Shown here one piece after another: positions 1 through 64,000 of a DNA stretch of 64,000 nt. The first letter of the stretch is position 1. Each line of letters begins with the position of its first letter. The DNA is from Eledone cirrhosa (taxonomy: Eukaryota): positions 5,084,001 to 5,148,000 of the forward strand of contig OZ024753.1 of NCBI GenBank assembly GCA_964016885.1. The letters are read 5' to 3'. The notes below the pieces were generated by a model. That model made no database searches and had not been told where the DNA came from. It worked only from the letters and a program-made list of their open reading frames with translations. Position numbers and translations under genes: made by a program.

Positions 1-346
1 GAGAGGGGAAGGCGAGTAAACTGACCTCAGTATTTGACTGCTGCTTTTTTTATCGACTCCGATGAGATTTGAACACTGATCGTAAAAGATCGGCAATTTG
101 AAGGGAACGGAAAGGAATATTAAATCAACTCCAGTGCATTACTGGTACTTTATATTATCCACCCCGTAAGGATGAAAAGCAAAGCTAACCTCGCGGGATT
201 TGAACACAGAACGTAAAGAGCTGTCACTATATACCGCAGAGCATGTTGTCCGACGCTCTACCGATTACTGTCAATCCACTACCGTTAATTAATTAATTAA
301 TTAATTAATTAATTAATTAATTAATTAATAATAATAAACAACTTAC

Positions 347-10166
<9,820 letters not shown>

Positions 10167-10453
10167 CTTGCCCCGGGGCTGTGTACTGCCCCACTAGCAC
10201 CACTACCACCACCACCAGCAGTAGTACACACACCTATCTAACTCTATCTAAAATGTCTTTCTTTGATGTTGTCGTTGTTGTTGTTGTGCAACAAGAAAGG
10301 ACCAAGCAACGTTTGAGTAATTATGGTCGAGCATCAGGACAAAGTATATTTGTTACAATATCGATTGTTCTTGTACAAACAGACCAACAAACAATCCGTT
10401 GGGTATATATGAAATATATATATATATATATGAAATATATATGTATATATATG

Positions 10454-10516
<63 letters not shown>

Positions 10517-10881
10517 ACTATATATTATATATCTCCGTGGTTACAATAAGATTATTACACCGAGGACAGCAGAGTTAAAGCTTTCTCAATATTTTCTAAT
10601 CTGTCATTTAAACCAAAAACAAAAGACGAAAACTATAGAGTGAGAAATAAAAGAAGGGAAGGGAGAAAAAAAGAAAAAAGGAAAGGAAGAAAGAAAGAAA
10701 AAGAGAAGGAAAGAGAGAAGGAAGGAAAGGAAGGGAGGAAGCAAGAAAACAAGAAAACAACACAAAGTATCTGGTAAATATTTACTATTGAAAGAAAAAA
10801 TAGAAGATAAAGAGGAAGATATAAAATCAAATAATGGAAACGTACACACACACACTCACACACACATACACACACACATAC

Positions 10882-11340
10882 AGCATGGCTTGGACGCTGC
10901 AGGCTTCCCTTCCCAGCTCGAGCCGGTGGGGCTGGATCGAGGGGACGGCAAAAGGCCAGATGACATGACCATCTTCCCGTTCCGCGGTGGCAAACCCCTC
11001 GTCTGGGATGCCAGTTGCACCGACATTTTCTCTAGCCGCAACCTGGTGCAGTCTGCGACTGACCCAGGTTCTGCTGCACGTCGGGCTGAGGGGGCCAAAC
11101 TCCTCAAATACCGGTCGCTCTCCGACAGGTTTGCGGTCGTTCCCCTGGCAGTAGAGACTTCTGGTGTCCTCGGCCCCAGGGCTACTTTCTTACTCACCAC
11201 CATAGGCGCTGAGATGGCCAGCTGCAGGTGTGAGCCCCGCGAGTTGGAGTGGATTTTCCAGCGCGTCTCCCTTGCCGTCCTCCGGGGAAACGCCTTCTCC
11301 ATTCTGTCCGCCGGGGCTGTGGGTGGGCCCCATCGCGTAC
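10882..11340 (+). mobile_element. 3' fragment of a CRE-like non-LTR retrotransposon (restriction-like endonuclease domain)
   Basis: Open GC-rich frame LEPVGLDRGDGKRPD..LVWD..KLLKY..PLAVETSGVLGP..FQRVSLAVLRGNA; 5'-truncated at a (CA)n tract. Confidence 0.85.
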
Positions 11341-11571
11341 CAATACATTAGTTAAATACCATTCTTTCATCTGATATATCTCTAAATTATATTTTGTACC
11401 ATACATATATAAATATATATATATATACACATACACACATGTATTTATATACACACATATATAAAAACACATATTTATACATACATATACATATATATAT
11501 ATATATACATACACACATGAACATACACATACACATAGACATACAGACACACATATAATCATACATACACG

Positions 11572-11605
<34 letters not shown>

Positions 11606-11992
11606 TATTCATACGTGTGTGTATATCTGTATGTGTGTATATTTTCATGTGCGTATAGATATATATGCATATATTCTTGTGTATATTCGTGTGTGTGGGT
11701 TTGTATGTGTGTGTGTGTTTCCGTGTATAAGTGTGTGTATGTGTGTGTGCATGTGTGTGTGTTAGCAGTTGTTAGAGCGGAGGGCAAAATACCTTATGGA
11801 ATTTGTTCTGGTTCCTTGCATCCCGAACTGTGTGCTGGCCTTAATCCCTTCACCTGGTGTAATGAAATTCGCTCTCTGGTTGGTATTTGGGCCAGATATT
11901 TTCTTCCCTTCCTCCAACCAGTTTCCAAGACCCTAAGCAATAAATAGGAAATACCAAAAAAATATAAACGCAACTGAATCGTCCGCTTACAA

Positions 11993-12365
11993 AGGTTCAA
12001 ATAATACGAAGTTCAAATAATATCAGATTTAAATAATACCAGATTCAAATAGTATAGGGGTCAAATAGTATATGGTTTAAATAGTATCAAGTTCAAATAG
12101 TATAAGATTCAAATAGTATCAGGTTCAAATAGTATCGGGTTCAAGTAGTATCGGGCTCAAATTGTATAGGTTTCAAATAGTATCGAGTTTAAATAGTATA
12201 GGTTTAAATAGTATAGGTTTCAAATAGTATGTGGTTCAAACAGTATAGGGTTCAAATAGTATAGGTTTCAAACAGTATGAGGTTCGTATAGTATAGGTTT
12301 CAAATAGTATAGGTGTCAAATAACATCGGGTTTAAATAATATAGGGCTTACATAGAATCGGGTTC
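11993..12365. repeat. Minisatellite, 19-20 nt unit (TTCAAATAGTATAGGT)
   Basis: About 19 degenerate tandem copies. Confidence 0.9.
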
Positions 12366-13074
12366 CAATACCACAACGACATTTTATCCGAGGCTTTCCT
12401 AATTCTACCAATTCCCCCTTAAAAGTTGTAGTAACATCCAGAAAGACAAAGTATATACCCCATTGGGATCTCGCTATTTCTCGACTAGAAACGAGAAATG
12501 TTTATTATATCAATAGCATGTCTGAAATTTCGTGAGTGTGTTTTTTTTTTATTAAGAAGGATATAAATATGAAATTAAAGAAACAGAAAAATATCAATAT
12601 TTTAAGCATTGTCATAAAAATAAATAATAAAAACATTTTAAAAAACCAACAGAATTTTGAAATTAAAGTCACCAGTCGACACAAACTCCACATGGAGACG
12701 CTAAGAGAACTCTGTTAACCGAGTGTTTATGACGTCTAAGATGTGTAATGCGAGTAAGCATTTACCCGCCACTTCCAAGAAGGAGATACTTCAATTTAAT
12801 TTCAGAGAAAAGTCTATATTATTTTTTTATAGAAGGTCGGACGCCATGCTTTGCAGCAAAGTGTTACGCCCCTTTACGGTCTGAATTCAAATCCCGCCGA
12901 GGTTAACTTTACTTTTCATCCTTACGGGGTCGATAAAATAAAGTACCAGTAATGTACTAGGATAATTGCTGGTCTTGTGCCAAAAGTAGAAACAATTATT
13001 TTTTTATGCGGTATATCAGTACCTGTATATGTCACTGTTGTAACTAAGTATCTCGCTCTCTCTATATATATATG

Positions 13075-13136
<62 letters not shown>

Positions 13137-14864
13137 AATGTGCATGTGAGCGTGTGGTGTACAATGACAGGTCCGTGCATTTTCCATCTACCAAATTCCA
13201 CTCTTGATATATTGGTCATGAGAGAAGATACTTTTCAAAATTGCTGTGGCTACAAGTTTAACTTTTTAATCATACTGTCATGGATACATCCATTCTTTCA
13301 TATTCTCGACATTAATAATTCAAGCTAAAAAGAAATTAATATTTTTTTAATTAACACTGCCAAAAATTAATTGGTTTCTAAGTATCCTCGCCAATTAATA
13401 TGTTATTTCCGTTTGTTACATGTTATATAAAAGAACTTCTATGAAAGTAAACTGACCAACGCAACGTGTGTTGTCTGGACACCGCTTACTGCATTCAAAA
13501 TATGATGGACCAATGTGGTGTTACAAGCATACCCCACTCAAATATATTGGACCAATTTGGTATAGAAGCATATCTCCCTCAAATATATTGGAATAATTTG
13601 GTATAGCAAGCATATATCCCTCAAATGTAATGGACCAACGTGATATAGCAAGCATATCTCCCTCAAACATAATTGTTTCTACTATAGGCACAAGGCCAAC
13701 AATTTTGGGGGAGGGAAAAGTCGATTAGATCGACCCCAGTGCATGACTGGTACTTTATATATACTGCAACCTATTGTTTAAATCCTTTTGATGCCAAACT
13801 GCCTGAAACTGCTCTGTGTATTTGATACAACATTGTTTTTGTTTGAATTGTTTATATCTTCTGCCAGGATTTGCGACCGGTAGATAGTATCAGCGATGGA
13901 AAGACCAATGGAATCTTTGTTTCCTTGGTCCGATTTGACGAGTTTTACCCCACTCGGGAAGCGATTGATTTCTGGAAACTTGTAGATCGATTTCCCCTTA
14001 TATTTATTTTGTGTAAGAACCTTTATTAAGTTATGTTCCAAACACCAATTAAATAATGGTTTCTAATTTAGACACAAAGCCAGCAATTTTGGTGGGGAGG
14101 CGAAAGTCGATTATATCGAATCCAGTACTTGATTGGTACTTTATTCTATCTACCTCAGAAGGATGAAAAGAAAAGTTGACATCTGCGGGTTTTGATCTCA
14201 GAATTTAAAAAGACGGAACAATGTCTTCCAAATCTCTGTTCAACGCTTTAACAACTCTGCCAGTTCACCTCCCTAAACACAAATTTGATAATGTTTATTA
14301 TCTTATATATTTATATTTATATTACTAAATCCTCCCAAATTCTTGCTTATTTTCGAAATTATTGAAAAATCACAAGGGTCAGTGTATTTCATTTGAAATA
14401 TGGCAATGAAAGGAGTTAAACCATAAGGGTCAGTATCTTTCATTAGAAATATAGCAATGAAAGGGTTAAAGACTTAGGCAGTGTCTTTCATTAGAAATAT
14501 TGTAATAAAAGGTTTAATGATTTAGACAGTGTCTTTCGTTAGAAATATCGCAATGAGAGGGTTAAAAGTGTAGAAATGTTTCTATGATAATGTTCTTTGG
14601 ATATGACATTATTCCACTAACAAAGACAGGATTACCATTCTGATTAAACGTCTTTGATCTTAGATCTATTCAATCAAAGCTGACAACTGGAGATAATCAG
14701 TAGCAGCAGCAGTAGCAGCAGTAGTAGCTGTTGTAAAACAACAACAACAGCAATAACAAAGTTGTATACAAACATGTAAGAAATTGTTAAGTCTGTATTT
14801 GAAGTGATACAGTTATGTAGGGTTTATATCGATAATTGGACAGAAGTATAAGAGAAGTACAGGA

Positions 14865-15110
14865 GACATAATTAGTATATTTAACACCTGGTTCCAGTTA
14901 CATCAACTCCAGGTGACATAATTAGTATATTTAACACCTGGTTCCAGTTACATCAACTCCAGGTGACATAATTAGTATATTTAACACCTGGTTCCAGTTA
15001 CATCAACTCCAGGTGACATAATTAGTAAATTTAACACCTGATTTTAGTTACATCAACTCCAGGTGACATAATTAGTAAATTTAACACTTGGTTACAGTTA
15101 TATCAACTAC
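14865..15110. repeat. 50-bp tandem repeat, about 5 copies
   Basis: Unit starts at 14865, 14915, 14965, 15015, 15065. Confidence 0.95.
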
Positions 15111-16290
15111 AGTTAGTTTCTTTGACTTTGTAAACATGTACACATACATACAAACACTATATGACTGTGTGTGTGTGTGTATGTGTGTGTGTTTGTATGT
15201 GCATGTGCATGTGTGTTTGCATATGCAGGTGCGTGTGTATGCGCGTGTGTGTGCATTTGTGTGTGCCTATGTGTGTGTAAGTATGAATGTGTGTTCGTGT
15301 GTGTGTGCGTGCGTGTGTGTGTGAGTATGCGGTGTGAGTATGTGTGTGTGCGTGTTGTATTTATGTGTATCTATGCGTGTGTATGTATGTATGTTTACGT
15401 AAATGCACAAATCCATTCCCAATGTCAGTCGGTGTAAAGTAACGCAATCTCACATCAACCAGTCAAGACTTAGTAAATAAATATAAATAAAATAGGACTT
15501 TTCTTCTCATACATACATACACACATACATACATACATACATACATACATACACACATACACATACGTACATACATACTTACATACATACGTACACTCAT
15601 ACACACACACACACACACACACACGCATACACACACACACACACACACACACATACCACACATACACGTACTCATGCACATACACACACACATATGCACA
15701 CATATATACACAAACATACACACATACATATATATACACACACATACAGACACAAAGATAGAAACAATATCGTTGTTCGTTCCACCACCTCGCCCTCTGC
15801 CAGAAAGCTGTCACTACAAACAGCAAAGATCAAAGCTGTAATATATGACGGTATTAAACAATAAACCAGAAAAATTGTGAAATAATTGTAACTATTTAAA
15901 ACTTAAAATAATATTTATGTCAACTTTATTCCGTTGTTGATAGATGGACTATTGTCACGATCAAATGCAGTTTAAACCTTGTCTTGTGTTGGGCTGTGTT
16001 GTATTTGTCTGTGTGTGTGTGTGTGTGATATATATATATATATAGGAAGAGAGAGAGGGAGTGTGTGCATATTTATCTGAGAGAGAGATATATAGGGTAA
16101 TGTGTGTGTGTGTTTGATATATATATTTTCAAGGGCACAGATTGAACAAGTTGGTCCTCAGGGCTAACGAAACGTACGTCCCTGATAATATGGCACACCT
16201 TGCAGTAACTGGTCTTAATAATTATATTCAAACTCGCCCTACAGACTTGAGTTGCTTTATACTTTAGATATATTAACCTCCCTATTAATA

Positions 16291-16367
<77 letters not shown>

Positions 16368-16522
16368 AGTTATATTTAATTTGTTGGGATTCCAAGAAAC
16401 TTAAAAGTGTATAATTGATATAGAGCACTCAACAGCGAAACCGGTAAAGGAACCAAATAAATATTCTTAAAAAGACTCCAGTTGCATTTTCGATAGTGGT
16501 GGTGCTGGTTTGTTGGTGGTGA

Positions 16523-16589
<67 letters not shown>

Positions 16590-17461
16590 TAATCTTCATT
16601 TACATCAATTGTTATCTTTACTAAAGATATATTTTTTCTTTTTTTTTATTCTTTTTTTTTATATATTTCTTTAACAATTTATCAGCCACCGTTCATATCG
16701 TCCATTAACACCTGGCTTCTGGTAATGACACTTAATACAAATATTAAACCTGTGTCCACACCACAGTCACACATATATACACACACATTTATACACATAT
16801 ACACACATATATACACATTTACACACATATGCACACATATACACACCTGACTTCTAGTAACGATACTTGAACCGTAATATTGGACTTTACTACAATAACA
16901 CACTCACACATACATGCATGCACACATATACAGTCACACACTCATACATACATGTACACACATATGCAGTCACACACTCACACACACACACACATACACA
17001 CACAAACACAACACACATACACACACAAACACACACACACGCATACATACAAACACACAGTTGTAATATCTCACTTTATGTTAACACAAATATTAAACGT
17101 ATTTTCACATACACACACACAAACTCACACACATACACACGCACACATACACACACATACAAACATATACACATACACACACATACAAACACGCGCGCAT
17201 ACATACAAATACACACACATACACATAGACACACATACATACAAACACACACACATTGAGGTTCAATATCTGACTATATGTTAACACAAATATTAAACAT
17301 ATGAGCACAACACACACACAGTCACATAAACACACACACTCACACATACACAAACACATGCACACACACATACACAGGAAACTCTCCATTCGTTCACTAC
17401 TATATGTATGTGTGGGGTTGTATGTATGGTAGTGTGTGTATGTGCGTGTGGTTGTGTGTGT

Positions 17462-17503
<42 letters not shown>

Positions 17504-18159
17504 TTGTTTGTATGTTATCAAAGATTTTTCTCCTACTTTTTTATGAAACTCCCTTGGAACAACAAGCTTGCTTGGAACAACAAAGTTCCTAAATCCATGA
17601 TATAATCAAAGTTTCTAGACTTACACAATCTGATCATCAGGATGAGAAGAGTTTCTGAGGGGGTTCTGCCTCTAAGTGTAGTTCGATGTATTTTATAAAA
17701 TTCTATGAAATTTTATGAAATTCATCGCCGGGCGTTGCTATTTCGTTGTTGGTTTTCATAACCATTCCGCTTTCTGTTGGTTCTAAAGAAAAATAATTGT
17801 TTCTACTTTAGGCACAAGGCCAGCAATTACAAGAAAAATAATGATTCCGGATTTGTTTTTATGAACTGAAGGTTTATCAGGGCTGAAATCCATTGAAAGT
17901 TTTGAACACTGTCTGAGAGCAGGAAATTTCCGCTATGTAACCTCTTAAATGGATTCAAAAATGTTTCTTCACGGACAACAGTACACAAACAAGCTGAGAA
18001 TAAAATGAATTGAATGTAGAGAGCAGGAGAGACGATTGCGTTCCTGTAGTAATGTGATGCGTAAGAAGGACGAAAGATGTATAAAGAAAAAAATGTTTAG
18101 AACGCTTGGAGGGGGTGGAACGATTGGAAGAGGAAGATCTAGGAAGACATGAAATGATG

Positions 18160-19290
18160 TAGTGAAGACCTGCTGATAAAATTCACCCGAAATTCACCCG
18201 AAAAAGAAAAGCCATTGAGGGTGAGGATAAGCTCAGCCAGACGGAGAAGAGTGGTAGTGATGGGGTAGTGTAAGGGGTAGGGCGTAAATCTAAAAAATGT
18301 CTGGGGCCGTCATCATGAGGGGTGACGGTATAGAGAGAGGTGATGTCCAGGGTAAAGAGAAGGTGGGAGGGACCAGGAGGGAAGGAGAAGGAGTTGAAGA
18401 GTCTAAGGGCATGATTTGTATCGGAGATTGCCGACCAACGGAGCGAGGATGGTGTCTAAATATTCAGAGATTATCTCGGTGGGACAGTTGCGCCTGAACT
18501 GGCCAGAGCTCGGCGTCCAATGTGATTGTCGGCGACTGAGATGAGTGAAGTCATCCGTCTGTGTCGATGATGGCATGTCGTGAAAAAAAGCTTTCAGCTA
18601 TAATCGATGGAAGAACCCTTCAATATCGGCACGTGTGAGGAACTCGTCGCAGGTCGATGTGGTTTGTATAAAACGCAAACCACGGGCGAGGAGGGAGCGC
18701 TCAGCCGCCTTGGGTCCTATCCCCTTATTGGACTCAACTCACCTCCCCAATTTCTCTAATAGCCCGTCCATTATCACACCCTAGATTCCTAGCGCTTTCT
18801 CTTGATCATTAACATCTCTTACAACTAATACAGCCCGACTATATATGCTCACTCTACTTTTCCATTCACTGCTCTGTATACACACATACACACCCTTATG
18901 TTAACGTACTTTTGCTCATAGCTTCGTACTTACATGCACACACTCTTTTACTCACATATACACACACATTTCTTCTTAGCTTCGTTCCCAATTCATCTGT
19001 CTTCGTCGGCTCTGTAGCCTGGACGACGATTTCGAAACCCATTCCCTTCGCATAGCTTCCTGCTTCATCCAGCGTGGATATCCCTCCGCCCTGATCCAAG
19101 CTGCTCTCATCTAAAGATATTTTTTCAAATTCCAACCCGCCCATCCCCTCAATCCATCTTATTTCCTATTCTTTCTTCTGATGAAGGACTAGCGCCCGAA
19201 ACGTTAAGACCCTCTTCCTGCTATATCAAGCGTTAACCTAATATATCCCTTCCATATACTGTACCGAGTTGTTATTTCTGTTTACCTTTT
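18160..19290. mobile_element. Penelope-like retroelement remnant with internal inversion
   Basis: Minus strand about 18160-18500 reads CPTEIISEYLDTILAPLV..DTNHAL..LLFTLDITSLYT..LLRLAELILTLNGFSFSGEFYQQ (PLE RT core, frameshifted). Plus strand about 18987-19115 reads SQFICLRRLCSLDDDF..FIQRGYPSALI (PLE RT C-terminal region), followed by a hammerhead. Confidence 0.85.
19174..19209 (+). ncRNA. Minimal hammerhead ribozyme at 3' end of Penelope-like remnant (family B)
   Basis: TCTT-CTGATGA-AGGACTAGCGCCC-GAAA-CG-TT-AAGA. Mutated copies at 29123-29158 (-) and 63886-63920 (+). Confidence 0.7.
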
Positions 19291-19315
19291 ACATACATAC
19301 ATACATATATATATA

Positions 19316-19712
19316 TAATATAAGATCAAAAGATGGTTAAAAGAGTTCCATGTATTTTATTATGCGCATTTCAAAAACAAATATCATCATGAGATGACAT
19401 TTGCGTTTTCGTCAGATAAAATAGGGAGACATGATATGAAGGTTAAAAAACACTTGTGAATAGTGCAGTTTTAAATCAACATAAAACTGCACTATTCACA
19501 AGTGTTTTTTAGTCTCCCTATTTTATCTGACGAAAACGCAAATGTCATATCATGATGATATTTGTTTTTGAAATGCGCATAATAAAATACATGGAACTCT
19601 TTTAACCATCTTTTGATCTTATATTATTTATACTCCAGTCCTACAAACTGTAGAGTGTTACTTATCCGATATCTGCATTGCTTTATTGTACTACAATAAA
19701 ACTCACCTCCTA
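19316..19712. mobile_element. Penelope-like foldback element (family A), opposite orientation
   Basis: Inverted arms around 19470-19485; unpaired tail ACTCCAGTCC..CACCTCCTA on the right; TA flanks. Confidence 0.75.
19521..19587 (+). ncRNA. Minimal type I hammerhead ribozyme (family A, CTGACGA)
   Basis: TTTTAT-CTGACGA-stem II-GAAA-TGCGCA-TA-ATAAAA. Confidence 0.78.
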
Positions 19713-19713
19713 C

Positions 19714-19745
<32 letters not shown>

Positions 19746-19834
19746 GTAAAGGGTAAACAGAAATAACAACTCGGTACAGTATATGGAAGGGATATATTAG
19801 GTTAACGCTTGATATATTTGCTCTCCGGGTTTTA

Positions 19835-19865
<31 letters not shown>

Positions 19866-20981
19866 TTGCATATATTATCCTTATCGAGCCCTCTTCGGAT
19901 TTTAGTCTTCACATTTATTATTACTATATATATATATATGAGAGAGAGAGGGGGGAGATAGAGAGAGAGGGGGGGATAAGGCACGTGGTTGAGTGGTTAG
20001 AGAATTGTATTCGCAATAGTGAGGTTGTGATTTGGATTCCTAATTGTTTCCTCGGTCCGATATGACGAGCTCCATCCGACTTGTTAAGCGAATGAGGTCT
20101 GATATCTTGTCGATCCACTGTTATCTATATATATATATATATCATCATCATCATCTTCCCGCAATTGGTGCTGCCAGTCGTTGGGGTACCACATAAGACG
20201 CCTTTGCACTCAGTTGTCGCCATTGGTCTTTATTCTCCGTCGTGCGTAGAAGGGTCTTGGTGTTATGACCAGTTCAGTCTTTGATGTTGTCAGACCAGGA
20301 ACCTGGTCCGACATATATACTTCGTTTTTGAATTTTTGCAAGTCTTGTAAGATTTCTTATCTGAAAACGTGTGTTGAGACAGGTATTGTTATACTTGGGG
20401 TGAGGTCATGCTGCCAAACACACCCATCTGTTGGTTTTTACTTCAATTTATTATAAATTTCTGGTTAGTTGTTTGGTTCAATAACCGGATGGTTGTTTTT
20501 ATATATATATATATAATATATATATATATATAAACAATGTATGATATGTGTGTGTTGTGGGTAGGTGAATGTATATGTGTGTGTAGGTGAGTGTGCATGT
20601 ATGTATGTGTGCATAAGTGTGTGTGCATGTGCGTTTGTGTGTGTGCATGTCTGCGATTGTATATGTGTATGTAACTAAGAAAACAGAACATAAACTTATA
20701 AATTATAATCTTACATACGTACTAAGTATTTATGTTTGTAATACTCAACAAACAAAACATTTAGTCAAAAGAAGAGAAACTTGATTTTATTTGTAAAGTT
20801 AATCTCTCGATTAAAAGGTATTTCTTATCTCCTCAAATCTCTGACTAAGTCAAACAATTTCCCAGTTTTTTGTCAATGACTATCTACTTAGTTTTTAATG
20901 TGTTGTAAATTCCAGCACTACAAATACAAACTTAACTTTATGTAAACATCTACTCTTAACAGCTTTACTTGTGAAACACGC

Positions 20982-21051
<70 letters not shown>

Positions 21052-21121
21052 ACACACACAGACACAGACAGACACACAGAGAGGAGTTCGAGGTACGTTT
21101 GTGGGCGAGCTATCAGATCAA

Positions 21122-21195
<74 letters not shown>

Positions 21196-23030
21196 CTAGC
21201 AGAGGATATTGCTCGGATATTAAATAGCAATTGTGTATACCATTTATGTCAATACTTCAGTGCTGCTTCGAAAACTATACTTTTACAAAATCATCGGCTT
21301 TTTCCAAAAGGGGGTTCCTACCCCAGGGGTCCCCTACCCAATATGTGCCAATTCTGAGAGTTCACATTCATCTGTAAGACAAACGTAGCCCATGTGTCAA
21401 GTTTTGTGAAAATCGGTTGCGAACTCCAGAAGTCATGACGTTTTGTTGCATTGCACTGCAGTGCTTCAGTCGACTCCAAGGAAGTGGTTAAATTGGTTGA
21501 AGGGGTTATCTGCCGGGGGGCCCTATAATCAATATCTGGAAAAATGACAGTGACCATGACCATCCGGAGTACATAAGTAACCTATGTCTTAAGTTTGGTG
21601 AAAATACTGTAGAAATGCATAAGGTTTATATATACGCGCGTGCGTTCATGCGTGTGCGTGTGTGTGTGGGAGGGGGTGTATGTATTTGTGTGTGCGTATG
21701 TATGTGTATGTCCGTCGGGGCATACGTATGTACTGGCCTAAATCTTCACTATTTACTTTTACTATTTTAATAACCTCTGTCATTTTCGTTTTCAATTTTA
21801 TTTACATCATTCTTAAACTCCGGGGCTGGAAATCATTCTGTTATTTTAAATAGAATATTAGTCTAACGACTCCATTTATACCATCAACTTGGTCTTGTCT
21901 TTGCATGAAATTGTTTTTCACGCTCCACATAACGACGTATTATCCTCGCTTTTTTCCCGTTCATTGCCAGGGAACGTCTTCACAAACCAAAATATCGTCT
22001 TCCTGTTTTCGTTCAGTTGCAACGTTTCTCGAAATAATTACTTCTGCATTCACAGATTACTCTCAGTTCAATTTGAATGGGAAATTCCTGTTTCATCGAT
22101 TGTCTCCGTAACCATGGAAGATTGTAGCTTGAAAGTCGACCCAACGCCTCCTCGGGTCATTCTGCATAACTGTGTAGATTTTCGCTGCATTCCACCAAGC
22201 CGTTTCGACGTTTATCCGACTACACCTACATATACAACCTACATATTTGATAGGACTCCAGCCACTCTTCTTCTTCTTCTTCTTTTGCTCCCCCTGGAAC
22301 ATTGGGCTGCGAGCCACCCCACACAACGCCATGTTCTGAGTCTGCTTTTCAACTCTACCGTGATGCACGGTGCGTCATGGTGTATCTAACCATTTTTTTT
22401 AGGTCTTACTACGGCTGATTTCTTCCAGAGAGAAAGAAAGAGATGGAAAAATGCAGAGAAGATTCATCCCCGGAGGAATAATAAAAAATGTTTACACTGC
22501 ACATTTCATTTTTTCAAAGCTAAAGCTGCCGATCCAAAATCAGTAATTCAACTCCCTGAAAAATTTCAAATATATGCTGTTCTAGCATGAATATTATGCT
22601 AAGGATAAGCTGTCCACAAAGTAAGATTTATTTGCATATCCCCGCTCATATAACACATAAATACATGCATACATACATTACAGTTGATATTTTTTTTTTA
22701 TTAAAGCGTTTTCATATTATATATATATATAGTGACGAAACATAAGTCAATTGCATGAACTCATAATCCTTTATTTACTGCTTTATTTGTATGAAATTGT
22801 AAATAAGACAAAAGTATTAGAACAGGGGGAAATAACTCACCGAACGCGATAGTTTTGGGGCCCCAGGGACCACATTTTTCAAGTTAGAGATTTGAAACCT
22901 CGTCTATTTGCTTCCTTGGCACTTTTTACATAGGTGTGTAAATTTTCATGTCAGTCCGACGACGTCTACTACCATTTAACCGTGCACATCTGAATTTCAA
23001 CCACTACCCATTTCACAAATATATATTAGA
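21196..23030 (-). mobile_element. Non-autonomous Helitron-like element(s), with a nested LINE tail near 22265-22390
   Basis: On the minus strand it begins A|TCTAATATA (23030) and ends CTAG|T (21196) after a weak hairpin. May be two separate elements. Confidence 0.5.
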
Positions 23031-23153
23031 TATATAAATATATATATATATATATAAAAAGAGCACTCAATACCGAAGTAGAGTTTTAATATTCATTTAT
23101 TATGACTAAATAGTGAATCTTGTTACTCTGGAATTTCATCAGACACGATTCTT

Positions 23154-23216
<63 letters not shown>

Positions 23217-23221
<5 letters not shown>

Positions 23222-23450
23222 TGTAATAAACAACATAAGGCAATTATTCCATTTACCAGTGGTATTTTAAAAACAAAAAATCCTGGTCTGTTTATTGAAT
23301 TTGGATTTTAAAAACAATTTGTTTTTAAAATCCAAATTCAATAAACAGACCAGGATTTTTTCATTCTGATGATTGAAAGCGAAATTTTTTGCTTTTAAGA
23401 AGCCACTGGTAAATGAAATAATTGCCTTATGTTGTTTATTACATAACTAT
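23217..23450. mobile_element. Foldback element family F with degenerate hammerhead core
   Basis: Palindrome centred near 23319. CTGATGA at 23366-23372 and GAAA at 23381-23384 in the right arm only; TA flank. Confidence 0.55.
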
Positions 23451-23596
23451 TAAGCTCTGTTACCTACATAGAGCACTCTTTTTTCCTGGACTTTTCCGAC
23501 GGAATTACTTCACACAATGGTTGAATCCTTTCTGTATCTTATGTTGTTATGAGACGCAAACCTGGTTTCAATATGAACGGGATTTAGTGTCGTATG

Positions 23597-23926
23597 TTAG
23601 CTGAAGTAAACTAGATTTCGTTTAGATCTATATTTGGTTATAAAATATGTTTCTTTACTGATAAGTTGCAGTTTCTTTGTTGAATCATGATAATATGAGA
23701 AAAACATCGAAATTTGGCAAGTTCCTTCCTCCGTAACTCTGTAACGCTGACCCAGTGGGATATTTCTGATGTAATGTTCCCTAATTTTCTGGTGGTGTAC
23801 AATCACCATTAGTCAGAACGTCATATAGATTTTACCAATATTGTGTTCATGGCAACATTTGCATGTTATAAGATACGTTTTTAATTTTAAAGACGCAACT
23901 CTAGTGTAACAGGATACTGACTCAAC

Positions 23927-23930
<4 letters not shown>
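23597..23930 (-). mobile_element. GIY-YIG endonuclease remnant of a Penelope-like element
   Basis: YLITCKCCHEHNIGK..VHHQKI..KETYFITKY resembles the PLE pattern Y.I.CxxC..YIG.T..R..H..E..I; interrupted by a stop. Confidence 0.7.
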
Positions 23931-23984
<54 letters not shown>

Positions 23985-24200
23985 CGAAGGAAATGTGGTA
24001 AGGAACTAGATGGACCATAACGCACCAAAGTACTAAATACTTAAGGTAGTAGAGTGGGTAATAGGAACAAGTATGACCCCGACGGCAGTGCTCAAGCCGT
24101 TTCGACGGCTCTAACTGGTCATCTGAAGTTATGAAAAGTAATGTGGTACTTTTAGCCGTCGAAACGGCTTGAGCTCTGCCGTCGGGATCATACTTGTTCC

Positions 24201-24281
<81 letters not shown>

Positions 24282-24530
24282 GGGGTTAGATAGTAAGTGA
24301 AGGGAAGTGTGAAATGGATGGAATAGAATCAGGTGTCGAGGACCTAAGAAGAAATGATAAGGAAAACATGAGACTTACCTGTTGGAGTCAATAGTGTAGA
24401 TTAGAAACTGTTTCTGAGTGTAGAATGGTTAAGAAAAGTTACATTAGTTGAGGCTGGTGGTAGATGTGTCTGTGTGCGACGTATGTATATTTTCTTTGTC
24501 AATGTGTATGCGTGGGTGGTGGCGGTGAGG

Positions 24531-24725
<195 letters not shown>

Positions 24726-24782
24726 TCATCATCATCATCATCATCATTTTACGTCCGCTTTTCCCTGCTTGCAAGGGTGGGA

Positions 24783-24935
<153 letters not shown>

Positions 24936-24974
24936 TATGTGTGTGTGTGTGTGTGCGTGTGTACACCCTCCTCC

Positions 24975-25029
<55 letters not shown>

Positions 25030-25554
25030 GAGGTGGGTGGGTGTTAGCATCAGTGAGCTAGACGTATATATATATAAAGAGAAAGGGAAAGAGAGAGAGA
25101 GAGAGAGAGAGGGGGAGAGAGGGGTAGAGAGAGAGAGAGAGGGGAGAGAGGGAAAGAGAGAGAGAGAGAGAGAGTGTGTGTCTGTGTGTGAGTGGGGGAT
25201 AGAAGTGTGTGTTTATGTGTGTTAAAAGTGGGTGTGTGTTGACATTAACCAGCTAGACTGCTGAAGTGAATGGGTTGGACATCATTGCTTCAGCAAAAGA
25301 CATGTTGTGTCTTGAAGAATAATTTCCTAAATGTTTATTTCCTTCTTTTATTATTGTTTATTTATTGCTTTTTTTGTTTGTTTGTTTGTTTGTCATTGGT
25401 TATTTGTTGTAGTTATTCACCTTGAGGCGGCGGGGTGGTGTTTTAAGGCACCAGAACTCATGTTTCTTGACACCATTTTTTTAGTTTATTGTTTTTCTTT
25501 TTGTGTGTGTGTTTCTTATGTTACATTTGTATTTTGTTTAGCTTCCCAATTTCT

Positions 25555-26205
25555 ACTGTGACGAGGGTAAACCCTCCTCCCAAGTTCTCCTGTGACGGGG
25601 GTAAGTCCCTCTCCGCCTCGCCGAACAACCAAGCTCCCAAGTTCCCCTGTGACGCGGATAACTCCCCTTCCCCCCGCCCAACAACCAAGTTCCCAAGTTC
25701 TCCTGTGACGTTGGCAACCCCCTCCTAAGTTCTCCTGTGATGATGGCAACCCCCTCCTAAGTTCTCCTGTGACGATGGTAACCCCCTCCCAAGTTCTCCT
25801 GTGACGATGGTAACCCCCTCCTAAGCTCTCCTGTGACGATGGTAACCCCCTCTCCCCCGCCCAACAACCAAGTTCATAAGTTCTCCTGTGACGATGATAA
25901 CCCCCTCCTAAGTTCTCTTGTGACGATGGTAACCCCGCCCCCCCCCCCCCCCCTCCCAAGTTCTCCTGTGACGATGGTAACCCCCTCCTAAGCTCTCCTG
26001 TGACGATGGTAACCCCCCCTCCTAAGCTCTCCTGTGACGATGGTAACCCCCCCCCCCCTCCTAAGCTCTCCTGTGACGATGGTAACCCCCTCCTAAGCAC
26101 TCCTGTGACGATGGTAACCCCCCCTCCTAAGCTCTCCTGTGACGATGGTAACCCCCCTCTCTCCCGCCCAAAACCAAGTTCCCAAGTTCTCCTGTGACGA
26201 TGGCC
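25555..26205. repeat. GC-rich minisatellite, unit about 32 bp (CTCCTGTGACGATGGTAACCCCCTCCTAAG)
   Basis: About 16 tandem units with variable C-runs. Confidence 0.9.
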
Positions 26206-26628
26206 TTTATATAAATTATTATAGGCTGTCGACCTCTTATTCTTTTTTAAATTTATGAGTGGTGGTGGTAGTGGTGGTGGTAGTGGTAGTGGCGGTGGTG
26301 GTGGGGGTAGTGATGGGGTGGGATGGTGATGGTAGTTGTGGTGGTGTTGTTGGGAGGGTGGTAGTTGTGGTAGTGGTGGTGGTGGTGGTTGTTGTGGTGA
26401 TGGTAGTGGTAGTATTGGTAGTGGTAGTTGTGGTGGTGGTGGTGGTAGTAGTGTTTGTGTTGTTGTTAGTGGTGGTGGTGGTAGTTGTGGTTGTGGTGGT
26501 ATTGGTGGTGGTGATGTGGTGGTAGTGGCGGTGGTAGTAGTTGGGTTGGTAGTAGTTCTGGTAGTGGTAGTAGTAGCAGTAGTAGCAGCAGCAGTAGTAG
26601 TGGTAGTAGTAGCAGTAGTAGCAGCAGC

Positions 26629-26678
<50 letters not shown>

Positions 26679-26957
26679 GTATCATTTACATGTAAATGAT
26701 TTCTAACTTTGGAACCTTGAGGGACCGTGTGCGTCGGGTCTCTATTGGTCTCGATGAGGAGTGCTCGTGAAATTAGCATGCAGGTGCTTGAGCATTCCAC
26801 AGCCACGTGTAGCCTTTACGTTGTTCGCTCGGTAATTCAGCATGCACACTGTGCGAACAAGGCTACCCTTCTGAAATACTGGTACAATTCATTTTTTTTT
26901 TTTTAATTGAGGGGACAGGAGCAGCTTTTAATCTGGTTTTGAAAGAGTGAAGGTTTG

Positions 26958-27210
26958 ATATATCATGTAAATACAGTTTAATAGAAAAAGAAAAAAACGG
27001 AAAAGGGAGGGGAGGGAATGGCAAAGGCTCTAGTGTCACAGAAGGATGGGGAGGGGAGAGGAGGAGGATTGGGTTCTGGGCCTAGAGCGCGGCGGTAAAG
27101 GGGCTGCGCCTCGCGGACTAGACCGCAAAAGCATTCCCGCGAACAATGGCCAGCGACACCCGCTGCAACAGCCACCCCACTTCGCGGGGCTCCTTCTTCA
27201 GACGGGTAGC
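26958..27210 (-). mobile_element. CRE-like retrotransposon 3' end
   Basis: EEPREVGWLLQRVSLAIVRGNAF plus a 3' tail homologous to 42148-42300. Confidence 0.75.
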
Positions 27211-27329
27211 CAACTGAAATGTAAACGGTGATATTTCTTCAAAGGTTTACCTTGACCCGGAAATATCTGATCAACGTAGAGAAAATATGTTAAAAATGTA
27301 TAGCAATTCATTATTTAGTACTTTTATAT

Positions 27330-27550
27330 GGCAGTGGATTGGCAGTATCGGTAGAACGTCGGACACTATGCTTCGTAGCATAGAGTTATGGCCTTTTACG
27401 TTCTGAGTTCAAATCCCGCTGAGGTTAGTTTTTGCCTTTCATCCTTACGGGATCGATAAAATAAAGCACCAGCAATACACTGGGGTCGATTTAATCGACT
27501 TTCCCCTCTCCCCAAATTGCTGACCTTGTGCCTAAAGTAGAAATCATTAT
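27330..27550 (+). mobile_element. tRNA-derived SINE (dominant family)
   Basis: Same family. Further copies at about 1-285(-), 1090-1225(-), 4500-4580, 6130-6312(-), 8880-9005, 9700-9790(-), 12835-13000, 13672-13760(-), 14055-14272(-), 27990-28140(-), 28540-28742, 34495-34810 (two), 37830-37960, 38900-39085(-), 47155-47260, 48208-48360, 50290-50400(-). Confidence 0.85.
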
Positions 27551-27589
27551 TTTGTATTTTTATAGACATATAGTGAGGTTTGTCGTTGA

Positions 27590-27785
27590 CCGAAGTACAG
27601 TACTTAGGTCAAAAGTCGAAGGACAAAGAGAGGTTAGCACCGAAGTACAGTACTTAGGTCAAAGGTCGAAGGACAAAGAGAGAGAGGTTAACACCGAAGT
27701 ACAGTGCTGAGGTCAAAGGTCGAAAGACAAAGAGAGTTTAGCACCGAAGTACAGTGCTGAAGTCAAAGGTCGAAGGACAAAGAGA
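27590..27785. repeat. Tandem repeat, about 50 bp x 4
   Basis: CCGAAGTACAGT..GGTCAAAGGTCGAAGGACAAAGAGA repeated. Confidence 0.9.
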
Positions 27786-28223
27786 AGCTAGCATATTGTC
27801 CTCTGTTGGTTCTAACTTGCAGTGTATACGAAGTCGAGTCGTAAGGGCGCCGAAGTGATATACGGCAGAGCCCATTCCTTCTGAATGTCTGAACTCAACC
27901 GATTTCTCCCAGAGAAGGAGATTAAGTGAGTGAGAAAGAGAGAGAGATGGAAAGAGAGAGAGGGGGTAGTTAGAAAGGGATACAGAGGAAGAATCGACCC
28001 CAGTACTGGGTGGGTACTTTTTTTTATCGACCTCGAAAGAATGAAAGGCAAAGTTGACCTCGGCGGGATTTGAACTCAGAGAGCAGAGAACCAGAACAAA
28101 TACCGCAAAACATTTTAACGACTGTCAATTCACCGCCTATTTTAGAAGTTTAGTGAAGTAGATAAGTGACGATTAATGAAGAATTACTCTAAATAAAGAG
28201 CAGAATATGAACCTTGTCCGAGA

Positions 28224-28397
28224 GCAGCGGTCGCCAACCGGTGGTCCACGAACCAATGGTGGTCAGAGAGAAAATTTTGGTGGTTCGCAGAAAAATGTTA
28301 ATGTATTTATCTTTTTTAAAAAATTCATATTAGAGGTCCGTGAGATTTATAATTATGAATTTAGTGGTCCGTGGGGTCCGAAAGGTTAGCGAACGCT
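28224..28397. mobile_element. hAT-type MITE (decayed)
   Basis: Ends CAGCGGTCGCCAACC / GGTTAGCGAACGCT; flanks TCCGAGAG / TCCTAGAG. Confidence 0.6.
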
Positions 28398-29597
28398 TCC
28401 TAGAGTGTCAGTTCACAACTTCAACAAAATTATCTGAGACTTTGTGACGAAGGGGAAATGGTTATTTCTCACAGTTACTTCACTTTCAGTATATATATGA
28501 CAAGGTATTTGCTAACAAGAAAAGGACTTGTCGGATTAACAGAATCGGTAGAACGTCGGACAACATGCTTTACGGCATATAGCCACTGCCTTTTAAGTTC
28601 TGAGTTCAAATACCGCCGAGGTTAGATTTGCTTTTCATCTTTACAGGGTTGATAAAATGAAGTACCAGTAATACACTGGGATCTATTTAATCAACTTTTC
28701 CCCCATTCCTTTCAAATTGTACCAAATGTAGAAACAGTTATTATTTCGTGAAACATCCAAAATACAATCTGGATATTTTTTGTCTTTCTGTCAGCCCTTA
28801 TTAATTCGTCCACCATTCAACTTTAGTCATGCCCAAAACCTATAAATTACTAAAAATGTGTTTTTTTAGAATTTACTAATGCCTTGAATTCTTGTAATGG
28901 CTTTATATCTATTGTCCTTGGTTCCTTTTTAGTGTTGGATTTCTTCGTCCTTTAATCACAGCTAAATGTAGCTAGGCCATTGTTTTTCAAGGGTAATAAT
29001 ATATATATATAAATATATGTGTGTGTGTGTGTGTGTGTAAAAGATAAACAGAAATAACAACACAAACGGTAGAGTATATGAAAATAATATATTAGTGTGA
29101 GGCTGAAATAGAAGGAAGAGGGCTTTAACGTTTCGGTCGCTAGTCCTTCATAAGAAGAAAAATAAGAAATGAGAATGATTGAAGGGACGGGAAGGACGGA
29201 ATCGGAAAAATGGTTTTAGTTAGAGAAAAATAACAGGTCCATTCATGTTGCCATCTCTTGGAAAATGTCGTGATTTCCAGAGGTTGACTGTGGAGATGGA
29301 CTTCTCGTCTTACCGTTGCTTTTTTTCATTGTCTTTATCCCCTGCTCTCCCTGTTTTAAATGTGTGCTGTGTGTGTGTGTTTCATTTTATCACGCCATCC
29401 ACCCCGACTCCACCCCACATAAAAACAGCTGATTGCTGCTTCTGCTGCTGCTAGTGCTACTGTTAATACCACAGCTGCCACTACTGCTGCTCTCCCAATT
29501 AAACAAACAATAAATTTCACTCAACTTCTTTACTGACTGGTCACACCAACTTTACATACTTATTAATCTTATTTAATATGCTTATACACACACACAC

Positions 29598-29656
<59 letters not shown>

Positions 29657-29657
<1 letters not shown>

Positions 29658-30048
29658 AGGAGGTGAGTTTTATTGTAGTACAATAAAGCAATGCAGATAT
29701 CGGATAAGAAGCACTCTACAGTTTGTAGGACTGGAGTATGCATAATATAAGATCAAAAGATGGTTAAAGGAGTTTCATGTATTTTATTATGCGCATTTCA
29801 AAAACAAACATCATCATGCAATAATATTTGTGTTTTCATCAGATAAAACAGGAGAACATGATATGAAGGCTAAAAAACACTTGTGGATATGTTGATTTAA
29901 AACTGCACTATCCACAAGTGTTTTTTAGCCTTCATATCATGTTCTCCTGTTTTATCTGATGAAAACACAAATATTATTGCATGATGATGTTTGTTTTTGA
30001 AATGCGCATAATAAAATACATGGAACTCCTTTAACCATCTTTTGATCT

Positions 30049-30056
<8 letters not shown>
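29657..30056. mobile_element. Penelope-like foldback element (family A)
   Basis: Near-identical to 62602-63037, with arms of about 148 bp and a different inversion junction; lies in (TA)n. Confidence 0.75.
29950..30016 (+). ncRNA. Minimal type I hammerhead ribozyme (family A)
   Basis: Same fold as 62931-62997; mirror copy in the left arm. Confidence 0.78.
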
Positions 30057-30102
<46 letters not shown>

Positions 30103-30404
30103 GTAGGTCCCGGGTTGAGTCGGGGATAACCACAGTAAGTAAGGTACTCAATACATGGCAGAGTAAATTTTTTTATTTTATAGAAGGAGCTTCTACAGGA
30201 CTAGTACTGTTTCATTCATTATATATATATATAACGAAGGAAATGTGGTAAGGAACCAGGTGGACCATAACGCACCAAAGTACTCAATACTTAGGGTAGT
30301 AGAGTGGGTAATAGGAACCAGTAAGGGGGTCTTACTGGTTCCTATATATATATATATATATATTAATTCCAAATATTAATAAATATAGACATTCATGTTA
30401 TTTA

Positions 30405-30466
30405 TTTTATCTGATGAGGACGTACTGAGGAAACAGCACAGTACCTCTGAAATATATATAATAAAA
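30405..30466 (+). ncRNA. Minimal type I hammerhead ribozyme (family E) in the loop of a foldback
   Basis: TTTTAT-CTGATGA-..GTACTG..CAGTAC..-GAAA-TATATA-TA-ATAAAA. Inverted arms at 30362-30397 and 30478-30513. Related copy at 63327-63387. Confidence 0.7.
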
Positions 30467-31544
30467 TATATTTGATCACATGAATGTCTATATTTATTAA
30501 TATTTGGAATTAATATTAATAACTCCAGAAAACTTCTTTGTTGAGTGCTTCTAATCTATTGTAAAACTATATTCATTGATTAATCAATGAACCTTGTTTA
30601 ACTTTTGGTTATATATATATACATACATATATATATATATACATACACACATATGTGTGTGTGTATATATGTGCATGTGTATGTGTGTATCTATGTATGT
30701 ATCTGTGTATGTATATATATATGTGTGTATATATATGTGTGTGTGTATATGTATGTGTGTATGTATGTATGTGTATATATATGTGAGTGTATATATCTGT
30801 GTATGTATATATATATGTGTATATATATATGTGTGTGTATATGTATGTGTGTATGTATGTATGTGTATATATATGTGAATATTTATGTGTATATATGTGT
30901 GAGTGTATATATATGTGTATGTATATATATGTGTATACATATATGTGTATATATATGTTTGTGTGTGTGTGTGTACATTCAGTTTTACAACCATATGATC
31001 TTATATACCTTGCTTTATTTATTCTTTATTATGGACTTATTTGTTTTCCGTGTCTCTCTCGCGCCCCCTCTCTTGTCCCTCTGTATTTCACTCTCTCTGT
31101 CTCTCATACACACTCTCTCTCACTCTCCCTCTCTCACACTCCCTCTTTCTCTGTCCCTCTCCCCGGTCCTCTCTCTCCCTGCTTCTCTCCGTGACCCTTC
31201 TCCACTCCAACCCCTCTCTCCTGTTCATTGTACACTCATTATTAATTAGGAATTGTCCTAAATTCTTCCCTAATCACATCATATCCAATGGTGTCTTGTC
31301 GTACCGTTATGACATAAGATGTGTCTTTGGGTAGGGTTGAGCTAGTATATCTAATGGTATCCTAGTGAAACCGTTATGACATATGGTGTGTCTTTGGTGA
31401 CTTTTAAACCCAGAGGGGTGGCTAGCATATCTAATGGTGTCCTTGTGGTAACATTATGACATAATGGGTGTCTTGGGGACTTTTAACCCGGGGTGAGAGG
31501 GTAGCATATCTAATGGTGTCCTTGTGGTGCCGTTATGACATAAG

Positions 31545-32020
31545 GAATGTCGAGCCATCAACACTTTTTGGCATCACTAGAGGGTGTGATACGTCGGAAA
31601 TCCTAAATCATAGAGATATTCAGATAATAGCTGATGAAGGGAATGTCGCACCGTCAACTATGCTTGGTACTCTGAAGTTCCGAAATCATAGAAATATACA
31701 GTGATAGCTGATGAAGCGAATATCCCACGCTCAACCATGCTTGGTTACCATGGAAGGTCCGAAATCATAGAGATATTCAGATGATGGCTGATGGGGGAGG
31801 GGGAGAAAGTCCCTCCGTCAATCATGCTTGGTACCACTAGAGGATGTGATACTGTCGGAAGGTCTCCGAAATCATAGAGATATTCAGTTGATAGCTGATG
31901 AAGGAAATGTCCCACCATCAACTCTGTTTGGCATCACTGAAAAGAGTGATACTGTCAGAAGGTCTCCGAAATCATAGAGATATTCAGTTGATTGCTGATG
32001 AAGGGAATGTCCCGCAGTGA
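31545..32020 (+). repeat. Tandem repeat (77-107 nt units) carrying CTGATGA and CCGAAA motifs
   Basis: CTGATGA at 31631, 31708, 31895, 31995 (CTGATGG at 31788); GAAA at 31682, 31761, 31868, 31968. Confidence 0.75.
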
Positions 32021-33238
32021 AAGCTATATGTAGGATATTTAGAGATGAGATTCTCATTTTAGGCTGCTTAAAGCTCCGTGGTTTGACAACACATAGCGAG
32101 ACTAAATATTTATTAAATATATGCTCGTAACTACATGTGTGTGTATGAATGTGTGTATGTATGTGTGTGTATCTATGTATGTGTGCGTGTATGTATGTAT
32201 GTGTGCGTGTATGTGTGTGTGTGTATGTACTATGTGTGTGTGTATGTATTGTGTGTGTGTATTTATGTATGTATATGTATATTTATGTAATGTCCGTTGA
32301 GTTAGTTCCTAAAGAATTATGACACAAATAGCCTTCCGTAGATAATTTTTGTCAATCCAGTCAATTCTTCGTGTTTACTTTAGATTCGGACACCAACTCT
32401 CTTATAAAATGTACTATTCTACACTGAAACGATTTTTTATTTTTATTTTATTTTAAAAAAACAATCATTTTAATTCCTTTTCTCGGCTAAAATATGATTT
32501 TACTGCGTGAATTAAAGTTGCTGGTGCTTGGAGAAAACCCAAAAGATCGAGATGATAATATTAATATGTTATAAAACAATTGGTTGATTTCCTATTAAAG
32601 GTATGTATGTGTATTTTGCTTCGTATGAAAGGTTCGTTGGTAAAATTATATTACCTGACCTTCCAACCTCTTAAAACCCAAACGGAGAGTACAATGAAAA
32701 AAAGGTGCCCCAAAACGGGGAAAAATTAGGCAAAAGGGGGAGATTTTACTTGATGAAAGCTATACCCGTTTTCACAAGAGAAGACATCTCTCACCCACCA
32801 AAAGTGTGTATATGGGTGGGGAAGATCTCCTTGTCGAATGGGGAGAATTGACAGGTCTATGGAACTCGGTCGGGGAACTGCAAAAAAATAATTATATATA
32901 TATTATTATTATTATTATTATTATACCTGGAGACGAGTGTAAGTTGTAAATATTTACTGTTGGTCTCTCGATGGAAACAATAAAATACAAAATGCTGTTT
33001 ATCGATTATCAATAACCTAGTTTATTTTTCGAATATATCAACGTCTACTATAAATTATGAACGTATTATAGAAACATCAGAAATAAAGGAAGGAAACATT
33101 TCTTTATATTTTACTCCTATCAATGAAAATTCTTTCTGTCAATGATAAATAGAAGAGAAATTGACATAGGTTAAATATTTAGCAGACAATATTATTGTTA
33201 AGAATAAATAACTAAAATAAGCCTGTATTGCGTTGTTA

Positions 33239-33310
33239 GGGGATGTAGCTCAGTGGTAGAGCGTTCGCTTTGCATGCGAAAGGCCCCGGGATCGATCCCC
33301 GGCATCTCCA
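33239..33310 (+). tRNA. tRNA-Ala (anticodon TGC)
   Basis: 72-nt cloverleaf: acceptor GGGGATG/CATCTCC with the G3:U70 alanine identity pair, anticodon arm TTCGC-TTTGCAT-GCGAA, T-arm CCGGG/CCCGG, discriminator A, oligo-T terminator just downstream. Confidence 0.96.
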
Positions 33311-33314
33311 AGTG

Positions 33315-33323
33315 TTTTTTTTT
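33315..33323 (+). terminator. Pol III oligo-T terminator of tRNA-Ala
   Basis: T9 run 4 nt after the tRNA end. Confidence 0.8.
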
Positions 33324-33917
33324 CCCCACAAAGTCTTCGGAATTTATAAAAATTAGATCAATGTGACATCGTCTTCACCCTCATACTGTCACACACGCAT
33401 ACACTTTCCGCCTCTCTAAACAAATAACTTTCCTTTTCTCTAATCTATGTACATATCTCTCGTTTGGTACTCTTCTCTCTCTCTATGGAGATGGGGGCGT
33501 CGTCAGAACTTTCTATCTACCTCTTTCTGACACTTTGAAAACACACAGCGTTCCCTTTTTTTCTCTCTATGTACATTACATATCTCTCGCTTGGTATAGT
33601 AAAAATACACATTTAACCCTCATTACTCTATATTTACTTAATATTGAATCTATGAAATTTTGATATTATTTATTTTGAGAACAATACCTTAACATCAGTA
33701 TGAGTGGCCAGTTACAGCTGGTTTGAACAGAAAGTGGTGAGAGAATTCTGGCCAAATATGGCTGGTTTAAATGCTAAATGCTAAATCCTATATATAGAAT
33801 GAAACGGTTTTCGCCTCCACCTCTAAAAGTGGGAGCTTTGATGTGGTCACTAGAAATAACAGTCAAATCTTGGATAATAAATGTTTGATATTTTATTTAC
33901 AAATAAAAATACAGCTT

Positions 33918-35113
33918 CTATTTCTTATCTCCTTCTTTCTGTTTGGCAGACCTGGCAAATTGCTGGAAGTGAGTTAAGGGTTATTTTACATTAAAAAAGA
34001 AATTAAGTATATCAAATATTACATAAAACTCAAGTAGCACAGCTTTTCATACAACTAAGGCTACCTGATCGTGCTGGTGACACCCAGTCCACCCTGTAGG
34101 TGGTCGCGCTGGTGATATGACAAAATGTACCAAGTCCATCCTGTAGGTGGTCGTGCTGGTAACACCCAGTCCACCCTATAGTTGGTCGCGCTGGTGACAT
34201 GACAAAATGTACCCAGTCCACTCTGTAGTTGGTCGTGTGGTACCATGATGAAAAAGCACCCAGTCCACCCTTTAAAAAGGTAGTGGGACTGTGTGTAAGC
34301 ACAACATGGACCTCTGGCTGATCTGGGAGGTCAGTAGACCCATTTCAGATCTGCTAGCCAGGGAAACGGACATTAAATGAAAGAAGAGAAGAAATACTTG
34401 TCCGCTCTGCTTCCAGCACCACACACATACACTGGTTGAAAATCGATAATTCTCATAATTTATTTCACTTAAATCATTATCATTATTATTATTGTTAACT
34501 TTGCCTTTCATCCTTACGGGGTCGATAAAATAAAGTACCAGTAATGTACTGGCCTTGTGCCAAAAGTAGAAACAATTATTAAGGGCAGTGGATTGATAGT
34601 ATCGGTAGAGCGTCAGACACCATGCTTTGCAGCATATAGTTACAACCCTTTACGGTCTGAGTTCAAATCCCACCGAAGATAACTTTGCCTTTCATCCTTA
34701 CAGGGTCGATAAAATATAGAACCTGTCATGCACTGGGGTCAATTTAATTGACTTTCCCCTCCCCTCAAATTATTGGCCTTGTGCCTATAAAAGAAACCAT
34801 TATTATTATTCTCATCATTATAAGGATACCACCACCATAGGTCTGTTGTAGAGAACAAAACCATTTGTGTCTTCCAAAGCTGATTTTGCCATTTCTTCAT
34901 TTGGGAGAGTTATAAAAGCTTGGCCCCGAATTCGTCCTTCTTGCATGAGTCTGATGTAAAACCTGCAATCAAATGGGAACAAAGAGAAATATTTAATAGT
35001 TGTGTACATACCAGGGACATATAATGATTGATTTTGTCTAAATCATTTGATCTCTTTCTATCATTTATTGAACTTGAGTGAATTATATACATATAAATAT
35101 GTGTGAATGTATG

Positions 35114-35146
<33 letters not shown>

Positions 35147-35915
35147 ATATATATGTATGTGTGTATATATATACATATATCTTTGTATGGTGACAATTGG
35201 CTAAGTATTAAGCATTAGTTAGTTAAGTTAAAGTCTGTTTTGAGCTGTAGGGTCATCAGGCCAGTGCTTATCCCCAGTTTCCTTGGTGTTAAGTGACTGA
35301 GATTACACAACTCTCCCTGGACAGGTCGCCAGTCATCACAGCTGGGTGTAATGGAGCAACGTGAAATAAAGTGTTTTGCTCCAGAATACAACACAGGAAT
35401 TGAACCAACAACATTATAATCGTATGTTAAGCATCCATTGTTTAGTTTGAGTTACATATTTCAAATAATACTTACATGTTTCTTTCATCTTCGTTTTTGG
35501 AATTGATGTAATAACCAAATATCTTCCATAAATCCTGAACAGAAAAGAAATATTTTAAATATTTGTTATTTTAGTCAGTTTTATTTTTTTATTTCATACA
35601 CTGAAATTCTCTTTTAACCCATATAATAAAATACCCCCCACACCAATCATTCAACCATCCACCCACACCTAAAAAATGATGAACCCATGAAGGATTTTCT
35701 ATTGCTCTCTATTTGATCCTTTGACCCACTGGAATCTAAATTTCTTTCAAAACTACACCCCACATCTTAAACAGAGAAAGGATGCATTGGACAATGTCGT
35801 AAATATAGAAGAAGACAGGAGAGCCATGGTTGGAACTCTTTTAATCATATCCCTCCTCTATACAATAGATTATATAAACCATGTGAGTATGGAAAAGAGA
35901 CATTAAACAGTGATG

Positions 35916-35956
<41 letters not shown>

Positions 35957-38498
35957 CATTCATTCATTTCATTTCATTTTACGTCCGCTTTTTCCCTGCT
36001 TGCAAGGGTGGGACGGGAACTGATTCTGGCTTGATTTCTACAGCTGGATGCCCTTCCTAACACCAACCTTATTTACAGTGAGTGCTGGGTGCTTTTTTGC
36101 CGTGGCGCCTCCACTACCACTTTGCAGTGGAATGATAGGGACCCCAGTCCCTAACATCTCATTTCTACAGCTGAATAAACTGGAGCAATGTGAAGTAAAG
36201 TGTCTTGCTCAAGGAAACAACACATCACCCGGTCTGAGAATTGAACTCACAACCTTTCAATTGCAAGGCCAATGCTCTAACCACTAAGCCATGTGCCTCC
36301 ATATATATATATATATAGTACAGTAGCTAGAGTCAGAACGGGATGGAAAAAGTTCAGAGAGCTTATACCGCTGTTGGCCACAAAAGGTTTCTCTCTAAAA
36401 TTGAAAGGCAGATTGTATGATGCCTGTATACGAACAGCAATGCTACATGGCAGTGAGACATGGGCATTACGTGCAGAGGACCTGCGTAGACTGGAAAGGA
36501 ACGAAGCATGCATGCTCCGTTGGATGTGTAATAGTAATATATGTGAACGGCAAAGCATAAATGAACTAAGTGAGAAATTAGGAATAAGAGGGATCAGATG
36601 CTTTTTACTTGAGAGAAGACTATGTTGGTATGATCACGTGATGCGCATGAAAGACGACAGCTGCATAAAAAAGTGCAGGGCGATCAAAAGTGATGGTAGT
36701 TACGGAGTAGGTAGACCCAGAAAAACCTGGGATGATCTGATAAATTCCGACCTCACACACTTATATCTCTCTAAGACAATGTCTCTGGACTGAGACCTTT
36801 GGCGCTACGCAGTAATACAGAAGACCTGCCTTGCCTATGTACAAAGCGAAACCTACAGTCAGTAGGCACCTCTTAACCAAATATACACCCCAATCTACTA
36901 CCCCTACCCTATCCTCCCACTCCCACCAACAGCACGAGAAAATGAGATCGAGTTCGTATAGGTGTCATGACAAAAAACACACAGTCCACGCTGTAATGTG
37001 GTCGTGTAGGTAACACGGTAAAAAGTTCCCAGTCCCACACTGTAAATGTGGTTGGTGTTAGGAAGGGCATCCAGCCGTAGAAAACCTGCCAGATAGTCCT
37101 ATATGAGCGAGACACAGTCACCCGACCAGCCTTGCCTCAAGTGGGACAACTCCCGTCTAACCCATGCTAGCCTGGAAAACGGACGTTAAACGAAGATGAT
37201 GATGATGATATATATATATATATAGTTCTGTATGAGCAAGACATAGTCACCTGACCTGGCATTTCTCACAACAAGACAACTTGTCTAACCCATACTAGTA
37301 TGGAAAAATGGACGTTAAACAGTGATGATGATGATGATGTGCATGTGAATCCCCAGTTCAATCAGGGGTAACCACAGTAAGTAAGGTACTCAATACATAG
37401 TAGAGTATATATAAGATTTAATATAGAAATGACTTCTACAGGATTAGAACTATTTCATTCGAAGGAAATCATCAGGAAAGGCTTTCCTGTAGAAGCCATT
37501 TCTATATTGAATCTTATATATACATATATATATATCATATATTCAGTAGTATACAAAGGTTTAGTTGTGTTGTTAGCAGCTATGAGGGATAAACAAAATC
37601 AAGAAAATATAGAATTCCTCAACTTACATCTTCAGTGACATGTCGAGATAGATTTTTGATATAAAGTCGACTTGATGGTTCCCCAGGCTGATAGTTTTTG
37701 AAAACTGACAGTTCCTTCATTTCTATAATTAAAAGGATGAAATATGTTTATTTAATTAATCAATTTGATGTGTGAGTGTGTGTGTGGTTGTTTGTGTGTA
37801 GTTGCGTGTGTGTATGTGAGTGTGTGCAAAGACAGTGAATTGGTAAAGTCATTAGAATATCGGATAGAATGCTTTGCTCTCTCAGTTCAAATCCTGCCAA
37901 TGTCAACTTTGTCTTTCATCCATTCAGGGTTGATAAAAAAAGTACCAGTCTAGTACTGGGCAATTTTGTTTAGGTTGGTATAGAAATATTTAATAGCAAA
38001 GTCTCATGAGGGTTTAAACAATAAAACCCTAATATAAGTGATGATCAGGATAAAAATAATATTTCAAGCAAGTTTATTTATTCAAACGTGAAATGTTGGT
38101 GGAAAAGAAAAAAATACATTTCACCCTTTAGCATTTAAACTGGCCATATCCAGCCAGAATTCTCTCACGTCTTTCTTTTCAAACCAGCTGTAACGGGCTA
38201 CTCATACTGATTCGATATTATGTGAGATAATTATGTGAGGTAAAGCTTTACTGCAAAAATTCTATAGTAAATATAGAGTAATATAAATGCTAAAGGGTTA
38301 ATTTGAATAAAATGGTGCCTCTCTTTCCTTGATGTCCTAAACACGTTTATTTGACTTAACGGTTAATCTAGCCATAGCAAAATCTCTAACCTTTTGAAGA
38401 TATCCTTCCTTGTCGGAGTTTCTCAGTTGATACAAACTGAGTATTCTTGAATTTATCATCTTCTATCTCTTCAGCAGGTAAATTGGGCTGAAGATAAA

Positions 38499-38557
<59 letters not shown>

Positions 38558-40915
38558 TATAGATATATACATATATATCTATACATAAAAACAAAATGGT
38601 TAAAAATTCCAGAATCTTCAGGAGATAAATTAACATTTTATAGCAATTTAAATACAGATAAAATGTGGAGAAATTAAATGAAAGTTTGGTAATTAGGAAG
38701 GAAGACAAGACCCTGATCCCATCAGGGATGTGGCCTTGCTCAATATGTAGTAATAAAAACAGGAGTAGAAAACAAAATGTTAAGAAAAATATTTACCTTT
38801 TCTAAAGGTGCAATCTTACCAAAACCTGAAGAATTCTGTTCCATGTCTGTGGCTTCATTTCTTTTAGGTATGTCTAGTGAAAAAAGAAGAAGTTTTAAAT
38901 AATTGTTTCTACTTTTGGCACAAGGCCAGCAATTACCCCAGTGCATTACTGGTGCTTTATTTTATTGACCCCGTAAGGATGAAAGGCAAAGCTAACCTCG
39001 ATGGGATTTGAACTCAGACCGTAAAGGTTCGTTACTCTATGCTGCAAAGCAAGGTGTCTGACGATACTGCTAATCCATCACCCTTTTAAATAATGGAGCT
39101 AACAAGAACCAAAATATCAGAAAGATTGAAAATCTTGAAAAAATATAAAAATAGAAAATTGAGTATAAAGAATGGTGTACTCATATGTGAAGATACTATA
39201 AATTAGAGTGAAGACCCTTAAAGATGGAATAAAAAGTAGAAAGTAGAAATATGGGAATATCACACTGGAAGAATATCATATCACACAAAGTGGTTTTGAC
39301 TGTCATATAAATTTTGTCACCAGTGTTGACAGGAACAAAGTGTAATGAAGTGCCTTGCTCAAGAGCTAGTCTTGGAATTGAACTCACAACTTTACAATTC
39401 TGAGACCAACACCCTAAACACTAGGCCATGTAACAACACCCTAAGTATGGCTTGATATCTTGAAAGGTCTTAAAAGGTCCAGAAGGATAATGTGTACCTG
39501 TGCAAAACGAAATGAAGTGCCTTGCTCAAAATTACAATGCATCAGCTAGTCCCAAAATTGAACCCACAACTTTACAATTGTGAAAACAACACCCTAAACA
39601 CAAGGCTACATTCTAAGTATGGCTTGATACCATAAAAGGATTAATTAATGTGTACCTGTGTCCATATCTGTTGTTAAATCTCCAGTAGTATCTTCAACAG
39701 CAACTGTATCAGGTAACTTGATGGAGATTTTCTTTGGCTGTAGATGTGCTGCTTGATCAAAGACATCACGAGCTGAATATGCTGGTAATGTTGATGGTAG
39801 TTTAATACATTCTTCCATACTCTGCTTTAAGGTGTTCCAGTCTCGGTTCAGTTTTTTCTTCTTTTTCTTCTTTAGAACCTGCTTTCTTGAGGGTTCCACC
39901 ATGTGAGTCGGTCTGTTAAGAAACAAATGGAAAGGTTAATAAAAAATTGCTATCACCCCCATTATTATAGCCAGCTATATAACCTCTTAGCATTTACGCC
40001 GAAGCTGAAGCATATATACAGTATGCCCTGCCCACATCACCCCACCCAGCCACTGTATAGGGGTCGTGTAAGTATGATGATGAAAAGCACCCAGCCCACT
40101 CTGTACAGTGGTCGTGTAGGTGTCACATCAAAAAGTACCCAGCCCACACTGTAAAGTGGTCGTGTAGGTGTCGCATCAAAAACTACCCAGCCCACACTGT
40201 AAAACGGTCGTTTAGGTGTCACAAAAAAAGCACCCAGTACTCACTGTAAATGAGGATGAGGGATAGGAGGAGGAGACAATAACAGTAAAAACAATGATCA
40301 TACCTGTGACCATCAGAATCTGATTCTAACTCAGATTCTTCAGTTGTCGATACATCCATTTCTTCCATACTTAAATTATCTTTTTCTTGCGGTCCACTGT
40401 CATTTGGCTGGAATAATCAGATAATACACAGATGTCATATATATATAACACTTTATCACAGATATATATAACACTTTATCACAGATATATATAACACTTT
40501 ATCACAGATATATATAACTGTTTATCACAGATATATATAACTGTTTATCACAGATATATATAACAGTTAATCACAGATATAACTTTTTATCACAGATATA
40601 TATATATATATAACAGTTTACCACAGATATAACTTTATCACAGATATATATAACTGTTTATCACAGATATATATAACTGTTTATCACAGATATATATATA
40701 TAATAGTTTATTACAGATATAATAGTTTATCACAGATATAACAGTTTATCACAGATATACATAACTGTTTATCACAGATATATATAACAGTTAATCACAG
40801 ATATAACTTTTTATCACAGATATATATATATATATAACAGTTTACCACAGATATAACTTTATCACAGATATATATATATATAACAGTTTATCACAGATAT
40901 AACTTTTTATCACAG

Positions 40916-40946
<31 letters not shown>

Positions 40947-41069
40947 ATGTAGGAGGTGAGTTTTATTGTAGTACAATAAAGCAATGCAGATATCGGATAA
41001 GAAGCACTCTACAGTTTGTAGGACTGGAGTATACATAATATATAAGATCCTTTAACCATCTTTTGATCT

Positions 41070-41100
<31 letters not shown>

Positions 41101-41131
41101 ACAGTTTACCACAGATATAACTTTATCACAG

Positions 41132-41162
<31 letters not shown>

Positions 41163-43493
41163 ACAGTTTATCGTGGATATAACAGTTTATTACAGATATG
41201 ACACTGCATCACATATATAACAGTTTATTACAGAATAACAGTTTATTATAGATATAACAATTTAATGTAGATATGATACTATATTAAATGAAGAACTTGG
41301 TAAATAAATGGTTAGCTTCTGAGTCAAAGAATAACCTGAGATCTATTTTGTCTGAGTCTGCAAGAACACTGTGGTTTGGTGAACAATGTGTATGCCAAAG
41401 TTACTTGGTTACTGCCAAGATGCATCCTTAACTAATATATGGAGATTCAAAGACTGGAGTTGCAAGTAAGCATTTTAACCAAATTCTTACTCCTTTCTAT
41501 AGAATTATTAGATACTTAGGCTAGCCTTCCCATTTCACAGTTTAAATCAGAGGTTCTCAAAGTGGGCGGTGCCCCCTGGAGGAGGGGGCATTGAGAAGGT
41601 CCAGGGGGGCACCGCTAGGGCCTAAGGTGGCAGTGGAGGGGCAGTAGAGATGATATAATAGTATATTAGATATTAAATAATACATACTATATACAAATAT
41701 AGTAAAATAAAAAATATATAATATTTATTTATATTATATTATTTATTATATATTATTTACAATTTGCGTGTAGGCAGATCTCTCTGGAAATAGGGTTGGG
41801 GTGCTGAGGGTATTACATGACTATGAGGTGGGCGGTGGCCCAAGAAGTTTGAGGACCTCTGGTTTGAATAAACAATAGTTTGCTGAAATATCAAAGTTAT
41901 TTCTAATAGAATTATAATAAAAGTTAGACTCTACAGATGTATTGAGTTCTTTATTCAGACAATGTGTAAGATGACTACAAAATAAGTTTACTTACAATTG
42001 GTGGAGTTTGATTAACACTTCCAAATGGTGCAGGAATATTCATTTTGTTCATTAAATGAAGAACCTGGTAAATAAATGTTTAGCTTTCAGAAAATATCAA
42101 GAAAAATTTGAGATCAGCTACAAAATACAATAAATTTTATTTGTGGAATATATCCTGTAAATACAGTTTAATAGAAAAAGAAAAAAAGAAAATTTAGATT
42201 GAGAAGAATGGAATGTAGAATAGGAAAATATAAAGAAAAAAAAACAGAAAATGGAGGGAATGGTAAGGACTCTAGTGTCATAGAAGAATGGAGAGAGGGT
42301 GATGATTGGACTCTGGGCCTAAGGCACGGCAATAAAGTGGCTGTGCCCCACAAACATGACTACAAAAGCATTCCCATGGACAATGGCCAGCAACACCTAC
42401 TACAACAGCCATCCCACCTCGCAGGGCTCCTTTCTCAGACAGGCCACTGACATTCCGATCTTGCAGAGGAGCTTGACTGTACAGGGTCCAAGTACACCTG
42501 AGGTCTCAACGTCAACCGGTGTGAAGAGGAAGTGGCTGGACATATTTTGGTTGTTGTTGTTGTTGTTTTGTCCCAAATCAAACTTGATTAATAAAAACAA
42601 TTCTCAGTAAACTAATTCTAAATATTCACAGTCAACAAAGAGAAAAGATTTCTGAGGCTGTTTTCATACCTGTACATAGAACTTTGGACATGCTGCTAAA
42701 GCATTAGCAATATTGGTAAGAATTGATACAGTTGGTGGTGGGTATATGTAACTGAGACGAGGGTTAGCACAATACTGGATACTGGAAAATAATATAATAT
42801 AACTAGCTGTTATTGAGAATGGATCTGGTATATAAACTGTTATTTATACACTTAACAATTCAAACAGGTACAGCATATGTGGTATATATAGCCTTCAATA
42901 TATACAGCATATACAATATATATATAAGATTATCATTAAAAAAGATGCTGATATTACATAAATCGTTTATTCATTATAATTATTTCAATGGTTCCCTTAT
43001 GCAATCCACGATGTAATGCATGCATTTGTTTTTGGTATGGGAATGGTATCTTCAGATGAAAATCTGATTATGTGATATGCCGCAGGCAAAAAAATCATGT
43101 CCTTCTTGTGTGCCCGGTAAATATATATATATATACACACACATACATGCATATATATTGTAAATGGGAGGTACAGGGTTCGATTCTCTGTGGCAGCTGC
43201 TGGCTACATTTTCCATCTACAGGAGTATTTTTACCTACTTTTCTAAGCTGTGTTCATAGCCATTTCTTTCATTCAAGATTTTCTTGAATGAAACATATAT
43301 ATCATCATCATCATTTTAAACATATATATCATCATCATTTTAATGTCCATTTTTCCACCCTTGCATGGGTTGGACCATACTGTTCATGTTTTGGCAGGAT
43401 TTTTCTGGCTAGATGCCCTTCCTATCACCAACCACCTTACAGTGTGGATTGGGTGCATTATTCATGCCTTCACATATATATATATATATATAC

Positions 43494-43543
<50 letters not shown>

Positions 43544-45249
43544 ATATATATTATTTAGCCAACATGTGTAGGCAGAGGGGAAGGAGTGATGGCTAGCAGC
43601 TCAGAAGGGGTTGTGGAGGGAGAAGTAAATTCAAAGAAAGTAGATTACATGTGAAATGTTTTCAACAGCTAAAACATGGCGGCAAGTAAAATATGGTTGA
43701 AATCCTCCCAATAACACAACTTACCCCCATTTCAAATAGGCCTCATCAATATGAGGCTTCGGTTCAAAGGTTTTCTGCTTTGCTTCTTGTTTAGAATTTC
43801 TTTTGTCATCCTTCTGAGGTTTTCTATCAAACAACAATAAATAAATTGTCATTAAAATAAATTACTGACAAATATCATATAAACTTAAATATAAGCCGAC
43901 CCCTTCACCCGTCCTTCAATCTTTTGGTCACATAAGTATACAGATATAATAAAACTATGAGATAGAAGGTATATAAAATAATAAAACTACAAGAGGGTAC
44001 AAGAGTGTTACCTACCTTTCATTATCAATAAATTTTGGAAAGTGTTCCTGTTGAGATTTTCGAGAAAATTCCACAACAAGTTTCTTATCAAATACCTCCA
44101 ATTGGTGAAGTCTTCCTAATGCCTGCAAAATAGAGTAGAACAGTTTTGACACATCATCCTCATCATCATTAGCTGTACATTTTTTATGCTGGCATGGGTT
44201 TGACAGGTTGTCACGGCCCAAGACCCAATGACATATAAAGTAACATAATGGCATGGGTTTGACAGGTTGTCACGGCCCAAGACCCAATGACATATAAAGT
44301 AACATAATGGCATGGGTTTGACAGGTTGTCACGGCCCAAGACCCAATGACATATAAAGTAACATAATGGCATGGGTTTGACAGGTTGTTGCAGCCCAAGA
44401 CTACATAACATATAGAGTAAAATAACAAAACCTTAAACAGAAAAATATATAATTTGATACTGTAAACTTACATTTTGGGCAGCTTTTTCATCATGAAATG
44501 TTGCAAAGGCAGAATGTTTCTGTAAAAAACAAGAAAAGTGTAAATATTTTTGAATCTAAAAGGAAAGTGTAAAGCTAGATTACAAAATAATCTTTTAATG
44601 ATATACAGTGAGAATTTTGCAATTAAAATGAAGAATTTTTTTATAGCTTGGTCAGCAGGAAAAAGGCGATGCCCCTAACTGGTTCAGGGTCTCCTTTGCT
44701 TAGTTATAATCACACATCATCATCATCATTTAACGTCTATTTTCCACGTTTGTATAAATTAGATGGATTGTCACATTATGAGACAAGTCAGGTCTGGAAG
44801 CTGCGCTCAGACAGATCTATATTTTAGCTTGGTTTCTATGGCTGGATGCCCTACCTAAAAGCATGTTACAGTGTGTAGTGGGTGCTTGGTGTCTGTGGCT
44901 GGATGCCCTTTCTAACACCAACCACTTTGCGGTGTGGATTGGGTGCTTGGTTTTTATGGCTGGATGTCCTTCCTAAAACCAACCATGTTACAGTGTGTAC
45001 TGGGTGCTTGGTTTTTATGGCTGGATGTCCTTCCTAAAACCAACCACATCACAGTGTGGACTTCAGTGATTTTTATATGAAGCTGACTACCTGGTAAAGT
45101 GATATAGAAATAGTTGAAACACACACCATTGAATTACCTAATACTTTAACTCTGATGGCTCCAAAATGAAAGAGCAAGTCTTCTTTCTCTTCATTGGTGA
45201 GCTGGGATGGTAAATGCCTCACCAGCAATGTGCTGTTTACGTCAGCCAT
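33918..45249 (-). CDS. RNPC3: RNA-binding region-containing protein 3 (U11/U12 snRNP 65 kDa protein), about 474 aa
   Basis: Exons 45127-45249, 44472-44519, 44016-44122, 43725-43823, 42670-42781, 41996-42064, 40304-40407, 39656-39912, 38797-38873, 38391-38487, 37628-37722, 35476-35534, 34830-34962, 33918-33962 sum to 1425 nt in frame. RRM1 TLLVRHLPSQLTNEEKEDLL..KHSAFATF; YPPPTVSILTNIANAL..KFYVQVLHLMNKMNIPAPFG; RRM2 RLYIKNL..MQEGRIRGQAFITLP..PMVVQFARSAK. Confidence 0.96.
33963..34829 (-). other. U12-type GT-AG intron (last coding intron of RNPC3)
   Basis: 5' site GTATCCTTAT (34820-34829). Branch site CCCTTAAC (33973-33980) ends 10 nt before the 3' end. Joins PMVV to QFARSAK. Confidence 0.92.
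34495..34810 (+). mobile_element. Two tandem SINE copies inside the RNPC3 U12 intron
   Basis: Truncated copy 34495-34580 and full copy 34583-34810, ending about 10 nt from the U12 5' splice-site motif. Confidence 0.8.
36317..36830 (+). mobile_element. RTE-like LINE 3' fragment
   Basis: ARVRTGWKKFREL..KGRLYDACIRTAMLHGSETW..RRLCWYDHVMR..GRPRKTW. Confidence 0.85.
40425..41270. repeat. Minisatellite ATCACAGATATATAAC.GTTT in an RNPC3 intron
   Basis: Many 20-30 nt units; interrupted by a short family A element at 40950-41079. Confidence 0.9.
41548..41861. mobile_element. hAT-type MITE
   Basis: TIRs CAGAGGTTCTCAAA / TTTGAGGACCTCTG; 8-bp TSD GTTTAAAT / GTTTGAAT. Confidence 0.8.
42148..42530 (-). 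mobile_element. CRE-like retrotransposon 3' end (decayed) in an RNPC3 intron
   Basis: PVDVETSGVLGP..EPCEVGWLL..VHGNAF; shares its 3' tail with the copy at 26958-27210. Confidence 0.75.
44191..44410. repeat. 59-bp tandem repeat, about 3.7 copies
   Basis: Units start at 44191, 44250, 44309, 44368. Confidence 0.95.
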
Positions 45250-46121
45250 TTCTTATATGTTGAAATGAAACTGATCTGAAAATTAATAAAGATAATGTCA
45301 GTATTATTGTTTACAAACTAAGAACTATAAAAAAAAGAGGAGAGGAGAGCAATAACTAAAGAAAAAAATAATTTTATTAACATTAAAAAAGACGAAAACA
45401 AAAAAAAGCAAGGGAGGTAATCCATTTTAAGGGATAATTTTTAGCGACCTAAAATTTGCTTTGTTATTCTCGAAAAATTATTTAGAGCATTGTATATCAG
45501 AGCACTTTATATTTAAAAAAAAGTGCATAATATAATTAATATAATATAATATATAGTGTGATAACCCAATATTTCCTCTCTTTACAGTACACTAATATAA
45601 TAATTATTCTTTTGTTTGAATCAGTTTATCATGATTTTTATGAGAAAATAAGTACACTTGTGGAAATAAATGAGAAAATTATAATTGATTAATACTAAAA
45701 CCATTGTATTAACCTGTTATGAAATTTCCTACTATTTTCTCATAAATAGAACCTATCAAGTTTACTACATAAAATGTTATCAATCGCACTTAACTTTTCA
45801 CAAGGACACAAAACAAAAAATAAATAATAAAGAAAAATTCGGAAAAGATGTACATTATTTAGTATATTTAAGATTTAATATTAGTGTATGTATGGAATTA
45901 ACATTTTTCTACGACAATTTAAAAAAAATTAATTAATTATCCTGGTAAATAAATGCCGTTAAAAATATATTGTATATTAATTCTTTACATGCGCATGAGG
46001 CATGCTTAGCGTATCTCATGTAATCTTTAGTTGAATTAGAACATGGAAACACAATTTTAAATAGATTTTTACTTTTTGCCACTTCATTGAAATATATTCT
46101 CATCTAGATAAACTAACCTAC

Positions 46122-46693
46122 CAGTTCTTCACAGAATCTAGAAATAAATTTAATCTTCCGTTTGTTCATGAACTGTCATTTATCGGCCATTTTCTATTAC
46201 AACATGCGGCTTTAAACAGACCATTATTTTACATTGACATGGAGCGGTAGATTGGCAGTATCGATAGAGCGTCAGAAACTATGCTTTGCAGCATAGAGTT
46301 ATGGCTCTTTACGTTCTAAGTTCAAACCTCACCAAGATTAGCTTTGCCTTTCATTCTTACGGGGTCGATAAAAATAAAAGCACCAGTAATGCACTGGAGT
46401 AATTGCTGGCCTTGTGCCAAAAGTAGAAAATTATTTTACATTGACATTAACTGTGGGGGAAAATAATTGATGGCTTTTTGCTTTTTAACTGAGTAATGTA
46501 GTTATTATCTTATTTGTGTAGCTATTATTTTAATAATCGAACGATGCTGTTGATTATTTTAATAAATTATAAATATAAGAATAATACAATTCGTAACGTA
46601 ATGACGAAATTGTTCAAGTGAAAATCCGAATGATGTTCTTTGTGCAATACTGGTAACCATAGACTGTTGTTTAGTATCAGCAATAAATACAAC
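46122..46693. promoter_or_regulatory. Probable bidirectional promoter / 5' region shared by RNPC3 and COPS8
   Basis: Divergent ATGs 1.44 kb apart. A putative RNPC3 5'UTR exon has donor CTG/GTAGGT at 46120-46121 and acceptor TTTCAG at 45276-45277. Confidence 0.55.
46241..46429 (+). mobile_element. tRNA-derived SINE, full length, with 18-bp target-site duplication
   Basis: A-box TGGCAGTATCG, B-box GTTCAAACC, conserved centre GCCTTTCAT.CTTACGGGGTCGATAAA. TSD ATTATTTTACATTGACAT at 46223-46240 and 46430-46447. Confidence 0.85.
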
Positions 46694-49600
46694 ATGGCTT
46701 CTGTCGAATACGACACGAAAACCGTGGAGAATTTAGAACTCCAAGAGCTGGAAGTAAGTGTCATATCTTTTACAGATTATATATTTGCTATGAAATCTAA
46801 TTAAATTATTTCCTGTGAGACTTGTTTTTACTAATAATGGAGTCAAAAAGGTTTGCAATCACTTCGTCTTTGTGAGTAGTTGTCATAAAACAAGTCATTG
46901 TTGATGTTCTTTAAATGAAAAAAAAAAGAACGTGAAAATTATGTTTTGTATATTATCTCCCACATTTCATATCATTCAGTGTTTTTCAGATCATTTAACA
47001 ACAGTGTAATACTGGTATTATGTAGTGTTTTAACATCCGCCAACATTTATTGTAGATATTAAAAAATAGGCAACAAAAAAGTTGCTAATATTACCAATTT
47101 TAGTTGATAATTATATATTTTAACTGTCTGATATTTATTAATTATATATATATATCCCGCCGAGGTTAACTTTACCTTTCATCCTTACAGGGTCGATTAA
47201 ATAAAGTACCAGTAATGTACTGGGTAATTGCTGGCCTTGTGCCTGAAGTAGAAACAATTATATATATATAATTAGAGAGTTGGGGGCCTCACGGCTGAGC
47301 CGCTGTCAAAGCGGCAAGAGCTCAGCCGTCGGGCTCTGACTTTAATGTATTAACACTCTACTAGTAATGGTCTTACTAGTTTAAAACTGGTGAAATTCTC
47401 ATATTTATATATATATATATATATTGCTCCATTGGCTTCGTTCGACATTACAAAACCGGTGTATAAGATTATTATACATTTTATATATTGATATATATAT
47501 ATATTCAGTGTATGTTACCAAAATGGAAATTTGTGTTGGATTAATTATTCACACCTGTAGCCCCCTCCCCCCTTAAATTAATGACTCGTACAGGACTAGG
47601 TATGTTGCTTTCTCTGCCGAATACTTTGCTTTACGTTGTGGTTCTCTATTTTAAACTGATGGAATATATATATTTTTAACTATAAATGTTTTCATTCTTT
47701 AAGATTATATATATATACTAGCTGGCCCCGAACCGTCAAAAATGGTTCCTTCCCGCTCACTCACACAAGTGATACAAATATACAAACACACCGCTGTGAC
47801 GAATCTTAGAATGCTGAACTTCTATAGTTTCTCATCTCCAACTCTTCCCTCAGCAATCACATAGAAATGTGTGTATTAGACATCTCTTCCTTCTTCAGTC
47901 ATCTCTAGTGTGTGACGAACAAATGCACAAGGCTATTATATTAGTGTGTATATATATATATAAAAGATTTCTTCAGCCAATTTTGTCAGTTAGCAATACC
48001 TGTCTACTGTTGTAAATTTATCAATTGGCAATATCTGTCTACTCTTGTCATAATTAAAATATTTTATTTGTTCTCTGTTGCAGTCACCGTGTGGAATTGC
48101 TACTCCTCAACTCTATACTCAATTATTAGGAGTCTATCTTCTTAGGAATGATCTGTAAGTTTGTCTTATTTTATAGTAGATAAATTCATGCATTATTTAG
48201 TAATGACCGCAGTGCATTACTGGTGCTTTATTTTATTGACCCCATAAGGTTGAAAGGCTGAGGTTAACTTTGCCTTTCATCGTTACGGGTCTATAAAATA
48301 AAGCACCACTAATGTACTGGTTGTAATTGCTGGCCTTGTGCCAAAAGTAGAAACAATTATTTAGTACTTTGTTTCAAATGAATTATATATGTATATTATT
48401 TTATTTCAGGTGTAATGCAAAGTTTTTATGGAAAAGAATCCCTCCATCAATTAAATCTGTAAGTAGATGTCAAATGTAGACATTTCTTTTCATTTTTGTA
48501 TTGGAAGTTTATCGGGCACAGGCTGAAGCTGAAGCATATATTTTGTATGCACACCCCCATACATCTCCCTTTATTGCAACAATAAAAAGTGCCCAGCTTC
48601 CACTGTAAAATGGTTGTGTAGGTGTCATGGCAAAAAGCACCCACTCCACACTATAAAGTGGTCATGTTGGTGACACGGCAAAAAGCACCCAGTCCACACT
48701 AAATGTGGTTGTGTAGGCGTCACAACAAAAAGCACCCAGTACTCACTGTAAATGAGGTTGGCGTTAGGAAGGGCATCCAACTAGAAATCAAGCCAAAATC
48801 AGTACTATATGAGTCACCTGACTTGGCATTGCCTACAACTGGACAGCTCATCTAATTCATGCAAGCATGGAAAAATGTACATTAAACGGTGATGATGATA
48901 TATATACATAAATATATCATCATCATTATCTCTTTTATGTGAACCTCTCCAGGCTGGTATGGGTTTGGCGGGACTTTTTGAAAAAAATCCTAGTATATGA
49001 CATTAATAAAAGCCAAGGAACTAGTGGCTAGGGCATTGACCTCATAATCATGAGATTGTGAGTTCAATTCCACCTTTTTTTCTTGAGCTATAAGATTATA
49101 ACGCTATATGTAGGCTAGCTGGTCCCGTGCTGTCAAAGATTGCAGCTAATTGTAATACCTATACATAATATAAAAAAGAGATGTCGGTTGGTTCCTTTGC
49201 ACTCACACAAGTGATACAAACATACAAACACACAGCTGTGATGAATCTTAGAACGCTGGACTTCTATAGTTTCTCACCTCCCCTTCCTCAGTCATCGTAT
49301 AGATGTGTGTGTGTGTATTAGACACCCCTTCTTTCCTTAGTCGATGTAATTACCCCTTCCTTCCTCAGTCATCTCTAGTGGGTGATGGACAAATACACAA
49401 GGCTATTATATTAGTAGATGCTCATGTCCTTTCCTCGTAACTATATTGTTCAAAATTACTTCTAAATAATGATGGAATTTTTATTATTATTTTTCCTTGA
49501 AGAGTCATCCAGAGCTTGGCCATATGTGGGTAGTAGGGCAGAAAATGTGGCAGCGAGATTTCCCTGGCATCTACGAAGTTTTAAAAAGAGAATGGCCTGA

Positions 49601-52600
49601 ACACTTGAAAGCCGTTATGGACGCTATTTATGGTAAACACTAAATTTCACTATTTTCTCTGTACTTCCTTGTTTTAGCATCAAGTGAAGGTAAAGGAATT
49701 TTATAAATATTTCACTTCAATTACTAATAAATTTTAATTCTCATGAGCCAAGTATTGGACTTTTCCTAATTTGAAACTTCCAAATTTCAGTAAATGTTGT
49801 GAATGGTTTGAGACTATATCGAACGGAGAGGTCCATTTTAGTTTGCAGTGGCCAAAACAATCTCTCTGGTATTGGTGATACAATGGAATGGAGAGGTCCA
49901 TTTTAGTTTGCAGTGGACGAAACAATCTCTCTGCTATCCCTAACTCTCTCTTCAATACCATCTGTTGTTAAAAGACAGTTCTGGTGCCAGCCAATATTAC
50001 CAGAACTGACAAATGACCATCCACACTGGTCAGGTAAAAACCAAAACCAAACTAGAAATGTTAAATAAATATTTGTATTGTATCATGTTGTATTTTTTTT
50101 TTTGGTTTTCTTTAAACTTTTCTTGCTGATTTATGCTAAATATATTGAACTTTTCACAGAAATTACACGTAATAGAGCAATTAAGTTAGTGTCCAAGGCA
50201 TATTCTTCAATCAACATCGACACCTTTGCAGGTCTTGCTAATGTTACTGTTTCAGAAGTACCAGAAGGTAAGTTATATATTTCTGATTTAAGCCCAAGTC
50301 CAACAATTTAGGGGAGGGGTGGGGAAAGTCAATTAACTCAACCTCAGTGTGTTACTGGTACTATTTTATTGACACCCCCAGAAGGATGAAAGGTAAAGCT
50401 GATAACAGGATAAACCAGTTTCTGTATATGTTGGGTTTAATTTTGTAGGTTACCACTTGGAAAGATGACTGTCAATTGAAAGCCAAACTTTCCAATGTGT
50501 TTGATTCTATTACAAGAGCAATATTTATGAAACCTCCCACAAAAAGACCCAAGCCTAATATTTGCTTCTATTACAAAAGCAATATTTACGAGACTTGTAG
50601 AGAAGTTAATATGTTGAGAGATGGTTGTGGGCTCTTTTTTGTGTTATATGGTTGTGTTTGTGAATATTTTCGTTTATATATATATGGTCAGGGTATTATA
50701 TAAGTTAAAACTGACTTATATCCACCCACAAAATGAGATTTTGGCTTGAGCTTAATATATTTTAATATTTCTCTGAGTGGATAATTAATTCATTAATATA
50801 TCTTGTCCTTTCATTTAGATGCTTACGTATTAGAGACAATTAAGATATCCCTCTCTATATATATTTATATATTTGTGCGTGTGTGTTGTGCTATAAAATA
50901 ATTCATTTCTCTAAATGTTCTATCACATGTTGGTTTAAAAATTATTTTGTAGGCATTCTCAATTCTTAACATTCTAGGTTTTGCAACATTACAGAAACGT
51001 ATTCTGACACAGTTACCTCCTCTCCGTTGCTCAGTAGTATTTCATGCCCTTTTGACATGTCAGCACTGGAGGCAGAAATACCATTTCGCTTAAGCTTAAT
51101 ATATTTTAATACTTCTCTGAGTGGATAATTAATTTATTAACATGACAATAATTATACAAAAGATAGTTTAGGTTGGTCAGGAGTCAACAGCTTCTTATGG
51201 CTGAGGAAACAACTTTGGTATCTACCATAACTACTTTCAAATGTTTGAGATCAATTATGTATCACACAGGATGAAAGGATTAGCTTAATATATGTAGATA
51301 TAATGTATTTGAAAAGATGGAGTGCGAGATGCAGGCTCCCTCCCCATTTGTGAGGTTAGCTTAACCCTTTAGCATTTAAACTGACCGTATCCAGCCACAA
51401 TTCTCTCACTTCTTTCTGTTCAAACCAGCTGTAACTGGCCCCTTATACTGATGTTAAGGTATTGTTCTCAAAATAAATATCAAAATCTCAGATTCGATAT
51501 TATGTGAGGTAAAGCCTTTATCATGAAAATATAATAGTAAATATAGAGTAATGTAAATGCTAAAGGGTTAATATATGTAGATATAATGTATTTGAAAAGA
51601 TGGAGTGTGAGATGCAGGCTCCCTCCCCATCTATGAGGTCAGTAGCCCCACTTGAGCACTGACTCAGTCAGTAAAGACATGTCCAACCCATGCTAGCAAA
51701 GAAAATGTATATTTGATGATGAGTTATATTCATTTCTTTAGAGTGAACAATGTCTCCTTTTTTAAAATTTTCAGTGACAAAAAAAGAAGGTTGGGAAACT
51801 GATGTAAAAAGCAAGATGGTGTTGCCAAAAAAACCAGGTAAAAAGATAAACTGTAATAATAAAAAGCGCAATTTATTAATGGGAAGACGTATAATCTTTT
51901 GACTCTCATGTAAATCTTTTTAAATTAAAGTCCAATATTCAATTTATCTATTATATAATTTTAAACAAGTTAATTATTTCTTTGTGGCCCGGTAGCAAAT
52001 GATCCACGGACCAGAACTGGTCCGCAGTCCGGTGGTTGGTTTAAACTATTAATTCTGCAGGCTTTTATTGTTAGGAACTATATAGATTTAGTGCAAAATA
52101 AGTTATTTCCGAATAATATCTTTATATTTTCTATGAAATATTTAATTGAATAGTTTTTATTTTACTCAACTTACCTCTCTATTTTGTAATTTCTGTTGTT
52201 CTGATAACTTTGATAGGTTTCAGCCAGTATTGGCCCTGGCCATGTCTAACTTAATAGCATCACAGATATGTTTCATTTAGTTCTGATTTCTAACTTTTGT
52301 ATAAATATTATCTTACTTTTCTTTTCTCTGACCTAGTAATTAGTGTTTTAAGGGCAGAAGCAGAGTTTAGTTTTGTGGACCCCTCATTGTCCTCCCTCTC
52401 ATTGGTTTCACTGATGAGTGTTCCAGTTGTTTGGTCAATGGTACAGCCTACTCGTGAAGTTATCTTTAAGTGACCAAGTATCCCACAGACATATGTACCC
52501 TTCATGCAATTCCCTGAGAGATTCAGCGTAACACTGTGACAGGAATTGCCCTTTGAATTACAGATTCATTCCATCCAATGAGCTTCCAAACAGTTCACTC

Positions 52601-53379
52601 TTAATTTCACTCACAAGGCTTGGGTCTACTTGAGGCTATGGTAAATGACATTTGCCCTAAGATCTTACATGGTGGGATCAAACCCAGGATTGTAAAGTGA
52701 ACTTCCTAACCATTTGGCCATGCTGCTGCCACTGGGTCCTCACAGCAAACTTCCGGCTGTAAAACATTACTTCATGGGGTCTTTTTTGAAGTAATGTTTT
52801 CCAACCAGATGCCCTTCTTTACTCCAAACCTTTTAATCACCTATTACAACAGATAGGGATACAATATATTTATTATAAACTGAATACCCCCTTTTTGTCA
52901 TCTCTTACAATAAACAGGGGTGCAATATACGTAATCTAAACTGAATACCCCCGCTTTAATAATCTCTTAAAACAAGCAGCAGTACAACATACTTCTTCTA
53001 AACTGGTTACCCCCTTTTAGTAACCCCTACAATAACATGGATACAATATACTTATTTTAAACTGAATACCCCCTTTTTAGTCACTCCTTACATTTAGAAT
53101 AAGTATATTGTACTCCTATTTGTTGTAAGGGATGTCTAAAAGGGTTGGAGCAAACAGACAAGGGTACAATATATTTTTAAACTGGTTACCCTCTTTTAAT
53201 AACCTCTTCCAACAGATAGGGGTATAATATACTTATTCTCAACTGAATACCCCGTTTAATTATATTTTCTCTATATGAAAGTTTCTGTTTTCTTTGCAGA
53301 CCTTCCTCCTGAGCCCTGTCTTCCTAATGAAGAACATCTCTCTATCTTGACTGACTATGTCTCATATTTAGAGAACTGA
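46694..53379 (+). CDS. COPS8: COP9 signalosome subunit 8, 186 aa
   Basis: Exons 46694-46753, 48084-48154, 48410-48458, 49503-49632, 50160-50267, 51775-51837, 53300-53379 (561 nt, phases consistent). Peptides QELESPCGIATPQLYTQLL, NAKFLWKRIP, VGQKMWQRDFPGIY, LVSKAYSSI, EGWETD..MVLPKKP, LTDYVSYLEN*. Confidence 0.96.
49115..49418 (-). mobile_element. Short Helitron-like element in a COPS8 intron
   Basis: Minus strand A|TCTACTAATATAATAGCC...GCACGGGACCAGCTAG; homologue at 47718-47945. Confidence 0.6.
51361..51571. mobile_element. TTAA-flanked (piggyBac-like) MITE
   Basis: TTAA-CCCTTTAGCATTTA ... TAAATGCTAAAGGG-TTAA. Copies at 33613-33790, 38121-38301 and 55385-56226 (split by a LINE). Confidence 0.8.
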
Positions 53380-54623
53380 CCATCATGGCATCTTTAACTA
53401 GCTGAAGGTAACTAATTAGAAATATTTTACTTTTTATTCATTTCTTCATACTATTGTCATTATTGTCCTCATCCACCTTCCATGTTGGCATACGTTGGAT
53501 GGTCTGACACTGGACAGGTTACAGAACTTCATCTTGTTTTTGTACATTCCTTTCTTGACATGGCTACTATAGCCGGATGCCCTTCCTAATGTCAACCACT
53601 TTACAGAGTGTACTGGGTGTATTTTCTGGTTCCTACACTGTCACTTACCAGAGTGTACTGGGTGCATTTTATTCTGGCTCCTACACTACCACTTTACAGA
53701 GTGTGCTGGGTCATTTTATCATGGCACCAGCCATACCACTTTACAGAGTATACTTTGTGCATTTTATTCTGGCACCTACACTGCCACTTTACAGAATGTA
53801 CTGTGCAAATTTTATTGTGGTTCCTATACTACAACTTTACAGAGTGTATTGGGTGCATTTTATCATTTTATCTCAACAAACACTACATGGTCTTAATTTA
53901 GTTGCTGTCACTCTGCAGAGTGTACTAGTGGGTTTGCTGGTGCTCCTTTTTTAAAATTTAATTCTAATGCGGCAAATTTTAAGTTTAATAATTTTTCATT
54001 CACTAAATTTTGAATTAACAAAATTAATATTATTTATTACATGTTCCAGTTGATTTTCTACCCAAATCTTTGTCATCAATAACAGATGAACTACAACTTT
54101 TAAGTATTTATGTATTTTTCACCCCATGTCAACATAGAAAAGTAGATGTTAAAACTGATGGTATATAGTGGTTTATCATTTATCACAGATAAGACACCCA
54201 GTCCACTTTGTAGAGTGGTCATTTTAGTGTCACAATGTAAAACACCCAGTCTACCCTGTAAAGTGTTCATTTTGGTGTCACAATATAAAACATCCAGTCC
54301 ACCCTGGCGTTAGAAAGGGCAACCATCTGTTAAAACGGTTCTGTGTGAGCAAGACAGTCATCTGATCTGACTTTTCTCACAACAGGACAACTCATCTAAC
54401 CCATGCTAGCATGGAAAAATGGTAATGATGATGATGTCACCCATACATCATTTTTATGTTTTAATCACATTTAAGTTGTTGATTACCTGAGATGTTTTTG
54501 TTCGAGAACTGATTTGTTTGTGATGAGAGGCATTCATGAACTGAGGTCCCACTGTAGTTTTAATTCTAATTTATTGACAGATATTGTATTCTAATTTGTA
54601 ATGTATTTTTCATCTCATTTCAG

Positions 54624-54975
54624 GCAGTCATCTGGCCATACGTTGTTCTAGATTGACTTACGTTGGCAATGAAAACATCCATGATGTTTATCTGCTCAGT
54701 TTTATAAGATTGAGCATTGATACACAACACGCAACTAAGAAGTTGAAGGTTGACAGTAACAAGACACAGCTATATAATTACATTTATTTTAGTTTGCTTG
54801 TTACTTTATTACTTAATTAAAACTCCATTGCTTGCTTGTGTGTAATGCTCACTGCCAACTCCACTGAAAGGAAACAACCTGTCTATTTTCATCGTTTATT
54901 ACTGTACATATATGGATTTGTCCGTAAACCTCTAAAAATGTTTTATTAAACAATAAAAGTAAAACTACCTTGATA
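54624..54975 (+). other. Probable non-coding terminal (3'UTR) exon of COPS8
   Basis: Donor AAG/GTAACT at 53408, 28 nt after the stop. Polypyrimidine acceptor TTTCAG at 54623. AATAAA at 54952-54957 followed by a U/GU-rich tract. Confidence 0.6.
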
Positions 54976-55564
54976 TTTTTTGTGTTTTTTTTTTATATAC
55001 TTTGTATTTATAGTAAATTAGAATTTATATTACAATAATAAATTAGAAATTATATTATAATAAATTAGAAATTATAATATAATAATATATAATACTATAC
55101 TAAATTAGGAATTATAATACTGTAATGAATTAGAATTAATTATAAATCTATGAACTTCACTAGGGAGATGACAATATTATGATAGATGTATAACATCATT
55201 TTACTTCCATTCTTCAAATGATCACATCTTGCTCTCAAGCACTACTTGTAACATGATGTAACTTAACGATCTGACAAAAAAGAAAAAGGCTAATAAAAAT
55301 GTATTGTAGTCGATATGGTTGACTAAATCAAGGCAGTACTACAGCTTGGCTGCAATCTGATGACTGAAATGAATAAAAGAATATTTAACCTTTAGCATTT
55401 AAACCAGTCATATCCAGCCAAAATTCTCTCACCTCTTTCTGTTCAAACTGGCTGTAACTGGCCACTCATACTGATATTGAGGTATTTTTCTCAAATTAAA
55501 TAATATCAAAATCTCATAGATTCAATATTATGTGAGTTATAACATTTACCATGAAAATACAGTA

Positions 55565-56195
55565 GAAGTTGCATTGATAGACACATTTTTCAAATGCAGG
55601 TGGGTTCTATAGAAGTGGTTGATAGCTTCCGGTACCTAGGTGATCAGATTAGCATGGGAGGGGGGTGTTCCGAGGCCATAGTATCTAGAATACGGACGGG
55701 TTGGAAGAAGTGTAGGGAGCTGCTTCCTCTGCTGACGAAGAAGGGTTTTTCCCTGCGTACGGAAGGCCGGTTATATGATGCCTGTGTGAGGTGCGCAATG
55801 CTGCATGGTAGTGAGACATGGGCAGCAACTGCAGAGGATATGCGACAGCTGGAGAGAAATGAGGCAAGCATGCTCCGTTGCATGTGCAATGTCAATGTGT
55901 GAACGACCAAGCATGGATGTGTTTAAGAGGGATAAGTTGTAGTGTGCGGGAGAGAAGACTGCAATGGTATGGCCATGTGATGCGCATGGAGGATGACCGT
56001 TGGGTAAAGAAGTGCCAAAAAATGCCAGTTGAAGGAAGACCACAAAAAACATGGGCGGAGGTGGTGAGAGCAGACCTCAGATCCCTGAAGCTCACAGTGG
56101 AGATGACGAAGGACCGTGACAAGTGGAGAGATTCTGTGCTGAACAGGACCCGTCCCACCCTTGCAAGCAGGGAAAAGCGGATGTTAAATGATGAT
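55565..56195 (+). mobile_element. RTE-like LINE 3' fragment inserted into a TTAA MITE
   Basis: VDSFRYLGD..RIRTGWKK..MLHGSETW..LQWYGHVMR..GRPQKTW, ending in the GGAAAAGCGGATGTTAAATGATGAT tail. Confidence 0.85.
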
Positions 56196-56755
56196 ATATA
56201 GAGTAATGTAAATACTAAAGGGTTAAAAAAAAGTCCTCATGTTGAAATTAAAATTAAAACGTCTTTCCTAACATGATTCAGCAGCAACCTTTGGATTATT
56301 GCCTGTCCTTGAATCTCGGCAAAGATTTCTTCAAACGGTTCTCCAATCATATTTTTAAACTCTGTGTCTTGGCATTCTTCCATCTAGAATTTTCCTACAG
56401 TACAATTCTTAAGTAATGTTGCTGTCATTCGTTTTGATTCTCTGACCATTCAACCATGAAATGAATCTTCAGCACCAGTAATTCAATGCTTTCGTAGACC
56501 TATTGTTTCAAATAGAAGATAGGGTTCCAACATTTAATATTATTTTGGTCATGTAATACTGGTGGAAAGGTTCCAGGCTTCTTAGATTAAATATATGTAT
56601 GTATGTATGTATATATATATATATATATGTGAGTGTGCATATATGTCTGTGTGTGTATGTATATATGCAATTATGTATGCATACGTTTTCCTTGGCATGG
56701 TGCCAGTCTGACATTGCTGCATATAAACACATTCACACACACACGTGTATGTATG

Positions 56756-56791
<36 letters not shown>

Positions 56792-57164
56792 CCCAGCACA
56801 CACTGTAAATGTGGTTGGTGTTAGGAAGGACAGCCAGCCGTAGAAACCAAGCCAAATCAGTTTTGTGTGAACGAGTCATGGCCTCCTGACCTGATCCCTC
56901 ACAAAGGACAGCCTGTCCTAGCCATGTTAGAGTGGATGATGGACATTAAACAATGATGCTGTTATATATATATACTCAAAGGTGAGAGGTATATATATTT
57001 AGTGTATGGTTTGGTGTAAAGAAGGACATTTAACTAGAAAAACTGCCTCAAAAATATCTTGTCCAGCCCATGCCAACATGGCAAAGTGAAGATGATGATG
57101 ATGATGTAAATATAAGGAAGGAATGTGTGTGTCCCCTTCATTAATGGTTGACCAAGGGTTACCT

Positions 57165-57365
57165 CTGATAGACTGACCATGGGTTATATACATCTGATAG
57201 ACTGACCATGAGCTATACACCTAAGATAGACTGATCATGGGTATATATATACCTCTGATAGACTGACCATGGGCTATACACCTAAGATAGACTGATCATG
57301 GGTTATATACTTCTGATAGACTGACCATGGGTTATATACCTAAGATAGACTGATCATGGGTTATA
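57165..57365. repeat. Minisatellite, unit about 30 bp (GATAGACTGACCATGGG)
   Basis: About 7 tandem copies. Confidence 0.85.
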
Positions 57366-58049
57366 GACCCATGATTTCCAATCTGAGTAGGCTGGTGATA
57401 CATGAAATGAAGAGTCTTGCCCAAGGAGACAATGTTTTGAATTCAACTCATGATCCCAGTACTCTAAACACTAAGCCAAACACACACACACCTAAAATGC
57501 ACCCAGTACACTCTGTAAAGTACTTGGTGATTAATCAGAAGTAATAGGGTAGAGAAGACTCACCAGTCTGACTAAGCATATGGCAACCTTTCTAGTGCTG
57601 GTGCAACAATAAAATGCACCCAGTACATACTGTAAAATGATAGTGCTGGTAACATGATGAAATGCACCCTGTGCACTCTGTAAAATGATAGTGCTGGTAC
57701 CATGATAAAATGTACCCAGTACACTCTGTAAAATGGTTGACATTAGGAATGGCATCCAGTCAAAGAAAACATACCAGAATATGGAGTATATAGTTGAGAT
57801 GAGGTCTTGCTGTCCAATCTAGTCTTAGACTGTAACTCATCCATCTCATTCCAGTAAGGAAAAACATGGTGATGAACATGATATATGTGTGTTTGTGCTG
57901 ATTAATATACATGTTATATATAGCTCTATATATGTTTAAATCCTAATCCTTGAGAACTAATGCTTAGCACCAGTCTCACAGTATGTAGTAAATGAGAGGT
58001 TAATATCCACAGGATTAAAAACTTGTCAATCACAAATACATTAGAGACT

Positions 58050-58470
58050 TCCACTACATATTTCTGACAACCAGTCTAACTGTGGCACATATTTCTGACA
58101 ACAGATGAACTGTGGTACATGTTTCTGACAACAGATAAATTGTAGTACATATTTCTGGCAACCAGATCAACTGTGGTACATATTTCTGACAATAGATAAA
58201 CTGTGGTACATATTTCTGACCATAGATAAACTATGGTACATATTTCTGACAACAGTTGAACTCTGACAACCAGATGTGCTACATATTTCTGTCAACCAGA
58301 TGTGGAGCATATTTCTGTCAACCAGATGTGGGACATATTTCTGACAACAGATGAACTGAGGTACATATTTCTGTCAACCAGATGTGGTGCATATTTCTGA
58401 CAACCAGATGTGGAACATATTTCTGGCACCCAGATGTGGTACATATTTCTAACAACAGATGAACTGTGGG
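58050..58470. repeat. Minisatellite (ACATATTTCTGACAACCAGATG)
   Basis: About 15 units of 26-31 nt. Confidence 0.85.
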
Positions 58471-58589
58471 GAAATGCTTAACTCAGAAACATAAAAGACT
58501 AGGGCTGATTTATCTTCACATTTTCCATTTATTTTGCTGATTGTGGCAAACCCTGCATTGACCAGTAGATGAAAAAAATTACCTGTCCT

Positions 58590-58877
58590 TCCCAGCTAAA
58601 GGAAATGCTTAAACAGACTAAGATCTGGGGTTGGATGTGCAAAAATCACTCTTGCAAAATGGGGATATTTAAAAGATGGGAACATTGTGTGTGACTGCGG
58701 CATCGAACCACAGACTACGCAGCACCTCCTGATATGCCCCCTGCTGGAACACCCATGCACAGCATTGGACTTGGCAGAGTTTAATGACGAAAGACAGCAA
58801 TGTGTTCAACTGTGGTGGAACCACATCTAGCCAAACTTTGTAGCTGACACTCTTGTGAACATGACAAGAAGAAGAAG
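58590..58877 (+). mobile_element. Non-LTR retrotransposon 3' end with zinc knuckle (Vingi/Ingi-like)
   Basis: LNRLRSGVG..LAKWGY..CDCGIEPQTTQHLLICP.. stop, then an (AAG)n tail. Confidence 0.7.
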
Positions 58878-59464
58878 CTAATGGAAGACATTGGGGTGAT
58901 CTTCACGATAGATTCAGCTGATATCTGAATCCATTTAACACATAGCAAGAGGTGTTTGACATAAACCCAGAAGTCAGCAATACTTGAACACTCAATGAGT
59001 GTATTCAGGATGGTTTCATTGCCTAGCGTATATCTAGGATATGCCCAGCTGATGATACTTCTATGCTTGTAGTGTTTATCTCAAACTGGCAATGCTCCCT
59101 GGTAGAGAGAGGCAAGAATAGCCCGTGTGAATGAGCCTGCCCTGTAGTATTGTAGGAAGAAAACTGGAAGAGGGCACTTGACCTAGCAGTCACGGCTTTT
59201 TCGTGGACTTTCTCCATGAGTGACCCTTGAAAGTCTTCTCAACCCCTTTGGGGGTCTTTCCTTGTTTCATTTTTTTTTCTTTGTTACATCCTTTGTTTTT
59301 GTTTTTTATATATATTATTTTGTTTTTTTATATATATTACATGCAGAAATGCCCATTTGTACCGTCCTGTACCATCCTTAATGTTATACTTTATGTCAAC
59401 CCTTGTGGTTAATAAAAACATTTTTATTATTATTATTATTATTATTAATATTATTATTAATAGC

Positions 59465-59496
<32 letters not shown>

Positions 59497-60739
59497 CAGT
59501 AGTAGTAGCAGTAGCAACAGCAACAACAACAGCAGTAACAGTAACAGCAATATATCAACAATTCCCATTTGGGAAAGCAAAGTATTTTGGTTTACTTCTA
59601 CATACACAAGTTGTCTTAGTTTTAGACCAATTGGCTCTGACAACATTTTGGTAATCAATCTAAACTCTTACTTCTTATATCTCTCTCTTTTCTCTCTCTT
59701 TTCTCTCTCTTTCCTCTTATTCCTCTCTCTTTCTTCTCATTCCTCGCTCTTTCCTCTCATTCCTCTCTTTTCAGCTCTCATTCCTTAGCTAATAAATCAA
59801 CAACTTTTGCTACATTTCACTCTCTTCGAATAGAAGTATTAATACTTCTCTCTAACACACTTGTATATATATATATATACATATTTTCATTTATGTATGT
59901 ATGCATATATATATAGAGAGAGAGACATACTTTTATTTATGTATGTATGCATATATATATATAGAGAGAGACATACTTTTATTTATGTATGTATGCATAT
60001 ATATATCTATAACGTATATATATATATTTGTGTGTGTGTGAGGTGTAAGTGCATATGTGTGCATAAATATACAAGGATAAACACAAACACACAGACATAC
60101 ATAGAAACACATACAAACTCACACACATGTTTTAAATGAAATTTAATTTTTAATTGAAAATAAAGAATTTGGTGAGATTTAGTGAAGTAATTAATTTTTC
60201 CGTTATTAAGCTGGAGTTTTAAACATAACTTAGAAGGTTATTATATAAAATTATGATGTAAGCTTTTATTTTCAAACTACCATAGTACCCATAAAAAATA
60301 ATGGGGTTTATTTCTGTCTCCTTTCAATAATTCTTAATGTATAGGCTTCAAACCTTATTTCATTTTCTTGTGTTTAATTTTGTCCTGCTTTAGTTATTTT
60401 CTTTGTTTTTACCCCAACTCATTATCTTTCATTATTCCCTCTGATAAAGGGCAGGGGAGCGACAGAGTCATTGAGGTGTTGGACAAATGATTAACAATAT
60501 TTGTCCTGGCTCTTTACATTCTCAGTTTAAATCCTGTCAAGGGCAACTTTGTCTTTTATTCATGAAAATGATGATGATGATCATCATCATTGTTGTCATT
60601 TTTATGTCGACTTTTCTATACTAGCATGGGTTGGACAGGACATTTTGAGACAGTGTTTTACAGTCACATGTTCTTCTGGACACCAATCCTTTTACTCAGT
60701 TCTTACAACATGCAATGGTATGGGAGATAAATGGTAAAC

Positions 60740-60997
60740 CATTGGTATGGTGGATGACCATTTAAAGCAATGGTTAGCCAGAGGTATGGTGGACAACCAT
60801 TTAAAACAATGGTGAGCTAGTAGTATGGTGGACAATCATTTAAACCAATGGTTAGCCAGAGTTATGGTGGACAACCATTTAAACCAATGGCTAGCCAGAG
60901 GTATGGTGGACAACCATTTAAACTAATGGTTAGCCAGAGTTATAGTGTACAACCATTTAAACCAATGGTGAGCTAGTGGTATGGTGGACAACCATTT
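60740..60997. repeat. 39-bp tandem repeat
   Basis: TATGGTGGACAACCATTTAAACCAATGG.. about 6.5 copies. Confidence 0.9.
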
Positions 60998-61827
60998 TCT
61001 ATGTGAACATCTATGATTAAACAGATGTATTATATTAAAGTTGTTAAAACTCTACACCATCAACCAATTCTAGCTGAGTTGAGATGATTTTGAAGACAGT
61101 TCATCGACATCTTGGGAAGTTGATGATGATAATGATGATGATGATGATGATGATTATGTTGATGATGATGTTGATGATTATCATGATCATGGTGTTGATG
61201 ATTATGGTGATGATCATCCTCATGATGATGATGATGATGATTGAAAATGAAGATGGATTTGATGATCATGGTGATGATAATGATGAAAGTGATAGAGATG
61301 ATTATTATGATTATTATGATGATGATGATGATGGAGATGATGTCGATGTTGGAGATGATGATGATGATGATGATAGTGGAGATGACGATGATGATCATAG
61401 TGATTATGATGAAAGTGTTAGAGATGATTATGATGATGATGGAGATGGTGATGATGATGATGATGATGAGGATGATGATGTTGGAGATGATAATGATCAT
61501 CATAATGATGATGATGATGATGAATTTGATGTTCTTTATAACTTCCTCTAATCCTCTAATATTTTCAGGTGTTTTTTCTAAATTTAAACTCCAAACAAGA
61601 AGATATATTTAGTAATAATGTTGATGTTATATATGTTTAACTTTTACAAGCTGTCTAAATGATGGAAGAGTTTATTTGAACTCACTTCACCTAGCTGTCA
61701 CACTATCATTGTATATTAGCTGATTGGTTTACTGAATGGTGTTTAGTTGAATCTACAAATTCAGCTTCTATGTCTAGAACTAATTATATGCATGCATATC
61801 ATATGCGAATGTGTGTGCATATGTACG

Positions 61828-62050
61828 TCATCATCATCATCATTTTTATGTCAGTTTTTCCATGCTTGCATGGATTGGATGGGTCCTTCTCAGCAGGGCA
61901 TTTCTCCACTTGTTGCATTCCGTCATCATCTCCTCTGTGAGTCTCAGCAATTTCAGGTCAGCTCTCACAACCTCTGTCCAGGTCTTTCTTAGTCTGCCTC
62001 TACTGCAGCTTCCTTCCACTGGGATTTCCTGGCATTTCTTCACCCAGTGA
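61828..62050 (-). mobile_element. RTE-like LINE 3' end
   Basis: WVKKCQEIPVEGSCSRGRLRKTW with a (GAT)n tail; homologous to 56000-56195. Confidence 0.75.
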
Positions 62051-62249
62051 TCATACATTATATATATATATATATATATAAACATATGTATGTATATATG
62101 TATATCTAAACATATATATATATACATACATTCAAAAGAAATCATCAGGGCTTTCCTGATGATGTCTTTCGAATGAAACAGTTCTCATCCTGTAGAAGCC
62201 GTCTCTGTCTCTCTCTATATATATTAGAATTGGTGCTCTGAAATAGCGA

Positions 62250-62562
62250 TATATATATGAATGTATATATAGTGTATTTTAGAATGCACTGTATGCTTAA
62301 TTAAAAGCATTTTGAAGACCTTACACTATTGTTTTAAAGTAGTGACTATGTCACTTACTTCTATTTTCAGCAAACAAGGGGAGATAAGCTGACAGAGCTC
62401 TGTTTCGTACTGTTGGTACTTATCAAAGCCTAGCACTTCCCTTGTTTGCTGAAAATAGAAGTAAGTGACATAGTCACTACTTTAAAACAATAGAGTAAGG
62501 TCTTCAAAATGCTTTTAATTAAGCATACAGTGTATTGCAAAATACACTATATATACATTCAT

Positions 62563-62568
<6 letters not shown>
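62250..62568. mobile_element. Foldback element with a single hammerhead in the loop (family I)
   Basis: About 130-bp inverted arms (62250-62382 / 62437-62568) with few mismatches; TA flanks. Confidence 0.7.
62385..62432 (-). ncRNA. Type I hammerhead ribozyme, U3-A8 core variant
   Basis: TAGGCT-TTGATAA-GTAC-CAACA-GTAC-GAAA-CAGAGCTCTG-TC-AGCTTA: 6-bp stem I, 4-bp stem II, palindromic stem III, GUC cleavage triplet. Confidence 0.8.
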
Positions 62569-62601
<33 letters not shown>

Positions 62602-62605
<4 letters not shown>

Positions 62606-63029
62606 AGGTGAGTTTTATTGTAGTACAATAAAGCAATGCAGATATCGGATAAGAAGCACTCTACAGTTTGTAGGACTGGAGTATACATAATATAAGATCA
62701 AAAGATGGTTAAAGGAGTTCCATGTATTTTATTATGCGCATTTCAAAAACAAACATCATCATGCAATAATATTTGTGTTTTCATCAGATAAAACAGGAGA
62801 ACATGATATGAAGGCTAAAAAACACTTGTGGATAGTGCAGTTTTAAATCAACATATCGTTGATTTAAAACTGTTGATTTAAAACTGCACTATCCACAAGT
62901 GTTTTTTAGCCTTCATATCATGTTCTCCTGTTTTATCTGATGAAAACACAAATATTATTGCATGATGATGTTTGTTTTTGAAATGCGCATAATAAAATAC
63001 ATGGAACTCCTTTAACCATCTTTTGATCT

Positions 63030-63037
<8 letters not shown>
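62602..63037. mobile_element. Penelope-like terminal-repeat foldback element (family A)
   Basis: About 166-bp inverted arms (62687-62852 / 62872-63037) plus an 85-bp unpaired tail, flanked by (TA)n. Homologues at 19316-19712, 29657-30056 and 40950-41079. Confidence 0.75.
62931..62997 (+). ncRNA. Minimal type I hammerhead ribozyme (family A); mirror copy at 62727-62793 on minus strand
   Basis: TTTTAT-CTGATGA-long stem II-GAAA-TGCGCA-TA-ATAAAA. Stem I TTTTAT/ATAAAA; palindromic stem III ATGCGCAT. Confidence 0.8.
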
Positions 63038-63086
<49 letters not shown>

Positions 63087-64000
63087 GATATATAAACAAT
63101 GAGTTATTTGTTTTGTTGATTATTCAACAAAGTTAAAAAGTTAAAAAATAATTGAGATCATTATTTAAAATCTATCTAGTGTCTAAACTTAATGATCCTT
63201 TTCAGTTTTAACGTTATCCTCATTAGCATATTTATCCTCAGCTTTGGAAATTTATTCACTATCTTCAATGAACTTATAACATAACGTTCATATGAGGATA
63301 TGTCACTATCTTTAAACTAAATATTGTATTTTATCTGACGACAGTCTACTAGAATATTGGTACCCTTGAAATATGTATAATAAAATAAATACGGTTTTAT
63401 AAAGATATTTTCCATTTATTAATATTATTGATATTATATATACACAAACACACATACATTTACATATATGTAGAAATGTTTATGTGTACATAAGTGTTGC
63501 ACTGGATATACTCATGAAATTGAGAAGAAAGAAGAATTTGGGTAATTTCTGTTCTAAATAAATAATTCCTGTTTTTGGTAAACTACAAATTGGTAGATCT
63601 ATAACATTTTTACATTCGCATGTATATGTGTATATACATATGTATGTATATGTGTATATATGTGTGTAAATTTATACGTGAAAGAATGTATGTAAGTACA
63701 CAAACACACACGATAGACGTGCTCCATCATCCACTTTTCTAAAAAAGTATATTATACACAAAATGCTAGCATCAACAGTTTTTCAAGAGATGGCAACATC
63801 AATGAACTTGTTATTTGTCTCTAAAAAAACTTTTTTCCGATTCCGCTCTGCCTGTCCCTTCAATCGTTTTTAAGTTCTCATTCTTTCTTCTGATGAAGGA
63901 TAGCGCCCAAAACGTTAAGACTCTCTTCCTGCTATTTCAAGCGTTAAACTAATATATTTCTTCCATATACTGTACCGTTTGTGTTGTTATTTCTGTTTAC

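Follow-up and report, generated by a model that had tools for sequence, protein, structure and literature searches.

Does a hammerhead ribozyme whose core carries a U3-A8 pair in place of C3-G8 reflect selection for activity or the decay of a mobile sequence, and how did it come to lie in the loop of a foldback? We asked this of one locus in the window, by which we mean the whole 64,000-nt stretch of Eledone cirrhosa DNA that was analysed. The results indicate that the pair was inherited from a subfamily of mobile repeats in which it is the rule, and that the foldback is the form in which this copy was inserted.

The hammerhead motif and the insertion that carries it

A sequence-only reading had described here a hammerhead with three paired stems, a GUC site and the core UUGAUAA. 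This description holds for the minus strand, a detail which that reading had not given: the reverse complement, 62432-62385, contains the quoted RNA. Stem I has six pairs, two of which are G-U, stem II has four, and helix III has four with a 4-nt loop. The three helices surround the core, the motif is closed at stem I and the cleavage site is of the NUH type, as in type I hammerheads. The conserved core positions 3-9 and 12-14 are present with a Watson-Crick 3-8 pair, which is U3-A8 replacing C3-G8 (numbering as given in PMC7151607). A chance motif was rejected, as a strict descriptor matched once in the window and in none of 100 shuffled windows. The search of the window copy against Rfam returned no hammerhead at the gathering score and none at E<=10 on 86 bases.

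The motif had also been placed in the loop of a foldback of about 130 bp. This was borne out by arms of 135 nt (62249-62383 and 62436-62570) that are 96% complementary and enclose a loop of 52 nt. The insertion as a whole extends over 62223-62570 between TA runs. Its main arm is 234 nt long and lies on the minus strand; the inverted arm has 135 nt, the first 21 of which are also part of the main arm and represent one strand of the native hairpin. Insertions of the family show a partial tandem, an inverted arm, a one-sided tail and a TA target, and these are Penelope-type traits as described in PMC8557442. Judged by its sequence, the foldback arose by inverted insertion of the Penelope type, with the junction at the native hairpin.

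Table 1 Features of the insertion and its hammerhead in window coordinates.
Feature	Coordinates	Strand	Remark
Short TA run abutting the long end	62215-62222
Main arm, 234 nt of the 318-nt unit, to the long fixed end (unit position 228)	62223..62456	-
26-nt tail between the two fixed 3' ends, main arm only	62223..62248	-
Native hairpin of ~21 bp, closing the hammerhead in all subfamilies	62363..62456	-	7/13 tested pairs covary
Type I hammerhead motif	62385..62432	-	identical to the consensus of its own subfamily (A1)
Predicted cleavage site, 3' of C17 (62391; GUC)	62390..62391	-
Helix III, perfect 12-nt palindrome, predicted dimer interface	62392..62403	-	duplex -21.5, own hairpin -2.5 kcal/mol
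Stem II (4 bp) and 5-nt loop 2	62407..62419	-	3/4 pairs covary across subfamilies
Core positions 3-9, including U3 (62426) and A8 (62421)	62420..62426	-
Inverted arm, unit positions 68-202, to the short fixed end, without ribozyme core	62436..62570	+
(TA)n tract adjoining the short end	62571..62603	.	likely target site

The two ends of this insertion recur throughout the family. Among 237 segment ends, 61 3' ends fall at unit position 202 and 48 at 228, 26 nt apart. Two-armed junctions numbered 77, and 56 of them could be classified (21 unclassed): 50 combine a long with a short end, five are short with short and one is long with long. The long-short combination at 50/56 compares with an expectation of 50% (p 4e-10). 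As counted in these genomic copies, the near-strict pairing of two different fixed ends in two-armed insertions is new here. The junctions themselves are spread over the unit, and three of 79 join at the native hairpin through 20-21 nt of shared sequence (the window copy, L008 and L065/L067). It is the position at which the two arms met that left the ribozyme in the loop. Placement there by selection was rejected, since only these 3/79 junctions are of this kind and the arms themselves hold the motif in many copies.

Other repeats and features were seen in the window. A second repeat family contributes three two-armed insertions (62682-63042; 19415/19527; 29842/29956), which carry a C3-G8 type I hammerhead with a long stem II and a palindromic helix III in both arms; the plus-strand motif at 62930-62998 is one of them. 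Two more hammerhead-like cores, of other families, are found at 30411 and 31631 (+). There is a tRNA match of 70 bits at 33239-33310 (+), and minisatellites occupy 58055-58495 (periods of 26-31 nt) and 60691-61002 (period of 39 nt).

The 318-nt repeat and the history of its core pair

The window motif belongs to a non-coding repeat whose 318-nt units each hold one type I hammerhead, and the frames listed from this unit include no long ORF. Tandem arrays of nine or more units are present at loci L114 and L120, and at the family level consecutive units with hammerheads are found at L020, L113/L114, L120 and L123. The head-to-tail period is 318-320 nt, with nothing coding between the abutting units. 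Many family copies are longer than one unit, and an uncut multimeric transcript accounts for them as well as a circle does. The 5' ends of copies show no pile-up at the cut site. Folded as a circle, the unit has a predicted energy of -78.6 kcal/mol, with a z of -6.4 relative to 60 shuffles. By its unit, its tandem arrays and its self-paired predicted fold, the repeat is of the animal non-LTR retrozyme kind. Over 208 nt the window copy shares 96.6% identity with the consensus of its subfamily. As it holds one ribozyme and less than one unit, no unit RNA can come from it, and it is probably inert. Two other repeats were encountered at the loci collected. One is a young 310-nt sister family (L164:9257-10000, L064 and L026; copies 97-100% identical), which has an end region in common with the 318-nt unit but a different C3-G8 hammerhead; the other is a tandem 469-nt repeat (L162:5684-7091), three units of which each contain a short C3-G8 hammerhead.

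The UUGAUAA core had been taken as a compensated pair, to be checked against other genomic copies and abandoned if the family consensus were C3-G8 with two chance mutations in this copy. We searched 3.0 Gb of genome with an exact, wider pattern, which counts motifs instead of insertions and lets decayed copies escape, and obtained 2,011 motifs: 990 U3-A8, 919 C3-G8, 24 U3-G8 and, by subtraction, 78 other. Thus 1,909/2,011 motifs carry one of the two Watson-Crick pairs. When positions 3 and 8 were left open, all 32 exact matches to the subfamily of the window copy were U3-A8. U3-A8 is the consensus of the group of subfamilies to which this copy belongs, and sister subfamilies retain C3-G8 (the 919 motifs). 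By these counts the pair was fixed in a group of subfamilies, and two independent mutations in the window copy were rejected. The U3-G8 motifs are scattered over many subfamilies, 17 on C3-G8-type and seven on U3-A8-type backgrounds as read by eye; therefore no mismatched subfamily has spread, and these motifs look like decay after insertion.

The relationships among subfamilies were examined with 190 motifs from 140 loci, of which 155 were aligned with native flanks; the loci were best or first matches, a non-random sample from which duplicates were imperfectly removed. The subfamilies form a ladder with a single switch between the core types, and the closest pair across it differs by 5.6%. 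Since both core types occur in subfamilies that are 94% identical, the switch can be placed on the tree. The swap maps to one branch, together with a change in helix III that it possibly offsets, and this is new here. With a 310-nt outgroup family that has C3-G8, the best root falls among the C3-G8 subfamilies, and roots on the U3-A8 side were not rejected by the AU test (p 0.08-0.12). A C3-G8 ancestor with U3-A8 as the derived state is favoured. The divergence ages of the subfamilies (mean 3-6% in groups of 8 or more) give no order among them.

Covariation was assessed in 14 hand-picked rows spanning the subfamilies. Pairing was found in 95% of 359 cells, compared with 33-45% in slid controls, and 16/28 pairs change on both sides, across stems I, II and III, the 3-8 pair and the native closing hairpin; as related rows share changes, these counts are not independent events. 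This pattern argues strongly that selection acted on the spreading RNA in favour of the hammerhead fold. The earlier suggestion of selection for activity instead of decay therefore survives in part: U3-A8 was kept by selection as a compensated pair. The window copy is an inheritor of that pair and a less-than-unit insertion, so the selection is placed on the spreading element and not on this copy.

Predicted folding of one and two motifs

It had been supposed that the motif, lying in an unpaired loop, is free to fold. Folding predictions did not agree. In the predicted misfold of the monomer, the 5' strand of stem I and the core pair with helix III, and the active form lies 4.5 kcal/mol above this structure with a probability of 0.0003, or 0.03%. 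Inside the native hairpin the active form stays unfavoured and the predicted pair probability of helix III is 0.00. For two copies of the window motif, the predicted minimum is a double hammerhead (-31.3 versus 2 x -11.9). The double hammerhead is the two-copy minimum for 3/9 subfamily consensuses and not for the other six; all of these folding energies leave out Mg2+, tertiary contacts and proteins. Helix III is self-complementary throughout the subfamilies and in the outgroup. These models predict that a single motif adopts an off state, with the 5' strand of the core on helix III, and that two motifs form a double hammerhead via the palindrome. The predicted double form agrees with the dimer model put forward for Penelope-associated hammerheads (PMC4209133; PMC6765202).

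It is conceivable, if unlikely in our judgement, that the same family cuts well as a monomer, with loop 1-loop 2 contacts, Mg2+ or a protein overcoming the predicted misfold and the palindrome being secondary. Helix III is able to form four pairs, and coral and mussel retrozymes are reported to cut as monomers, as invertebrate retrozymes in PMC7229834 do. A C3-G8 sister aligns with the loop letters of Rfam HH9 with 23.5 bits and an E of 5.4e-4, which is below the gathering score of 52; in the window copy, loop 2 is 5 nt long and one letter of loop 1 is changed. Against monomer cutting stand the predicted energy gap of the active form, the absence of helix III pairs within the native hairpin in the same predictions, and the self-complementarity that helix III has kept in subfamilies and outgroup alike.

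U3-A8 is linked to the perfect palindrome; the exceptions, all scattered, are three C3-G8 motifs with the palindrome and 21 U3-A8 motifs with the older loop. When C3-G8 was put on the window background, the misfold was predicted to be 2.7 kcal/mol stronger and the double hammerhead was no longer the minimum. The linkage and the folding of the swapped core, which concern one event, suggest a reason for the swap. Because of these two observations we tentatively put forward, as an idea that may well be wrong, that the helix III change made a dimer palindrome which also pairs with the 5' strand of the core, that C3U then weakened this off-state far enough to let the double hammerhead prevail and that G8A restored the catalytic pair, the outcome being a monomer-off, dimer-on switch. 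The event is a single one, and its branch carries roughly a dozen differences. If this is true, a monomer-off/dimer-on switch tuned via a catalytic base pair has been caught between subfamilies that are 94% identical, and the element with this switch also records two-strand priming from two fixed sites.

Proposed mobilisation and comparison with known systems

The same genome contains a 4.13-kb autonomous Penelope-like element (L161-L164). Its open frames exceed 1,000 codons, its copies occur in tandem as well as inverted, and about 300 nt past the stop codon lies a hammerhead-like core. Its two-armed copies have long and short ends in 2/2 cases (L163, L164). In a comparison that covered one RT family and four long loci, the 318-nt unit and this autonomous family had no shared sequence beyond TA repeats; for this reason the partner enzyme is a putative one. 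At a further locus (L141:631-2668, overlapping L095), an RT fragment of this Penelope-like element runs directly into the 318-nt unit, both in the same orientation; TA repeats flank the chimera on either side, and no other element sequence follows it. It may be a product of template switching that points to the partner enzyme. The direct junction at this one locus would also fit the reading that the unit is a pseudo-LTR of an autonomous Penelope-like element and the copies its 5'-truncated insertions, instead of a self-standing non-coding element. We regard that as improbable: the copies run head to tail with a period of 318-320 nt and no coding sequence between units, no ORF with reverse transcriptase and GIY-YIG endonuclease was found between pseudo-LTRs as the units abut directly, and the ends of the RT family seen at L095 are its own and unrelated to the unit, with local alignment scores no better than shuffles.

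We consider it likely that the window copy is a truncated two-armed copy of the 318-nt retrozyme-kind repeat, that its subfamily inherited a compensated U3-A8 core with predicted dimer-only cutting, and that a Penelope-like enzyme inserted it. The unit, its tandem and more-than-unit copies, the two fixed 3' ends at (TA)n, the inverted arms and the covariation of every stem and of the 3-8 pair are read from the genomic copies. We propose that tandem loci would be transcribed and that double hammerheads would cut out unit RNAs, which would circularise and, as monomers, remain uncut. A Penelope-like RT-endonuclease may then open a TA tract and copy the RNA from two start sites, one for each DNA strand. 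In the window case the two cDNAs would have been joined at the native hairpin, leaving the ribozyme in the loop. That the U3-A8 subfamilies instead carry a weakened or dead ribozyme with a relic pair, and spread since the partner enzyme needs no cutting, has precedents in minimal Penelope hammerheads that cut poorly in vitro (PMC4209133) and in an anole element for which ribozyme cutting was dispensable for insertion in vitro (PMC11167929), but it is very improbable, as stems I and II continued to acquire compensated changes among U3-A8 subfamilies after the swap and Perreault et al. 2011 (PMC3088659) report U3-A8 cores found in nature as active-type covariation.

The U3-A8 variant and the class of element are already known, so the window copy itself is ordinary. 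Our literature search returned no paper on the 318-nt family or on the end pairing, and the supplements of PMC4209133 and PMC7229834 may list similar mollusc motifs. The family is of wider use in that its close sister subfamilies hold about 900 motifs of either core type, a natural test set for C3-G8 versus U3-A8 ribozymes and for comparing monomer with dimer cutting. The fixed pairing of long and short ends yields a direct prediction for the priming of both DNA strands by Penelope-like enzymes and for their mobilisation of retrozymes, the latter being a proposal in the literature. Animal hammerheads are also undercounted by Rfam and core-word searches.

The insertions resemble those of Penelope-like elements in the accounts of Craig et al. 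2021 (PMC8557442) and Frangieh et al. 2024 (PMC11167929), which describe partial tandems, an inverted 5'-truncated arm, AT or (TA)n targets, a tail that is often one-ended, two internal starts of reverse transcription, and cutting and extension of both strands. The Eledone unit differs in having no ORF and a tail of 26 nt rather than 30-40. Two internal start sites with two-strand extension are reported for the anole element (PMC11167929); near-strict long/short pairing was counted in the Eledone family, whereas the in vitro anole study saw no start-site strand difference. U3-A8 hammerheads number about 1,300 in the Cercyon Penelope-like elements of Schistosoma mansoni (Cervera and de la Pena 2014, PMC4209133), which likewise have the U3-A8 covariation, close motifs on opposite strands and a proposed dimer-type action. 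As described there, the Cercyon motifs are minimal, with a long helix II and almost no helix III, and lie in coding elements, whereas the Eledone motif has canonical 6-bp and 4-bp stems. In unit structure the family resembles the animal non-LTR retrozymes (Cervera and de la Pena 2020, PMC7229834; Li et al. 2026, bioRxiv 10.64898/2026.07.22.740005), for which those reports give a single type I hammerhead in a non-coding unit of 150-450 nt, a low GC content, dispersed monomers and tandem arrays, a strongly self-paired circular fold and a proposed Penelope-like origin. Unlike the retrozymes so described, the Eledone family, known here from its DNA, is half U3-A8 and has a long palindrome in helix III, and most of its copies read are two-armed inverted insertions with two fixed ends.
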